DNA from: a virus
Lineage: Duplodnaviria > Caudoviricetes
Length of the DNA stretch: 64,000 bases
Virus record (IMG/VR): IMGVR_UViG_3300029288_000115
Location: 1 to 64,000 of that record
Direction: 5' to 3' (one strand)
Part shown: positions 1 through 64,000 of the stretch, one piece after another
Layout: each line of letters starts with the position of its first letter
Numbering within the stretch: the stretch's first letter is position 1
The notes under the pieces: model-generated
Databases searched by the model: none
The model's input: only the letters and a program-made list of their open reading frames with translations
What the model was told of the DNA's origin: nothing
Translations under genes and position numbers: made by a program

Positions 1-242
1 AAAGCCAAGATTAGCGAACCCCAATTTTCCCCGCCATCTCCCGAAAACTGAAAGTATAAGGCATCGGTTGATTCAAGAATTCCGCCTTCAGTCTGTGTCC
101 AGTAAATAGTTATGGTTTCTGCAGAATAAGCACTTAAGTCTATACTGTCCATTGTTACATATTGATTCTGTGCTCTAACTATAGGACTAAATCCACATAG
201 AAATAACACTAAACCAAATACTACAACAAATGTTTTTTTCAT
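1..242 (-). CDS. Partial CDS running off the window edge; signal-peptide-like N-terminus and an Asp-box-like motif
   Basis: Manual translation: MKKTFVVVFGLVLFLCGFSPIVRA|QNQY...FSGDGGENW; GGAGGTG RBS upstream. Confidence 0.6.
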   Translation of the reverse strand, partial: MKKTFVVVFGLVLFLCGFSPIVRAQNQYVTMDSIDLSAYSAETITIYWTQTEGGILESTDALYFQFSGDGGENWGSLILA

Positions 243-262
243 CGTTAATCACCTCCCCATAA

Positions 263-1081
263 TTAATTTATAATGCAAGGATGACTCAACATTTCAAAAT
301 AGCCTGTTGCGTCATCCGTACCATACGTTTGAGTTGTGTCCCTTCCAATCTTAATTCTAAAATAATCTCCAGCAACCCAACCGTCATCATTAGTTAATAT
401 AATAGTTACACTACCAAGATATCCAGCAGTCTCTGGAACCGCAAAACTCAAATAATTGACAGCATCATAATTATCAACTGAAATATCCTGACTATCCCCA
501 GGTGAAACGGCCATTACGTATGCCGTAATACAAACATACTTACCTACATTGGCCTCAGACATACTATAGGGCATCACCAAAGAAAGGTCATTTCCATTAT
601 AATTATTAGGAATCTGACCCTCCCAAATAATCTCTGTATCACTATCATCTCTAAATAAAAGTCTCTTTGCTGTTTCGGTAGTATCCAAAATGGCGGAATT
701 AGCAACAGGGTGATTAGCCGATAGGAGCTTCAACTCTATATTAATAGAATATGCCCCAATATCGTCAGTTAACTCACTTAACAGCGTTGGAATATCCCCA
801 ACATGTGCTAAATCTGCAATCTCTGTTGCCGATAAGGTTATTTTTACCCAATCCCCAGGGTCTGAAGTTCCTGACTCATTCGTACAAATGTATAAAGCCT
901 TATCATCTTTCTCATAGCCTAAATCGTGCGATAAGCCATTTGTAATGGCCGTTACATCAGTATCGTGACTCTGATATCGCCAATTATACCAAGTAATAGA
1001 ATGTGATCTAGGGGTCATTAATATCATTATACCAATTACACAAGATACTACAAAACCAAACATAAGCCATTTATTCGTCAC
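263..1081 (-). CDS. Hypothetical tail-region protein with a signal/TM-like N-terminus
   Basis: Track ORF 263..1144. Likely start is the GTG at 1081 after GGAGG (MTNKWLMFGFVVSCVIGIMILM). Confidence 0.5.
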   Translation of the reverse strand: MTNKWLMFGFVVSCVIGIMILMTPRSHSITWYNWRYQSHDTDVTAITNGLSHDLGYEKDDKALYICTNESGTSDPGDWVKITLSATEIADLAHVGDIPTLLSELTDDIGAYSINIELKLLSANHPVANSAILDTTETAKRLLFRDDSDTEIIWEGQIPNNYNGNDLSLVMPYSMSEANVGKYVCITAYVMAVSPGDSQDISVDNYDAVNYLSFAVPETAGYLGSVTIILTNDDGWVAGDYFRIKIGRDTTQTYGTDDATGYFEMLSHPCIIN

Positions 1082-1193
1082 ATTGCTCTCCTCCATTTTA
1101 CGAAGTATCTCTTGAGCTAAATAGATGAAGGTTAAGATCTTCATAAAAGCTTATTACAACTGATTCTCTAAAGGCTTTTACCGTACATAACCT

Positions 1194-1697
1194 TTAGCTA
1201 AGAGTGATTTCTAAAGATACCTCCCAAACCTGCCCAGAAACCTTAGTTCCCTGAACCGATACTTTTCTATTCAAATTCACGGCTGCGTCACTATTTCCAT
1301 TAGCCACGGTAAATTCTCTCCAATCAAAATTTGCCACTGAAGCTCCAAAAGTTGCTAGCCAAGTAGCTTTTTGGTCTGTTCCATATGTGGGATATCCATC
1401 ATCAACCGCCGCATAAGCTTTATTAGTCACAGCCTGTAAGCCGGTCTGGGTTGCATCCGCGGGTGTTGTACTGTCCCCAACGCCAATATAGGCATTACTA
1501 TGATCGAATTTTGTTCCACCCGTTCCAGCTACCAAAGTCCAAAGCAAATTTATGCCTTCATTCAATAATAAGTTTCCTTCAAAGGAGTTAACTGCATAAG
1601 AATTATTTTTCTTATGCTCCTCTTCATTAATAAATTTCCTAATTCTCCAAAAAACTTTAGCCTTTTTCAACTCTTCATGTAAAGCCGCTTTTAACAT
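1194..1697 (-). CDS. Baseplate/tail-fibre-associated structural protein, resembling 6132..6623
   Basis: NLLLNEG...IGVGD...ANFDWREF pattern; position in tail module. Confidence 0.5.
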   Translation of the reverse strand: MLKAALHEELKKAKVFWRIRKFINEEEHKKNNSYAVNSFEGNLLLNEGINLLWTLVAGTGGTKFDHSNAYIGVGDSTTPADATQTGLQAVTNKAYAAVDDGYPTYGTDQKATWLATFGASVANFDWREFTVANGNSDAAVNLNRKVSVQGTKVSGQVWEVSLEITLS

Positions 1698-2008
1698 TTA
1701 TTTTTCCTCCTTATGTCTTTTTGTTTTGGTGTAGCAAAAGAATCTTTCCCAAGAGCCAAATCCTTTAAATTCTTCTTAACAACAACCTTAATCTTTTCCG
1801 TTACTAGACCAGTATCAATTATACTTTTTCTCATACTATTTTTTCTCCATCTACTTCCAACCGTTGAAGCTCCTTCTCCAATTCTTTAGCCGAAACTATA
1901 AGCTTCATGGCAAGAGAAATTGAGATATCTCTAAAAGCCCCAACCGTAGGGTCTAAGTATTTTACCCTCGTTTCTAAAATTTTATTACCTGCCATATTTA
2001 CCCCTCTT

Positions 2009-3253
2009 CTACGCCTTCATAATAAAACATAAAGCGTAATACGGTGGTCTATTTTCGTGTCCAGCACCACCACCAAAGGCTGTAGTAACATCTGTCTGAT
2101 TTGTTCTGTCTGTCTGATAAGTGGCGGTCGTATAGGCGCTCCCATCAGGTCCCCCCGGTATAGATCTTTGCGGTACTTCGTGCGTATGTGCGGGGAGTTC
2201 TGCCCCCACTAATGTGTGGTGGGCTTCTCCACCAGTTGCTCCAACAGCATAGGACCCTCCAGCACCAACTATAAATTTATCCTTCAAATTGGGTGTTCCA
2301 TTATTTCCATCACAAAGATACCAACCAGAAGGGATCGAAGCAATAGAACCAGACCACATAATAATTCCACCAGAAGGTATAGCGGCAATAGGAGCCACAA
2401 ATTCCAAAGCCGTCGCACCAGAATTTACTTTTACATCATAGCCACCTTTTCCCGCATAAGATAAAGGCGTATCTTGCAAAGCTAAAAATGTTCCAGCATT
2501 TGATCCAAGAAAGGCTCTAACATCTTTAATATTACTAACCACAATAGTCGACATCCCAACAGCTAAAGTTAGCTCTGCCAATACAACCTTACCACTATAA
2601 CTTGGAGCTACAGGACTAACAGCCTCAGAACCGGTTGAAGTCTTTATTGTTCCATCTGTATCAATATAAATTAAGTCTTTCCTGGGATTCCCCACTGGGA
2701 CAGAAAATGGCCCAACTGCTTGGTCTTTAATCTCTAAACTCGACGCTCCATAAGTTGTCCTTCCACCCCGAACTCTAACGCTCATAGAAGCCGGACTAGA
2801 AGGTTCTACTTTTAAAAACATAGATTGCACATTGGGGGTACTTCTAGGGTAGCTAACATCCCCATATTCAATACCAGAAATATTCCCAGCAACAAAATTA
2901 CATTTACAAATTATTAAATCATTTGCTAAAATACTTCCAGATCCAACAGCCAAAAAATCCATATAATTATTTGCTGTAGCCGCATATGTCCATCGCAAAA
3001 CAATATACGGTGTAGCAATAGCTGCTACAATAGCCACGCTAATCTGGGTCTTAATCCGTAAAGTATAATCATCGTCTCCAATTACACAAACTAAAGGACT
3101 TATCGTTACGGTATTTCCAACATAAGTACAATATCCCCCTTTAAATATACCACGCTCTTGAACCTCTGTTTCTTTTCGGTTTACCACAAGGCTTTGGGCT
3201 GGGGCATAAAACTGAACCGTCTGTATCTGATTTCCAAAATTTGTACTTCCCAT
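2009..3253 (-). CDS. Tail fibre protein with collar domain
   Basis: IPSGGIIMWSG...GWYLCDG...PNLKDKF...HTH...HENRPPYYALCFIMK collar and fibre-tip motifs. Confidence 0.8.
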   Translation of the reverse strand: MGSTNFGNQIQTVQFYAPAQSLVVNRKETEVQERGIFKGGYCTYVGNTVTISPLVCVIGDDDYTLRIKTQISVAIVAAIATPYIVLRWTYAATANNYMDFLAVGSGSILANDLIICKCNFVAGNISGIEYGDVSYPRSTPNVQSMFLKVEPSSPASMSVRVRGGRTTYGASSLEIKDQAVGPFSVPVGNPRKDLIYIDTDGTIKTSTGSEAVSPVAPSYSGKVVLAELTLAVGMSTIVVSNIKDVRAFLGSNAGTFLALQDTPLSYAGKGGYDVKVNSGATALEFVAPIAAIPSGGIIMWSGSIASIPSGWYLCDGNNGTPNLKDKFIVGAGGSYAVGATGGEAHHTLVGAELPAHTHEVPQRSIPGGPDGSAYTTATYQTDRTNQTDVTTAFGGGAGHENRPPYYALCFIMKA

Positions 3254-3272
3254 AATTCCCTCCTTACGTTAT

Positions 3273-6122
3273 TTAACTTACAATTACACTTTCCGCCATT
3301 TGACTTGAAAGCATAATAATTACCAAAACTCTAAGCTCGTAACCCGACGTTTTATCTACATCTGGAAAGGTTGAAGCTACCACCATCGTTGTATTATCAT
3401 TTAAAAATAAGCCTAACTCAGATAAGCCATCTTGAACAGTTCCGCTTGGAATGATAATTTCATATTCAACCCTATCATCATAAATTGCAATGGAATTAAT
3501 ATTGCCCTGTATTACCACATTTGCCAAATTAAAATTTGAATCATCAGGCGAAACTCCTTTATTTCCAATCCCAAGTTGATACTTAGTAATGGAATTCAAA
3601 AAACCAGCAAAACTTTGGTCAAAAAAACTCCCATCATCAAAATTCCATCCTAATCCAGAACCAACATAATCCATATCAAAATTGAGCTGTGCCCATACCC
3701 AATTTCCAGTAGTTATAGTTTTTACTAAAACATCTGTGGTATAAACTAAACCATCTTGATAGGTCAAACAATTCAATAATACTCTATAGTGCGGCACCGT
3801 ATTCACAGGTCTGATGCTTTCGACAAAATATATGGCGTCTGTTTCCATATCAGAGCTAAATAAATAAGCATCAGATCCATCATAATAAACTTTATCTAAT
3901 ACAACCTCATAACCAAAATGTGGTGACTTATAATAGCTCGCATCTAATCCTGGTGGGTTTTCTCCTTCATCACCAACAAACCATTCTTCTAAAACAAATG
4001 TAATATAATCCTTCGTATACATATCATAGATGTTCGTCGTAAATCCATGTGAGTGTGCTATAATTTGTAACGACTTATAAGTTCCCTTTATCTTATACCA
4101 ATCAACAACCTCTTGAACCTGCTTTCTTAAATCAATAATCGTTGTCTCTTCATGCTTAACCAACGTCAATCCTAATAATGCCGCTAAATAATCTATATAA
4201 GCCTCTCCAACCTTGTAAGGATCAAGAATGGTTAGCAAATCATCAATCTTTCCCAACCACGTTCCAACAGAAACTCCAATAGCCTGTAAAAACTCTTGTA
4301 AAAGAATAGACTCTCTAAACTTTTGTGGCACTAACTCTAATAAATCTATCCACTTTGCATAATCAGCAATCAGAGACATCTCACATTCTATAATTATTTC
4401 TCTAGACTCTAAAGCGGCATATCTAAAATTTGAGGGCTCTAAGGTAGCCAGGCCTTCAATAGATACAATTCTTTGGCTATCATCATCAAAATAATAGCCC
4501 TCATCAAAATTCCAAATACATAACGAGGCGTCTTCAAAATAAGCAATAGCCCCACTTTCAACTAAAAGCTTTACCTGAATAGATACTGGAGTAGCAACAC
4601 TTCGTCTAACTTCTAATAGTTGCCACTCTCCATTTCCATTATGATAATCCGAATATGAATTTCCATTCGTATCTGAAATGCAAATTCGTGCCGTATTCAT
4701 CGTGCTTGATTTAACCCAACATTGTAATGTAGTATCTCTATTACGAAACTGTGTCGGACTCAAAAGTGCTTGTACAACACTTCCATTAGGCGTTCCAGTA
4801 AGCTTTAAACTGCTTATTCCAAATTTAAAAATAGTATAGTCTTTTTCAACTGTTCCTGTAACTATCCAAGATAAAGGTATTTCAGCATCCCAGATATCAA
4901 AATTTCCATTTAATAATACACTCTCATCAAAATTTAAACCAAATAAATCATAGGACTTTGGTGGATATACAGAATGAGCATCAACAAATTCGCCAAACAA
5001 TCCACTATCAACTACTGCTTTAGATACTCTAGCGGTCTCAATTTCTACAATGGCCACATATCCATTACTTAACGCATCAGTATATGTGATACCAAAATAG
5101 TCATTTCCAACTCTCACAAATCCTGGAACTAAAAATATCTCTCCAGCCGGAAAATGTAAAGAATCTACTTCTCCTACTATCGTTCCATCGGCTTCTATCT
5201 TAATTACTTTTACATAACCGTCAGAAAGTGTACCAGCAGAGGCTAAAGCATAATACGTATTTGATACGGAATCAAGTATTGGCGGTCCAATTAAAATACC
5301 ACTAAAGGTATAAGTGTCAATAATACTGCCAATAGTTCCATCATCTTGAATCTCAATAGTACTAACAGCACTAAAAGGCCCCGTTCTATGCGAAAGAATA
5401 AAAATATTTCCATAATTGCTTCTAATAAAAGGTCCAGCAGGCAAAGTAGATATCACGGCCGTATCAACCAAACCAACAATTGTACCATTCGCTAATACTT
5501 CATAGGTCGAAAGACAAGCGCCTAAAGTAACAGAGTCCATATAATAGATTGCATAAATATTTCCAGAAACGGGCAAAATGGTTGCTCTTCGACCGTTAAC
5601 TGCAACAATCGTATCTATCGGTCCAGTAATTATTGTTCCATCATCACTAATGGAAACCGTCGCTAAAAATACCAATGGATTAAAAAAAACCAAAAACATA
5701 TTACTAGCTATTCTTGTCATAATAGGCTGGGTTGCATCACCAACGTATGGTAAAGTCATTTCAGCTTTAGCAATAAACGTAACAGTGCCTAACTCATCGA
5801 CATTATAGGTCTGTATAACCCCAATATTATAAGAAGGTCCAGTCAATGCGGCCACAGCATAAATATTTCCAGAAACTCTAACTCCAGACGTAACATTTTT
5901 TGTTAAATCCACGGGGTTATAAGTCTTAGCATTAGCCACATCAATTATGCCCGTTCTCTCTCCTATTGGAACAGTAATTATCTTGTCATTTACCCCAGTC
6001 TTATGTATAAATATAGCACATATTTCTGACACATCAATTTCCGAAAGCGATGCTACATAAGTTGTACCAAGGGCATCAAAGTTCCAAGTATTTATTATTC
6101 CTTTAATCTGTCCTTCAGCCAT
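3273..6122 (-). CDS. Baseplate wedge protein (P2 gpI / T4 gp7-like core) with N-terminal beta-repeats and a carbohydrate-binding-like domain
   Basis: LDP...YIDYLAALLG...WYKIKGT core; NGNFD..W..GEWQLL CBM-like segment; repeated xDGTIxGxxDT units. Confidence 0.6.
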   Translation of the reverse strand: MAEGQIKGIINTWNFDALGTTYVASLSEIDVSEICAIFIHKTGVNDKIITVPIGERTGIIDVANAKTYNPVDLTKNVTSGVRVSGNIYAVAALTGPSYNIGVIQTYNVDELGTVTFIAKAEMTLPYVGDATQPIMTRIASNMFLVFFNPLVFLATVSISDDGTIITGPIDTIVAVNGRRATILPVSGNIYAIYYMDSVTLGACLSTYEVLANGTIVGLVDTAVISTLPAGPFIRSNYGNIFILSHRTGPFSAVSTIEIQDDGTIGSIIDTYTFSGILIGPPILDSVSNTYYALASAGTLSDGYVKVIKIEADGTIVGEVDSLHFPAGEIFLVPGFVRVGNDYFGITYTDALSNGYVAIVEIETARVSKAVVDSGLFGEFVDAHSVYPPKSYDLFGLNFDESVLLNGNFDIWDAEIPLSWIVTGTVEKDYTIFKFGISSLKLTGTPNGSVVQALLSPTQFRNRDTTLQCWVKSSTMNTARICISDTNGNSYSDYHNGNGEWQLLEVRRSVATPVSIQVKLLVESGAIAYFEDASLCIWNFDEGYYFDDDSQRIVSIEGLATLEPSNFRYAALESREIIIECEMSLIADYAKWIDLLELVPQKFRESILLQEFLQAIGVSVGTWLGKIDDLLTILDPYKVGEAYIDYLAALLGLTLVKHEETTIIDLRKQVQEVVDWYKIKGTYKSLQIIAHSHGFTTNIYDMYTKDYITFVLEEWFVGDEGENPPGLDASYYKSPHFGYEVVLDKVYYDGSDAYLFSSDMETDAIYFVESIRPVNTVPHYRVLLNCLTYQDGLVYTTDVLVKTITTGNWVWAQLNFDMDYVGSGLGWNFDDGSFFDQSFAGFLNSITKYQLGIGNKGVSPDDSNFNLANVVIQGNINSIAIYDDRVEYEIIIPSGTVQDGLSELGLFLNDNTTMVVASTFPDVDKTSGYELRVLVIIMLSSQMAESVIVS

Positions 6123-6131
6123 ATCTTTATC

Positions 6132-6623
6132 CTATTTTAATTTAACTTTCATTGACACATTTACGCTATCTCCATCTAAAATAGTTCGTTCAACTGTTGT
6201 GGTAATATATGCCAATAATAACCCTGTATTATCACTAGAAGTTGCCAAAAATGCTAAATTTACAGGGCCAATCTCTCCACCAGAAGCCGTAAACGTAATA
6301 GTCTTTGATACCACCCGCCAATCCCCAAGATCCGCTTCTAATATTGGAAATCCCACAGCGGATCGTTCCAAAAGCTGCGGGGAATAACCATTACCCGAAG
6401 GCTCATTCTGAATATCCGCTAACGTGTCAGTTTCCTGAATGGTATCATTAGCTAATCGTACATAAAAAACCACAGGAGCGTTTAATGCTCTAAAATATGT
6501 ATCAAGCATACTTTTTTCGCCTTGGTCAACTAAATTATTTCTCTTAATTTCAGACCATATTACCTTGCCATTCCTAATATGCTGTATTTCCCAAATACCT
6601 TCATACCATTTATGTTTTCCCAT
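6132..6623 (-). CDS. Baseplate/tail structural protein
   Basis: NNLVDQGE...EPSGNGY...TFTASGG; lies next to the gp6-like gene. Confidence 0.5.
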   Translation of the reverse strand: MGKHKWYEGIWEIQHIRNGKVIWSEIKRNNLVDQGEKSMLDTYFRALNAPVVFYVRLANDTIQETDTLADIQNEPSGNGYSPQLLERSAVGFPILEADLGDWRVVSKTITFTASGGEIGPVNLAFLATSSDNTGLLLAYITTTVERTILDGDSVNVSMKVKLK

Positions 6624-6640
6624 ATCTTTTAATCTCCTTT

Positions 6641-8320
6641 TTAACTAATAGAAGTAACGTCTACATCATATAACTTAGTTACCTGCTTCTTCGTAACGAT
6701 TATGTCCCCATCCTCATCCATTTGATACCGCACCGACACCACGTCACTTGGGCCTAAAGCTGGAACCACATCAATTCCTATATAACCAGTTACATAATTT
6801 ACCTCACCAGATACAGCTAAACTTGAAGACATATCAGTAAAATGTCCAGCACCATCATCAATAGCCACCTGAACGTCATTAACGAACACCCTTACACTTC
6901 CAGCTAAAATTGGCACCGCTTCAAGAAGAATCCCAAAATCATAAAATGAATCATAACCAGTGCCTAAAGCCTTATATATCTCTAAAATCATATGATGATA
7001 AGATACCCCCTCACAATCATCAACAACATACATTAAGTCCGATAAATATTTTGATATTCCTAATTTAGCTGTCGTGCCTAAAACAAATTGTGCTGTCAAG
7101 GCCGTTTCAACTCTATCTTGAACTACAGCTAAAGTAGAACCTTCCACAGTAACTATATCTAAGGTTGGAATCACATTTAATATCTCCGCGTCAATAAATT
7201 CATACTTCACAGTAATTTGGGCATAATCATAAAGATAGGTTGTTAATGCGGTTTTAAATGTGCTTCCTGGCAAAGCCCACTCTTGTAGTAAAATAACTAA
7301 TCTAACAACATTAAATAAAGTGATATCCGGGGGGGTCTCCTCGGCTTCGCCCCAAACGTTTGCGTCAGCCACTCCAGGATAATTCTTTAATATTGATATA
7401 TAATCAGCCTTCGTCACAGCTCTACTACCAGTTGAAAATACTGCTGGGGCTAAAGTTCGAATATCCTCAATATCTTGAGCAGAATCCCCGCCTAAAAATG
7501 TATCTGCATTCGTTACTGTAATTCCACTAACAACACCTCCATCCTCATCATATATATTATCAATTATCGTTATAATTTTTCCAGGCAAATATACGTTTCC
7601 ATTTATTCCATCGGATTTTACATAACGAATTAAAATAATAGAACCAGCATCTGGGGCCTTTCCTTTAATATTATCACCAAAAACTATAGTCACAGTATCA
7701 TCTAACTCAGTCTTAATTAAGTAATATTTATCAATAGGTTCTGCTCCTAAAAATGAAGAAACCTTCGTCCACAAACCTCCATCAACATAAATATATAAAG
7801 CCGTATTCTCAACATTTATATCGTTAATATTATACTCATACCCTAAAGTTCCATCAGCTGTTATTTCGATATCAACCTTTTCCCCTTGCATAGCATTAGC
7901 ATTTTTAGAGGATTCTCCAGTTAATATAACGGCGTCTTCTGAAACCAAATATTTAATTCCCGCCGCTGTCTGACATTCTAACCACTGAGGTAAATAAATG
8001 TTCTTTGTTGCTGGGCTGCTTAACGTAAATGTTAAAATGCCAATCGCAGAAGTTTGTCTTCTTGGAATATAATTCAATAATCTAACTAGGTTTATAACGC
8101 TAGACCGAAGCTTTGCCGTTGGAAGATATGACTCCTCAGCTCTACGTTCAATATAATATAAGACCTGATTTGCGATGTAAGCAAATAATTCAATCAACAT
8201 CTGGCCAGTACCAGATCGATTAGTATCTTTCCAAGCCCCAGAAGCTGCTTTCAATCTATCTATAAGCTGTTGCATATTATCATCAAAATCATAATTTACA
8301 TAATTTAAAGTATTTCCCAT
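6641..8320 (-). CDS. Baseplate wedge protein, gp6 / baseplate J-like
   Basis: DFD...ESYLPTAKLRSSV...FGDNIKGK...GGD...RAVTKADY. Confidence 0.85.
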   Translation of the reverse strand: MGNTLNYVNYDFDDNMQQLIDRLKAASGAWKDTNRSGTGQMLIELFAYIANQVLYYIERRAEESYLPTAKLRSSVINLVRLLNYIPRRQTSAIGILTFTLSSPATKNIYLPQWLECQTAAGIKYLVSEDAVILTGESSKNANAMQGEKVDIEITADGTLGYEYNINDINVENTALYIYVDGGLWTKVSSFLGAEPIDKYYLIKTELDDTVTIVFGDNIKGKAPDAGSIILIRYVKSDGINGNVYLPGKIITIIDNIYDEDGGVVSGITVTNADTFLGGDSAQDIEDIRTLAPAVFSTGSRAVTKADYISILKNYPGVADANVWGEAEETPPDITLFNVVRLVILLQEWALPGSTFKTALTTYLYDYAQITVKYEFIDAEILNVIPTLDIVTVEGSTLAVVQDRVETALTAQFVLGTTAKLGISKYLSDLMYVVDDCEGVSYHHMILEIYKALGTGYDSFYDFGILLEAVPILAGSVRVFVNDVQVAIDDGAGHFTDMSSSLAVSGEVNYVTGYIGIDVVPALGPSDVVSVRYQMDEDGDIIVTKKQVTKLYDVDVTSIS

Positions 8321-8328
8321 AACACCTC

Positions 8329-8706
8329 CTACACCGGAACCTCTACCGCAAAGGTCTGTGTATATCCACGAAGCATAAAATTTATTGTTAACGTAATCTC
8401 ACTTAAATCATGATTGGCGTAATAATCAACACCAACAACCGAAACTCTATTATCCCAAATCTCTATATTATCTTTAACCTCTCTAGCTATGAAATCTAAA
8501 AGCTCCTCATTGATGGGCTCAAAAACCATATCATATAAAGCCGTAGCAAAAGTCGGTAACATTACTCGTTCTCCACGTCTAGTTCCCAAAATGTTTAAAA
8601 TTGAAGACTTAACGGCATCAACATTAACCGCCTTCTTTACAGCACCCTGACTATCATGAATTATTCTATGATCCAACTCACTCCATATTTCAATAGTATT
8701 TGGCAT
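8329..8706 (-). CDS. gp25/GPW-like baseplate protein (sheath initiator)
   Basis: AVKSSILNILGTRRGERVMLPTF...WDNRV. Confidence 0.85.
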   Translation of the reverse strand: MPNTIEIWSELDHRIIHDSQGAVKKAVNVDAVKSSILNILGTRRGERVMLPTFATALYDMVFEPINEELLDFIAREVKDNIEIWDNRVSVVGVDYYANHDLSEITLTINFMLRGYTQTFAVEVPV

Positions 8707-8709
8707 AGT

Positions 8710-8994
8710 TTACTCCACAAAAACGTTTCTACCAGGAACTGGAAGAATAATTGCCCCACACTCAGCCTTAGCCCCTTGAGTAACTATTAGCTTTCCATTC
8801 TTAACACTTTTAATTGTAATGGCTTTTATTGGTGTCGTTCCATGTGGCGTAGGCCATAAAATTGGACACGAGTGCAAAGCACCTTCCACCGCAACAGGAA
8901 TGCCATTTACAATAAATTTATTATCTCCTTGGCCAGACTCCACTATAGTTCCACCATGATCCGATTTGTCTCCAAGCAAAGAAATAGTTTTCAT
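8710..8994 (-). CDS. PAAR-like spike tip protein
   Basis: LGDKSDHGG...GIPVA...HSCP..HG...CGA. Confidence 0.85.
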   Translation of the reverse strand: MKTISLLGDKSDHGGTIVESGQGDNKFIVNGIPVAVEGALHSCPILWPTPHGTTPIKAITIKSVKNGKLIVTQGAKAECGAIILPVPGRNVFVE

Positions 8995-8996
8995 AG

Positions 8997-9623
8997 CTAT
9001 GTATTTATGGCGACGACTCCACCAGCAATGGATACCGTTCCACTCCCCGCTATATTAATTGTTCCACCAATAACATTAATAGTTCCATTTCCAGTTATAT
9101 TTACTGTATCCGCAAGAACATTAGCAACGGCAGCTGAAATATCAACATCTGTCGGCGTTGAAGCTTGAATATTTCCAAGTGTTCCAACTTTCATAATAGC
9201 ACCAGTAGGATGCGTTACTTTTGCTTCTAATAAAAAATCATTAATCTCAATTATTAATCCCATCGCTGTCTTTATTACTCGATTTTGAGGATAATTTAAT
9301 AAGGCTTGTGCAGGAATTCCAGTTAGAGCGGTCGGAGCTTCAGCAAAATATACGGGCTGGTATAAATCACCAGCTTCAAAAAATATAAAAACAAAACTGT
9401 CTATGTCTGGAACAGAAAAAGAACCAGAACCTACTCCCGAACCACAAAATATACTAAAAGCAGGAACTGCCCAAGGAAGTTGATCCGTTTCTAATTTAGA
9501 AAACCAAGGAATAATCTTGACCCTAATTCGACCTCGTAGCAAGGGGTCATTATTATCCATTACTTTTCCACGCCACATGCCAAAAAATTTTTCATCTAAA
9601 GCTTGTTTTAAGTCTTCACCCAT
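8997..9623 (-). CDS. Baseplate central spike (gp5/gpV OB-fold plus beta-helix)
   Basis: RGKVMDNNDP..RGRIRV...WA...VP...V.IFFEAGD; C-terminal 8-residue repeats. Confidence 0.85.
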   Translation of the reverse strand: MGEDLKQALDEKFFGMWRGKVMDNNDPLLRGRIRVKIIPWFSKLETDQLPWAVPAFSIFCGSGVGSGSFSVPDIDSFVFIFFEAGDLYQPVYFAEAPTALTGIPAQALLNYPQNRVIKTAMGLIIEINDFLLEAKVTHPTGAIMKVGTLGNIQASTPTDVDISAAVANVLADTVNITGNGTINVIGGTINIAGSGTVSIAGGVVAINT

Positions 9624-10816
9624 TACATTGTCCTCTTATTTGGAGCTTTTACCAAAGATGTCATTTCTCCAGTATCCATACCATTTCGAGTTAAAAAAAG
9701 CTTGGTTCGATGCGTTTTTCCAAACATATGCTTAACCTGTCTTACAACCCAATACCCAGCATATACATAACTACTACCCCCTTCTAAAGCGCTTTGTGGA
9801 AAAATTAAAAATATGACATCACCAGGGCACATATTTATAATACCCCACGTTAAAATAGACATCTTTACTAAACCAAAAATTCGCTCATAATATTTTGCAT
9901 AAGCGCGTCCTTTAAAATCCTCAGTAAATTGGTTGCTTCTTCCTGGCCAAGTTAATAACGATCGAGAAAACTTGTCTTCGGCATCAATTCCAAAATAATC
10001 AGTCAAAGAATAAAAATAATCAAGCGTTGCTTCCTCCTCAACAACCTCTCCAGTTACATCATTAAAATACTTATAATCTAAAGTCTCACCACCAAATGCA
10101 CTAAGCATCATAAAGTCGTCATAAATTTTATAATCAAACACAGGATAAAAATCTTCAAATTGTATATCGCTAATAGCAAATCTAGCTATTTCTGGCCCAC
10201 TAATTAACTCTTTTAAACTTCTACAAACAAAAATACTTTTTCCATTTCTCTGCTTAATAAAAATCTGAAAGGCATAATTATCTTGTAATCCGGCTAGGTT
10301 GCTCTTTAAATAACGTAATAACTTAATGTTGCTCCACCACGGCTGAATGATAGATTTAACATAATTTAAACTAGGACTAACATCTGTCTCATCACATTTT
10401 AACTCCTCAATTGCCATTTTCTCCAAAAATTCTTTAATTGTCTGACCTTCCTCACTTGCTCGGCAATAGGGGGGGTCAAATAAATAATCTTTATCCAAGA
10501 CCCCAGAAATATCATATACAACAGAAGTTCCAAACTCTGCCACGGGCTGTCTCTTATAACCCCTAAAATTAAAAGAATTATAAAAATCAGCAGCAACAGA
10601 AGAAGATATCTGTACTGAAATCTTACTTAAATTCTTATCAAAAGGTATTCGATGCGTAACATGTCCACCAGCATCCTCAATCTTAAGTCTAAACGTAGGT
10701 AAAAACTGCGTCATATCCTGCACAATAGTAAAATCCCTTAATAATGAAATATCAAGAGGTACTTCAGTTTCCCCAAATTTTAAATTCAAATTGTAATTAC
10801 CTAAAACACCAATCAT
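9623..10816 (-). CDS. Baseplate hub protein (gp27-like)
   Basis: Synteny; C-terminal PGD...YAGYWVVRQVKH motif. Confidence 0.65.
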   Translation of the reverse strand: MIGVLGNYNLNLKFGETEVPLDISLLRDFTIVQDMTQFLPTFRLKIEDAGGHVTHRIPFDKNLSKISVQISSSVAADFYNSFNFRGYKRQPVAEFGTSVVYDISGVLDKDYLFDPPYCRASEEGQTIKEFLEKMAIEELKCDETDVSPSLNYVKSIIQPWWSNIKLLRYLKSNLAGLQDNYAFQIFIKQRNGKSIFVCRSLKELISGPEIARFAISDIQFEDFYPVFDYKIYDDFMMLSAFGGETLDYKYFNDVTGEVVEEEATLDYFYSLTDYFGIDAEDKFSRSLLTWPGRSNQFTEDFKGRAYAKYYERIFGLVKMSILTWGIINMCPGDVIFLIFPQSALEGGSSYVYAGYWVVRQVKHMFGKTHRTKLFLTRNGMDTGEMTSLVKAPNKRTM

Positions 10817-11118
10817 CGAAGTTTATATTTCTTATAAAAGTTATAGACATCAATTAAATTCGGTATCTGTAATAGCTGACCAAGTGTTAACTCACTAAAA
10901 GGATCGCCAATCCCATTAACATATAATATCAACCACCAGTATCTCACCGTGCCATAATTTTTATAGCTAATAGTATCTGGTCTCATCAAATCAGTTGCGT
11001 TAACTCTATAATATGAAGGCTCATATTTCATCTTAAATCCAGATAACGTATGATGCAAATAATCTAATTGTTCCACACCATCAACCGTAACCTTAGTATA
11101 GAATTTTGTTCTATCCAC
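10813..11118 (-). CDS. Baseplate wedge gp53-like / LysM-type protein
   Basis: RPDTISYKNYG..YWWLILYVNGI.DP...GQLLQIP. Confidence 0.8.
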   Translation of the reverse strand: MDRTKFYTKVTVDGVEQLDYLHHTLSGFKMKYEPSYYRVNATDLMRPDTISYKNYGTVRYWWLILYVNGIGDPFSELTLGQLLQIPNLIDVYNFYKKYKLR

Positions 11119-12019
11119 GAAACACCTTTTCTAAACCGGTTTTAGTAAGAATTTCATAGGTTTCAAAAGTCACATTAACAGTTGCTCCAATAGGATAACC
11201 CTTCTCATCTACTCTAGTATCAAAAATGGGCGTTACCTCTTTAATAATTACACTATCAAATAATAAATATTTTCCAACATATATTGTAATTCTATCTCCA
11301 GCCGTTAAATGCTCAGAAAGCTCAGCAGCCCCAGGCACCCCTAAGCGCGCAGCCGTTGTTAAAGCGGCCTGAATTCTATTTATAGTCTCCGTAGAATAAA
11401 ATGCCGAAGGTCCCGGGGGTATTAATAATTTCATCGACCCCTGTAATTCATCTGGTAGGCATAACCATAATAAATCCCTACAAGGTATTATCACATCATT
11501 ATAAGCACTTTCAACGGCCTCAAATTTTAAAGTTAAAGTAATCGCTACGGGGGATGTTCCTTTCCATATTCTCCTACTAGTAAATCTAACAAGTAAAGAC
11601 ATTCCAGTAGCGGCTTGCGAGACAGCATTAACTGCATTGCTTAACCAGTCCAAAGGCACAAATGGCGCCCATTCAGAGGTTGCTCGTAATGCTATTTTAT
11701 CCTGTAAAGCAGCCGTAATGCTTCTACCAGCACTGTTTAAAGAAGTACTTAAAACCTTTACCGTATAATGATCAGAAAGGGCATCTCCATCTGGAGCCAA
11801 GCCATTAACTCCACCAACAAAACCGGAAATAGTATTACCAGCACCAAACTGAAAGCTGGCTATTTGTCTCTTTATACCTGGGAGATCTCGAGATAAGTCG
11901 GTTAGAACAGAAGTTATTTTCTGCAATGAAGGTTGCTCGTATATAGTGTCTATATAGTTCCCCATTAATTTTTTCAACTGACTTTTTTGTGTTATATCTG
12001 CAATATTCTCAATAGGCAT
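11111..12019 (-). CDS. Baseplate-tube junction protein (gp48-like)
   Basis: Synteny between tape measure and gp53; G.PI.A.V.VTF C-terminus. Confidence 0.45.
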   Translation of the reverse strand: MPIENIADITQKSQLKKLMGNYIDTIYEQPSLQKITSVLTDLSRDLPGIKRQIASFQFGAGNTISGFVGGVNGLAPDGDALSDHYTVKVLSTSLNSAGRSITAALQDKIALRATSEWAPFVPLDWLSNAVNAVSQAATGMSLLVRFTSRRIWKGTSPVAITLTLKFEAVESAYNDVIIPCRDLLWLCLPDELQGSMKLLIPPGPSAFYSTETINRIQAALTTAARLGVPGAAELSEHLTAGDRITIYVGKYLLFDSVIIKEVTPIFDTRVDEKGYPIGATVNVTFETYEILTKTGLEKVFRG

Positions 12020-12022
12020 ATT

Positions 12023-14056
12023 CTACTCCAAGGGTTCTAAATTACCCCGACTTAATAATGACACCTCTGAATCTATACCACCCATACCACCTGTTTCTTG
12101 CAAAGGGGAACCTCGAGGCACTAAAGTCTTAAGAACCATAAGAAATTCCTCCATAGTTCTTAAAGTGCCTTCAGTTAATACCTGAATTGAATTAGCTAAT
12201 ATTCTTGAACCCTCCAAAAATTCTGTTTCCATTCTAGGCTCAATTCTGTCAGAGCCTTTAGCTAATACCTTTACCGTTTCCCCTTCAAATTTCTTTAATG
12301 CTGATACAACATCCCCACTCCATTCCTTTACCATTTCTCGAGTTTCATCTCCACTTCCTTTTGCTATATCAATAACCTTACCTTCCCAGGTTTTGTTAAA
12401 GCCTAACTTCAATAAAACGCCTTTAGTTAACCTATCAATCTTATCCCCAACTGTTGCAACGGAAGTAGCTATTTTTTCACCACCAAATAAATGTCCAATT
12501 TCCATCATTAAACTTTCAGTAAAAGCAGAAGCCGCAGGTCCAAAAGCCTGCATTGCTGGGATGGTTGCTCCAACCACTTTTCCGGTCATTCCTGGAATCT
12601 GTCTTTCTATAATCTCACGAGTAGCCATAGGATTGACCGCGCCAGTATATCCTAATCCAAAGCCTTTCTTTCCTCCTCGACGAGTAATCTCTACTGCTTC
12701 CTCTTTAGTTATACCATAATCTAAAGCGCCTCGATCTACTCCACCTAATAGAGCACCAGTATATCCAGCGGCTTTAAGACCTTTAGGTATACGATCTCCC
12801 TTCTGTATCCAAAACCATTCTCGAATTTTATCTTCAGCCTGACTAAGGTCTTCCAATAAAGCATCCATACCTTCCCTAGCAAGTAAGGAAGAACCAATCG
12901 CCGTAGCAATCGCAGCAACTGCCCCACCAATCGTTGTTAACGTAGCCATTGGAAGTATACCAAAAAGTCCACCTTTCTCTTCAACACCTCGTTTTGCTAT
13001 CTTTTCTAAAAGTTCCTTAACTTCTCTAGTCCATTTTACTTTATCTGCAACCTTATCATAAAAAAATCTGAGACCTTCGATGTTTTGCTTCAAAGCAATA
13101 TCAGAAATTTTCTTTGATGTTCGAGGTTCATAAACTCCTGGAACTTCATGTGCTGGGGGAGCAACCTCTTCTGGAACTTCAGCATAAGGAAATCTTTCTG
13201 GTACCGTTGCTTGCTGCTCGTCTCTTCTATAAAATTGAGGTTCTTCTCGATATGTTGGAGCCCTATACCGTTGTCGACGGGGATATCCCATTCCTCCAAG
13301 CTCTCTTTCATAAGCATATGGTCTAAGGGGTATTCTTCCAGGAGCTTCAAAAGTCTGGCGATATCGTCTAAAAGACTCTTCGGGTGAATACTTAGATCGA
13401 GGTATTAATATTTCGGATAAAGCCCTTTCCCGCATTCTAATCTTCTTTTCCCTAATATCCTTCACAATACCTGTTATCCCTTCCACAGCCATCCGGGCTA
13501 TAGGCGCAAAAGGCCCAGTCACAGCCGTGAGTAAACCTGTTCCAAGACCCTTCACGGTTTGTGTTAATTCAGGAGCTACTCTACTTGTGTACCTACCAAA
13601 GCCCTCTTTTTCTGGTTTAAATTCTTTTAACCTCTTAAAGGCAAATACATTAGCAGTTTTAAACTCATTTAATGATGTCCCAGTTTTAGCCTGTATCGTT
13701 GCAAGGTTCTGAGCAAAAATGCTGCTTTCTTCAATCTTGGTTTTAAAAAACTGTACCTCCTCATCAACAATAGACATATTCTTATATAGCCTTTCAATAT
13801 GTTCTTTTGTTGCTGGTCGGCCTTCCCTACCTAATACAGCCCCAATATCCTGAACTATTAATCTACAAGTATCAGCTAAATTTTTTATCCTATATTTATA
13901 GTTCTGTACATCAGAGGTTCCCGATAATTCCATTAAAAAAGGAATATAATCCTCAGAATATTTCTCTTGTATATTTCTTAATAGAGCCACCCCCCCAGGC
14001 GAAAAAATTTTAAACCCCTCTTTTAGATAAGATTTTCTCCATCCAAACTCAGGCAT
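12023..14056 (-). CDS. Probable tape measure protein
   Basis: 677 aa, helical, Gly/Ala-rich hydrophobic stretches; follows the chaperone genes. Confidence 0.55.
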   Translation of the reverse strand: MPEFGWRKSYLKEGFKIFSPGGVALLRNIQEKYSEDYIPFLMELSGTSDVQNYKYRIKNLADTCRLIVQDIGAVLGREGRPATKEHIERLYKNMSIVDEEVQFFKTKIEESSIFAQNLATIQAKTGTSLNEFKTANVFAFKRLKEFKPEKEGFGRYTSRVAPELTQTVKGLGTGLLTAVTGPFAPIARMAVEGITGIVKDIREKKIRMRERALSEILIPRSKYSPEESFRRYRQTFEAPGRIPLRPYAYERELGGMGYPRRQRYRAPTYREEPQFYRRDEQQATVPERFPYAEVPEEVAPPAHEVPGVYEPRTSKKISDIALKQNIEGLRFFYDKVADKVKWTREVKELLEKIAKRGVEEKGGLFGILPMATLTTIGGAVAAIATAIGSSLLAREGMDALLEDLSQAEDKIREWFWIQKGDRIPKGLKAAGYTGALLGGVDRGALDYGITKEEAVEITRRGGKKGFGLGYTGAVNPMATREIIERQIPGMTGKVVGATIPAMQAFGPAASAFTESLMMEIGHLFGGEKIATSVATVGDKIDRLTKGVLLKLGFNKTWEGKVIDIAKGSGDETREMVKEWSGDVVSALKKFEGETVKVLAKGSDRIEPRMETEFLEGSRILANSIQVLTEGTLRTMEEFLMVLKTLVPRGSPLQETGGMGGIDSEVSLLSRGNLEPLE

Positions 14057-14307
14057 TAATATTGTCCTTTCCTCTTCTTCTTTATGGACTTACTTTCTTT
14101 TTCTTTGACATCTTTTAGCCAACCATGTTTCCATCTAACTTCACTTATATCCATTTTATCAATATCTGATTGGGCCATATGCATATAATAATGTAACTCA
14201 CACTCCATCCGCAAAAGCTCTTTTAAGGGCATACCCATATGGAAAAAGCATTTCAAGTCGAAAGGGTACGGCAATTTTGCCGTTTCCTCCGCACTTTGAG
14301 CATTCAT
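14056..14307 (-). CDS. gp51-like / tail assembly chaperone C-terminal part; possible -1 frameshift extension of the upstream gene
   Basis: Overlaps the upstream gene by 110 nt in the -1 frame; ID.M..SE..W motif. Confidence 0.45.
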   Translation of the reverse strand: MNAQSAEETAKLPYPFDLKCFFHMGMPLKELLRMECELHYYMHMAQSDIDKMDISEVRWKHGWLKDVKEKESKSIKKKRKGQY

Positions 14308-14920
14308 ATACAGAAGACATCACAGGACCATGATCATACTTTTCTTGAAAAGCTCTAATTTTTGCCACATCTCTAACATCCAAAGCTTCCAGAAATTCCA
14401 TATTATCCAATACCTTTTTATCATTAACAATTGACAAAGCATATCGATACAACCACGAGTTATGTCCTGCCTTTTCAAAATCAGCTACCTTTATTTCATC
14501 CTCAATTGTAAGTAATCTCACATTAATCGTTGAGCCACTACTTAAAGTGAGAGTATAAGGTTGATGAAAATCATCTGGAAGTTCTAAAACTTCAAATTTA
14601 GCTAAATCCACCACATATTCTATTTTTTGTAAGCAAACCTGGCATATAAATTCGACTGGGAAGTCCTTTGAATAAGAGTTTATGGCTAGCCAGACCATAA
14701 TAAATCTTCTATCCCCCAAAGTCATTTTTTTAACGTCCATTCCAATAATAACTTTAGTCATTAGATCTAAAAACTTTCGGTCAATATTATCATAAGTTAT
14801 TTCAGCAATAAGCTTTTCGTCTTTTCCCTTTAATACGCGAATTTTTACAGCAGTAGGGTCAACATTATCGTAGGTTTTAAACTTCGAAGGCAAAGCTAAC
14901 GGCGTGTAATTCTGTTCCAT
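14198..14920 (-). CDS. Baseplate hub assembly protein / tail chaperone (gp26-like)
   Basis: LPS...DEK...GDR..I...CQVC...RLLT..DE...CSKCG. Confidence 0.75.
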   Translation of the reverse strand: MEQNYTPLALPSKFKTYDNVDPTAVKIRVLKGKDEKLIAEITYDNIDRKFLDLMTKVIIGMDVKKMTLGDRRFIMVWLAINSYSKDFPVEFICQVCLQKIEYVVDLAKFEVLELPDDFHQPYTLTLSSGSTINVRLLTIEDEIKVADFEKAGHNSWLYRYALSIVNDKKVLDNMEFLEALDVRDVAKIRAFQEKYDHGPVMSSVYECSKCGGNGKIAVPFRLEMLFPYGYALKRAFADGV

Positions 14921-14955
14921 AAGATTCCTCCTTCTTTTTGTTTTGTAAGAAGTTC

Positions 14956-15489
14956 TTACTCTCTTGTGACTTTATCAACATTAAACTCAATAATATATTT
15001 AGCAATTTCCTCTCTCATGTAAGATACGTCATATGCCGGAAAAGTTTTAGGAAAAACACCTTGAAGCTTAAGACGATAGCTTTCCTGACCATTAGTATCA
15101 TACATTATATACCTTATGGTTTTGGCATAATTATTCTTAGGATAAAAAAATCCTTGGTCACTAACGATTAATTTCTTCCACGCCAAAAAATATTCAGCAA
15201 CAAGATTTGGAACAGGAACTAAAAAAACCGCAATTAAACTCTCAATATCAAAAAATCCTGCATAACCTTTTCTAAATGCCCCATATCTAATACTAGAAAC
15301 TTCTTGCATATTATAATCACCAAATTTCACATCTTGACAGAACTTACCAATATCATAACCAGATACGCCAGCATATACATCATCTGGAAGCATTAACTCC
15401 CATAGATAGGTTCTCTGAAACCTTGGAGATCCACCAAATATCTCAATTGCCTTTGTTTGCATTTTTAATACCATCTCGTATCCTTCCAA
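14956..15489 (-). CDS. Tail tube-like protein (gp54-like tube initiator)
   Basis: Paralogous to the tube gene (RTYLWEL..P...GVFP); true start may be a downstream ATG. Confidence 0.65.
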   Translation of the reverse strand: MEGYEMVLKMQTKAIEIFGGSPRFQRTYLWELMLPDDVYAGVSGYDIGKFCQDVKFGDYNMQEVSSIRYGAFRKGYAGFFDIESLIAVFLVPVPNLVAEYFLAWKKLIVSDQGFFYPKNNYAKTIRYIMYDTNGQESYRLKLQGVFPKTFPAYDVSYMREEIAKYIIEFNVDKVTRE

Positions 15490-15776
15490 TCAGACCACAA
15501 ATTATTTCTATAACAAACCAAAAGGCACAAAAAATACTAAATATTATCACAGAAACTATCCGATATAACCATAACACAACACACATATCTTTAGCTGTTC
15601 TCAATAATTTCATCAATGTAGATTGCCAAATCACTTTTAACTGTGTGAATAATATAATCTTCTAAAGTCAAAGATTTCAGATCTGGAAAGTGTTCTTTAG
15701 CTGTCTCAAAATCTTCATTAATGTCATCTGGTAAATTAATAATCATGTACCTTTCCCATCTTCAAAGACTATTGGT

Positions 15777-16289
15777 TTATTGTGCTTCCCATCGATCAAA
15801 AGAAAATGTTACTGGATATTTTATACTATCTTCCGTCTCATAATTTAAAGCCACCTCTCCAACCTCTTGAGGATAACAACCAACAAGCTTTATTTTTAGA
15901 GCCTCATCTCCCTTCGTTGTTAATAAAGTTAAATATAAATCTTGTTTGATTTCCGTATCACCCTCACCAATATTCTCATAATCATTAATAACAGACTGAT
16001 TCCAAGCGTGGATAGCATCAAATATCTTCTTATCTTCTCCTTCGATAAACGTACACGCCCAGATTTGAGAATACGTCAGCTTTCCTGGAAATTTTAAGCC
16101 AGCTGACTGCTTAAATGGAACCTTAATCTCTCCAAAACTTCTACCGGGCACATTAGTAGACTGACATCTTAACGTTAATGTTTCACTATCTCCGCCACCA
16201 ATGGGGTTGGGTATTATCATTTCCCATAAGTAGGTTCTTGCGGGATTCGTTAAATTATTCTTAAGAGCGTTTACTCCCATTTCAGCCAT
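15777..16289 (-). CDS. Tail tube protein (gp19-like)
   Basis: PARTYLWEM...PG...W..TF...GCYP..V...L. Confidence 0.85.
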   Translation of the reverse strand: MAEMGVNALKNNLTNPARTYLWEMIIPNPIGGGDSETLTLRCQSTNVPGRSFGEIKVPFKQSAGLKFPGKLTYSQIWACTFIEGEDKKIFDAIHAWNQSVINDYENIGEGDTEIKQDLYLTLLTTKGDEALKIKLVGCYPQEVGEVALNYETEDSIKYPVTFSFDRWEAQ

Positions 16290-16317
16290 AGTACTTCCTC
16301 CTATCTATATTTTTATC

Positions 16318-17907
16318 TTACCACATAATACCACGACTAATTAACTCCTCAAAGGAAGCTCCACGAGTTGTTACAATAGCTTGCAGTTGAATGAATTCAG
16401 CAGCCGCAGCAGGTTTAATAAATAAATCAACGTGTAATTCATTGGCAGCAATTGTTGCAGGAGTGTTATTCGTTGTATCACATAAAACTCTATACCCTTT
16501 GTCACCAGCCTCAACGGAAAAAGCGTTACTTGCTGAGAGCTTATCTAAATATTCCTCACAAGTAGCCACCACCCTAAATCTCGTGACCTCTGTATTTGGC
16601 TCAAAGCAATAATACCTCAAAGCAGCTGCTATAGTCTTCTCTATTGTAATTAAAAGTCGACGAACGTTGACTCTATCCAAAGCAGAAGCTTTAGTCTGCT
16701 CTGTCTTTTGTCCCCAGACCACAATACCTTCCCCTCTAAATGTCTGTAAAGGGTTAATCTGATCTTCATACAAAGAATCTCTCTCACCTTGAGTAAATAT
16801 ATTTGTTAATCCAGAAACGTTTAATATGCCTCGATTAAAACCAGCAGGAGCATACCAAGGATTTGCTACATAATCATTATAAACCATAGCCGAAGCCACA
16901 TATCCAGAAGGCGGAGCGTCAACGATAATGTCATTCCACTGATCATAAATTTGAACCCATGGAGAATATAATGCTACATAACTACTATTAAAGTTCTGAG
17001 TTGTTGTTCTCCAGTTAATCATTGCAGCAACACTTGCCAATTCATCATATGGAACATCCAAAATTGCTACACAATCCTTTCGTGCTTCAGCAACCTCTTT
17101 AATCTTTGTCTGAACCGCCAAATCGGTTTCTCCACCATTGATTAAAAGACGAATATCAACCTCATCAGGATTTATAAATTTATTCCAACCAGCAACTAAC
17201 TCAGACGAAGTAATGGCATTTCCATTACTACCACCCGCAAATTGTAAAGTTGCAACAACTGGGGGCATCACAGTATCAGCCATGGCAATATTATCAGCAA
17301 CCGTAATGTATTTACTATAGCCATTAATCTTTGTCTCTAAATACATCTGCTTGCCATATCCATCAACCTTAGTTTTTCTCGATACCGTCCAAACTTCTAC
17401 TACAACGTCATTTCCATCGACATCCTTCTCATAGACCGTAATATCAAACTCATAATTAACCGCATCGAGTTCACCAATCTTTATGCTAATAGAATTGTCC
17501 CAGGTTCCTGGGTCTTTTCCAAAAATCTGAAACAACACATCAGGATTGCTAGATTCCAACTGAAAGGTATTAGCGCTTCTTCCAGCACTAAAAGCTTCAC
17601 TAACATAGATAGATCCAGCCTTGACTATACTAACACCTCCATATAAAGCGCTTTTATGCACTCTATAACAATATAATCGAATTCCATTTTCAAGATATGC
17701 CAACGCCGAATAATGAAAGTAATCTCCAGGAGTAGGCTCACCATACTCCTGAATAAACTGTAACGGCGTTGTCACTAAAATAATATTATCAACGTCTCCT
17801 TTCGTTGAATATCCAACCAATGCCGCAGAGGTTTCGGCTATATTTGCAATAACGTCTGAAATGTCTTTTTCTTTTACATATACACCCGGTGATAAATAAA
17901 CGCCCAT
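16318..17907 (-). CDS. Tail sheath protein (gp18-like)
   Basis: YLSPGVYVKE...PPSG...PWYAPAGFNRG...WGQKT...RVNVRRL. Confidence 0.95.
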   Translation of the reverse strand: MGVYLSPGVYVKEKDISDVIANIAETSAALVGYSTKGDVDNIILVTTPLQFIQEYGEPTPGDYFHYSALAYLENGIRLYCYRVHKSALYGGVSIVKAGSIYVSEAFSAGRSANTFQLESSNPDVLFQIFGKDPGTWDNSISIKIGELDAVNYEFDITVYEKDVDGNDVVVEVWTVSRKTKVDGYGKQMYLETKINGYSKYITVADNIAMADTVMPPVVATLQFAGGSNGNAITSSELVAGWNKFINPDEVDIRLLINGGETDLAVQTKIKEVAEARKDCVAILDVPYDELASVAAMINWRTTTQNFNSSYVALYSPWVQIYDQWNDIIVDAPPSGYVASAMVYNDYVANPWYAPAGFNRGILNVSGLTNIFTQGERDSLYEDQINPLQTFRGEGIVVWGQKTEQTKASALDRVNVRRLLITIEKTIAAALRYYCFEPNTEVTRFRVVATCEEYLDKLSASNAFSVEAGDKGYRVLCDTTNNTPATIAANELHVDLFIKPAAAAEFIQLQAIVTTRGASFEELISRGIMW

Positions 17908-17943
17908 ACTGCACCTCCTATATAATTATCTTATTGTTATTGT

Positions 17944-18330
17944 TTATTTCAAAGCTCCTTGTAAATCCTTTGACAAATTAACTACAACAAAAAACTTATC
18001 AACATATTTTTTTCCATTTAATCCAACATACTCCCGAAACAATGTAACCTTATTCACATCCGTTCTCTCTATGTGCCATTTACCAAACGCTTGAAATAAA
18101 GTCGGATTCGAAATAGCCTTCAGAAACTCTCCTTGCGTAATCTTACTAACCTTTTTAGTCTCAGGATCAAAATGGCTTATTTCTACCTTCCCCCAAAAGG
18201 CTAAGCGCTCTAACCAAGCATCAAATGACTCATCAAATAAACAAGGTCTGACATCGGGTGTGGCAAAATTTTGGCGAGCTTGAGCAATACTTATACCTTC
18301 AAAAATTTGGTCAATTAAGCCTTTATACAT
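17944..18330 (-). CDS. Hypothetical protein with leader ending IFE
   Basis: ORF track; N-terminus MYKGLIDQIFE. Confidence 0.45.
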   Translation of the reverse strand: MYKGLIDQIFEGISIAQARQNFATPDVRPCLFDESFDAWLERLAFWGKVEISHFDPETKKVSKITQGEFLKAISNPTLFQAFGKWHIERTDVNKVTLFREYVGLNGKKYVDKFFVVVNLSKDLQGALK

Positions 18331-18992
18331 TACGATTCTACCTCACAAACTATTTCCTCTTCTGTTAATAGTTTATTCTCATCATATGTTTCGTCATAAA
18401 TTTTAAGAAAAATTTTCTTAATCACTTTAATCTCTGTAATTGCAGATAATACCCAACCATCAATATTAATTGGATATCTATGCACATAAAACGTTCCAAG
18501 ATCAAATTTTGATTCTATTGGTGATTCATCAGACACCTCTCCAAAATGCAAATCTAATTCTAAAGGATATAAGTCATTAACCAATATTTCTAAATTAGGG
18601 TTTTCTTGCTGCCAAAAAAGATACTCAACGGTTACAGCATTTAATTTATCAGCATCTCTACTCCATACCCACATATCATAATCCAAATCAACGGGGATGG
18701 CCTTAATATTTTTAGCATTAATGTATGAACCATTAGAGTAACCTAAATACATACCCCTTCGAGCTAGTGGTGTCCTTTGTCGTCTCCATGCTGGGCTTGT
18801 ACGCTGGCGCCAAAGATTTAGAAATTCCATTGAAACGTTGCCACGTTTCTCAGCCACTATTCTAACTGCGACATCTTTAGGATACAAAGCGGTGTCTTTC
18901 TTCCAATCATTTATTCCTAAAATGTCCTTAAACTTCCCATATGCTAAAGTTCTAAGACCCTCATCAATAACTCTTAATAAAGTGTCCGCCAT
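18330..18992 (-). CDS. Tail terminator / sheath stabiliser (gp15-like)
   Basis: IPVDLDYDM.VW motif; upstream of the sheath gene. Confidence 0.55.
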   Translation of the reverse strand: MADTLLRVIDEGLRTLAYGKFKDILGINDWKKDTALYPKDVAVRIVAEKRGNVSMEFLNLWRQRTSPAWRRQRTPLARRGMYLGYSNGSYINAKNIKAIPVDLDYDMWVWSRDADKLNAVTVEYLFWQQENPNLEILVNDLYPLELDLHFGEVSDESPIESKFDLGTFYVHRYPINIDGWVLSAITEIKVIKKIFLKIYDETYDENKLLTEEEIVCEVES

Positions 18993-19367
18993 AAGCCTTA
19001 CCCATCTTCATAGTTATTATTGCAAAAACCGTTAAGAGAATTTGCTTTATCTCAGCTTCATTATATTCTCGTAAGTTTGTCTTTTTCCATATTTGCAAAA
19101 AGTTAGTAAATGTTCCATATTCCTCAGAATTGGCGATAAAGAAGTCCCTTAAAAACTTTAAGGCCAATAATACCTTAACTTGATCTTTCATTAATAAGCG
19201 ATCGGCCTTATTGATTTTCATTTAGGTTCTCTTTTCCAACCACAATTGGGGTAACCTCAATAAGCTTAGATATCTTTTTCTTTTTTTTACTCTTATTTTT
19301 TTCTTCATCTTGTTTCTGATCAAATGAATCTGGCATAACCTCACTAATATCTACTCCTAATTTTGAT

Positions 19368-19838
19368 TTAACTTTCAATTCTTCGTCTCCTTGGAGCGCA
19401 CCTATAAGTCTTCAAAGCCACCTTATCATGCATTCCCCTAATTAATACGTCGACTATATCAAATTCCTCTGCATCAACATTATCTGGAATGAATTGGGGA
19501 TTTACCACAAAATAACTCCCAATGATAATATCCACCTCTGTTTCAGACCCATCGTCATTCTTTATAACATTACTAAACCAAGCTATAAGGGGTAACTCAT
19601 CCTCTGTATAAATACCAAGCTTTCTAAGTCTGGCCTGATTTGGAGCCCATTCCAAAAAAACCTTCGTAGTGTAATTGATATATTGATAATCCGAAGGCTT
19701 AATATATACATCATTCTGCTCAATAGTATCTAGATTAGTAGGTATATATAAAGTGCAATCTATACCATACGTATCTACACTTATATTCGTAAATTGTCTT
19801 AAACCATCTACTGTTTCTTGTGGTATCATTTTACTCAT
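19368..19838 (-). CDS. Neck / head closure protein (gp14-like)
   Basis: YGIDC.LYIP...LRKLG...DE; synteny. Confidence 0.55.
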   Translation of the reverse strand: MSKMIPQETVDGLRQFTNISVDTYGIDCTLYIPTNLDTIEQNDVYIKPSDYQYINYTTKVFLEWAPNQARLRKLGIYTEDELPLIAWFSNVIKNDDGSETEVDIIIGSYFVVNPQFIPDNVDAEEFDIVDVLIRGMHDKVALKTYRCAPRRRRIES

Positions 19839-19848
19839 AATTATAATC

Positions 19849-20115
19849 CTAAAAATATTTACTTAAAAATAAAACAGCCAAGGTAATTGCAGCAGGAATA
19901 GAACCCCCAACTAATCCCCATATTCCTGCTTTTACCTTTAATTGGGCCACATCCACTCTCAACTCATTTAGTGTAATATTTATCTCATCTATATGTTTTC
20001 CAACCTCAATTGCCCAATCTTTCCAAGTAAAGGGGCCTTTTTTCTGCGCGTCCTCACTAATATTATCTGAACTAAGAACCTTACCAAAATCGGCCTCAAA
20101 TTTGGGTGGAGCCAT
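19849..20115 (-). CDS. Small coiled-coil protein with C-terminal TM segment (holin-like, uncertain)
   Basis: LKVKAGIWGLVGGSIPAAITLAVLFL. Confidence 0.4.
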   Translation of the reverse strand: MAPPKFEADFGKVLSSDNISEDAQKKGPFTWKDWAIEVGKHIDEINITLNELRVDVAQLKVKAGIWGLVGGSIPAAITLAVLFLSKYF

Positions 20116-20494
20116 TTGGATAACCCTTTCCAGCCGGAATTGTTATAGCTATTAACCAAGTGTCTTCCTTAGCTTTTCCGGCATGTGTCATTCCAGGACT
20201 TATCGTAACATAATTAGTTGGGCCTAAATTTTTAGCATCATTCCCAATACAATGCTGTAAGTTCCCTTTATACACAATAAGATATTCCCAACAGCTATGC
20301 ATGTGTTCTGGAAATATTGTTCCTTTTGATAAAAACACTCTTTGTACGGCCACTTCGTCTTGTTTAAATAAACCAAAACCAAAGCATGTCCCAGACTCAA
20401 CCTTATACTCTACCCATGAAGATTGCGCCTTTCCAATTACTAAATCAGATAAGGGTATCAAAGCTTCTGCCATCTCTTTTAAATTACTTCCCAT
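20096..20494 (-). CDS. Cupin-domain protein
   Basis: PEHMH..WEYL.V..G...I.PG..H. Confidence 0.75.
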   Translation of the reverse strand: MGSNLKEMAEALIPLSDLVIGKAQSSWVEYKVESGTCFGFGLFKQDEVAVQRVFLSKGTIFPEHMHSCWEYLIVYKGNLQHCIGNDAKNLGPTNYVTISPGMTHAGKAKEDTWLIAITIPAGKGYPNGSTQI

Positions 20495-21461
20495 TATTTA
20501 CCCCTAAAAGGTTTTTAATATCATCCATTTCTTCAGTATCTATATTATCATCCTTCATCATTTGTTCCAACTGAGATATAACCTTAATATAATTATAGCG
20601 ATTTAAAAATTTAAAGGTGGCATTGGCATTACCCCACCTCTTTGATAACTCCACATCATATAAGGCCTCCTTCTCGGATCGCGGTTGAGAGGACGTTTTT
20701 CGCATAGCAATCCACTCTTTCTTATCCTTTAACAATTCATTAATGCTATCTTCTATTTCCTCAACCTTGTGTTGAAGCTTGTCTTTTAATTTTTCTCTAT
20801 ATTCAAAAGGTAACTGTCCAAAAGCATTTCTAATTATAGAATAATCAATAACATCTCTTCTTAATTCTCCTAAAGATATATCGGCCTCTATGGCTAATTC
20901 TTGTACCGTATCCAATATACCATTAAATACCTCATAAGGGTCATAACTGGAATCTTCTAACGTTGGGCCTTTTAACCATTCATCTTTCATTATGTTATAT
21001 ACCCCACCACTCAATAAATCTTGAGCAGGATTTAATTGAATATAAAGTTCAATAGGATGCTCCTCAATATATATAGGATTATTGCGAGACCACCTCTTAA
21101 CCTCAACTTGGAGATCTTCCAAATCTAGTTTGACATCAGGTTTTAAAATCAAATGAACATCAATATCTGACTCATTCGTGTATAAATTTGTACAAATGCT
21201 ACCTATAATTCTTACCTCCTCGATGATTGGACGTAAATCATACAAAGGATATATATTTATAACATCCAATATTTGCTCTTTAATTGAAGCCTTTAATTTA
21301 TACAGACCGTCTTCTGTCTTATCCCAAATAGTTAAATCTAAATCCTTTTGAGGGTAATCTATTGAAGATTCCTTTAACAAATAAGCAACTTCCCAAGGCT
21401 CCAATTCCTTAGGTAATCTCGCAATTTGATCTTGTATTTTTTCTACTAAACCGTATATCAT
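20484..21461 (-). CDS. Pol-beta-superfamily nucleotidyltransferase
   Basis: IIGS...SDIDVH...IELY catalytic signature. Confidence 0.75.
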   Translation of the reverse strand: MIYGLVEKIQDQIARLPKELEPWEVAYLLKESSIDYPQKDLDLTIWDKTEDGLYKLKASIKEQILDVINIYPLYDLRPIIEEVRIIGSICTNLYTNESDIDVHLILKPDVKLDLEDLQVEVKRWSRNNPIYIEEHPIELYIQLNPAQDLLSGGVYNIMKDEWLKGPTLEDSSYDPYEVFNGILDTVQELAIEADISLGELRRDVIDYSIIRNAFGQLPFEYREKLKDKLQHKVEEIEDSINELLKDKKEWIAMRKTSSQPRSEKEALYDVELSKRWGNANATFKFLNRYNYIKVISQLEQMMKDDNIDTEEMDDIKNLLGVNNGK

Positions 21462-21728
21462 AAGGGCTCCACTGTAAAATACTCCGAATTGGCCAATAAA
21501 TACGAAACCAATAATCCAGTATATTTAGGATTCATAGGACAAGAAAATTTACCATCTCTATATTTCCAATCCTTATTTATTGGGCTTATAGGGTCTTGAA
21601 CATATCCTAAAATCTTACTTACTACACCCCTCAAAGCCCCCTCCTTTGACTCTGAATGTGTATATAAAAATCGTAGTGGCACTTTATCACTAATTCCAGA
21701 TATAGTAACTCGATATCGTTGTGTCATT

Positions 21729-22106
21729 TTAAGGTTTTAAATAATACATATCTATGGTTTTATCAATAACATTCCCATTAGAGTTTAATCTTAAATTAAT
21801 TCCAATAGGCACAAAAGGGCCACCCTCAAGCCATTCTATCGCGGCATCAGATAGATCGATAGTTAGTTCTTTTTCCATTCTTTCATCAGTATCTAAATTT
21901 TCTACTTCATAATTTATTGAAATAGGACGATCAAAAACTAACTCTATAGCTTTAATTCCCCAAGAACGATATTCAAAATACATCTTATAATACAATAAAA
22001 TCGTCTTCGGGGCAGAAATAACATCTAAATTTTGTCCTTCAATAGATAGATCGAAATCAACTTCTACCTTATAATAATCTGCATCTTGCTCAAGCAACCG
22101 TTTCAC
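21729..22106 (-). CDS. Hypothetical protein with leader MKRLLE
   Basis: ORF track. Confidence 0.45.
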   Translation of the reverse strand: MKRLLEQDADYYKVEVDFDLSIEGQNLDVISAPKTILLYYKMYFEYRSWGIKAIELVFDRPISINYEVENLDTDERMEKELTIDLSDAAIEWLEGGPFVPIGINLRLNSNGNVIDKTIDMYYLKP

Positions 22107-22121
22107 TCTTATCTTCCTTTC

Positions 22122-23411
22122 TTAAATAGTAGTCTTATATCTATCTGGGTCAATAATATCTCCTAAATACTCTTGAAATAGTGCAATAGCCTTATCAAAG
22201 AGGATCAGATTTGTCTTAAGCTGCTCTCGCTCCAAAACCAGCAAGGTTTGTAACTTGTATTCCACAAAATCTTTAGCTCTTACAAGAATGTCTTCTAAAT
22301 CACCAAATAACTTTTCTGCCTCGACTTTAGTCATTTCTCCTCTCTTTTCCAAAGCTAAATGACTTATCTCATTCGTAACCTGCTCTCTTTCTTTGTCGGT
22401 CAGTTCTATGGCCTCAATCGTTGCAATAAAGTGCTTTTGCTCATCGGTAAGATTTGGTTTAGATTTTAAATATTTTACTAATAGAGCTTGTTCAGCCAAG
22501 GCCTTAAAGTCTTTAAGGGTATTAATAGGGACATCTTCTTTATCTTCTTTGACAATGACCATAAACTTTTCCTTATCTGTATCATCCTGAACAACCGTTC
22601 CTTTCTTTTGAGTAGCCAACTCTTGAGCCGCGTTCTTATCCGAAAAGCCTCTTGCAACAACAGTATAATTCTGCTCCTCAATTTTACTTTCCTTTGCCTC
22701 TTTCTCTTTGGCTTTATCTCTTGCAGCAGCGGCAGCCTCTGCATCCTTTTTCTCCTCAGGCGTCATTTCACTTAACTTAGCTTCTTCTTCTTTAACCTTA
22801 ATTTGCTCATCAAAATCCTTAATATTATCTTTTACTAACTTTAATAACTCTTTAGCAACTTTAAAATTACCCTTATCAAAATGTTCTTTGGCTGCTGCCA
22901 TATTATCCACCAAATCTTGGGCCTCTGTTGATGTTGTTACCTGTGAGGCCACTGCCCCACCTTCCGGGGGTAAAGGTTTGTCTACTTCTACGGGAAGTTC
23001 TGGAATAGGCTGATCAATAGATTTATTAGATTCTGGGGGCAGTTCGTCCTGCTCAATTAAATCTTTAATTTTATTCGTGGTTGTATCTTTAGAGTTTGGA
23101 ACTTTTCCCTCTTCAGCCTTTGAATCTTTAACCGGTTTCGTTTTTAATCCTAAACGCTTTTTTACAATACCCATAATCTTTTGATAATCAGCATCTGTGA
23201 GAGCTTTACCATCTTTCTCCTTCTGAACCTGTACCTTTGCCTCTTCATAATACTCTTCAGCTTTAGCTAAACTTTTACCAGCATCTTTTGCCAAAGCCGC
23301 CAAAGCCTGTGGTGGTTCAGTAAGAGGCTGAATTTTATTTGCCTCTAATAAAGATAAATCAGTAACGCCCTCTTTAAGTTTATCCATTAAAAGAATTACA
23401 TTAACTCCCAT
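22122..23411 (-). CDS. Charged, probably head-internal / prohead core protein
   Basis: K/E-rich, many [LIA]xE sites; shares a motif with 37414..39132. Confidence 0.45.
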   Translation of the reverse strand: MGVNVILLMDKLKEGVTDLSLLEANKIQPLTEPPQALAALAKDAGKSLAKAEEYYEEAKVQVQKEKDGKALTDADYQKIMGIVKKRLGLKTKPVKDSKAEEGKVPNSKDTTTNKIKDLIEQDELPPESNKSIDQPIPELPVEVDKPLPPEGGAVASQVTTSTEAQDLVDNMAAAKEHFDKGNFKVAKELLKLVKDNIKDFDEQIKVKEEEAKLSEMTPEEKKDAEAAAAARDKAKEKEAKESKIEEQNYTVVARGFSDKNAAQELATQKKGTVVQDDTDKEKFMVIVKEDKEDVPINTLKDFKALAEQALLVKYLKSKPNLTDEQKHFIATIEAIELTDKEREQVTNEISHLALEKRGEMTKVEAEKLFGDLEDILVRAKDFVEYKLQTLLVLEREQLKTNLILFDKAIALFQEYLGDIIDPDRYKTTI

Positions 23412-23424
23412 AGTATCCTCCTCA

Positions 23425-23868
23425 TTAGTTAGGATCTTTTACAAGATCCAAATCTATCAATGAAACTTTTTCCCCTTTGGCGTCAGACCAGTTTCCACCT
23501 TGGGAATCAATATGTAATAATGATAATACCTTATCATTAACCTTTCCATCTTTTTGGTAGAATGCAACCTCTTTCCTATTTCCATTTTTGTAAATAGGCT
23601 TAATTGTATAATCTAAATCAGCAAATCTTAAATTAAGTAGCTTCTGAACCTTGGCAGGAATTGAATCGCTTGACCCTAAAATAACACTTAAAATTTCCAC
23701 AGCCCTATCATCCTTGGGTATGATTTTCATCCCAGTATCTAAAGCCCTTTTAAATAGCTGTGAAACCCCCGTAGCCGGAAACTTATCCGAATAATCCCCT
23801 AATACCAATAGCAAAGTTTTATATAAAGACAAATCCTTTGCCTCACTTAATTTTTCTAATATACTCAT
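23425..23868 (-). CDS. Hypothetical protein with leader MSILEKLSE
   Basis: ORF track; GGAGG RBS. Confidence 0.45.
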   Translation of the reverse strand: MSILEKLSEAKDLSLYKTLLLVLGDYSDKFPATGVSQLFKRALDTGMKIIPKDDRAVEILSVILGSSDSIPAKVQKLLNLRFADLDYTIKPIYKNGNRKEVAFYQKDGKVNDKVLSLLHIDSQGGNWSDAKGEKVSLIDLDLVKDPN

Positions 23869-24042
23869 ATATCCTCCACCTTATCATTAATAATTATTTG
23901 TTATAGAGATAATAAGACTACTATCTGCTCAAGCTTGGCCAATATCTGGTGTAAAATATTAAAAAAGAAAAAACCACAAATGATAATGAGGCTTATAATT
24001 ACTACATCATCTAAACCTAAACCTATAGTAACAAAAAGCTTA

Positions 24043-24945
24043 TCATTTAGACTCTTTAGCCACCCGATCATCTTTTTTCTCCTTGTCTCCAACCGAATCA
24101 ATTGCGTCCTTAATCTGTTTAAAGACCTTACTGGGAAATCGTTTTCCTCTAGGATAAATACGATTCTGAACAACTTTAATATCTTTTTCTCCATCTAATT
24201 CATCAGCTGCGTCCATATCATCAACCGAAATTTGATATGACGGAACAAAAGCCATATCAACCAAAGCCTCAAATGTTACTCCTATTCCATGATAATTACT
24301 TATAATAGTTATTCCAGAAAGATAATCATAATTTTCAAATATGCTAAAGGAGTTTAAGGCTCTTTTATCTCCTAAAGACGCAATAAGCATTTCAACGGAT
24401 CCTCGATCATCCTTGTAAACTATCTTTAACTCTTTCATTAATTTTCTTATAGCGACTAAATAATCATTTAAGGGAAGCAAAACGGTCTTTGGTGTACTAT
24501 AGCTACCCCCACCAAAAGTCTTTTCCCATAAATCAAAATCTCCATCCATATCTCCAACCGGGGGCGTAATCGTTAGTTTCAATAAGGCTGTCTCTAGTTC
24601 ATTAAATAACTTAGCCATATCCTTATCTTTACCTTCTTTTAAATGAGAGCTTAAATCAATTTCAAAAATATCCGTAAATACTACTGAATCCTTTCCTAAA
24701 ACAGAATTCATAAACTCTTGCCAATGTTCTTTACGAACATTAATTTCCAACATATTCTCAAATCTAACCTTATATTTATCCTGATGATCTAAAACCGAAA
24801 GCTGCCACTTATTCTTTTTCTTAGCTAACTTTCTTAACGATCCTTGAACTGCTCCTAAATGCGTAGGAAGAAAGTCAATGGCATCACTAGTCGTAGTTTC
24901 ATTCATTCTTTCTATGATTCTTTCTGATAGCTTTATAACAGACAT
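24043..24945 (-). CDS. Hypothetical protein with leader ending MNE
   Basis: ORF track. Confidence 0.45.
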   Translation of the reverse strand: MSVIKLSERIIERMNETTTSDAIDFLPTHLGAVQGSLRKLAKKKNKWQLSVLDHQDKYKVRFENMLEINVRKEHWQEFMNSVLGKDSVVFTDIFEIDLSSHLKEGKDKDMAKLFNELETALLKLTITPPVGDMDGDFDLWEKTFGGGSYSTPKTVLLPLNDYLVAIRKLMKELKIVYKDDRGSVEMLIASLGDKRALNSFSIFENYDYLSGITIISNYHGIGVTFEALVDMAFVPSYQISVDDMDAADELDGEKDIKVVQNRIYPRGKRFPSKVFKQIKDAIDSVGDKEKKDDRVAKESK

Positions 24946-25145
24946 TAAGCCTCCACCTTTTTCTTAGTTATTCTTAAAAACATATACTCACTAGAATAAA
25001 ATACGTCATAGCCCATTGGAATTAAAGTGTCCTCTAAAAATCGAATAAAGTCGGGCTGATTCCACCACATCTTTGCCTTTATACCATGAACGCCAAAATC
25101 ATAATAACGCAAGTCTTCACTTAAAGTTTGTAATAGAGTTTTCAT
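24945..25145 (-). CDS. Small protein with 10-aa leader MKTLLQTLSE
   Basis: ORF track. Confidence 0.45.
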   Translation of the reverse strand: MKTLLQTLSEDLRYYDFGVHGIKAKMWWNQPDFIRFLEDTLIPMGYDVFYSSEYMFLRITKKKVEA

Positions 25146-25146
25146 A

Positions 25147-26967
25147 TTACTTATTTTCTTCGTTATCTTCTTCTTCTTCTTCTTCTCCAGTCTCAGGTTC
25201 TTCTTTAGGCACCATTGTATTCTTTTTTAAATCGGCTTCCTTATCTTTTTTCTTCTTTAAGAACTCAGCCCCTCTAGCATATATTCCCCAAGACTTCTTA
25301 ATGGAAGCTTCTACTTTTTCAATATCCCTAGTATAAAAATGATTTAAAAAACTAGCCATCGTTGACACATACATTGGTAATACATCCATTACCAATTGCA
25401 AATGTTTACAATTATGCACAAATACTCCAGCCTCAAGTGGGAAATTATGATTCCTCTCCAGAGAAAGGTCATATACATCGGCTTTTTTTGCTAAAAACTC
25501 AACCTTAACTACCCTATGATTTAATACTTTAACAAATCTTCCATCTGAACTCCTCTTGATGCACAAGGCCTTCTTTCTTAGCTCTGCCCTCTTCAATGGT
25601 GAATTCATAATTTGCGAAATAGTTAAAGCCATTCTAGCAACGCTCTCAGAGGTCTCTTTTGTCTTGCCCCTAAAAAATCCAATATGCCCTAATTGAAAAC
25701 CGGGATTAAATTCCCCTCTTTTCACCCTACATATACAACACATACAACCTTCCTTATGATTCAAAGAGCAACCTCGCAACTTGTTGTACATCATCCTTAC
25801 CCTATCATCGGTTTCCTTTGTTAAACCTTTATTCCAAATCTTAAGCCTTCCATCAAGAAACTTCTTCTTTAACCTTAATCCCCGACAACGTAATCTCTCA
25901 TCCACCTCTTTTGTTAGTCCTTTACTCCAAATTCTATAATTCTTCTTTTTACCACGCATACTTGCCCCATGTAAATCAATATGTCTCTGCTTCACCATTC
26001 TTTGCAAATTACCGGGGTCATTGTTCAGCTTATCAAAATCTTTGTGGTGGTTAACCCAACCAGAAGGTAACGCTCCATCCATAAATTTGGCCACTAAACT
26101 ATGAATATATCTATATCTTCCATCATTTGGGCAATAAACTCTTTTGTAACCTTTCATATTATCTTGGTCCACCTTCTGATATAAAGGCATTAAACTATCT
26201 TGAAACTGTAGGTCTTTGGCTTCCTTGTAACTACCATCCCTAAGCATAAAAGCGTGGTCTGGGGTACAATCAACATACTTGCCATTGTCAAGATGCACCC
26301 GAACAAGCTGAGCATTAAGCCTTGTTTTCTGAACATCAACTATCTTATCGGGTTCTAACTGAAGTGTTTCTGGGTTAATTGAAAGTGTATACTTCCCCAC
26401 ATACTTATCCTTATTCTCTGCCATGTCCTTTATCGTAGGAACACCACCATCTAACAAAGAAACCCTTGTGTCACCAGCAAAACAATGCGCCCCATATTGT
26501 CTGGGATTTCTAATATCCGGGGGCCTGTTTTCAGGCTCAGTATACTTAGCATCTCTACGTGTTAAGATATAAGCCCCACCCCAATACAATTGCGCGGGGC
26601 AAGAGCAATTAATTTCTAAATCTGTAGCCATTAAAAGCTCTCTTCCAAGTTTTCTTAAATCAACTCCTTTATTGTCCTTTTTCCATAACCTTCTATCTCT
26701 AGCAAATCGAGAAATCTGACTTTCTAAATTTGTCCAATTCAAATATACGTCATACCATAAAGAATTCTTTGTACCTGAATGAACTTTAAAATGCCAAACG
26801 GCAGGTCTAACATCCTTTAATCTAACACCCCCTCTGCCTGCAACGGCGTCTACTCTATCATCAAATTCTGGGAATAAATAATTTATAGAAGCCTGCTTAC
26901 GCTTTATATCCTTATAGCCCATTTCATTTATGTTAATAAGACTTTCAATTAATCCCAAATTCAACAT
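25147..26967 (-). CDS. SWIM-type zinc-finger protein (about 248 aa after splicing) containing an intein
   Basis: CSCP...GAH|intein|CKHL gives a CxC..CxH signature. Confidence 0.7.
   Translation of the reverse strand: MLNLGLIESLININEMGYKDIKRKQASINYLFPEFDDRVDAVAGRGGVRLKDVRPAVWHFKVHSGTKNSLWYDVYLNWTNLESQISRFARDRRLWKKDNKGVDLRKLGRELLMATDLEINCSCPAQLYWGGAYILTRRDAKYTEPENRPPDIRNPRQYGAHCFAGDTRVSLLDGGVPTIKDMAENKDKYVGKYTLSINPETLQLEPDKIVDVQKTRLNAQLVRVHLDNGKYVDCTPDHAFMLRDGSYKEAKDLQFQDSLMPLYQKVDQDNMKGYKRVYCPNDGRYRYIHSLVAKFMDGALPSGWVNHHKDFDKLNNDPGNLQRMVKQRHIDLHGASMRGKKKNYRIWSKGLTKEVDERLRCRGLRLKKKFLDGRLKIWNKGLTKETDDRVRMMYNKLRGCSLNHKEGCMCCICRVKRGEFNPGFQLGHIGFFRGKTKETSESVARMALTISQIMNSPLKRAELRKKALCIKRSSDGRFVKVLNHRVVKVEFLAKKADVYDLSLERNHNFPLEAGVFVHNCKHLQLVMDVLPMYVSTMASFLNHFYTRDIEKVEASIKKSWGIYARGAEFLKKKKDKEADLKKNTMVPKEEPETGEEEEEEDNEENK
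25411..26484 (-). mobile_element. Intein (358 aa) with HNH homing endonuclease
   Basis: Starts CFAGDT; block B CTPDH; HHKDFDKLNN HNH; ends VYDL...HNF...VFVHN followed by Cys. Confidence 0.92.
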
Positions 26968-26985
26968 AGATTGCTTTCCTTTTGA

Positions 26986-27621
26986 CTACTCAAAAACAGC
27001 CAATAATCTATTGATTAATTCTTCTTGCTCCTTAGAAAAATGCCATCGAATATTTCTTTGCTTATTAAACCATTCTCTAGCAGAATTCGTATTAAGCTCT
27101 TCGGCCATGGCCTGCCAATCAGCCACCATTTCAGCTATATCCAAACTTGGCATATTACTTGCATCAATGCACTTAAGTGATTTATCCCTATTACTAGGGT
27201 CAATATTTGCTTCTGCCTTATCCTTTAGGTGATACTCTGGATGGTGTGAGTTCGTCAAAATGTGATGCATAGTTGCTTGGTTCTCATCCTCTTTATCTAA
27301 CATTCCTGGAGTCTGATATCCTTTACCATTATAAGGGTCAAATTCTCCTTGCTCATTTTCTAACTTATGTCTCCACGTAATAGAAATATAAGGCGTTCGT
27401 TCTGGCTCTTTAAATTTGCTAGCATCGTGATACTCTCCACGAGCTAACAATGCCTCATTATCAAAATCTCTAAACTCTGGATTTGCTAAAATAATCTTCT
27501 TAATAGAGGATTGAACCAAACCAATATGTTTATTTGTTCGTTCTATAAACCATTTCTCCATCTCTGGAGTATAAGTTTCAACCTTTGTATCTTCCATAAG
27601 CGTAGTTAGTAGTTCTCTCAC
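26986..27621 (-). CDS. HD-like metal-binding protein (DUF5662-like)
   Basis: H...HDASKF...HH...HHPEY...EMVADW. Confidence 0.65.
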   Translation of the reverse strand: MRELLTTLMEDTKVETYTPEMEKWFIERTNKHIGLVQSSIKKIILANPEFRDFDNEALLARGEYHDASKFKEPERTPYISITWRHKLENEQGEFDPYNGKGYQTPGMLDKEDENQATMHHILTNSHHPEYHLKDKAEANIDPSNRDKSLKCIDASNMPSLDIAEMVADWQAMAEELNTNSAREWFNKQRNIRWHFSKEQEELINRLLAVFE

Positions 27622-28025
27622 TCCAAGTCCTTCTTTATTGGTTCACTAGTCATTATTTTCTCTGGGGTCTCTACATCATAATACGTTTTACCACCATCTT
27701 TTGAGAAAAATTTTGGGTCTCTTTTATTCTGCCAAAGAGTCTTTGACTTATCCGTTCCCATTTCAATAGTATCTTGCCACTCATCAGGATCATCGGTAAT
27801 TGAGCTTAAAGTTTCAAAATTGGATAATCGATGAAATAAATCTCTAGTGATTTCAGAGGAGCCCCCACTATGCCCCTGACCAGCAAAGGTTTGCATTAAC
27901 TCCATTACAGAATTGGCAATCATTCCTTCATAATCAGCGTCTTGGTCAAATAATCCAACCAAATCCATTTCATATTTGGCGTGATCAACTAACCCCTCTT
28001 GAATTCTAGTTAATAAATTATACAT
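27618..28025 (-). CDS. Conserved phage hypothetical protein with leader MYNLLTRIQE
   Basis: F..QGHSG.S...WQNKRD..FS.DGG. Confidence 0.5.
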   Translation of the reverse strand: MYNLLTRIQEGLVDHAKYEMDLVGLFDQDADYEGMIANSVMELMQTFAGQGHSGGSSEITRDLFHRLSNFETLSSITDDPDEWQDTIEMGTDKSKTLWQNKRDPKFFSKDGGKTYYDVETPEKIMTSEPIKKDLE

Positions 28026-28287
28026 AAGTTGTCACCTTTAAACCACCAGGTCTAATTTCTAAATTATCATCAATCACTCTATCAGGCTTTGGAACTATAC
28101 TAAAAGGTTGTAATCCATAATGATCACAAAAGGCTTTAGCATATTCATATCCACGACCACTCCAAATAACCACTATATTTGTTTTTATTAACTCTCTTAT
28201 AGCCTCTATCCGCCCTAAAAAGGGTTTTCCCCAAGCCTTATCTGGTGTTTCAGTTAACGTTCCATCAACGTCAATAAAATATACCAT
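28018..28287 (-). CDS. Small HAD-superfamily protein
   Basis: FIDVDGTL...WSGRG...KPD..IDD. Confidence 0.7.
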   Translation of the reverse strand: MVYFIDVDGTLTETPDKAWGKPFLGRIEAIRELIKTNIVVIWSGRGYEYAKAFCDHYGLQPFSIVPKPDRVIDDNLEIRPGGLKVTTYV

Positions 28288-28563
28288 AACCTTTTTCCTT
28301 ATCTATTAAACCACTGCCAAGCCGTTTTTGTTATTATGTTTTCACAACCCTGAAGGAATATAAGAGCAAATCCTATTATCCCAACGGCAAACCCTAAAAT
28401 TACCCAAAAAGCTTTTCTAAATATATTTTTATTCTTCTGTCCCATACCCCGTTTCTCCTTCTCTTAAAGGAGCGCCCCTGTCTCCATACCGCATCCAATT
28501 ATAAACCTCTCCACAACCAGTTAAAAAACAAATAAGTAAAGATAAAAGGATTATCTTTCTCAT

Positions 28564-29253
28564 TTAAAATCTCCTAGCCAAAGCTACCCATCGACCGTCT
28601 TTTGCTAATTGTGCCTTTAAGTCTTTCATTTCTTCTTTGCCTTCATCAACCAAAACCTGTCCATCATTCTTTATTCCTATAATGTCAGACTTTCTTAAAG
28701 TGTTTCCTTCTATTTGCTTTATTAGTGCTTTAGAATAATTTAAAAGCCAATCTAAAACATACTGAGAGGTAATGTCATCAATCGAGAAAAACTGTCTAGT
28801 ACCAACTGCACATAGTCTTTCACATTGTACGGGCATGTTTATAACATATAAATAACCACCAACACTTGGGTCATCAGACCGCACATATTTCCATGTAAAC
28901 TCTGTGCCAGTATAAACTCTAAAATTTCTAAAAGTTTCTCCTAATAATATTAAATCCGAAGTTACATTATCCAAAAGCTGAATGCCTAACAGCGTCCATA
29001 AAGGATGATCTTTATATATCCAATCTGTTTCTGTTGCCGGATAAATCTGCACCACACTCTTAAACTTTGTGCTCAATTGAATTCTAACGCTCGAATCTAC
29101 AAAATCATACATCTCCATAATCTTATAAGCAGAATGCGTATTCCAATACCTAAAGGCATTCTCAATGCATTGAGAAATAGTCTCTTTTGGCGTTACCAAC
29201 GTTAAGGGTAAAAACTCTCTCTCTACCCACTCATGCATTGCAGATATTTTCAT
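28564..29253 (-). CDS. Neck protein (gp13-like head-tail adaptor)
   Basis: WLLNYSKALIKQIEG..LRK...DGQ.L..EG.EE; located downstream of the capsid gene. Confidence 0.7.
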   Translation of the reverse strand: MKISAMHEWVEREFLPLTLVTPKETISQCIENAFRYWNTHSAYKIMEMYDFVDSSVRIQLSTKFKSVVQIYPATETDWIYKDHPLWTLLGIQLLDNVTSDLILLGETFRNFRVYTGTEFTWKYVRSDDPSVGGYLYVINMPVQCERLCAVGTRQFFSIDDITSQYVLDWLLNYSKALIKQIEGNTLRKSDIIGIKNDGQVLVDEGKEEMKDLKAQLAKDGRWVALARRF

Positions 29254-29273
29254 ATAACCTTACCCCAATAATT

Positions 29274-29486
29274 TTATAGCTCTACCTTATAATAAGGGTC
29301 TCTTAAACATTTGCTTCTTTGTGACACAGCCTTCTTTGCGGCTTCCACATCTAAACCGTTCCTAATAAAATAATCAATAAGTTCCTGATCCGAACTTGCT
29401 TCATCGTTTTGTAAAACTGCATTAACCCAATGTTCCAAATCTGATAAGGTGTTTAGTTCAAATAATCTTTCTAATAGATCTTTCAT
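29274..29486 (-). CDS. Small protein with 10-aa leader MKDLLERLFE
   Basis: ORF track. Confidence 0.45.
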   Translation of the reverse strand: MKDLLERLFELNTLSDLEHWVNAVLQNDEASSDQELIDYFIRNGLDVEAAKKAVSQRSKCLRDPYYKVEL

Positions 29487-29507
29487 TAAACCCTCTCTTT
29501 TAAATGA

Positions 29508-29545
29508 CTGGGGGGCTAGAGATTTTAACCCCTAGCCCTATCCAG
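29508..29545 (-). terminator. Stem-loop just after the capsid gene (terminator or mRNA stabiliser)
   Basis: GGGCTAGGGG-TTAAAA-TCTCTAGCCC; weak U-tract. Confidence 0.45.
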
Positions 29546-29553
29546 CTTAACTA

Positions 29554-32500
29554 CTAAAGACCACTTATATCGCCATAGCAAAACATTCCGGGGTTGGTCA
29601 CTTTGAATCCAGACGCAGATAAGAAACCTTTCTGTGCGTGCAAATCAGAAGTGATTAAAGTCGGAGTTGCAAATAGCGGAATATCACCTTTGTTACTCTT
29701 GTCCAAAGACAAGGGCTTGGTCATTTCTGCCAAGCTCCCTATGTTGCCATAGGGGTCAGACTGTCCCATTAACTCTATTGAGTTATTCTGATTACAGTCG
29801 TTGAACCTTTCTTGTGTGTGAAATTTTAAAAGCTTTTCTTTTAGCTTTCCAATAGCACGTAATTCCTTTGACCAAACTACCAAACATTCCCAACCAAACT
29901 TTTGAAACATTTGTATTCTACTAATATCCGACCCGAGCTTATGATATTTTTCTCCAAATAACTCAATGAGTTTCTTATTCTTTAAATTTGCAAAATCGGG
30001 CGTTTTATTATCTATTACCACAACCTTCTCAACTACATTTAAAATATACTGTTGTGGTAGCATTTTTTGCAACGTCTTAAATAAAAATATCTCTGCTCCA
30101 TTAGGTCTTCTACTAGCAGATAATATTTGTTTCCTAACCACATCTGGTCTTTTCATGCTATTATTCTTTGATATTTTAGCTCTAACTTCGGGTCTCTTAG
30201 CAGGGTTCTTATTCCCACATAGAGAGGGAACACTTATTCCCATTCTACCTTTAGAGATTAAAGCTCCTCGAATCTTGTTCTTTGCAAGACTTTCTTTTAT
30301 CTTCTGTCTAACCTCTAATCTCTTAGCAGGATTTTTGTCTCCAACCATCTGTCCCTTATTAGAATGAGAATGGCCTTTTACATATAAATTATTTTTAAAA
30401 GCCACCCTCTTGCCACACCCACATTTACATAAGGGTGTACTTCCTACACAAGACTTGGCTGCGGATTGTCCACTTTCAGACTCCAAATCTCTCCAAATCT
30501 CTTTTAAAGAATATTTGGAAATCTTGCGGATGTTCCCGCAATTTACAGAATTTTCATTATCAGTCACCTGATAATGCCGCCTATTCTTATTCGACGGCGC
30601 ATAGATAAACCCAGCCATTAAATAACTGTCACCCTTGAAGCCTAAATAAATTCTATTCGTACTTACAAATGGGTCTTGAATTACAAGTCGTCCATCCAAA
30701 GTACCAATAACAGTAGGTCCAGTTGGGGCAACTTTCCCTAAAGACGAATCCGGCTTAAAATGTGGCTCTAACTGCCTTATAACACGAGCTCCATTATTAC
30801 CACAAATTATAAAGGTTGCCATAGCCCTTAAGGTCTTAGCGAAAATGTTGTTACTACCATACTCAAGTCTGTCAATCAACTCATACTTTTTCCATAACCA
30901 CTCCTGACCAGACCCAACCGTGGCACTCCATGTGCCAAAAGTCGTGGCAGCATTCACACCTTCCGCCGCAGCCGCAATTTGTTCTATCCCATAATGATCA
31001 CAATCTGTTACTTTTAAACCTATATTCCATAGGCGGGTAAGTAATTTCTTCTTACCTCTCTGTATTGCTACAGAGTTCAGACTATCTCTTCATCCATTCT
31101 GGATGGTTGCCGTAGCTTTCCGAGTCACCTCAGAAAACGTAGTCGTTACACCATTTCTGTAAAGGATATCTTCTGTCCAAATCTGAAACTGCATATTATA
31201 CTTCAAAGCATATGCTCTAGCAGCCTCAAACTTTAGAATATTAGATTTTTGATCCAATAGGCTTTTTGGTTTAACTTCAATTAAATATATTAAACCATTA
31301 TTTAAGACAACGAATAAATCGGGCAAATAACGATGAATACTTCCGTCCACTCCTTTATAGACAATTACTAAACTTTCAACAGAAACGCTTACCACATCTC
31401 TACAATCATCTATAAGCAATAAAGCACTCTTCTCATAAGTAGAACGATAATGATGAGTAGTTCCTAACCGGGGTAACATAACTATTCCAGATATCCCAGT
31501 ATAGGATTGGCCCTTATTCTTCAAAATTCTTTTTATAGCACCTTTACTCATATTATTTCTACCTTCTAAACTTGTAATAAGGCCTCTATTTCCTCCATTA
31601 TTACCACGAGCCTTTATTTTTGGATTATTCATTAAAGCCCTCTTAATTGACTGTCTTCTTTCTAAGCTTAAAGGAATTCCCATCAAAGATTTAGAAATCT
31701 TCTCTCTAACTTCTGGTCTCTTAGCAGGATTATTTTCGCCAGAATTACTTTTTCTAATAGCTTCATACCATCTATCGTTATTCTTCTGGCCTTTCCTATT
31801 ATGACCGGAAATAAATCGACGTAAAGAGTTAACTTTACACTCAAAGATTTCCCCACAACTGCATTGACAAAATCTTTGTTCCCTATCAACTCGCCACCAA
31901 TAGTTTCCTTTAACAGTCTGGCTCGGTATAGCCTTTTTCAAGGTGTCCACCGAATTAAGCAACTTTTTCATATTTACATTTCTATAAATCGGAGACCATT
32001 TATTAATCTCGAATTTGATTTCCCCACCAAGATACTTAATCAACTCATCTTCAAGAATCATCCCATGAGCTTTCTCCAAATCAATAGCCGCACCCATAGT
32101 GTATCTTGCACGAAGTGGAAAATCCAAAGCGGTAAGACTCTCAGAACTTAAATCCACATTCACTTCAGGTACACCATTAGTCGCCTTCTCATAATTATAC
32201 TGATAGTCAATAGTCGGGGCAATTGGTGTCGCAGATTCAAAAGTTACGTCAACCACACCAGTTGTGTAGACAATTGTGCCATTAGCACCCGTAGATGAAT
32301 CAGTTACCATATGTCCAGCACCATCATCGGTAAAGGTTTCTACTCCGTCAGTAACAACAGCTGTTCCCGCGATAACTGGAAAATATGTTAAGGTTCGAGT
32401 ATAGTGAGTCGAACCAGCAACTCCCATCGCTTCACCATATACCAATTCTGTTGCGAATCTACGAGAGGCCTGACTACCAGCATGACCCGTCTTAGCACCA

Positions 32501-32910
32501 ATTAAAACAGCGTTCTCGGCCAAAGAGCCTTTAGTCTGACCATATACCAGGTCAAGATAAAAGACAGACCCAACACGTCTATCAAGAGCCTGAACCACAG
32601 CGATATTATTCATAACCAAACTCGGCAATATTGCCGCAATAACTGGCAACTGAACGCCAAGAAAAGTTATATTATCCGCATAGGTCGTTTCAAAGATCTT
32701 ACTCTTTTGCCTCATTCCACCCTCGAGTAGGGCATTCTCCAAACACTGTGCTATGTTTCTTTTTTCATTCACAGATACTTCCCTATTCTCATTTTCCTTC
32801 ACATAGGTTTCAACTGCACCAAGGTAAGGACTCCAATCTTGCATCAGAAGATCTCTACGCTCATTAATAGCCATCAAACGCTTCTCAACTACTTGGTTAA
32901 GTTTACTCAT
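29554..32910 (-). CDS. Major capsid protein (gp23-like), spliced from exons 32910-32006, 31000-30594 and 29684-29554; 480 aa
   Basis: Joining the exons restores EIKFEI-DHYG and FIYAP-YIPL, the conserved gp23-type motifs; total 1443 nt in frame. Confidence 0.9.
29685..30593 (-). mobile_element. Group I intron 2 (909 nt) encoding a NUMOD3-like plus Vsr/DUF559-like endonuclease
   Basis: Exon GCCGU pairs with IGS GCGGC (U-G at the splice site); P AAUUGCGGGAA; Q AAUCCGCAGCCAAG; P7 GACUG/CAGUC; terminal G. Confidence 0.9.
31001..32005 (-). mobile_element. Group I intron 1 (1005 nt) encoding a NUMOD3-like plus TnsA-like PD-(D/E)XK endonuclease in frame with exon 1 (stop at 31090)
   Basis: Exon GAGAU pairs with IGS GUCUC; R AACGACUA; S AAGAGAUAGUC; terminal G; YRSTYE...YLPDL...IEVKP. 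Confidence 0.9.
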
Positions 32911-32937
32911 TAAATATTCACCCCCTTCCTTTGCAGA

Positions 32938-35706
32938 TTATTTGCGACGTCCCATAAGGTGGTAGATTAAATTAAGAATCCTCTCCTCTTCCTTACTAGG
33001 GGCGTCTCTATCCGTTCCGACTTTTACCTCGGATAAGCTGTCAAAGTGTAACGAACTTTCTCTTAAAGCGTCTCGGAACCTTTCAATCAATTCTCCAGCC
33101 TCCTCTTCAGAAGAGCTTTGTTCGAGTAGTGCTCGAACTCTTTCTGATAGATTCAGTCCAGAGAATTCTAGTTTACATTCTATAAACTTTTTAATTAGTT
33201 CTTTCTTATGTTGTTCTTCTGCTTTATCTAAATTAGTTTTTAATAGTATTATATCATTATCTTTAGCCACCAAGGATTCAGAAAGCTTCTTTATTTCTTC
33301 TTTACTGGAAGCCTCAATTTCGTCTAATTGGGTCTTTGACTGATCTAAAAGGTCTTGGTACTCTTTCAACTTTACTGTCATTTCTGCCTCAAATTCATCG
33401 CCTTCTTTATTTAATATGTCATTCTTCTCATTCAAAGTTACCATATCATTAGCATAATTTCTCAAAGTCTCATTATATAACTCTTCCAATTTGACTAAAG
33501 ATTCGCTAGCAATAGCCTCATTAATCTTTAAACTGGTTATTAGCTTTCTTGTCGCAGAAAACGATTTATTCTCTTCAGCAAATCTTTTCTTACTCTCACC
33601 TAATAAACCACGTTTACCCATCTCGTCCTCCAACCACATAAGATATATTACATCCCTTCCACCAAAAGCTTTATCATCGCCAACTATTTTATCATAAGTA
33701 TTATATAACTCCTCTAAGTCCTCATTTGAAAGCCCAATAATGTCTTTTCTAGATAACTGCTCATTTAAAATCTTAAGGCCTTTATCTTTAGTAAATCTTA
33801 TTAAATTAGAATAAATAGTCTCTTCATCTTTTCCTATTTGATCGGCTATAAATTTTTCTGCCTCATCTAAAGGAACTTGTAATTGTGCAATAAGCCTCTT
33901 GCTGGCCAAAGACCGCTTTGATTCATCTAATAGGTCATCAACAGTAAGTGCAGCTAAAGCTCGTAACTGCTCACTTAAAATATGTCCTTTAATAAGCTCT
34001 TTAGTGCCCACACGCTTACTACTTTCGAAGTTTATTCCACCAGCAGACTTTGGTCCAAGTCCTAACTTATATTGTAAATAATTGTCAAGACGACCTAAAA
34101 GTTCATATTGCCCAAATCTCTTTTTACCTAAAAACTTTAACACGGCCTTCTCAAATTTCTCAAAATTCTCTCCCCCATCCAACCAATCCCAATAATCCCG
34201 ACCAGAAAGCTTTATTCCAGTCTTTTTACTCAAAGAAGAAGCCATTTTCTCAAAATATAACTTCTCTTCATCTGATAGGCTACTATAATTTTTATCTTCC
34301 TTGGGGTTTGGTTTGCCTTTCTTAGACTCTTTGATTACGCCAAGGCTCTCAGAGGGTTTCTTTGACTCTCCTAATAGGCTTCTAGCCTTATCATCAATGA
34401 CTACTTTCATATCCTCTGTAGGCTCTATCCTCTCACCCGAGGCATTTTCTACGCCCTCAATTTGAATATCATCAATAAATGTTCTGGTTTCACCAGGCTC
34501 TCCTTCCGGTCCTTCACCATAACGAGTGTCAATATGATATGTCACGTAAACCTCAGCCTTATAGGGCGTCAATAAAGTCTCTCCAGGACTTTCTATATCT
34601 GGCTCTTCCATCTCAAAATCAATAGTCATATACTTATCATAATGGTCTACTCTTTCCTTCAAAGTTTCTTTCTTCTTTGTCTTCTTATTAACATCTTTCA
34701 AATCATCCGCACCCGTTTCCTTAGCAGATCGAAGTTTATACTTTCCAGATCTATTATCCTCTAAAGCCTTATGCTCATATTGAGGATTCGTCTTTTTAAA
34801 GTCACTAAACACTTGCTCATAATTTTCTGAACCAAAGGATTTTTTGTTATTATAACACCATTGCAAAAAAGCCTCAATCTCATCTATTTCATCTATATAG
34901 AGTTCTTCTTGAATCATCGGCAAAAGTTCTTCAGGATTTAATGTTCCAAGACTTCCTGCTGCCTGTTTGATAAGCAAATAATTTCTATCACCTAATAGCT
35001 TCATTTCTTTTATGACTTTATTCTCCTCTTTTTCCTTCTTAATGTTTTCCAAGACAACCTTTGCATCATTACATTTTAAGGATTCTAATATACATATGGC
35101 ATACTTCGAATCAATTTTATTTGATTCCAAACCATTCTTAACTATGCCAACAATATCTCTTTCAACTCTAGCAGGATACACACCAACAGTACTTGGATCA
35201 GCAGTAAAATCAGTCGTTATATACTTATAAGATTCTGGAATGACCTTAAAGTGCTTTCCTAATACTTCATCCTCAGCTTCTTCTAATTCACCTTCGGCAC
35301 GCGTAGAAACTCCAGCCTGACAACCCGCCAATAATAAAGTATTTACTATTCTTCCATAAGGAGTATCCAAAATATCATACTCCTGCATAACCTTCTTTCC
35401 ATCTTCAGTTATCCACATCTTTGTAATTGTATGAGACACCTTCTCAAGATTACTTTGTACGTCATCCTTAGGGTGCTCTGCATGACCAAATAGAGTTCTA
35501 CTTACCATCTTCTCTTGGAGCTCAGTATTTTCCAAAACCTTATCCCAAACCGCACGTTCATAAACCCTTTTATTTGCATTCAACATTCCAATATTACAAA
35601 TGGGGTAACTTACACGACATAACACTCCTGTAGGAAGCTTTGAAGCGTCGCTTTCTACAAGCATAAACTTTCCATCGATTCGTTCATTTAAGTTCTTTAA
35701 AGACAT
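32938..35706 (-). CDS. Prohead protease (gp21-like) fused to internal domains and a C-terminal scaffold-like coiled coil
   Basis: NANKRVY, GHAEHP, VSH, GVSTRAEG, DFTADPS within the first ~180 aa; coiled-coil C-terminus; directly upstream of the capsid gene. Confidence 0.85.
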   Translation of the reverse strand: MSLKNLNERIDGKFMLVESDASKLPTGVLCRVSYPICNIGMLNANKRVYERAVWDKVLENTELQEKMVSRTLFGHAEHPKDDVQSNLEKVSHTITKMWITEDGKKVMQEYDILDTPYGRIVNTLLLAGCQAGVSTRAEGELEEAEDEVLGKHFKVIPESYKYITTDFTADPSTVGVYPARVERDIVGIVKNGLESNKIDSKYAICILESLKCNDAKVVLENIKKEKEENKVIKEMKLLGDRNYLLIKQAAGSLGTLNPEELLPMIQEELYIDEIDEIEAFLQWCYNNKKSFGSENYEQVFSDFKKTNPQYEHKALEDNRSGKYKLRSAKETGADDLKDVNKKTKKKETLKERVDHYDKYMTIDFEMEEPDIESPGETLLTPYKAEVYVTYHIDTRYGEGPEGEPGETRTFIDDIQIEGVENASGERIEPTEDMKVVIDDKARSLLGESKKPSESLGVIKESKKGKPNPKEDKNYSSLSDEEKLYFEKMASSLSKKTGIKLSGRDYWDWLDGGENFEKFEKAVLKFLGKKRFGQYELLGRLDNYLQYKLGLGPKSAGGINFESSKRVGTKELIKGHILSEQLRALAALTVDDLLDESKRSLASKRLIAQLQVPLDEAEKFIADQIGKDEETIYSNLIRFTKDKGLKILNEQLSRKDIIGLSNEDLEELYNTYDKIVGDDKAFGGRDVIYLMWLEDEMGKRGLLGESKKRFAEENKSFSATRKLITSLKINEAIASESLVKLEELYNETLRNYANDMVTLNEKNDILNKEGDEFEAEMTVKLKEYQDLLDQSKTQLDEIEASSKEEIKKLSESLVAKDNDIILLKTNLDKAEEQHKKELIKKFIECKLEFSGLNLSERVRALLEQSSSEEEAGELIERFRDALRESSLHFDSLSEVKVGTDRDAPSKEEERILNLIYHLMGRRK

Positions 35707-35751
35707 TTTTTCTCCTCCTAAAATCTTTCGTCGAGGTGTTTAAAATCTTAA

Positions 35752-36237
35752 CTAAAACTCTGCACTAGCATAAATTTTTCCACCAACTTCACAATACTTT
35801 CTAACGTCTGCTTTTGAAAGTCTTGTTTTATTATTACGGCATTTAAAATCTTTACCTGTTTTTTTTGGGCCACCTTCCAAAGAAATCAATTGATTATAAC
35901 GACAATCAAAATGTCTACCGACTTCTATTGGACCACCAATTAAAGATGTTAATTTATTAACCTGACAATAAAAACTTCCACCAACTTTTCTTGGGCAACC
36001 AGCTAAAGACGTTAGTTGATTATAACTACAATCAAAATACCCACCAACATCTCTAAAGTTAAATGGAATCTTTTTAAGTTCTAACTCACATAAATCAATA
36101 GCCCCACCAACATCATAACTACCATCTGGATTCTTGTGAATGTCTGTTCTTTTTAAGAAGTCAGATACCCAATTCTTAATCAGACCCTCACTTACTACTA
36201 CTTTATTTACCTTATCAAAAAGAGGTTTAAATGACAT
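35752..36237 (-). CDS. Leucine-rich-repeat-like protein
   Basis: Three 21-aa CxxNxLxSLxGxPxxxGxxFx repeats. Confidence 0.7.
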   Translation of the reverse strand: MSFKPLFDKVNKVVVSEGLIKNWVSDFLKRTDIHKNPDGSYDVGGAIDLCELELKKIPFNFRDVGGYFDCSYNQLTSLAGCPRKVGGSFYCQVNKLTSLIGGPIEVGRHFDCRYNQLISLEGGPKKTGKDFKCRNNKTRLSKADVRKYCEVGGKIYASAEF

Positions 36238-36288
36238 TTTTCCTCCTAAATATAATACTCTTTAACTAAGAATCTAAAAGCTTCTTCA

Positions 36289-37395
36289 TTAATATACCGT
36301 ATTCCTTTCGCCACTAATTGGTTTCATACCACACACCAACGTATACGCCTTAATCCCAGAAGCGTTCATATCATATAATCCACGATGTACAGTAGCAGAA
36401 CCTAATAAATTATGAATAGCATCAAATCCCTGATTGATTATATCCATAGAAATACGTCCCATTAAACCCTCATCAGCCACAATAACACAAGCGGCCTCTG
36501 TTGCTGTTTCATAATTCGCAATATCCGCTAGTAGGGTTTTCTTTAAATTATCCTGCAAGGCCTGACTCAATACCAAATTATCTATATTCATAATCCTGTT
36601 GACTCCCATTAAAGCCAATCCCGATGTGCTTAAAACCGTCTTATAATCCTCTTTATCAAAAGACGTATAATTTGATTCCTGCAAGGATAAATAATTAAAG
36701 GTCTGAAACAAAGACGTTATCGTGTCATTAATTGTTATCCAAAACTTTGCAGGTGGAATACCCCTATATAATCTCTCAATCTTGCTATTGTCAATTAAAA
36801 GTACCGGACCAACCTTTGACTCTTTTGCCAATTCAAAGATTAAACCTTGAATAATATCATTGTTCTTCTTAATCACATAACTCTTTAACTCACCTGACGT
36901 TGGTAAGGCCGCAACCACTATAACATCTTTAGCCGGATCTTTATGACCAAGAGCATCCAAATACTTCTTTGCTATTTCAATTAGTGTTAAAAGTCCTCCA
37001 GAGCCAGTTCCACCACCAAATCCAATAGATAATATAATTTTATCAACGGTGCCAAAGACCTCTCTCATCTTATCAAAGATAGCTTGAGCAGCATCTTTGG
37101 TCGCTCGTTCTCCTTTAGCCATATCCTTACCAGAGCCTTCTAAACCACCAATAAATAATTTCTGGACGTCTGGTATGCCTAAAGGTTTTAAATCTGCCAT
37201 TGCCGTATTTAAAGCTAGCGTTTTCTTATAACCTAAATCATAAAAACTCTTTGCCAGTCTACCACCACATTGCCCAGAACCAACCACCCCAAAATCCAAT
37301 GAACCAACATAATCGTTCTTGGCACCAATCTTTGATTCAATCTCTCCAGTTGGTACTTCAAATGCTTCTAATGGAATCTCCGGAATATTCACCAT
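36289..37395 (-). CDS. Tubulin/FtsZ-superfamily GTPase (TubZ/PhuZ/CetZ-like)
   Basis: GSGQCGG, NTA, GSGKD, GGGTGSG signature, IDN, T7-like FDKED. Confidence 0.9.
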   Translation of the reverse strand: MVNIPEIPLEAFEVPTGEIESKIGAKNDYVGSLDFGVVGSGQCGGRLAKSFYDLGYKKTLALNTAMADLKPLGIPDVQKLFIGGLEGSGKDMAKGERATKDAAQAIFDKMREVFGTVDKIILSIGFGGGTGSGGLLTLIEIAKKYLDALGHKDPAKDVIVVAALPTSGELKSYVIKKNNDIIQGLIFELAKESKVGPVLLIDNSKIERLYRGIPPAKFWITINDTITSLFQTFNYLSLQESNYTSFDKEDYKTVLSTSGLALMGVNRIMNIDNLVLSQALQDNLKKTLLADIANYETATEAACVIVADEGLMGRISMDIINQGFDAIHNLLGSATVHRGLYDMNASGIKAYTLVCGMKPISGERNTVY

Positions 37396-37413
37396 AATAG
37401 CCCCCTATTGTTT

Positions 37414-39132
37414 TTATGTGGGTTTCTTATTTTCCTCTAAACTTAAATTATGTTTCTTTGCTAACTCTATAACTAAAGTAGGATTTTTCTCCAATAAATC
37501 TTTTATCTTATCTGTCGTTGAGGCCTTAGGGTTTGGAACTTTTCCTTCGACTTTAACGTCATCTCGTTTGTATAAAAAAGCTAAAGGCATAACATCAAAA
37601 TTTCCTTCGTCTGGAGAATTAATGTCATAGAAATCTAAAACGTTCTCTTGAGTTGCTGAATCCAAGTTATTAAACATAATCTCAAACGTCTCTTCATGTT
37701 GTTCTTTTATAGTGGTCTCCTGGGTAGGTTTTATTTTTTTTTCTTGAGCCTCTATCCAAGCCTTCTGACCATCTATTAGAACTTTTGGGGCATCTAACTC
37801 AATAAGTCGAGCAAGAATATCCTTTGATTTTTTTAATTGAGCAGCTTTTTCTTCAGGGGACTTGCTATCCAAGACCTTTTCTTTCTTGGCCTCTATCGGC
37901 TCTTCTTCTGGTTTCTTTTCTTCCTTTGGCTCTTCCTCTTTAGGGGGTAATTCTTCCTCCTCATCCTTCTTCTCCAAAGCCGGTAGGACGTAATTGTTTA
38001 CTATTTCATATGCAACAGCCTCCACAGGCACATTCTCAAGAGCTCGTAATATGAAGGTTAATAAATCATTAACATCCAACTCATTCTCTTTAGCCGCATA
38101 TAATGTCTCTCCTTCTGCGTTTGTAATCTGTAAATCCTCAATATTGTTTCCATTTCCAAGTATTCTAACTAAATAATAAAACTCATCCTCTTTGTTTCCA
38201 AAATACTCCTTTTCAGGGGTGATTTCCTCCGGTTCCACTTTGGGGGCATCTTCTTCGGGGGGTTCATCTATAGGATCATCTTTAGGTTCATCCTCAATTT
38301 GAACAGGCTCTTCCTCTTGCTCTTTTAGCTTTTTATTATCCTTAATCTCTTCAGGGTCTTCCCCAGGTTTCTTATCAGCCTTATCAGTAGTCTTTGTTTT
38401 TCCTGCCACGACCTTTGGTTCTTCTCCTTGCTGAGGTGGCACCACACCCTTAGAATCATCTTTACTTTCTTTTGGCTGAATCTTACTGGGCTCATCTCCC
38501 TTCTTTTGAGACTTCGTTACTGGAGCATTACCGGGTAGGTTTCCTTTTTGCTTTGGTTCCGTTCCGATTGGAGTATCCTTCGAACCAGATCCAGGCACAT
38601 CAAGATTTGCTAAATCCTTTTCCTTCTCTGCGTCTCTTTGAGATTTCGTAGCAGGAGTTTTCTTTGTTACATCTTCACCTGTCTGCGGTGGTATGTCTTC
38701 TTGCTTAATCACCTCACCAGTCTTACCTATGGCAGTCTTATTTGTAGGGTCATCCCCCTTTTGCGGTGGAATCTTAGGCGTAGCCGGAGTATCATCAGAG
38801 GTCTTCCCCATCTTTGCCTTCTTCGTAGGATCGTCGCCAATTTGAACCTTTGATACTTCTTCTGTAATCTCATCAGCATGAAGCTGTCTTAGCTGCTTAC
38901 TCTTTAATTGCTCATTCAAAGTCTTTACAGATAAAACAAACCTTTCATTTGTAAGATTAACTACGAAGGCTCTATCATTCTTTATCCTCTCAATCGTAAA
39001 AATCAGGATCTTTCCATCTATATCCCTTTTATAAGTTCCACCAGGACGAACCATTTCCCGTAAGTCCCTCTCAGTAAATTCTTCTAAAAGTCCACCCTCT
39101 TTATTTAAGAAATCTCTTATCATCTTAGACAT
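37414..39132 (-). CDS. Large charged low-complexity protein, probably head-internal / prohead core
   Basis: Repeated PPQxG[DE][DE]P units; many LxE sites. Confidence 0.5.
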   Translation of the reverse strand: MSKMIRDFLNKEGGLLEEFTERDLREMVRPGGTYKRDIDGKILIFTIERIKNDRAFVVNLTNERFVLSVKTLNEQLKSKQLRQLHADEITEEVSKVQIGDDPTKKAKMGKTSDDTPATPKIPPQKGDDPTNKTAIGKTGEVIKQEDIPPQTGEDVTKKTPATKSQRDAEKEKDLANLDVPGSGSKDTPIGTEPKQKGNLPGNAPVTKSQKKGDEPSKIQPKESKDDSKGVVPPQQGEEPKVVAGKTKTTDKADKKPGEDPEEIKDNKKLKEQEEEPVQIEDEPKDDPIDEPPEEDAPKVEPEEITPEKEYFGNKEDEFYYLVRILGNGNNIEDLQITNAEGETLYAAKENELDVNDLLTFILRALENVPVEAVAYEIVNNYVLPALEKKDEEEELPPKEEEPKEEKKPEEEPIEAKKEKVLDSKSPEEKAAQLKKSKDILARLIELDAPKVLIDGQKAWIEAQEKKIKPTQETTIKEQHEETFEIMFNNLDSATQENVLDFYDINSPDEGNFDVMPLAFLYKRDDVKVEGKVPNPKASTTDKIKDLLEKNPTLVIELAKKHNLSLEENKKPT

Positions 39133-39150
39133 GATTTTCCTCCTGTTAAA

Positions 39151-39570
39151 TTATTCATCCAAACTGTATATTAATCGACCAAGTTTCTCATAAATCAAAC
39201 CCAATAAGATTGCGTATTCTTTATTACCATTCTCACATTCAATAACAATATGAGTTCCTAAACTAAATATACCCTTTAAGATTTCATATTTACTGCCAAC
39301 CGTATCATTAACTATCTTCTGTAGCGTTTTATAAACAGATTTTGCCTCTAGCTTTTCAGTTAACGTCTGCAATAAATCCATATCAGACGGAAGTTTCTTT
39401 AATTCAATCCAAGCAGAGTCGTTATCTCCAGCCTCAAAGTACCTCTGAGCCGCATCAACGAAGTCTCGGTATCGATTATTATGACTAAAAAATCTATGGG
39501 CGTCATCCAATCGTTTGAGTAACTCCGCATCAATGACTTCACTTGTATTACAAATCTTATTTGAATTCAT
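39151..39570 (-). CDS. Hypothetical protein
   Basis: ORF track. Confidence 0.4.
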   Translation of the reverse strand: MNSNKICNTSEVIDAELLKRLDDAHRFFSHNNRYRDFVDAAQRYFEAGDNDSAWIELKKLPSDMDLLQTLTEKLEAKSVYKTLQKIVNDTVGSKYEILKGIFSLGTHIVIECENGNKEYAILLGLIYEKLGRLIYSLDE

Positions 39571-40595
39571 AAGCTTATCTCTTTCATCTAGTAATCTTAT
39601 GCTTTTTCTTTCTTTTACTTAAGTTTCTACCGGAACCCTTTCGAGGGGTAAGAAATCTTTCCTTTCCGCATGAGCCGCAAGGCTTTAATTCCTGCATCAA
39701 TCTCCTCCAGGTCTTCCCCATGCTAAAGGGTCTCCAGATCGAAAACCGTTAGGAAAACCAATCAAAACCTTTCCAGTCGGTTGAATTTCTACGTTCATAA
39801 ATTCCGCCAATTTCTGCAATTGGGGTAATAATAATTTGGCAATTTGTTCTTCCATATCCTCTCGATTATACTCTACATTAATTCCACCATAAACTTCATT
39901 AGGCACAACCTCATTTGTCTCGTTGTCTTTATAACTCTTAATCCAAATACTTCCTAAAACTTTAATTTTAAGATCCAAAGAAAAAGGTATCTTCTTCTTC
40001 ATACCAATACAATATATTTGATTCTCTTTCATAGCCTTAAAACACCTTTCAATTATTTGCCCAATTTTCATTTAAGATTCCTCCATACTTACTCAGATAT
40101 CAGCATTATTCCATCTTCAGTTACAAGATATTTCTGCTCACCAATCTTAAGCGTCTTATCAACCAACTGACTTAAAAGATTACCATTTTGGCTACCATCT
40201 TCCTCTTTATATTCTATCCAAGCGTCTTTGCCGGTATTTAATTGCTCAAGTATATCACCCTCAACCACATACTTAACTTCGGTATCCAGATTCGTAACCT
40301 CAAAAACCTCTAACGCAGACTCTTTAACCTCTAAATTGATATGCTCTGTAATACCATCAACCTTGTTTCTAAAAGTTTTTCCACGTTCCATAATTCTCCT
40401 CCATAAATGTTTAACTTAAAGCTTTCACAACCCTTTGATGTGCCTTAGTCTTGGGTAAAGTTTTTATAACTCGACATAAACCCCTCTTTGTTACCCGAGT
40501 CTTTCCACGAATAACGTCCAATACCAAATCGGGATAATAAGGGAATAAAACACTAAGAGCCTTTCCAACAGGCTTGCTAAATTTTTTCATTTATC

Positions 40596-40766
40596 TTACC
40601 TTGATATTCCAACATTACCAATACGACCCCTAATCCCACCTAAACCTCTTCCAGAGCCTCGACGAGGTGCTCCTACTCTTGGGGCAATACCCGTAGGACA
40701 AATACCCATACCCCTACCCGTTCTGGGGCCGCTCCCTCTTGGTCCTGTTCCATCTAATCTTGGCAT
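40596..40766 (-). CDS. DUF5320-like Gly/Arg-rich 56-aa protein (below the ORF-track cutoff)
   Basis: MPRLDGTGPRGSGPRTGRGMGICP...; AAGGAGG RBS. Confidence 0.75.
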   Translation of the reverse strand: MPRLDGTGPRGSGPRTGRGMGICPTGIAPRVGAPRRGSGRGLGGIRGRIGNVGISR

Positions 40767-41123
40767 TTTAATCCTCCTTATTCCAAAGACAGGCTAAGTT
40801 TTTTCATTGATCAAAATTCTTTCATTATATTAAGAGACTTTCCATACTTCAGCTGCCAGATAAACTGCAGAAGGCTCTCCAGAAAATTCAACCGCCACAC
40901 ATAAATCGTTAAACGACATAAGACCCTCTCTAACAGCCTCAGCGCAAGCCCCCGATACATCATAGTCTTCTAGTTCTTTATAAGTACCAATAGCTACAAC
41001 CGTTGCATCCACATCCTTAGGAATTAAGGTTCCCTCTACCTTATCTCCAATCTTCAACGTCTCTGAAATGTTTGAAACTAGTTTCTCATGTAGATCTTTA
41101 AAGTCCATTATAACTCCTCTTAT

Positions 41124-41540
41124 TTATAAGACTTCGTGCATCTTTCTATCTGTTATCAATATGCCATCCCAATGATCTAGCTCATGTTGAATTACAACAG
41201 CAGCCTGATCTTTATAAGACTTAACTCCGTTAGAATTCTTTAGCTTAATAAATGGGGCCCTCTTCGTCTTTACCGTCACATTAGGTAATGATAGACACTC
41301 CTCAGTAACATATGTGCATCCATAGGACTCTAAAATCTCTGAATCAATTAAATTTAAACTAAAATCCTTGGCTCTTATAATCGCAAGTCTTAATGGAAAT
41401 CCAATCTGGATAGCCGATAGGCCTATACCATTTGGGTAATTTCTTAATTCTTCTTCCAATAATCGAACAATCTTAATAACCTCGGCTTTCAAAGGCCGTA
41501 CCGACCGCATCCTTAAAGTATTAATATCTGTTACTACCAT
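41124..41540 (-). CDS. def: Peptide deformylase
   Basis: GIGLSAIQ, EECLS and QHELDH motifs. Confidence 0.92.
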   Translation of the reverse strand: MVVTDINTLRMRSVRPLKAEVIKIVRLLEEELRNYPNGIGLSAIQIGFPLRLAIIRAKDFSLNLIDSEILESYGCTYVTEECLSLPNVTVKTKRAPFIKLKNSNGVKSYKDQAAVVIQHELDHWDGILITDRKMHEVL

Positions 41541-41555
41541 CCTTCTCCTAATACC

Positions 41556-41670
41556 TTGGGGGAACGTTAAGACTAGCGCACCGAAGTGCTCGCCTTTCGT
41601 ATCTATATATTTAGGAACAATTCCCCATCAGGAGAATAGTGTTCTTCTTCATGTAAAATCGTTCCCCCAA
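41556..41670 (-). ncRNA. Candidate structured RNA upstream of def
   Basis: Perfect 11-bp closing helix, a cUUCGg hairpin and a second hairpin. Confidence 0.45.
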
Positions 41671-42307
41671 ACCCGTCATTTGTTTCATAGCTCTAAATAA
41701 AATTTGGCTTTTCTAAGTTTCTTTGTCAAAGAATTAATTGCTGCTCTTTCCTGTTCTGAAGCGTCCGTTTCCGCCACCTCAAGGGCTTGAACCTCTAAAC
41801 GATATTTCAAATCCGCCAACTGCCCAGCTTTAGTACCTATATCAGGATTATCCATTATAAAATTCTCGTCTTCCAAAACAGAGATTAAACCATTTATTGC
41901 CCAATTCCACCACTTCAACTCCGCTTTCGCAAGAGCAATTGGGGGATCTTTTGAGATTTTCAAGTCTGGTAGTGTTGTCCATTCAATCAATAGCTTCTTC
42001 ATTATACTTTCACCATGTAAGTTCCTATAGCCTAAATCGCCTTAACATATCACCTATGAAGCCAATATCCACTTTGGCAAGAACCCTCTCTCTGGCTTCA
42101 GAAACCGTAGCTTCCTGTTCATCTAGCCCTTTCTCTTTATTCTCTAAGACACGCTGTAAGAGATCTCCACCAGGTATCAGAGAGTTAATATCCTTAGACT
42201 CTTTGATTACGCTTGAACTCTCTGGGGTATTCTGTATGTCCTTACCACCAATATGTAGAGTTTTCTTGATTATGGCTTCTCTAACCCCATCTGGTACTCT
42301 ATCCATT

Positions 42308-45043
42308 TTATTTCTTTCCTCGGTCGTTTTTGGCTACGGTTGCAACCATCTGCCGAGTTTTCTTATCAAATGCGATTTTAGTATTTTTGTATCGACTTTC
42401 CCATAAATTATTTAGGGCCCTTTGCCTGTTTTTCTTACCTTCTTTTATTGAGGACTTTATCCTGTCTATGGGCAAAAGAGCCTTTAAATCTGTATTCATA
42501 AGGGCGCGATGGGCCTCCGCAATTATATGCTTCTTCTCCAAAGGTATCTGCTTATCCACGGCTTTTAACATCTGATTAAGGTCAAAATCCTCTAACTTTA
42601 AAATCTTATCATTAAAATATTTTAATAGTTTTAAACGATCCACATTTGGTCCTATAGTGTCAACCACCAAATCTACTAAATCCTTAACAACGGTAACCTC
42701 CTTTTCTAAAGTTAATGATAACTCTTCTTCTTCTGCAGAAGATGTTTCTGACATATTAACTTGAAAAGTTTTTGGATCTGGGTCTAAACCCATATACGCT
42801 AAATGAATCTGACATAGACGTGTCTGCGTGTCGATTAAAGCCCTTTGTACCCGACGAGCCTCTCTAGCAAATCTAATATCATAGCGCTCTATTGCGGATC
42901 GGCCAATACCTTGTGGCATCTCTTCAACATATCCCCCTAATAACTGTAAAGGGGTCTTTAAGGCACAAGCTAACTGGTTTCTCTGCTCTGTTAAATCAGC
43001 TATAAATCTAATATCGGTTTCGCCACCAAGTTTTTCTATGGCTATATTATTAACATCTCCAAATACCGGTAATATAATATCTTCATTTACCCCCAAAGGC
43101 GAGTTATGCACAAATACTCCAGCTTTTAATGGAAAATTATGATTACGTTCTGTAGTAATGTCATAAGTGTCTTCTTTAAAATTTAGCCTCTCCACCCTTA
43201 CTACTTTGTGATTTAAAGCTCCTACAAACCTTCCAAGCTCATCTCTTATCCTACTTGGTACATTCCTCAGAGAATAACGTCTTCCTGTAAGAGCTCTTAT
43301 TTGATTCTCTCTATACTTAGGTTGCGCCCACAAACCTTTTAGATTCTCACTCTGCATAGTAGCAAAAGCTTCCTTATCTGTATACAGCCTTTTATTCTTC
43401 TGTTTTGAACCAAGCTTACATCCCATCTTGCCTTTTACTTTAGTTCTAAACTCTAAAGTTGCCCAGCGATCTTTTGCCCTCTTGGAAATACTTTGTCCCT
43501 TTTCGGCTCTTTCCTCTTCTGAATAGCCTAACCATCTCTCTTTCCCTAACTTAGAATGATATCTCCAATGCTCATTATTTCCCATAAGCTTAAGATTACT
43601 AGGGTCATTATTTTCTTTATCAAAATCTATGTGATGTATAGTATCCCCTTTCTTTAGCTTGCCGTAAACATACTTTCCTACTAGTCTATGCTCATGGCAA
43701 AATAGATTACTACAGGGATTATACACCAATCTATACCCCACCAGACCCTTAATGGCTACCTTCGAATAATAAGGCATTAAAGACTCTCCTCCTACTAGAT
43801 TCTCTGCCTTCTTAAACTCTCCATTACGAAGCATAAAAGGGTGGTCTGGGGTGCAATCGATATACTTACCATTGTCAAGATGCACCCGAACAAGCTGAGC
43901 ATTAAGCCTTGTTTTCTGAACTTGAATTATCTTATCTGGTTCTAACTGCAAGGTCTTTGAGTTTACAGAAAGTATATATAGACCTTTATACGTCTCAGGG
44001 CTCTCTGCCATTTCCTTTATGCAAGGCTCTTCTCCATTTAACAAAATTAACTGCATATTCCCTCTCAAACAGTATTTTTCATCATAATAGGGTGAGTCAG
44101 CGTCTAAGGAAATAGCTCTAGCCCTCTGTAGTAAAGTCTTATATTCATCTATCATGTCAATAACGGCCTCACTATTCGTATTATCCACCTGTACCTTATA
44201 CAAATACCTTAAAATACCTTTGGATAATCTGGCGAGCATAATTGAGTCTTCCGTTAATCGAAGGCGTTTATAAATTGGCATAGCATTGGTAAGTACAGAG
44301 GTTCCATAGCGAGAAGTAACTCTGCGAGTATCCGGTGCCATAATGTTTACAGTGGTATACTCGATATAGGTGGGGTCATCGGCTTGAGGCCTTTTCTTCT
44401 TAGCTCCTAATATCCTACAATGCACGTAGTCCCAAGGGGGAAGTAGTTTTCTGCTTCTTCCCAGGGTTGCTCCTAAAGGTGTCTCAAAAAATCCTATAAG
44501 ACGACCATTATAATCCAATCGACTAATGTTCAAGGGATGATTATCATCATCAACCGCTACCACCCCCGTTCCAGGCATTCCATCAATCTTTATGAATAAA
44601 TCACCATACGCCGCCGTTGTCCAAGCCCAATCAAAAATTCTTTCTTCTATCCCAATTCGGTCCAATAGCTTTGTTAACTCATTCTGTACTTTTCTATTCT
44701 GAGATGTAACCCAAACCGTTGCACCGTGAAGCTTAGAATAGGTTGTTGCCACCCCGGCAAATAAATCTACAGCTGCTCCCATCAATGGATGTAAAATAGC
44801 TCTATCCACCTCTTTATAGAAACCACCCCGATCCATGCTCACTTGGGTGTTCTTATAGATCATTCGAGTTAAATCTTGTGGGGCTATACCAAGTCTTTTA
44901 AATGTAGCTAAGTCATCAGGGGACAACTTGGATAACATCTGAACATCTTCGGCGGGGACTTCAGTGGGAGCTCTTCCTAATCCAATCTTTAATAGTAAAT
45001 TCTTAACGTTCGTTGCTATACTCAAAGGCGTCCTTTCATTCAA
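42308..45043 (-). CDS. Portal protein (gp20-like, about 588 aa after splicing) containing an intein
   Basis: RLTEDSIMLARL...EDIILP...IEKLGG...ALKTP...DIRFAR. Confidence 0.85.
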   Translation of the reverse strand: MNERTPLSIATNVKNLLLKIGLGRAPTEVPAEDVQMLSKLSPDDLATFKRLGIAPQDLTRMIYKNTQVSMDRGGFYKEVDRAILHPLMGAAVDLFAGVATTYSKLHGATVWVTSQNRKVQNELTKLLDRIGIEERIFDWAWTTAAYGDLFIKIDGMPGTGVVAVDDDNHPLNISRLDYNGRLIGFFETPLGATLGRSRKLLPPWDYVHCRILGAKKKRPQADDPTYIEYTTVNIMAPDTRRVTSRYGTSVLTNAMPIYKRLRLTEDSIMLARLSKGILRYLYKVQVDNTNSEAVIDMIDEYKTLLQRARAISLDADSPYYDEKYCLRGNMQLILLNGEEPCIKEMAESPETYKGLYILSVNSKTLQLEPDKIIQVQKTRLNAQLVRVHLDNGKYIDCTPDHPFMLRNGEFKKAENLVGGESLMPYYSKVAIKGLVGYRLVYNPCSNLFCHEHRLVGKYVYGKLKKGDTIHHIDFDKENNDPSNLKLMGNNEHWRYHSKLGKERWLGYSEEERAEKGQSISKRAKDRWATLEFRTKVKGKMGCKLGSKQKNKRLYTDKEAFATMQSENLKGLWAQPKYRENQIRALTGRRYSLRNVPSRIRDELGRFVGALNHKVVRVERLNFKEDTYDITTERNHNFPLKAGVFVHNSPLGVNEDIILPVFGDVNNIAIEKLGGETDIRFIADLTEQRNQLACALKTPLQLLGGYVEEMPQGIGRSAIERYDIRFAREARRVQRALIDTQTRLCQIHLAYMGLDPDPKTFQVNMSETSSAEEEELSLTLEKEVTVVKDLVDLVVDTIGPNVDRLKLLKYFNDKILKLEDFDLNQMLKAVDKQIPLEKKHIIAEAHRALMNTDLKALLPIDRIKSSIKEGKKNRQRALNNLWESRYKNTKIAFDKKTRQMVATVAKNDRGKK
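43103..44071 (-). mobile_element. Intein (323 aa) with HNH endonuclease
   Basis: Starts CLRG; CTPDH; HHIDFDKENN; ends TYDI...HNF...VFVHN followed by Ser. Confidence 0.92.
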
Positions 45044-46579
45044 GATACTATAAACGTCGTACCATTAACTCTAGAACGTTACATTTACTATTAAATAAAT
45101 ATTTCTAATAGAAAAGTGTTATTTTATTTTAGTCTTTCCTGTTTCCCTTTCCCGTCTTCAGGGGCTTTGGTAAATCTTCTATCTCTATAAAACCCAACCG
45201 CTTATATAAATCTTTAGCTAATCTAAGAGACTTATAAATTGGAAGGGCTTTGAGGAGTACAGATGTTCCATAAGGTTGCTTCATAGAGTTGCCTTCTTTG
45301 TAAGTTCTTCAACATCACAAAAATCTGGAACATATATTGAACCAATAATACATTGCTTGGGGCACTTCACAATTATTTCTATCCCACAATCTATCTCAAA
45401 TCCCTTTCTTCAAATTCCTCAAAACATGGCTTACATTTAAAAACTCTTTTCTTTGTCACTTTTCCCTCTCTTTCATTGGGTTGCCCTTAATTTTCTCAAA
45501 TCACAATGTTCATATCGGGGAAAACACCAAAAATTAACCCATTTCTCCTTATTGCCTATCATTTTTATCGTTCCTCCATTACTATATCTAATCCACCAAG
45601 CCCTATATCCACCTCGTAATAAAAAATACCAATTCTCTCATTATTTGCAGCACTTCGCCCCTTTTGAGATATAACATAAACCCCCAAAATTATAATTAAT
45701 AAAAGTAATATTATCAAAACTTTCACTTTCCCCTCCCTTCGTTCACGTGGTCGGCGATATTCTTAATTAACCTATCTAAACGATATTCAGTATCTTCTTT
45801 TCCAAAAGCAACGACCAGAGTATCTATTAACCATAATTCGGGATATATTACACCCTCTATTTCTTCTTTCTCTACCTTCACTGCCTCTCTCCCCGCCTCA
45901 TTCCTTCCGCTCTCTAATCCCTTGTTATACCATTCCATTTTTGCATCTTCTATTATCTCGTTTATGGCGGTCTCGGCTTCAGCAACCTCTTTACTTAATT
46001 GAGTAGACTGAAATATCCCTATGGGTTTTGGTTCCCAGCACATAGAAGCAAATCCACACAACTGCCCTAAAATCTCCCTGACCTTAGTTTCCTTTTCCAT
46101 CGGCGGTCTCCTTCCGTTTAGTCCATTTCCTACGAATATAAACTAAATTATTCCCTTGTATTCCTAAAAACTGCCAACCCCTTTGTTTTGGTTTTGGAAT
46201 GGGGAAACGTAAAATTTTAACAGGAAATCTATCTTTCATCTTTTTCCCCATCGCTATATCTCCTCTCTCTTTCTACTCTGGGCGGAGAGAATGGCTTGGG
46301 CGAGAAATTCTACTTCTCTCATCCCAATAAAATACAAAGCAGGACTTTTATTAAACTCTCCCCTTGTTTTTGCATTTTGAATAGCAATTATTAAAGATAA
46401 TTTAATCTCCTCTTCCGTCAACCTCTCCGCTTCCTCAATTCGTTTTAGCTTGGCGAGGGCGTGGCTTATATTTATATCAAACATTTCCTTTTCGTTCTGA
46501 TTTCTAAAATTTGCTAAACACAAATTCTTCAACACATCCCTACGTGTCATCTCTTCACCTCCACCAGTTTGTAGAGAAA

Positions 46580-46760
46580 ATGTATCCTTTATATGGCAAG
46601 ACACTCATATTGCGAAAACTAACCCCAGGTGATGGAATAAACCTTTTTATTTTTATTCCAACACCGGGTTTTCTTTTTCTTAAGAAGGGGCTATTAACTA
46701 AGACTCGTGATTCCGTGACGTTGTTTTTTGAGTAGCCACCCTTAGTAGTCATAGCCCCTC
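46580..46760. ncRNA. Candidate structured RNA
   Basis: Two long imperfect hairpins and a possible H-type pseudoknot. Confidence 0.4.
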
Positions 46761-47472
46761 ATCTAGGCTCTCCTTCTGGTAATAATTTTAATAAACACTT
46801 AGGATGCCAACTTTGATACCCCATTGCCATATCTATACAATACCATTTTCCGGCTTTGGCTCGACAGAAATCAATCGACCAATACCCATCAAATTTCGTT
46901 GCTATTTTACAAGCATAATCATTTAAAAGTTTCTTTTCTTCTTCTATCTCCTTATTAATTTCGTCTAATTTTTTATGATATTTTTCTTCTTCTATACTTT
47001 CACTTGTCCAATATGGATGATGACAAATAAGTTTATTCTTATAAATAAAATATCTCCTCTCTGGATTGATAGGTAAGTCACCCCCAAAGAATCTAAAGGC
47101 TGTGTCCATCTCAATATATTCCCGAACGGCATAAGAAGTTACAGGAACGCCACCAAAAACATCAAGACATTCACATTCATTAGCTATCCTTTGGATATGT
47201 TCTTCCAAAACATCCAAACTTGGCACAAAACAGGTGTCCTTCCAATCGTGTTTTATACTACTATGACTTCCCCTTAAAAAAATTGGAAAAACAAAATCTT
47301 GAGCTGCCTGAACAATCTCCTTAATATACTTCTTGGGAATATATAAAAATTCCCCTGATTTATGCCATTTTCTTTTAACCGGAACAATAACTGTTTTCGG
47401 CGTTGGAATAAGACCTTGAATTTTAGGATACCAATATTCAATGGCATTTTTATCAATTCCCTTTTTCATCAT
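46759..47472 (-). CDS. ATP-grasp-fold protein (R2K/DUF4343-like)
   Basis: FPIFLR...S.KHDW...VREYI...ERRYFI...SIDF...WYCIDM. Confidence 0.65.
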   Translation of the reverse strand: MMKKGIDKNAIEYWYPKIQGLIPTPKTVIVPVKRKWHKSGEFLYIPKKYIKEIVQAAQDFVFPIFLRGSHSSIKHDWKDTCFVPSLDVLEEHIQRIANECECLDVFGGVPVTSYAVREYIEMDTAFRFFGGDLPINPERRYFIYKNKLICHHPYWTSESIEEEKYHKKLDEINKEIEEEKKLLNDYACKIATKFDGYWSIDFCRAKAGKWYCIDMAMGYQSWHPKCLLKLLPEGEPR

Positions 47473-47786
47473 TCCCCCTTCCCCAGCAGGTGGGTTCTAA
47501 AATCATTCATAGCTTGCTCAATATAATAATCGGTCTTATCCATAGTTCCCATAACGCCATTGTGATATAGAGCGATTAAAATTTCCCTTAACCCCTCAAT
47601 CCTTCCGGCGAGGGCAGACACAGCATAATCTACCCCCTCATTAAACCCCACAGTTTTATGATAATCACTTTCAGATATATGTTTGGTTTTGTTATGGCAA
47701 ATAATCTTTCTTTTAGGAAGCTCTCTTTTACTGATTACCCCCTCAAGAGCAATGACGGTCTCAATAATTTTCATAATCTTTCCTTG

Positions 47787-48366
47787 CTGGTCTTGAGGAA
47801 TAAATCCATACAATTGATAATGCTTAACTATTTCCTTTAGGTTATCTTCTCTGGTTATCATTTCGGCTCCTTTGGTAGACTAACTCCAATCAATAAGACA
47901 AACATCTGGTAACTTTGAAACCGCAATCCCTTCGGTTTTCTCTTGCAAAATACTAAATAGCGTATCCTCATCAACTATTCTTATCGTTGGTTCGCCATCA
48001 CCTTGCTTGTTTTTATAATCCTCAATTAAATATCTCATCTCAAATCACCCCTTCCTTATTTAATCTTAATTCAAGTCCTCATCACTGAGTAAATCAAAAT
48101 CTCCAGTATAAAAATCTTTGTCGCATTTATCACAATGAAATGTTACTTGCTCAAAACAAGATATATCAACCTCTGGATTTTCTCCACCTGTAAAATCGCC
48201 GAGATAAAATCCCATCAGTTCATTGCATTCAGGACAGCTGGCAGTCAACTTAATTTTAAACATTTTTACCTCCTTCTATCTGGTCTTGAGGAATAAACTT
48301 GTATAAACGATAATGCTTAACTATTTCCTTTAGGTTATCTTCTCTGGTTATCATTTCGGCTCCTTT
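47787..48366. repeat. 87-bp direct repeat pair (47787-47873 and 48280-48366)
   Basis: Identical 58-bp and 18-bp blocks covering an RBS and the start MITREDNLKEIVKHY. Confidence 0.9.
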
Positions 48367-49890
48367 CACATTACCAGCCATTTCTCAAACCCCCACTTTG
48401 GGCGGGGGATGTCGCCGCTCTATATTTTCTCATTTTGTAACCTCTATTTCCTTAATAGCTCCCCAATTTAGTACAGCCATCCTCTCAGAGTCTTTCCAGA
48501 TCGTAAGCACATTAAAGCTAACACCATAACTAGTAGCTCCTCTGTACTCCTTTATAGTACCATCTAGGAAACTCACCATAACCGAAAAAAATAAAATTAA
48601 AAAGTATTTTCTCATTTTTTCTCCAATCTTTTAAGAAGTTCTGCAGCTAAGTCTTCTCTAAAGCCCTCTTTACTGCTAGACTTTGAGCTCTGCTCTGTAT
48701 CAAATATTATTCTTTTTAATTCATCTTTATCTGGTACGGATATTAAAGTCTTCGAATTATCTTTATCTCCATAAAATTCTTTAAGTACTGCGCTAATAAT
48801 CCATCCAATAACTCCAGCCCAAGATATGCAAAATCCCATCCCATAGGTCATTAAAATTTCACTAAGAAGGCTGTTCTCGTCTAAATCAACCAAAGCCATA
48901 GTAAATCCCAAAGATATAAAACCACCAACTAAGTATAAAAATAAATAAGACATTAAATCTCCTCCTTATAAACTGGCCAATAATCTCTTAAACTTCCATC
49001 ACATCTTTCGCTATGAACCTTTCCATCCCACCCAAAAACAAGTCTTGTCCCATTACAAGGATAATTATATCCTACACTCTCTAATTGTACTTCAGATATT
49101 CGATGGCCACAAATTTTACATTTATAATAATCTATATTTAAAATTGTCTTCTTCTCTTTACCCATATTTCTTTCCCTTAAAATTAATTTTCTTTCCGCAC
49201 TTTGGGCAATACTCAAATCGGATATGCAAACGATTATACTCATCGTTAGTTAGTTCTCCTACCCCATGCTTTATTACTCGAAAGGTGCCCATAAAAGGAT
49301 TATATAATTCAGAAATACCAACCCAATGCCTGCACTTCTTTGTCTTCACTTAACTCTTCCTGTTCTCTTCTTAGAAGCCCTAGCACACCAAGCCTTAAAC
49401 ATATGCCTCTTCACATCTGAATCAACCCAATTATATTTACTTCGTAACCAAGCATAAAAGTCTTTCGTTTCCTTCCCAATATTCATAGTCATCTATCTCC
49501 TTTATACTATTTAACGTCTTTCCTCTCTTATCTATCATTCAACTTCATTTCATATTTGATTTTTCATTCCCACTCTCCCTTTCCTTTTTCAATATCTCAT
49601 AAATAGCCCGTGTTTGTCTCTCAAACTTGTCCACATGAGCATCAAATGCTATAGCACAACGTTGCAAAAGATAGTTTGATATGCCAATGGGCTTTGGCAC
49701 ACATCCCACAAAATATAAACAAATTATTAAAGCCTGGATTTTAAGAGGCAAATTAGTTATATATCGAACTATTTTTAAATACCGAACAGTACCGACAATA
49801 ATATCTTTTGTTATATTACCTAAATTAAACACAATAAAGACCTATATCTTTTCCATAAACCAAACGCCTTTAAAGGTATTTCAAAAGTCT

Positions 49891-50469
49891 TCATTTCAAT
49901 TCCTTCCTAATAAACTTTGAAAGCTTACTCAATGCCAATTTTAATCGCCAACGAATCTTCATCTTCGTTAATCCTAAACTGTTCTGAATCTCGTTATACG
50001 AATATCCTCCTAAAAATCTGAGTTGTACTACCCCTTTCTCTTCCTCAGTTAAACCAGAAAGTTTCAAGATATCTTCTAAATCAATATTTGATACGTGCTG
50101 ATCTAAATCCCAACGCGATGTTTTACCCTCCGTCTGAGGCAGTAATTCCTCTTTATATTTATACCTATAAATGCGTCTAACCTCAGCTTTTATATAAGCC
50201 TGTATTCTAGCAGGAATAGTCTCTGGATCGTCTGATGCCCTTACAGTCTTAAAGGCTTTAGACGTAGCAATTATTGCAATATGATACAAATCTTGCATTT
50301 CTTCATATTGTAAAACACTATATTTAAACTTTAACTTATGCGCAACATAAATTAAATACATATCAAACTTGGCTAACAAGGATAAAAATAGCTCGTTGTC
50401 TTTTGTTTTATTATACTCTAAAATCATCTTTAAAGCGTCACGCAAGGAAAAATTAAAAAGATGTCTCAA
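49891..50469 (-). CDS. Sigma70-family (ECF-size) RNA polymerase sigma factor
   Basis: Region 2 QDLYH..; region 4 LTEEEK.V..LRF..GYSYNEI HTH. Confidence 0.75.
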   Translation of the reverse strand: MRHLFNFSLRDALKMILEYNKTKDNELFLSLLAKFDMYLIYVAHKLKFKYSVLQYEEMQDLYHIAIIATSKAFKTVRASDDPETIPARIQAYIKAEVRRIYRYKYKEELLPQTEGKTSRWDLDQHVSNIDLEDILKLSGLTEEEKGVVQLRFLGGYSYNEIQNSLGLTKMKIRWRLKLALSKLSKFIRKELK

Positions 50470-50487
50470 GGACTCTCCAAATTTGAT

Positions 50488-52479
50488 CTACTGCAATTTA
50501 TTAAACAGTTTCTTTAAAATGTCTATCTTATTCCCATGTTTTACACCAATAATTTCTTTACCACCGGCATCCTTAAATACTAACGGATTTACTTTAGATG
50601 AAAGACTATCAGAAGCCGTTAACTTTTTTATAGCACGAATCATGCTTTCAGTATCCATAAAGGCATTACTGTTCTTCAAGCAACTTTCAATAGATCCAGC
50701 TACTGCATCAGCCACATCTTTACTGCCAGCTAAAACAATTTCCTTAATATCACCACTATCTAATATTTCAATATCCACAACCTCTTCAGGATGATCCACA
50801 AAGTTTTTTACTGGATCATACTCTAAATTTTTTATTTCAAAAAATAACATATTATGAACGTGACAAATCCATCTCTTATCATATATAATATCCTTAAAAT
50901 CATTATAGGCATCAGGACTTTTATCAACACTTAAAGACTCAGCCTTTACTCCAGCCTTAATTAAAACTTGAAACATATTCTCAGACATCAAGCGTAAATC
51001 ACAAGTAAAGAAAATATTATAACCAAGCCCTTTTAAATCCAATACCAATTTATTTATCTGATTAAGAGGAATACGATCTCCCTCCTTAGCTACTAAACGC
51101 ATAATAAAATCAGTCTCTATTACAGGTAAACGCTGAATGGCAAAAGTTCCATCTTCTTTCTCTACATTAACATCTTCCCAACCCTTAATTCCAGACATAG
51201 CTAAACCTAAAGCATCCCCCGTAACTGCTATATCACAATGTAAAAATCTGGGTACGCTTTTAGGCATCCGAAACTTCTTAACATCCAAATACATTAATAA
51301 AAATCCAGGGTCTCTTAATCCAATCGAAATAGTTGGAATCGATACGGGGTCTTCTTTCGTCTCATCAAAACATTCCTTAATAAATCTTTCAGATGCTATA
51401 AGCTTTCTTTTCCTTACACCCGCAACTGTCACCCCAGCTAAGTCCCGTAATGCTCCAACAAGATCCCTCTCAAATTCATCTCTAAACTCTGCAGGCACAG
51501 AAATAATTTTAAATCCAGACTTCTGTGCTTCTACAATACTCTCAGAATTTAAAATTTTTGGCATAGTAAAACCATCCCCAACCGCAACCGAAAACGTGAC
51601 TCCAGAATAATATCTTTTTGGCTTTGCCTCCCATAAAGGTATATCGTATACTAACACCTTCCCAGAGGATTGCATCTTCGTAATAAATGTATCCATAAAA
51701 GATAGCTCATCTTGCTTAGAAGCCGCCAAAAACATTCTACCTAAACTATAACCATTTATAACAAATCTTGATTCGAATCTTCTAACTGTAGCTTCGTAAG
51801 CTTTTAAAACTCTAGCCTTCTGTTTAATAGAATCGGTAGGAGAATCTAACTCATCTAATAACGCAGCAATAACATCCTCTCCAATAACACCAAAACCACG
51901 AGCGTAAGGAGAAGCCAACACATAATCAAAAAGAGGCATCCATAATTGCTGGTCAGTTTTGCCTTTCAAATATGCGCCACGGGAATTTAAAAACCAGGGG
52001 GATTTTGTTATCAACGACTGTAGTTTGCTAAATCCTCGAGAGTCTCCTAAAGTCTTCGTTAAATTAAAGAAACAAACCGTCATCTTACCAGAATCTGCCA
52101 AACCAAAATAAGACCAAGGATTTTTTAAGCAACTTATATGGTACTTAATATATGCAATTCCTATATCAGCAACAGTTGTTTTTCCCGTACCTATAGCTCC
52201 AGTCAAAACAACTAAAAATTTATTATCATTTTCAAAAATCTCTTTTAAAGCATGTTTCCAAACATCATATATAGCCTTACCATTCTCAGTAGCCTTTCCT
52301 AAAAAATAATCATCCTTAATAAAAGTTAAAACATCTACAGGTTTTTCTCTATAATCTAAAGAAATCAATTCATCAAGATATGATTTAACAACATTCAAAT
52401 CACGATACTTCCCCTTCTTCGGCTCCTTCTGCATCTGCAAGCTCCTTCTGAATCGCCTTAGTAAGTTGCTCTCTCTCAA
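50488..52479 (-). CDS. Terminase large subunit
   Basis: Walker A GAIGTGKT, Walker B LLDE, nuclease HCD...KDVADA; start codon uncertain. Confidence 0.88.
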   Translation of the reverse strand: MRESNLLRRFRRSLQMQKEPKKGKYRDLNVVKSYLDELISLDYREKPVDVLTFIKDDYFLGKATENGKAIYDVWKHALKEIFENDNKFLVVLTGAIGTGKTTVADIGIAYIKYHISCLKNPWSYFGLADSGKMTVCFFNLTKTLGDSRGFSKLQSLITKSPWFLNSRGAYLKGKTDQQLWMPLFDYVLASPYARGFGVIGEDVIAALLDELDSPTDSIKQKARVLKAYEATVRRFESRFVINGYSLGRMFLAASKQDELSFMDTFITKMQSSGKVLVYDIPLWEAKPKRYYSGVTFSVAVGDGFTMPKILNSESIVEAQKSGFKIISVPAEFRDEFERDLVGALRDLAGVTVAGVRKRKLIASERFIKECFDETKEDPVSIPTISIGLRDPGFLLMYLDVKKFRMPKSVPRFLHCDIAVTGDALGLAMSGIKGWEDVNVEKEDGTFAIQRLPVIETDFIMRLVAKEGDRIPLNQINKLVLDLKGLGYNIFFTCDLRLMSENMFQVLIKAGVKAESLSVDKSPDAYNDFKDIIYDKRWICHVHNMLFFEIKNLEYDPVKNFVDHPEEVVDIEILDSGDIKEIVLAGSKDVADAVAGSIESCLKNSNAFMDTESMIRAIKKLTASDSLSSKVNPLVFKDAGGKEIIGVKHGNKIDILKKLFNKLQ

Positions 52480-53043
52480 TTGGGTCCAATAGCTGAGCCT
52501 GGCTCATTTTGGATTTACTACCGATAACAAGAAAATTCTGTTTCAGCACCGGAGCAGGTTGTGGAGCTTCTTTTTTTGTATACCCCATTTTCTCTGCAAA
52601 ATTAATTAATGCTGTATCTTCCTCTCGTAATTCCCCAATAATATTCTGCTTTAGCTCATATATTTCAGCTTTATCCAAGACATTTGTCGTTGCCTCCTTA
52701 CCACACTTAATACAAATATAACAAATCTTTCTTCGTTTTTGTTTAGCTTCCACAGTTGAGTTACAACATAAGATAATCTTACCTGCTCTCTCTGGTCTAA
52801 AGTGCTTAACATATGCATCAAATGTCTTACTCTAGACTCGTAGCCCATAAGAATACACTGCATCAAATCATTTGCCATTAAAAAGTCTACATCTCTACGC
52901 TCTCTTCCTTTAATCTTTTCAGCCACCCGTCTCACATAGCCAGCGTCTACTCCCAACTCTTCTACCACAGCAAGAATGTTTCCACGGTGTTTAAGATAAG
53001 AAATCTTTATTCTTTCATGTAACTTAAACTTTTCTATATTCAC
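52400..53043 (-). pseudogene. Probable terminase small subunit split by a -1 frameshift (about 214 aa if joined)
   Basis: HTH-like N-terminal ORF; the -1 frame continues as CCNSTV...YICIKCGK zinc ribbon; directly upstream of TerL. Confidence 0.5.
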
Positions 53044-53435
53044 GTAGCTCTCCTACCAAATCTTTTCAAAATTCTTCCCGTCTTCAAAAACTTCATCAAC
53101 AAAGGCAATAAAGATTTTCTAGCCTTCCCCTCATCCTTCTCACCTTGATAGTAAAGCTCAAACCCTAAACGTATAGGACAATCTCTCCAATAACATTTAC
53201 AATAATTCTTTTTCTGTTTCTTCATTATGGCTCCCCTCTACTTTTCCTCGTCTGCTCAAGATAATCAATAATTAAATTAACTGCTTTAACAAGATCAATA
53301 ATATCAAGTTCTGCCTTCTTCAAGGTATAATTAGCAATAGGCGCATTCTCCTCCGAAAACCGTGAAGGCAACTTGGGGTTGGCCTGTCGCCTCCGTAGTG
53401 GCTGCACAAATATATCTACAATTTTCTTACGCAAC

Positions 53436-53816
53436 TTAGTCGTTGATAGCATCTTCAATCACCTGAAACCCTATAACTTCATCATCAGTTGCCGAATGCG
53501 CTAAAACTACGTGCTTCTGATACAGTAACTCAATCTTTTGATTAGCACGACAGGTTTCCAATAGTCTTTCTTTTAACTCAGCGCTAGTATTTAAAATAGC
53601 ATATTGTTCTGGTTCGCTTTGCATAGACGAATATGTTCCAGTTTCAACTCTAAACCACACAGTATCCCAACCAAAGACAACCGAGGTGTCCTCCACGGTT
53701 GTTACATAGCCAACAGTACTACCCTGTCCGTGTGTCCAACAACCCGACAACAAAGGTAATATTAATAAAATAAGTAAAAACTTCTTCATATTAATCCTCC
53801 TTCCAAATCTTTCCAT
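53436..53816 (-). CDS. Putative lipoprotein
   Basis: MKKFLLILLILPLLSGC lipobox (likely start at the second Met). Confidence 0.65.
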   Translation of the reverse strand: MERFGRRINMKKFLLILLILPLLSGCWTHGQGSTVGYVTTVEDTSVVFGWDTVWFRVETGTYSSMQSEPEQYAILNTSAELKERLLETCRANQKIELLYQKHVVLAHSATDDEVIGFQVIEDAIND

Positions 53817-54369
53817 TCCATAGTTTATTATAATTCTTATGCATTACAAACATAAGCCAAAGTTTTTCCATTGATAATGGCCCTAAACTTTCAATCATTA
53901 TTCCAACCAATTTTTCCTCAATTCCATCCCAATAATTATACTCAGAACACCAATCAGAGAAATCTTGAACTAACTGACTTAGAAAGGAATAACTTATCAT
54001 TTCTTGCAATTGATCTTGACGAGGGAGCCAAAAAATTTCACTATATATTAAATCACCACAATTAAGCTTATAATTTATTATGCCATCATTATCTGTAATT
54101 CCAATATAATCTTCACCAGACTGACAATTCATAGTCTCCCGCCAACTGTACCCCCGCTTCTTAAATTCATCTTCAAACTGCTTATAAAAAGAACTATTTA
54201 AACAATGATGATACTTTCCAACATAAAAGTCCCCAGCCTCCGAAGCTTTCCAGCTATCTTCACCCTTGAAAATAATCCATGTATCCTGAATTTCTTTAGC
54301 CGCCTTACATAATAAAATATAGTTTTTAGAAATATCCATATCTCTAATCCAAAAGATTAACCAACCCAA
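53791..54369 (-). CDS. Conserved phage hypothetical protein
   Basis: WLPRQDQLQEM...SMEKLWL.FVM motif. Confidence 0.5.
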   Translation of the reverse strand: MGWLIFWIRDMDISKNYILLCKAAKEIQDTWIIFKGEDSWKASEAGDFYVGKYHHCLNSSFYKQFEDEFKKRGYSWRETMNCQSGEDYIGITDNDGIINYKLNCGDLIYSEIFWLPRQDQLQEMISYSFLSQLVQDFSDWCSEYNYWDGIEEKLVGIMIESLGPLSMEKLWLMFVMHKNYNKLWNGKIWKED

Positions 54370-54586
54370 AAACTAAAATACCTGAAGCTATAATTCCTAT
54401 TCCAATTAACCAACAAAACTTAGAAAGAACTAATAATACAAAGTCGTGTACAAGAATTCCATCTGATGCGGACATTGATTTAATAAACCAAATAATTAAA
54501 ATAATATTAGAAGCCACCCCAATCCAAACCATTAAAAAGCCAATAATCTTCTTAAATATCTTTCCCCTTATCATAATTGTATCCCC

Positions 54587-55165
54587 CTACTTATCTATTG
54601 CTAATCCTAAAAGCTTTCTACGATAATACTCTGCAATTAATAAAGCGTCGCTTCTACCTTCTATCATAACCGTCTTTCCTTCACGATTTGTTCTAGATAA
54701 CTCTACTCCAGGAAATAATCTTAAAGCGGTCTGGTATGCCAAAAGCTTACTCTCCCCAACCTTTCCTTTAAAAAACTCTCTTTGCCACGTTCGGGGTGCA
54801 ACTACATCATAAGGACATTCCAACATTTCAACCATTCCAATAATCAACATATATCCAGCTCCTAAAGACCAAGAAGCAATAGACGAACCCCCTAAAATTT
54901 TAGGCATTGGAAATGTCTCTTCAATGACAATAGTAATCTTCTTAGCCTCGGTCACAAAAGAGCCTGTACCTGTTTGCATTGTAACTGGACTAGACAACTT
55001 AGAAATTAAATCCTTTAAAATTTTGACTAAATGCTTAAAATCATACTTTATTTTTCCAAAAGCTGTTATTATTGGCATATTTATTAAATCTACAACCGAA
55101 CCCTCCTTATCAATAGTGGCCATTGCGCCCCTTAATCCTGTATCAACTCCAATTATATAAGACAT
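54587..55165 (-). CDS. RuvC-like Holliday junction resolvase
   Basis: IIGVDTG..GA...VIEE...P..WQ...GRSDALLIA. Confidence 0.8.
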   Translation of the reverse strand: MSYIIGVDTGLRGAMATIDKEGSVVDLINMPIITAFGKIKYDFKHLVKILKDLISKLSSPVTMQTGTGSFVTEAKKITIVIEETFPMPKILGGSSIASWSLGAGYMLIIGMVEMLECPYDVVAPRTWQREFFKGKVGESKLLAYQTALRLFPGVELSRTNREGKTVMIEGRSDALLIAEYYRRKLLGLAIDK

Positions 55166-55660
55166 TTACTCCTCCAAAATTCCTTTTACATCCTTCTCTC
55201 CCATATATGCTACATCATAATATAAACCAAAAGTGTTTCTTAAAGAAACCTTCCAAGGTACGTCTTTATCATAACAAACCCTATCTCCAACCTTCAATTC
55301 CATAGAAATAAATCGACGTTTACTTTGATCATAATACCCACGACCGGCGGCCAAAATCGTTCCAAACCCAAAAGTTTCTTCTCTAAAGGCTTCTGGAATA
55401 AATATTCCACCAGAGGATTTTTCTGGAACCGGATCAGGCCAAATAAAAACACGATCTAATGTGGGTTTATATGGAAAATACATACCTCCACATAAGTCAC
55501 AATAAAAAGGAATTTTAAACGTTGATACCAAAAGACTCTCCTTATTATCTATAGGACGATACACAATATCAGGACTAATGGTTTCAGCATTCTCTACACT
55601 CTTATTAACCGGCTTCTTGCATCTTGGGCATAAATCCACAATAGGATTTTCCATAATCAT
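55166..55660 (-). CDS. groES: GroES/Cpn10 co-chaperonin with N-terminal zinc-ribbon-like extension
   Basis: PTLDRV...EKSSGGIFIP...G.ILAAG.G...LKVGDRV...EKDV; CPRC...CDLC in the extension. Confidence 0.8.
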   Translation of the reverse strand: MIMENPIVDLCPRCKKPVNKSVENAETISPDIVYRPIDNKESLLVSTFKIPFYCDLCGGMYFPYKPTLDRVFIWPDPVPEKSSGGIFIPEAFREETFGFGTILAAGRGYYDQSKRRFISMELKVGDRVCYDKDVPWKVSLRNTFGLYYDVAYMGEKDVKGILEE

Positions 55661-56599
55661 TTCTCCATATTCTTATCTTCTAAACTCTCACGACAAAAGG
55701 TTGCAATAAATACGTCATTAGGAAATCGACCTTTTAATACCTGTACTATTTCATTAAAGGCTACCGAAACTAACTCTAAGGCTTTTTCCCTTCCGTGTCC
55801 CTTTCCTTTGGGAAATAGTCGATTTAAGTGACTACCCAATATCTGCATTAAAGAACTCTTAAGCTCAGTCCCAACACCCAAAGGTATAGGACTTGCCAAA
55901 AATAAATATTCAACTTCAAATATCGGTTGATTTTCAACATCTACTCTAGCCCTTCCAAAAAAAGATAATTTAAAAAGATCATCAAAGTTTTCTCCTTCAC
56001 AATCCTTGAGTATCTCCTTAACATTCTTATCAACCACCCTAAGAGTCACAGTTAAATCATCATTAACTTTAGCAAAACCGATCAGGGCCTTGGGAAGTCC
56101 AGACTCTCCTAAAGTCGCTTGATCATATACTGGAAGTAATTTTCCTTTCAACTGATCCATAACATTCTTTACCCTTAAAATATGATTCGTGCTTTTCAAA
56201 ACCTTTGGATCCAAAAAAGGATATTTTGACTTAACCTCCAATCCTTTAGCCTGTTCAAAGAGTTCCTTTGTCACTTCCATCATCTACCTCCTTTTCTTTT
56301 TTATATCTTCAAAATCTCGATTAATAAACTGAGTAACCACCTTCTTTATTTGCTTTTTAATAAACTTTAATTCCGTGAGATTTCGAGCAAAGTAAGAACA
56401 AGTTGTTTGCTTATCACTATATAAATAACAACTCCAACTTAAACCATACAAATTACCATTAATATAACTATAAGGTAAACCTAAAGACTCCAAATCTGCG
56501 TCACAATACTTTTCACAAGGTTCTTCCGCCCGTAAAGTTATTGCATGCAAAACAGCATTATCAGAGGCCGTAAATACTTCAATCTCATAAACAACACCT

Positions 56600-59500
56600 T
56601 TAAAAATTGTTGATATTACAAACTTCTTTTTCTGTATTGGATTTTTCATTAACCTCTCCAGTATCTAAATAACTAATTCCGTTTTCCTTTCTAACCTTCC
56701 AAATACTATTACAATAGCTTTCCAAATCCTTAAAATGAGAAATCACCAAAACCGCTTTAGTCATTCCCTCTTCATATAAAACGTTTCCAATCGACTCTTC
56801 ACCGGCCTTATCTAAAAATGCAAATAACTCATCAAAAATTACCATACCTAAAAGTCCATTAGCAATATCATTTCTCTTTGCAATCCATGTATTCAAAGAC
56901 AGACATACAGCAAAATCAACCCGCCGCTTCTCGCCACCAGACAGACTCTCATACCCAACCACATCACTTCCTATATAAATATCCATGCCTATTTTATTCC
57001 TTTCATCCCCGGACTTCAATTGCATAGTTGGACGTATAACAATATTCATTAAACCATTAGATACTGAAGCTAAGTATGGATTTACTATCTGATTAAACTC
57101 ATTACAAAATCCATCCAATAATAAAGCACGAATACCTTTAGACGAAAAAGCAAACTTCCAAAAGTCCAACATTTTAATCTCTTCATTAATCTTAGTCGTC
57201 TTCTTTGGGAGTTCACCCAACTCCAAATTCTTTTGCTCTAACTCTTCGTCTATTGCGTCCTTTCTTTTCCTATACTCGTTTAATTGTTCTAAAGTATTAT
57301 CTAGACTCAACTTATGATAGCGTAAGGATACCTGATAAGCTGAAATTCTTTCTAACAATTGAGTCTTTTTTATTGAGACTTCTTGGAGTTTTTCCTTTTC
57401 TTTTTCTTTTTCTTCGCAAAGAGCAACTTGGTGTTGTTTTACTTCCAAAACTTTTCTATTAAGTTCCTCCTCCATCGTCCTTATATCTTGCAGAGTCTTA
57501 CCATTTTTCTCAGATGCTAAATGCGTTGATTCTAATAATAAAATTACCTTTTTAATCTTTTCCTCTATCCTCCCAATCTGTTCATAATAGTCTTCAACAA
57601 AACTACTCACGTTAGATTTTTCAATCTTTGCGCCACATTTATCACATATAGCACCAATTTCCAGCTTTTCCGCGGAGCTTATTAGAGCCCTAACCCTATC
57701 AATTTCTTGCTCAGCATACTTAATATCGAACTCATATCCAGTAGCATCTTTAATTATCTTATTTTTTTCTGTTTGGCAATCTTCAAGCCTCTTTCGGTAC
57801 TTCTTCAAACTCTGAGTTAAAGACTCCTCAGCATCTTTCATGCTCTTCAAATCGGCATCAATCTCACTAAAATCTTGGGCTGTGGTAGAAGGTAATAAAA
57901 GTATTTGTTCATTATAATTCTTTAAACCAATCTCTAACTCGTATATGGTATCCTTAATTCTTTTAATCTGCTCATTACAAATATTAAGATTCTGCTCCTG
58001 GTCTTTTACCCTGCATAACACCCCTTGAATATCCATTAATAAAAGCTTTTCCACCTGTTGCAGCTCATCTAAATTAATATTCAAACCTTTTATTCGGTCA
58101 AAAATGCTTTCATATAACTCATCATAAATTTCAAATCCCAAAAGACGCGTTATCATTGCGGTGCGATCAGCGTCACCCATAGCTGTAAGCATCTTCAATG
58201 CTTCCTGACTAAAATAACAAGATGATAAAAACACATCTCTATCAAAGCCAAGGATTTGTTGTTCCAAGGCCGTCTGCTTATCCACCTCTCTCATACCTTC
58301 AAATAAATCTACAGGGTTCTCATCTTCAGATAAATTATACCTAATAACCTCCAAGCCCGTAACCCTTGAACGTGTAATCTTATAAGCACACGAAGATTCT
58401 GTATCATTAACTAACGTTATAGATACCTGACAATCTTTTTCTCCGCGTCTAATTACGTCCTTACCTGTGAGACCAGTCGTTGTGGAACCAAATAAACACC
58501 AATAAATAGCCTCCCCAAATAGAGAAGACTTACCTGAACCATTAGAATTAAACTCTCCAAGGCTATTTCCCTCAATTAAAACAAAACCGTTTGTTAACTC
58601 ATAAGAGGCCTCGCCAACAGATTTAAAATTTTTAACGTGTACAAACTTTAACTTTCCTTTAAATATTGTTTGAAAAGATATAACCTTCTCTGTTATCAAA
58701 TCTTTAATAGATTCCAAATATGTTTGATCGACACCCTTCAAACTCATCCATTGCAATAATATCTCACTAAAACTTTGAGCCTTAATCCTTTCCTCAAAGA
58801 ACTCAGGTACTATACTACTAATCACATTATCCATCTCCACTCTTTTATTCACACCTAAAATACGATAATAATTCTTTGTATCGACCTTTATGGCCAACCA
58901 GTCAATATCGTCTTTACCCTCCTCATTAATCGTTTTAAACTCCGGATAATCCAATTTTATAAATTGAGGAATACCGCCATCATAAATATAAACTCCTCTA
59001 TCACCCTCATCACCAAAAGTTAAATGCATCGGCGACCCTACCACTATACAATTTGGTGCTAGTTCTTGTCGCTGATGGATATGCCCAAACCACACCGACT
59101 TATTCTTCTCAATTAATCTACGCCAATATACGCCTTCAGAAAACTCATGTTGCCCAACTCTAGCACCAATAGGAGTCTTATGCAAAACTAAGATATCAAA
59201 GCCAACAAGCTCTTCATAATTTACTGGCTCGTTATAGCTAATTAATCTTACTTTATCATTAAAAATATTAGAGTCTTTTTTAAATATCCAACCAGCGTCC
59301 TGAAACCATTTCGGATTCACTCTGTCAATTAAATCATGGTTTCCAGAACAAATATTATATTGAACATTAATACTATGTAATCTCCAAAAAAACTGATAGG
59401 CTATATTTAAACATTCCACAGGCACAGTACCAACAGGATGAAATAAATCTGCCAAAAATAAAACTCTAGTCACTTGATGATCTTTACAAAGCTGAATAAT

Positions 59501-59623
59501 CTGGTCTAAAACGGACAACTGTTCTTTAAGCCGACGAGACATCCCGGTTGCCGTATCTAAACCAAAAGACTTCCACGTGTTTAAATGTAAATCAGAAAAT
59601 AATAAATATTTATCTTTTAACAT
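56600..59623 (-). CDS. Fused SbcD(Mre11/gp47)-SbcC(Rad50/gp46) nuclease-ATPase
   Basis: SDLH, DLFH, GNHD, GHIH; then NGSGKSS, CDKC hook, LSGGE, IFDE, ISH in a single ORF. Confidence 0.88.
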   Translation of the reverse strand: MLKDKYLLFSDLHLNTWKSFGLDTATGMSRRLKEQLSVLDQIIQLCKDHQVTRVLFLADLFHPVGTVPVECLNIAYQFFWRLHSINVQYNICSGNHDLIDRVNPKWFQDAGWIFKKDSNIFNDKVRLISYNEPVNYEELVGFDILVLHKTPIGARVGQHEFSEGVYWRRLIEKNKSVWFGHIHQRQELAPNCIVVGSPMHLTFGDEGDRGVYIYDGGIPQFIKLDYPEFKTINEEGKDDIDWLAIKVDTKNYYRILGVNKRVEMDNVISSIVPEFFEERIKAQSFSEILLQWMSLKGVDQTYLESIKDLITEKVISFQTIFKGKLKFVHVKNFKSVGEASYELTNGFVLIEGNSLGEFNSNGSGKSSLFGEAIYWCLFGSTTTGLTGKDVIRRGEKDCQVSITLVNDTESSCAYKITRSRVTGLEVIRYNLSEDENPVDLFEGMREVDKQTALEQQILGFDRDVFLSSCYFSQEALKMLTAMGDADRTAMITRLLGFEIYDELYESIFDRIKGLNINLDELQQVEKLLLMDIQGVLCRVKDQEQNLNICNEQIKRIKDTIYELEIGLKNYNEQILLLPSTTAQDFSEIDADLKSMKDAEESLTQSLKKYRKRLEDCQTEKNKIIKDATGYEFDIKYAEQEIDRVRALISSAEKLEIGAICDKCGAKIEKSNVSSFVEDYYEQIGRIEEKIKKVILLLESTHLASEKNGKTLQDIRTMEEELNRKVLEVKQHQVALCEEKEKEKEKLQEVSIKKTQLLERISAYQVSLRYHKLSLDNTLEQLNEYRKRKDAIDEELEQKNLELGELPKKTTKINEEIKMLDFWKFAFSSKGIRALLLDGFCNEFNQIVNPYLASVSNGLMNIVIRPTMQLKSGDERNKIGMDIYIGSDVVGYESLSGGEKRRVDFAVCLSLNTWIAKRNDIANGLLGMVIFDELFAFLDKAGEESIGNVLYEEGMTKAVLVISHFKDLESYCNSIWKVRKENGISYLDTGEVNEKSNTEKEVCNINNF

Positions 59624-60133
59624 CCAGACCTCTTATTCTCTACCTCAGACTTCTCATATAAAAAATAATCTAAATTCAAACCACTATTTGTCCCAGAAGA
59701 ATAGATCTCCAAAATCTTTACAACAGGCTCTGGATAGGCTAAATTCAAAATAAAAGCCTTAACCTCATAAATATTCTCTGACTCAGAAAGAATATTAATA
59801 ATCCGTAGCTTTTTCTTTACATACTTCAAAGCCCTTTTTCCATGAACTAAAACATCAAAAGAGTCAACAGGCTTGCCTTCTAAATCAGAAACAATTTCAG
59901 AAGTGTTCTCAGTAATATAAGCCAAAGCTAAATAAATAGAATCATTAAATTCTTCAAAAAGCCTTTTTATTGTTCCATCCTTAAATCCTTCCCAAGTCCC
60001 AGGAACGCTTACAACATATCTATTTCCAAAATGAGCAATCCAATCCCTCTCAAATAACTCTTGAACCCAACCTGGGATAGTAGGCTTTTCTTGGGCTTTT
60101 ACTACAATCTCTACTCTTAGTTCTCCATCCATA

Positions 60134-61273
60134 TCAATCCTTTCTCACCAAAGTTTTTCTACCAAAATATCCACCCTCCAAATGCATCTGCATTGGCTTA
60201 TAACCACGACCCACCTTTGCACAAGGCCTCCAACCCTCCTCAGCCTTTATTGAAACTATATCTGCAGTAAAATCAAAATTTCCATTAAACATTGAAGAAC
60301 CAACCCCATAAGCATCAACAGGTGCTCCAGCCTTTTCGAACTCTGTAATTTTCTCTGGAGAAAAACCCCCACTAACAATAATTTTTATATTATTAAACCC
60401 AGCCTCATCTAAAGCCCTTCTAACCTTTTTAACCAGCTGAACATTTACTCCACAAGGATTTTTTACGTCCGTACCCAGCTCTATAGATTTATCAACCATA
60501 TTACCAGAAGTGTCTAATCGAACACCCCGTAACTTATACCTATTATTACCATTCGTCTCTTTATACTTTTCCCACATGGCCCAAGCAACCTTCAAGGATG
60601 TCTTAACACAATCATTATCAAAATCAACTAAGGCCACCCTATCTATAGTGGGGTCAATATACTCTGCAAATTTTAGGGTTGCTTTAACAGTATCACCACC
60701 ATAAGCCGCAATTAATCCGTGAGGGATCGTACCAACCCCTTTCTCACCAAAAGTCGACGCTTGGGCATCAGTTGATACACCCCCACCTGTTCCCATTACG
60801 ACCTTTCTTGCAACGTTGTAAGCGTAACCGTCTGCTACCTGATTCTCATAGCGATCGAACCGAGCGGGAAAAAATAATATAGGTTTCATCTCGCTCATAT
60901 TATCCACGAGTGTTGCCATAAAACAACGATAAACATTTGTTGCTACCCTTGTCCCTCGAGCCAAGATGCCCAAATACTTGGTTTCTAAATGTGCAAAGGT
61001 CGAATAATCTCCTTCAATCAGCATTACAGTCTCAAAGGCCTCAACAATAGTTCCCTCTAAAAGGCTCTCTACTCTTAATGGGGGTTGTACATCAGATAGG
61101 AGATTGATTACCTCATTAATTCCACACAGGCACGCCTTATCATTTCGTTGAAAAATCTGCATTCTAACAATAGGACAGGATAAATCCTTTTCCAAGATTT
61201 CTTTTGTCCTATTGAAATACTGATCAGAATACCAATCCGGTCTTAAATTAAGCGCTAGATCCTTACCCACCAT
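60134..61273 (-). CDS. pncB: Nicotinate phosphoribosyltransferase (type II PRTase)
   Basis: SDQYF, GTIPH, GVRLDTSG, VSGG, YGVGS; adjacent to a nicotinamidase. Confidence 0.8.
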   Translation of the reverse strand: MVGKDLALNLRPDWYSDQYFNRTKEILEKDLSCPIVRMQIFQRNDKACLCGINEVINLLSDVQPPLRVESLLEGTIVEAFETVMLIEGDYSTFAHLETKYLGILARGTRVATNVYRCFMATLVDNMSEMKPILFFPARFDRYENQVADGYAYNVARKVVMGTGGGVSTDAQASTFGEKGVGTIPHGLIAAYGGDTVKATLKFAEYIDPTIDRVALVDFDNDCVKTSLKVAWAMWEKYKETNGNNRYKLRGVRLDTSGNMVDKSIELGTDVKNPCGVNVQLVKKVRRALDEAGFNNIKIIVSGGFSPEKITEFEKAGAPVDAYGVGSSMFNGNFDFTADIVSIKAEEGWRPCAKVGRGYKPMQMHLEGGYFGRKTLVRKD

Positions 61274-61287
61274 AGATTACTCCGTCC

Positions 61288-61938
61288 TTACTCAATTATG
61301 AAATTAGATACAAAATGTGCTCCAGCATTCTTCATCTCAACTATTGCTGCTTTAGCCGCTTTAGCCTCAACCCCGCGAATCATAGACTCAATTACCGAAA
61401 CTTTATAACCATATTTAAGAAAGCCTAAAACCGCAGCCTTCACACAATACTCCGTCGCAACTCCAAATATATAAACGTCTGAAACATTAAATTGCTCATT
61501 TGCAAGTTTTAAAGCATCTATCAACAGAGGATTTGTAAAAACATCAAACGTTTGCTTTTCAAAAAATACTGGAAGCCAATCCGTTGTTAGCCCCAAAGGT
61601 CCCACAAGCTCCACGGGATTAGTACTGATAGACCTAAAGACAGAAATATTTTGATATATCTCATCAATAAGACTTACTCCCATCGTTCCGCGTATACAAT
61701 GTGGTGGAAACCTTTTAAACTCTGGGTCATTATGCATATGATAATCCATTGAACCCCAAAGAGGTATTCCGTTCTCTCTAGCGTGCCGCACCAACATAGC
61801 AATACCGGTCTTTATCTTCCTTGCTCCAGGGACATAAAGGGAACCACTTGGATTCATAAAGTCATTTTGTACATCTACAGCAAAAAACATTTTCATACTA
61901 ATTCCCCACTTTCCTTCTATATAAATTACCAGCGGCAT
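61288..61938 (-). CDS. pncA: Nicotinamidase (isochorismatase family)
   Basis: VDVQNDF..GSL...DYH...PPHC..GT.G...K...GVATEYCV. Confidence 0.88.
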   Translation of the reverse strand: MPLVIYIEGKWGISMKMFFAVDVQNDFMNPSGSLYVPGARKIKTGIAMLVRHARENGIPLWGSMDYHMHNDPEFKRFPPHCIRGTMGVSLIDEIYQNISVFRSISTNPVELVGPLGLTTDWLPVFFEKQTFDVFTNPLLIDALKLANEQFNVSDVYIFGVATEYCVKAAVLGFLKYGYKVSVIESMIRGVEAKAAKAAIVEMKNAGAHFVSNFIIE

Positions 61939-62302
61939 AAGCCTTCTCTGTTTCCCAAACTTTTACTTCCAAACCAGTCCAATCAACATTCTGCACAGCA
62001 AACTCCATAGATAATTGATTTAAAAATTCTTCTACCAAATTTTCGGCGGTGGGTATCCCCTCAAAAACGTTATTGAGATTATGATGATCATATTTTCTAA
62101 GAATAGATTTTATTACTTCAAAATTAACAATCATACCGGTCTCATTGTTCACTTCTCCTTCAATATCAACTTCAATTTTAAAATTATGCCCATGCACATC
62201 CTCATAACATTTCCCAAAGGTGTTTTTATTCCACCTCCCATCTTTCTCTGGATTGTATAGCCTATGTGCAATAGCTATAGTATCTTCTAAATGTATTTTC
62301 AT
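61898..62302 (-). CDS. queD: 6-carboxytetrahydropterin synthase
   Basis: AHRL...C...HGHN...DH..LN...PTAEN...WET. Confidence 0.88.
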   Translation of the reverse strand: MKIHLEDTIAIAHRLYNPEKDGRWNKNTFGKCYEDVHGHNFKIEVDIEGEVNNETGMIVNFEVIKSILRKYDHHNLNNVFEGIPTAENLVEEFLNQLSMEFAVQNVDWTGLEVKVWETEKAYAAGNLYRRKVGN

Positions 62303-62889
62303 TCTCTACCTCCTGCTAATAACTTAGGATTCACATAAGATTTAAACTTCTTATCACACGTAGGAATTAATTCAATATCACTGTCTACTTCGTTTCCCCA
62401 AGCATCCCAACCTTCTATTTTTTGTCTTGCAAATAATTCTATTCTTGGTTCTAACCGCGTCATCTCTATAATTGTTCTAGCATAGTCAGGCTTTTGAGAA
62501 TGTACTCTAGCCACATCCTTAAAATAATTAGGAATTTGTAAACCAAAAGCCTTAACCTCTCCTTTCACACCTAACCATAACTCTTCAATCACACCTCTAA
62601 ACCAAAACCCCATTCCTAATCTACCCATCTTTCTCCAATATATTTTTGTTTTATACGTATAACCCCAAGCCTTCATAACCTCCATAGCCTCTTCTTGCAT
62701 TGGGCATGTTACCCATAGAAATAACACAGAATTATTACTCATAATATTCTGAATTGGTAAAGACATAATCTGCTCAAGAGTCATTGTAGAATAACCTAAC
62801 TCATATTTATGATTATAAGACCATGGGGGATCAGCATAAACCACTTTATATTTCTTATATTTATCGACACCATTCTCAGTAACCATCAA
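62299..62889 (-). CDS. MT-A70-family adenine methyltransferase
   Basis: ADPPW, LFLW, WG..Y, HSQKP, IELFAR, GWDAWGNE. Confidence 0.9.
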   Translation of the reverse strand: MMVTENGVDKYKKYKVVYADPPWSYNHKYELGYSTMTLEQIMSLPIQNIMSNNSVLFLWVTCPMQEEAMEVMKAWGYTYKTKIYWRKMGRLGMGFWFRGVIEELWLGVKGEVKAFGLQIPNYFKDVARVHSQKPDYARTIIEMTRLEPRIELFARQKIEGWDAWGNEVDSDIELIPTCDKKFKSYVNPKLLAGGRE

Positions 62890-63018
62890 TATCTTCTACC
62901 TCATACTCATTACCACAACGCAAACATTTATAATACGATTCACACTCAAAAATATCTACTAACTCTAATTCTCCAGTACAATCTGGGCAATATTTCATTC
63001 TACCTCCAAGTTTAAAAC

Positions 63019-63249
63019 CAACCTCGGCGGGATTCGAACCCGCTACGATTTTTTAAGGATGTCTCGTAACATCTGCTGTCTAGGTCCACTCGAGATTTGC
63101 CAATTAAATCTAGTACATTCCTGACCCCAAAGCTGTAAGTCTTATAGCTGTAGATCGCGGCATTTCGTTTTGACATACGAAAGAGAAATGTATGCGCTCC
63201 ATATTTAACATCCCAAATTTTCCACGGTGTTCCCAGCCACCACAAGGTT
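63019..63249 (-). ncRNA. tRNA-like RNA with a ~160-nt internal domain in place of the anticodon arm
   Basis: Acceptor AACCUUG/CGAGGUU; T-arm GCGGG-UUCGAAU-CCCGC; D-like arm GGUG-GCUGGGAA-CACC. Confidence 0.65.
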
Positions 63250-63284
63250 AGCAATAACAATAGAGTTTAGTTTATTTTTATTTG

Positions 63285-63692
63285 CTAATTGCCAATGGGT
63301 ATCGCTAATCCAGCATAAACGCCATACATCCAAGCATCATTACTATCATCAAAATCTCTTGCACCAAAAACCCCACCGCTAGTATATTTCAATAACTGCC
63401 AATCAATTCCAAAATATTCCGCAACTTTCTTGGCATCTACAGATAGTCCCAACAAGGGTAAAGTCTCAGTACTATCACCAATCACGCCAGCCTCTAAACT
63501 TAAAACCTTATAAGATACTATTGGTATAGTACCCCCAGCGTAAGTTTTCTCACTGTTAAAGTCATAAAATATGGCAGCTTTAAGTTCAGTAAAGCCAGTT
63601 TCAAGTCGTATCTCTTCACAAAAACCCTTTCCAGAAAAGATACATAAGCCAATCACCATAACCAATATCGGTAAATAGACTTTTAACTTCAT
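63285..63692 (-). CDS. Exported protein, possibly a small outer-membrane beta-barrel
   Basis: Signal peptide MKLKVYLPILVMVIGLCIFS; alternating hydrophobic strands. Confidence 0.45.
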   Translation of the reverse strand: MKLKVYLPILVMVIGLCIFSGKGFCEEIRLETGFTELKAAIFYDFNSEKTYAGGTIPIVSYKVLSLEAGVIGDSTETLPLLGLSVDAKKVAEYFGIDWQLLKYTSGGVFGARDFDDSNDAWMYGVYAGLAIPIGN

Positions 63693-64000
63693 AACTAATC
63701 ACCTCCTTCTTGGTATATTTTTAACTTTCCAATTATATTTTCGTAACAAAGCTAAACCGTCATTATTAACACTATAACCTTTCTCTAAAAGTTGAATTAC
63801 AAGACTTAATTGCTTTCTACCTAAGATAATTAACTGAATTGCGTTTGAATATAAATTCTTCTTTGCTATATTTAACATCCATAAAATCGTAGTCTTCATA
63901 TTAATTATCAAATTTCTCTAGGGGTCTCGGCATACCCCTATGTTGTATTTTTACCACCAAACGTTATGGTATACAATTTGCCCTTCCTCTATCATATCTT

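Follow-up and report, generated by a model that had tools for sequence, protein, structure and literature searches.

A Gp23-type major capsid gene split by two group I introns, each with a homing-endonuclease gene, in an uncultivated landfill phage

Introduction

The locus at positions 29,554 to 32,910 of a 64,000-nucleotide stretch of DNA from an uncultivated landfill phage (IMG/VR record IMGVR_UViG_3300029288_000115; hereafter the window) raises the question of how a major capsid protein can be encoded by a gene that lies in three separate pieces. An earlier note, made from the sequence alone, had proposed that the gene is interrupted by two group I introns with an endonuclease gene in each. 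Here we conclude, with a probability of about 93%, that two mobile group I introns interrupt a Gp23-type major capsid gene, that each contains a gene for a homing endonuclease, and that splicing of a common precursor RNA removes both. We regard the two-intron call as solid, based on the colinearity of the exons, the anatomy of the ribozymes, the presence of Rfam-positive introns without an open reading frame (ORF) at the same sites in a related phage, and covariation.

Results

Exons, junctions and the joined capsid protein

The three exons encode consecutive parts of the Gp23 Pfam profile (Table 1). Exon 1 matches PF07068 at profile positions 7-188 (E = 6e-14, 52.7 bits) and exon 2 matches it at positions 201-323 (E = 3.5e-13, 50.2 bits), both against a cut-off of 24.4 bits. 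The first junction joins ...GAG AT at the end of exon 1 (32006) to T GAT at the start of exon 2 (31000), and the second joins ...CCG T at the end of exon 2 (30594) to AT ATT at the start of exon 3 (29684). The joined coding sequence is 1443 nt long and encodes 480 amino acids and a stop, with no internal stop codon, so that both the precise junctions and the 480-aa gp23-like product described in the earlier note are borne out. Exon 1 has 223 homologues and shows 55-69% identity to nine intron-free ones of 479-488 aa. Alignment of the joined protein with such intron-free homologues had been set beforehand as a test, and it is colinear and gap-free at both junctions against all nine, with the junction peptides FEIDHYG and YAPYIPLF. 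Both junctions interrupt codons of conserved residues, and joining restores Ile302 and Tyr438. Base 32005 is also a T, so the boundary of intron 1 can slide by one base with no change in the spliced mRNA; the placement given in Table 1 is preferred because it is the only one with a terminal G. We also looked for a core-less mini-intron in the exons of the window and found none, as all three exons align with their homologues with no extra stop-containing gap.

The gene might instead exist in pieces, with free-standing endonuclease genes and separately translated capsid fragments that assemble, an arrangement exemplified by nrdA of Aeromonas phage Aeh1. Gene callers do report separate fragments here; however, exon 2 and the 43-codon exon 3 begin without a start codon or a ribosome-binding site, both junctions fall within codons, and ribozyme cores lie on both sides of each ORF, which leaves this explanation barely credible.

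Table 1. Features of the split capsid locus (positions in the window).
Feature	Position	Strand	Description
Capsid exon 1	32006..32910	(-)	ATG at 32910; 301 codons + 2 nt; 3' end ...GAGAT
Group I intron 1	31001..32005	(-)	1005 nt; P7.1 hairpin; endonuclease ORF in P6a loop; terminal G at 31001
Intron 1 5' core	31913..32005	(-)	guide GUCUC 31996-31992; P2; P3 5' strand 31963-31958; P4/P5/P4' 31953-31923; P6/P6a 5' strand
Endonuclease 1 ORF	31090..31971	(-)	293 aa + stop; CxCxCG zinc-finger-like motif; one NUMOD3-like motif; predicted TnsA-like PD-(D/E)xK nuclease
Intron 1 3' core	31001..31160	(-)	P6a'; P7 31144-31140; P7.1; P3' 31111-31106; P8; P7' 31084-31080; P9 (GCAA loop); P9.1; P9.2
Capsid exon 2	30594..31000	(-)	407 nt; Gp23 profile match and colinear alignment
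Group I intron 2	29685..30593	(-)	909 nt; no P7.1; endonuclease ORF in P6a loop; terminal G at 29685
Intron 2 5' core	30446..30593	(-)	guide GCGGC 30580-30576; P2; P3 5' strand; P4; extended P5; P4'; P6/P6a 5' strand
Endonuclease 2 domain-coding part	29818..30432	(-)	CxCxCG; two NUMOD3 motifs; predicted Vsr-like (EDxHD family) nuclease
Intron 2 3' core	29685..29817	(-)	P6a'; P7 29799-29795; P3'; P8; P7' 29763-29759; P9 (GCAA loop); P9.1; P9.2; AGUAACA tail
Capsid exon 3	29554..29684	(-)	43 codons + TAG stop; colinear with homologue C-termini

Both inserts carry a complete group I ribozyme core

Helices P1 to P9.2 pair fully and in the canonical order in both introns, and the group I core of P3-P4-P5-P6 and P7-P3'-P8-P7' is present with the J3/4 and J8/7 consensus. 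P1 is formed by GAGAU/GUCUC in intron 1 and by GCCGU/GCGGC in intron 2, each with a U·G pair, while P7 reads GACUA/UAGUC in the former and GACUG/CAGUC in the latter. The U-G pairs and terminal G residues, the covariation of P7 between the introns and the P/Q/R/S core elements, all of which had been claimed beforehand, are recovered in both introns. The 3' core of intron 1 closes with a conserved AGUAACAG tail, and its P7.1 hairpin is a feature typical of IA group I introns.

Matches to Rfam family RF00028 with E-values of 4e-8, 1e-5 and 2e-4 fall exactly on the ORF-flanking ends of the introns, where the cmscan alignments display AAUUGCGGGAA...CCGCAGCCAAG and AAGAGAUAGUC, and no further RF00028 match was found elsewhere in the 64 kb window. 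Their scores, 32.4 bits for the 3' half of intron 1 and 40.6 and 28.0 bits for the 5' and 3' halves of intron 2, are below the gathering score of the family (50 bits) because an ORF of about 630-750 nt splits each intron. The covariance-model check that had been proposed thus succeeded in the position of the matches and fell short in their score. In L003, a related IMG/VR phage, both of these sites hold ORF-less homologues that do exceed the gathering score: the 297-nt insert (L003:4708-5004) scores 53.1 bits and is 87% identical to intron 1 over the aligned core, and the 312-nt insert (L003:5743-6054, here L003_C) scores 67.4 bits and is 78% identical to intron 2. Other relatives reach 69.6 and 73.1 bits. 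Two conserved core motifs tried as scan probes were rejected, as each hit more than 100 unrelated viral loci, including giant-virus bins, and represents generic group I core sequence.

Covariation and related phages

The covariation statistics refer to the 3' domains; for P3, P4 and P6 the comparison was visual and by script. For the intron 1 family (7 sequences), 99.7% of the cells of 43 base pairs in this domain are paired, against at most 47.5% when the partners are slid, and 31 of these pairs show two-sided compensatory changes; the observed values were reached by none of 500 shuffles. In the intron 2 family (3 sequences), changes on both sides occur in 14 of the 37 pairs of the 3' domain. 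Values from the shuffled and slid controls lay far below those observed. All 13 introns compared, which represent six insertion sites, follow an exon that ends in U and themselves end in G. An automated scan found a guide complementary to the intron's own exon near the 5' end in 11 of them; in the remaining two the scan chose spurious sites, and only 4-bp guides are seen by eye. At site 438 the exon and the guide co-vary, being GCCGU/GCGGC in the window and GCCCU/GGGGC in L003_C.

Related loci were retrieved with an alignment as the query; a single exon-1 protein query returned none. In these phages the capsid gene has as many as four or more introns, at no fewer than nine insertion sites, and some of the introns are separated by a recurring 15-nt micro-exon. 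Versions of one intron with and without a homing-endonuclease gene occur within one metagenome (L267 and L269), and the near-identical phages L019 and L269 differ in the presence of the site-438 intron.

Intron 2 is open in frame with both exons

The exon frame runs without a stop through all 909 nt (303 codons) of intron 2 and is continuous with exons 2 and 3, so that the three together form a single ORF of 467 aa. This raises the alternative that intron 2 is excised from the protein, or retained as an in-frame insertion domain. The ORF-less homologue L003_C is likewise stop-free in frame, two other ORFs of the phage studied here, including the portal gene, hold true inteins, and there is a published phage methylase with a homing insertion that is in frame and has no stop (PMC11855218). 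Against this, the junction splits the conserved Tyr438 codon (T|AT), and an in-frame insert would give Ser...Asp in place of Tyr. The insert also has a complete group I core with covariation, and its open frame is not conserved, since the homologous intron of L269 (277 nt) has six in-frame stops; for the same reason we do not regard the stop-free state as a selected feature of site-438 introns. Pfam found no Intein_splicing match in either insert, and the Hint splicing domain absent from intron 2 was readily found in the portal protein; inteins were detected in the portal and one other ORF of the window. Inteins are excluded for both inserts because the junctions lie inside codons of conserved residues, and we consider any protein-level explanation of intron 2 highly improbable.

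The two endonucleases share a DNA-binding module and differ in nuclease family

Both intron-encoded proteins have an N-terminal module with CxCxCG and NUMOD3 motifs for DNA binding, followed by nucleases of different families. Endonuclease 1 is a predicted PD-(D/E)xK nuclease with a restriction-endonuclease-like fold. It matches PF08722 (TnsA-like N domain) with 48.3 bits (cut-off 26.5), residues D218, E232 and K234 of its PD...IEVKP motif are invariant in the family alignment (A3), and its AlphaFold model matches TnsA (1t0f/1f1z) in Foldseek with E = 3e-7. Its ORF is in frame with exon 1, whose frame stays open for 305 codons inside intron 1 up to the endonuclease stop, and it has a single in-frame ATG, at 31971. 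At its 3' end the ORF overlaps P6', P7, P7.1, P3' and P8 of the intron.

Endonuclease 2 as a single sequence gives a weak match (DUF559, E = 0.009). Its family profile (A2) finds I-Bth0305I (3r3p) with E = 3.3e-8 and Vsr with E = 3e-6 in the PDB, its predicted model superimposes on 3r3p with a TM-score of 0.72, and it keeps E167, D199 and H217; its homologues carry PF07460 and one also PF04480. From this we predict an I-Bth0305I-like nuclease with the EDxHD/Vsr fold. The protein has neither its own ATG nor its own stop, its frame being continuous with exons 2 and 3, and lacks an N-terminal region of about 100 aa present in its closest homologues. Candidate starts are TTG at 30486-30484 and GTG at 30567-30565; a convincing ribosome-binding site with its own start was found for neither endonuclease ORF.

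The missing start codon and N-terminal region of endonuclease 2 resemble early decay in the life cycle of a homing endonuclease, and bear on another explanation, namely that the introns are real in origin but at least one of them has lost the ability to splice, which would make the capsid gene a pseudogene in a phage genome that is defective or in decay. The contig is a metagenomic assembly estimated to be 67% complete. However, the core helices pair perfectly and their differences from relatives are compensatory, the frame is intact in all three exons, which are 55-69% identical to intact homologues, and the catalytic residues of both endonucleases are retained. We therefore judge a decayed locus very unlikely.

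Discussion

Taken together, these analyses favour a capsid gene with two group I introns, and a course of expression can be proposed on sequence grounds. The gene would be transcribed into one precursor RNA containing both ribozymes. The guide of each intron would pair with the 5 nt at the end of the upstream exon, with the U·G pair marking the cleavage site; the P3-P8 core would then fold and two guanosine-dependent transesterifications would remove the intron up to its terminal G. The 480-aa Gp23-type capsid protein would be encoded solely by the mRNA that has lost both introns. In a mixed infection, the endonucleases may cut intron-less capsid alleles at the conserved target, into which the intron would be copied by homing.

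How the endonucleases are translated is a more speculative matter. In the nrdB and td genes of T4, ribosomes that enter the intron reportedly hinder its folding, a result attributed to Ohman-Heden in 1993, and frames that stay open into both introns would thus be unusual for a highly expressed gene. These open frames count against the splicing model, as do the Rfam scores below the gathering score and the weak start signals of both endonuclease ORFs. Some mitochondrial intron ORFs are translated by ribosome run-on from the upstream exon. The two endonucleases of the window may have lost independent translation signals and be made only by run-on from the unspliced capsid precursor, a suggestion prompted by the open, in-frame connection of each ORF to its upstream exon and by the missing ATG and stop of endonuclease 2, and one that we think is probably wrong. 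If it were true, endonuclease dosage would depend on how much of the most abundant late mRNA stays unspliced, and a transcript that retains intron 2 would be translated into a capsid-endonuclease-capsid fusion protein.

The td, nrdB and nrdD introns of T4 are, like those of the window, group I introns of a phage that loop an ORF out of the core, and they are mobile by homing; they lie in nucleotide-metabolism genes, encode endonucleases of the GIY-YIG or HNH type and contain in-frame stops soon after the 5' splice site. The statement of the earlier note that phage group I introns are mostly described in genes of DNA and nucleotide metabolism overstated the novelty of the locus, as introns in capsid and other late genes have been published (PMC3706429, PMC7886860, PMC12880540) and the arrangement is already documented in other phages. 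The major head protein gene of Lactococcus phage Tuc2009 and the capsid gene of mycobacteriophage LittleE contain group I introns (PMC3706429; PMC2504315), and the LittleE intron encodes a homing endonuclease and was shown to splice in vivo by RT-PCR and N-terminal protein sequencing (PMC3706429). As in the window, a self-splicing-type intron sits in the gene of the most abundant virion protein, follows an exon with a final U and itself has a final G. However, each of these HK97-type siphovirus capsid genes has one intron, whereas the Gp23-type gene of the window has two, and the LittleE endonuclease is an antisense HNH protein, unlike the sense-strand PD-(D/E)xK-type and EDxHD enzymes in P6 of the window introns.

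Several group I introns in one essential late gene, confounding annotation, are also found in other phage lineages and capsid families. The orf142 gene of Twort has three introns. Major capsid genes of crAss-like phages of the Delta and Zeta groups are in five pieces (PMC7886860), and in the intron-laden Jug phages about half of the predicted introns had splicing support from metatranscriptome reads (PMC12880540). As far as our searches show, the phage clade of the window, with its at least nine insertion sites and 15-nt micro-exon, has not been described. For endonuclease 2 the nearest known relative is I-Bth0305I of the EDxHD family, encoded by the recA intron of Bacillus phage 0305phi8-36 (PMC3239194), which likewise combines an N-terminal NUMOD with a C-terminal Vsr-like nuclease inside a phage group I intron. 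That enzyme interrupts P5 and has NUMOD2, whereas endonuclease 2 lies in P6 and has NUMOD3 and CxCxCG with no start or stop of its own.

Automated annotation had been expected to yield chimeric products, and it did: the public gene call P0121 is the chimeric 467-aa read-through of exon 2, intron 2 and exon 3, labelled only Gp23. Of the close homologues in the protein database, about a tenth are exon-1 fragments with intron read-through ends, such as ...LLNSVD. Such chimeric and read-through entries pollute capsid alignments, phylogenies and marker-gene surveys. The locus adds a well-documented case, backed by comparison with relatives, to the emerging view of capsid genes of uncultivated phages as hotspots for mobile group I introns. 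It also offers material for study, including natural pairs of introns with and without an endonuclease gene, two nuclease families with a common DNA-binding module and a common target gene, and micro-exons of 15 nt, which probe how far splice-site recognition can go.

Results

An earlier note had proposed that the Gp23-like capsid gene of the window is split by two endonuclease-bearing group I introns, that its splicing yields a 480-aa gp23-like protein and that automated annotation would report two chimeric fragments. The last of these predictions holds for the ORF listing, which gives two long chimeric frames on the minus strand (see table), with positions 7-188 of the Gp23 profile (PF07068) in frame 1 and positions 201-323 in frame 2, both matches lying above the curated Pfam cut-off. 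Joining of the three exons by script (32910-32006, 31000-30594 and 29684-29554) gives a coding sequence of 1443 nt, that is 480 codons and a stop with no internal stops, and the spliced protein aligns gap-free at both junctions (...GGEIKFEIDHYGI... and ...FIYAPYIPLFATP...) with nine homologues that lack introns and are 479-488 aa long. Since the junctions fall inside codons, AT/T for Ile302 and T/AT for Tyr438, these conserved residues arise only by nucleotide-precise joining, which rules out protein splicing of the capsid inserts.

Elsewhere in the window, the T4-like portal gene (PF07230; 42308-45043, minus strand) is a single 911-aa ORF. An intein splicing domain (PF14890) spans its residues 333-647 and encloses an HNH endonuclease; the insert, at about 43103-44047, has the look of a true intein and lies in the head module that also holds the capsid introns. 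In a second ORF, of 606 aa (25147-26967, minus strand), an intein splicing domain that comes with an HNH_3 endonuclease occupies residues 169-519, the intein lying at about 25411-26463. Next to the capsid gene on its upstream side, the ORF at 32938-35706 (minus strand) encodes a 922-aa protein that has a prohead protease domain (PF03420, phrog_207) at its N-terminus and a long extension at its C-terminus.

Reading frames, ribozyme matches, endonuclease 1 and micro-exons of the capsid gene and its relatives
Feature	Location	Strand	Details
Frame 1	31090-32910	-	606 aa; capsid at start, nuclease at end
Frame 2	29554-30957	-	467 aa; capsid at both ends, nuclease mid-frame
RF00028 match	intron 2, 5' half		40.6 bits
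RF00028 match	intron 2, 3' half		28.0 bits
RF00028 match	intron 1, 3' half		32.4 bits
Endonuclease 1	31971-31090	-	293 aa; TnsA-like endonuclease N domain, 48.3 bits (cut-off 26.5)
Introns at sites 433 and 438 with 15-nt micro-exon, L003	5397-6054		micro-exon TCATTTACGCGCCCT
Introns at sites 433 and 438 with 15-nt micro-exon, L269	1139-1726 of reverse complement	-	micro-exon TTATTTACTGCCCGT

At the gathering threshold, Rfam finds no match anywhere in the window, and at the E-value threshold the three RF00028 matches in the table are the sole ones in 64 kb. Their scores are low because an ORF of about 630-750 nt interrupts each intron. P1 (with its U·G pair), P2, P3, P4, P5, P6/P6a, P7, P8, P9, P9.1 and P9.2 are fully paired and in canonical order in both introns; both have a GCAA tetraloop at P9, and intron 1 has an extra helix, the P7.1 hairpin. 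The reported P7 difference, GACUA/UAGUC in intron 1 versus GACUG/CAGUC in intron 2, is confirmed.

Comparative sequence evidence argues decisively for the group I identity of both inserts. When the spliced protein was mapped on the 35 IMG/VR loci retrieved by a capsid-family profile search, five proved to have interrupted capsid genes. One of them, L003, has inserts without an ORF (297 and 312 nt) at precisely the two window sites; these inserts score above the Rfam cut-off (53.1 and 67.4 bits) and share 87% and 78% identity with the window intron cores; the extra sequence of the window introns falls mainly in the P6 loop, at one spot per intron. The exon ends in U and the intron in G in all 13 related introns examined, from six different insertion sites. 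An automated scan found a guide near the 5' end, complementary to the intron's own exon, in 11 of the 13; for those of L001 and of L269 at site 438 it chose spurious sites, and visual inspection gave only 4-bp guides. A synonymous exon change at site 438 (CCG versus CCC) is mirrored in the guide, GCCGU/GCGGC versus GCCCU/GGGGC. Covariation in the 3' domain, counted on seven sequences of the intron 1 family and three of the intron 2 family, is strong. In the former, 99.7% of cells over 43 pairs are paired (no more than 47.5% once the partners are slid), both sides change in 31 pairs, and none of 500 shuffles reaches the observed level; in the latter, 14 of 37 pairs are compensatory. Helix anatomy, the L003 homologues and covariation thus bear out the two introns, and from anatomy and comparison we infer their splicing and homing. 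Sequences that resemble intron 1, being 68-78% identical to it across the 3' domain, also occur at L011:7498-7721 and L022:5942-6090, just downstream of intact capsid genes and presumably within the next gene, so that the intron family extends beyond the capsid gene.

That each intron encodes an endonuclease also stands. Endonuclease 1 keeps the PD...ExK motif in its family alignment, and its predicted structure resembles TnsA structures (E 3e-7). Endonuclease 2 as a single sequence gives only weak DUF559 and Vsr matches; its family profile hits 3r3p, the catalytic domain of I-Bth0305I, at E 3.3e-8 and Vsr at E 3e-6, and its model superposes on 3r3p with a TM of 0.72, which places it in the EDxHD family, with which it shares N-terminal NUMOD motifs (PMC3239194). 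The models have low confidence in the C-terminal tails and N-terminal leaders. Both enzymes have an N-terminal CxCxCG...GH plus NUMOD3 module and differ in their nuclease domains, so that one DNA-binding module is combined with two catalytic folds on one target gene. Throughout both families the ORF overlaps the ribozyme core, and its C-terminal tail is the translation of conserved ribozyme strands (...STTTSLQEIVEATVA... and ...RFNDCNQN...). Over 31090-31600 the TnsA-like endonuclease also matches phrog_218 and phrog_14892 (E 3e-18), whose label 'head closure' is probably a mis-annotation inherited from endonuclease genes within head-gene introns.

Both endonuclease ORFs continue the frame of the preceding exon, which is stop-free from the splice site to the endonuclease domain. 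The single in-frame ATG of endonuclease 1, at 31971, is not preceded by an obvious ribosome-binding site. Endonuclease 2 lacks an ATG and offers only TTG 30486 and GTG 30567; also missing from it are about 100 aa found at the N-terminus of its closest homologues, which begin at their own Met. The exon frame is stop-free through all 909 nt of intron 2, and two homologous database proteins, P0123 and P0126, also read on from the endonuclease into exon 3. These open frames would allow the endonucleases to be made by ribosomes reading on from the exon, a route to which we assign a low probability. The ORF-less 312-nt copy in L003 is also stop-free and the 277-nt copy in L269 has six in-frame stops; given these mixed data, we do not regard the openness of the frame as a selected feature. 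Within the extended P5 of intron 2, a short tandem duplication (GAGAUUUGGAGAGAUUUGGAG; 30486-30510, minus strand) makes a GGAG 4 nt before the in-frame TTG 30486. If endonuclease 2 has a start of its own, this TTG is the leading candidate.

Discussion

Group I introns in capsid genes are of an already published kind, and the present case is correct and well supported. The major head protein gene of Tuc2009 and the capsid gene of LittleE contain such introns, with splicing shown experimentally in LittleE (PMC3706429; PMC2504315); crAss-like phages have MCP genes in five fragments (PMC7886860), and introns of Jug phages have metatranscriptome support for splicing (PMC12880540).

The capsid clade of the window is a hotspot for introns. 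Related loci and truncated database proteins place insertions at approximately residues 96, 278, 281-282, 284, 297-298, 302, 339, 433 and 438, where the codons of the gene are most conserved, and many truncated proteins end in the read-through ...LLNSV(D/E), the translated P3-J3/4-P4. The L003 gene has three introns, and in L269 (6674-8516, minus strand) the visible last 240 capsid codons are interrupted by at least four group I introns that lack an ORF (267, 295, 296 and 277 nt). In both, the full group I introns at sites 433 and 438 are separated by a micro-exon of 15 nt; this micro-exon must act as 3' exon for one intron and also supply the P1 substrate for the following one. The near-identical L019 and L269 differ by the site-438 intron, the fourth of L269, with CCT in place of CCG beside the empty site in L019, while L267 and L269 share an intron with and without an endonuclease gene. 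These two pairs represent snapshots of intron gain or loss in this capsid clade.

Follow-up and report, generated by a model that had tools for sequence, protein, structure and literature searches.

Genomic context of the element

The element analyzed here, which we call E1, occupies positions 63019-63249 on the minus strand of the window, that is, of the whole stretch of 64,000 nucleotides that was analyzed and that corresponds to bases 1-64000 of a 96,162-bp IMG/VR phage record (67% complete according to CheckV). This contig has a G+C content of 36%, and essentially all of its genes are carried by the minus strand. The presence of sheath, baseplate, portal and terminase genes showed that it belongs to a tailed phage, and the identity of its SbcCD-type nuclease (25%) and of its PurZ-like enzyme (at most 35%) to those of cultured phages pointed to a distant kinship only. 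The same phage was found, base for base where it was covered, in a landfill DNA run, which is its probable source, and, in another study, in a groundwater run, at low depth, and no variants of E1 were seen in these runs.

E1 and a second copy, E2, each occupy, on the coding strand, the gap between two genes and end 15 to 45 nt before the strong ribosome-binding site of the next gene. For E1, this is the GGAGG site of the gene at positions 62876-62998, located within 15 nt of the 3' side of the element. A consensus scan revealed neither a sigma-70-type promoter nor a terminator flanking E1 or E2, and no defense or anti-defense gene was linked to them.

The gene for a PurZ-like adenylosuccinate synthetase homologue, which is short (383 aa), lies between E1 and E2 at positions 65197-66348 of the contig, minus strand (1197-2348 of L082, a locus of the same contig). 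Its relatives in metagenomes number in the thousands, with 50-60% identity. As this gene is located among genes for an MT-A70 methylase, a QueD-like protein, a radical-SAM (QueE-like) protein and a phosphoribosyltransferase (window 61898-62889; L082 5715-6356), the gene content suggests that several DNA base modifications are made by the phage. A 320-aa open reading frame (ORF) at about 94100-95060 of the contig (minus strand) matched the Rnl2-type RNA ligase family with 49 bits, while neither RtcB nor a CCA-adding enzyme was found in the contig. Elsewhere in the window, the 911-aa portal ORF (42308-45043, minus strand) contains an HNH endonuclease domain between its two portal halves (residues about 448-590, positions about 43273-43702), and an HNH domain is also internal to a 606-aa ORF (25147-26967, minus strand). 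Both may be inteins or mobile elements inserted in frame. Another 606-aa ORF (31090-32910, minus strand) is an unusual fusion, with an N-terminal half resembling a major head protein and a C-terminal end resembling a head-closure protein.

A tRNA-like frame encloses the element

The two ends of E1 form an acceptor stem made of AACCUUG (63243-63249) and CGAGGUU (63020-63026), in which seven of seven positions are paired, one of them as G-U. This stem stacks on a 5-bp T-stem, giving the standard 12-bp minihelix of a tRNA. The three bases of the 5' leader, G, C and U (63250-63252), pair with the 3' side (U63250-G63019, C63251-G63018 and G63252-U63017) and lengthen the helix to 10 bp; a uridine at position -1 is the base preferred by bacterial RNase P. 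The T-arm, GCGGG/UUCGAAU/CCCGC (63027-63043), has five G-C or C-G pairs and a canonical T-loop, and the D-arm, GGUG/GCUGGGAA/CACC (63226-63241), has four Watson-Crick pairs. The GG required for the elbow contact is present in the D-loop. This D-arm is not fully canonical, as a single unpaired U (63242) connects it to the acceptor instead of two bases and the first position of its loop is a G instead of an A. The discriminator is a G (63019), followed by the 3' trailer GUUUUAAAC (discriminator and trailer span 63010-63019), and position 3:70 is a C-G pair and not a G-U pair. Reading of the sequence, with a script for the pairs, thus agreed with the original prediction as to the 7-bp acceptor extendable to 10 bp, the canonical T-arm, the D-like arm, the absence of a G3-U70 pair and the absence of an encoded CCA.

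When the 96-kb contig was scanned for spans of 100-450 nt that combine a 7-bp acceptor with a D-arm and a T-arm, three matches were obtained: E1, E2 and a weak one. Forty dinucleotide shuffles gave 0.3 matches on average, and a decoy with a reversed acceptor gave none. The tRNA frame of E1 is thus far above chance and real. The fold of the whole element had a z-score of -1.73.

The insert of E1

The anticodon arm and the variable loop are replaced in E1 by an insert of 182 nt (63044-63225, minus strand). The original prediction had drawn in it a long helix, a helix GCAUAC/GUAUGU enclosed by it, and two hairpins. The strands of the long helix, GGGAUGUU (63207-63214) and GACAUCCU (63056-63063), can form eight pairs, two of them G-U, and the GCAUAC/GUAUGU and AGAUUU/AAAUCU segments are complementary as well, but the energy model disfavored the fold as a whole (-39.1 kcal/mol, versus -58.4 kcal/mol for the minimum when the frame is enforced). 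Enforcing the long helix together with the frame gave -54.9 kcal/mol, a cost of about 3.5 kcal/mol. The minimum-energy folds contain a predicted local hairpin with a tetraloop, GAUGUU-ACGA-GACAUC (63056-63073), in which GAUGUU (63073-63068) is a competing partner of GACAUC; since the 3' strand of this hairpin overlaps GACAUCCU, the local hairpin and the long helix are mutually exclusive. The proposed hairpin AGCU.UAAG/CUUA.AGCU could be kept in part only, because pairing of UAAG with CUUA would leave a loop of one nucleotide; at most UAA and UUA can pair.

When folded alone, the insert of E1 did no better than its shuffled versions (z of +0.39). It had no match in Rfam up to E = 10 and no similarity to the insert of E2 or to any of the fetched loci, and its complementarity to the phage genome, searched for antisense targets, never exceeded 12 nt, which is the level expected by chance. 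Two ORFs overlapping the insert, of 30 codons (63113-63202) and 82 codons, have neither a ribosome-binding site nor a Pfam match, which rules out a protein gene; the non-coding strand of this contig is rich in spurious ORFs of at least 100 codons.

A second copy with compensatory changes

E2 (166 nt, minus strand) is located outside the window at positions 67985-68150 of the contig (L082 3985-4150), 4.7 kb upstream of E1, and its insert is 116 nt long. Comparison of the two elements showed that a 9-nt stretch of the D-loop (GCUGGGAAC) and a 13-nt stretch of the T-loop (GGGUUCGAAUCCC) are identical. The acceptor helix of E2 (GGGGCUCUG/CAGAGCCCU) has 9 bp and is fully paired, and it differs from that of E1 at most positions on both strands; the T-stem pair 50:64 is A-U in E2 and C-G in E1. 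The element was duplicated, and the changes in its helices are compensatory. Both copies have the 12-bp stack of acceptor and T-stem plus one wobble pair, U-G in E1 and G-U in E2. The weak points of E2 are a mismatch in the D-stem and a T-stem of four pairs only. Its position 3:70 is a G-C pair, its sole G-U pair being at the end of the stem, and CCA is not encoded. Because the pairing of the acceptor was kept through changes on both strands and the loops of the elbow are identical in two copies, these sequences indicate selection on the tRNA shape.

The discriminator of E2 is a U followed by CUUUUAAUG, and UUUUAA is found two bases past the discriminator in both elements (window 63010-63018; L082 about 3975-3984). 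This common trailer may be a 3'-processing signal. The two inserts are unrelated in sequence, and that of E2 folded better than its shuffles (z of -2.95). The 5' half of E2 is identical at 21 of 25 positions to 5' halves of bacterial tRNA-Ala(GGC), with the G-U pair moved off position 3:70 and the D-stem of the tRNA-Ala(GGC) register broken.

Tests against known RNA classes

ARAGORN at default settings found no tRNA or tmRNA in the window or in the whole contig, and thus no ordinary tRNA gene in the 96 kb that represent 67% of this genome. A search of Rfam, tmRNA and Y RNA models included, gave nothing for E1 at the gathering scores. When hits up to E = 10 were considered, the tmRNA model RF00023 matched only the 17-nt T-arm of E1 with 15.8 bits, the cut-off being 47. 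No tmRNA was detected by ARAGORN when its threshold was lowered either, and the model of permuted tmRNAs (RF04321) had no match at E1. The absence of alanine identity that had been predicted was borne out, as the identity pair is missing from both elements (3:70 is C-G in E1 and G-C in E2). The suggestion that E1 could be a degenerate tmRNA did not hold in view of the absence of G3:U70, of the negative ARAGORN search and of an Rfam match limited to the T-arm.

The predicted absence of a group I core was also confirmed, since no Rfam match to such a core was obtained up to E = 10 on positions 62800-63500, and no group I intron or other ribozyme was matched around E2 up to the same E value. E2 likewise matched neither tmRNA nor Y RNA nor any further family of Rfam. 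The smallest group I introns have roughly 200 nt, and the inserts considered here (116-182 nt) are shorter. The Rfam Y RNA model (YrlA) had no match and no Ro60 (TROVE) domain was found in the contig; in YrlA, the ends of the RNA are not known to lie within the acceptor-like stem.

The acceptor, D-arm and T-arm of E1 follow each other in cloverleaf order, as in a canonical tRNA. The Rfam tRNA model nevertheless had no match on E1, and an exhaustive check, in which offsets of 0-3 nt and variable regions of 3-6 or 9-25 nt were allowed, showed that neither E1 nor E2 allows an anticodon stem with five of five pairs to be placed next to its D and T arms. Such a stem was obtained by chance in 26-40% of shuffled inserts. 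When introns were allowed, ARAGORN interpreted E1 as a tRNA-Ala(AGC) interrupted by a 137-nt intron, but this model has a mismatched stem of four pairs, shifted away from the D-arm, and a "variable" region of 25 unpaired nucleotides. E2 was called by the same program only when the threshold was lowered, and with another isotype than E1. The idea of a tRNA with an unusual intron fails because no 5-bp anticodon stem is possible at this place, and E1 is probably not a spliced tRNA. Nor did E1 probably arise when a tRNA gene suffered a simple insertion, as its halves have no remnants of an anticodon stem. A decoy for anticodon nucleases, also put forward by the original prediction, is unlikely since E1 has no anticodon stem-loop to be cut. 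What remained of that prediction is its core, a putative tRNA-like non-coding RNA gene with a long insert at the place of the anticodon arm: the frame was confirmed and no anticodon stem is present.

Search for relatives and PurZ-linked loci

No match to the DNA of the region was found among 50,697 phage records, and exact patterns of the D-loop and T-loop revealed no orthologue of E1 or E2 in IMG/VR and genomes. A pattern scan of metagenomes yielded no orthologue among the matches listed, at least 119 in number. In all three collections, the matches were ordinary tRNAs or a D-loop-like 9-mer paired by chance with a neighboring tRNA. The neighboring genes led to no orthologue either: the SbcCD fusion gene has one distant relative and the 135-aa ORF located upstream has no relatives. 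No look-alike of E1 or E2 was present in 80 MT-A70 loci.

A sample of 80 phage loci (1.28 Mb in total) was collected through homologues of the PurZ-like protein. A strict scan of these loci, from which spans holding an ordinary tRNA were left out, gave 22 matches to oversize tRNA-shaped genes (17 distinct ones, of 102-235 nt) versus one with the decoy, and ARAGORN in its intron mode flagged the same genes. About ten of them have no anticodon stem, as is the case for E1 and E2, and many of these ten have a leucine-type D-arm, which is found neither in E1 nor in E2. Two long tRNAs of L132 (13048-13163 and 13533-13622) have an intact anticodon stem and an anticodon loop enlarged by 19-44 bases; they reached 56 and 48 bits with the Rfam tRNA model, and no ribozyme match was found in them.

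Other arrangements were observed in these loci. Four oversize tRNA-shaped genes form a tandem array in L170 (15431-16620), and two adjoining ones, of 176 and 340 nt, are located at 3160-3678 of L111 (4251-4769 of L112). One hairpin motif (AGUAGUGA...GUUACUUC) is present four times in the L111 inserts and looks like a repeated protein-binding site. L100 contains, within a tRNA cluster (4621-5009), a match of 60.5 bits to the permuted, two-piece type of tmRNA (RF04321). E1 had no homology beyond the T-arm to the elements of similar length in L091 and L100, and no recurring gene was found downstream of the oversize tRNA-like genes of the related loci.

Proposed role of the elements and alternative explanations

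We consider it rather likely that E1 is the gene of a non-decoding, tRNA-shaped RNA, which tRNA-processing enzymes of the host would excise and stabilize and of which the insert would be the payload. E1 and E2 would be co-transcribed with the neighboring genes of the same strand. The minihelix of acceptor and T-arm and the elbow of D-loop and T-loop would offer the shape recognized by the host RNase P, by RNase Z or 3' exonucleases, and by the CCA-adding enzyme. Since the top half is shaped for these enzymes, the RNA would be cut from the transcript and, its ends being closed as in a tRNA, would be shielded from degradation. The payload would be the insert of 182 nt in E1 and of 116 nt in E2, and without an anticodon arm the RNA would be unable to read codons. 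The likeliest targets would be an insert-binding protein, of the host or of the phage, or else a factor with affinity for tRNA top halves. From a structured payload one would not expect what the energy model gave for the insert of E1, namely no excess of folding. That E1 and E2 are transcribed, processed, stable and active in any way is deduced here from the DNA.

Alternatively, the RNAs could act as a decoy or sponge. Their top half would titrate a host factor with affinity for tRNA acceptor ends or elbows, for example a defense toxin by which the 3' ends of tRNAs are modified or cleaved. Such a role concerns function and is compatible with the explanation given above. It has in its favor that the top half is the sole part common to E1 and E2 and that neither element has features useful in translation, and reports exist of phage tRNAs that neutralize tRNA-targeting defense and of effectors that cleave tRNA tails (PMC11464382 and PMC12851939). 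We judge it unlikely, as no defense or anti-defense gene is linked to the elements, anticodon nucleases are excluded as the target by the lack of an anticodon loop, and inserts of 116 and 182 nt would be dead weight if the top half alone mattered. The inserts are left unexplained as well if the elements are cis-acting processing signals, in which a site for RNase P and RNase Z would part the upstream and downstream mRNAs (tRNA punctuation) and the excised RNA would have no role. A plain tRNA-like minihelix would suffice for this, and the annotation of the phage T5 counterparts has them accumulating as stable RNAs. The location in coding-strand gaps, 15-45 nt ahead of a strong ribosome-binding site, and the lack of a promoter or terminator of their own are what such signals would show, and we regard this explanation as quite unlikely.

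Loss of function was weighed in the same way. E1 and E2 could be relics of tRNA genes with an overwritten or disrupted middle part and no present function; the resemblance of the 5' half of E2 to tRNA-Ala(GGC), whose D-stem is broken and whose G3:U70 is lost, points in this direction, as do the unremarkable folding of the E1 insert and the failure to find orthologues. Decay would, however, break first the very features that were kept, namely full acceptor pairing in two copies despite changes on both strands, the D- and T-loops and the trailer motif. Phage genomes rarely retain 400 nt of junk, and the identical phage was present in landfill and groundwater samples; decay is thus very unlikely. 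The chance that E1 is an insert-bearing tRNA, which would become a decoding tRNA once its intron is removed (a proposal made for the "enigmatic introns" of Lak megaphage tRNAs) and its halves are joined, possibly by the Rnl2-like ligase, seems remote. The intron call of ARAGORN for E1, the Rnl2-family ligase encoded in the contig, the long tRNAs of related loci that keep their anticodon stem around an insert of 19-44 nt and score as tRNAs in Rfam, and the introns reported in phage tRNAs (Devoto et al. 2019, PMC6784885) would fit this possibility. The offset and mismatched stem of the ARAGORN model, the need for a lowered threshold and a different isotype for E2, the absence of a 5/5 anticodon stem from both elements and the absence of a ribozyme match and of RtcB count against it. 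A reduced tmRNA, whose tRNA-like domain and messenger part would rescue stalled ribosomes, is already close to refuted. The tRNA-like ends, the possible long helix at the place of the anticodon arm, the 30-codon ORF of the E1 insert, a 17-codon frame of E2 starting with GCU and the presence of real tmRNAs in related phage loci had spoken for it. The 3:70 pairs, the negative result of ARAGORN at either threshold, the match to the T-arm only, the permuted model that matches L100 and not E1, the real D-stem and putative tags that end unlike degradation tags all stand against it.

A more specialized possibility, to which we give little credence, is that E1 and E2 are dedicated mimics of the top half of tRNAs, serving either as a sponge for host immune effectors directed against tRNAs at their 3' end or elbow, or as a carrier of an amino acid for a non-ribosomal purpose, for example DNA hypermodification. 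If this were true, the inserts would bar the RNAs from entering translation. E1 and E2 are surrounded by DNA-modification genes (MT-A70, QueD/QueE-like and PurZ-like).

Comparison with known systems

The annotation of phage T5 (NC_005859) contains two genes, RNA2 (32959-33083, 125 nt) and RNA1 (30501-30644, 144 nt), described as "tRNA-like stable RNA with unknown functions". In RNA2, the acceptor has 8 bp and the D-stem 4 bp, with GAUGGGGA as the D-loop; the insert measures about 75 nt, and UUCGAAU is found in the T-arm. The build of RNA1 is similar. One set of rules picked both E1 and RNA2. In the T5 RNAs as in E1, the acceptor closes the whole molecule (with 8 bp in RNA2, and also in E1 when its U-G pair is counted), the D-stem has 4 bp and its loop is rich in G (GAUGGGGA in RNA2 and GCUGGGAA in E1), the T-loop UUCGAAU is carried by a stem of 5 bp with an A directly before it, and an anticodon arm is lacking. 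The differences are that the inserts have about 75-85 nt in T5 instead of 182 nt (E1) and 116 nt (E2), that the T5 genes are inside a tRNA cluster while the contig of E1 and E2 has no ordinary tRNA, and that RNA1, unlike E1 and E2, has a leucine-type D-arm. Sequence similarity between T5 and E1 is limited to the generic T-arm. The T5 RNAs accumulate as stable RNAs according to the annotation. No RNA run containing the DNA of E1 was found. The claim that E1 is of an undescribed type falls, since RNA1 and RNA2 were already annotated and RNA2 is found by the very rules that find E1.

The species 1 RNA of phage T4 (rnaC, NC_000866 70908-71046, 139 nt), a small stable phage RNA that is kept across T4-like phages, has a T-arm identical to that of E1 at 15 of 15 positions. 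Its 5' and 3' ends pair in an acceptor-like manner, as in E1, with about 100 nt between them. Unlike E1, it has two U-U mismatches in the acceptor and no recognizable D-arm, and it adjoins the T4 tRNA genes. No paper was found in the literature on this class of RNAs or giving the T5 and T4 RNAs a function.

The likeness of E1 to tmRNA lies in the tRNA-like ends, in the large domain replacing the anticodon arm and in the possible long helix leaving the tRNA-like domain. E1 differs from it by the absence of G3:U70, by a true D-stem, by the lack of a pattern of pseudoknots and tag ORF and by the absence of any ARAGORN or Rfam match to the class. In the engineered "tRNA scaffold", a cargo RNA replaces the anticodon arm, and the cell processes and protects the chimera as it does a tRNA. 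This scaffold is man-made, and by analogy E1 and E2 might work likewise. The tRNAs of Lak megaphages carry "enigmatic introns" (Devoto et al. 2019, PMC6784885); like E1 and E2, they are over-long genes of tRNA type from uncultured phages, and their inserts could be matched to no family of introns, but an assignable anticodon is described for them (PMC6784885), whereas E1 and E2 have no anticodon stem.

As its layout is the same as that of the tRNA-like stable RNAs of T5 and T4, E1 appears to be a real RNA gene but not a new kind of one. The presence of two such genes in a distant phage, together with the many found in phages that share the PurZ-like gene, suggests that the design may be a widespread phage device, in which a tRNA frame gets an arbitrary RNA processed and protected, and not a curiosity of two coliphages. 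To the class known from T5 and T4, E1 and E2 add a data point and a variant of the frame that is not leucine-like.
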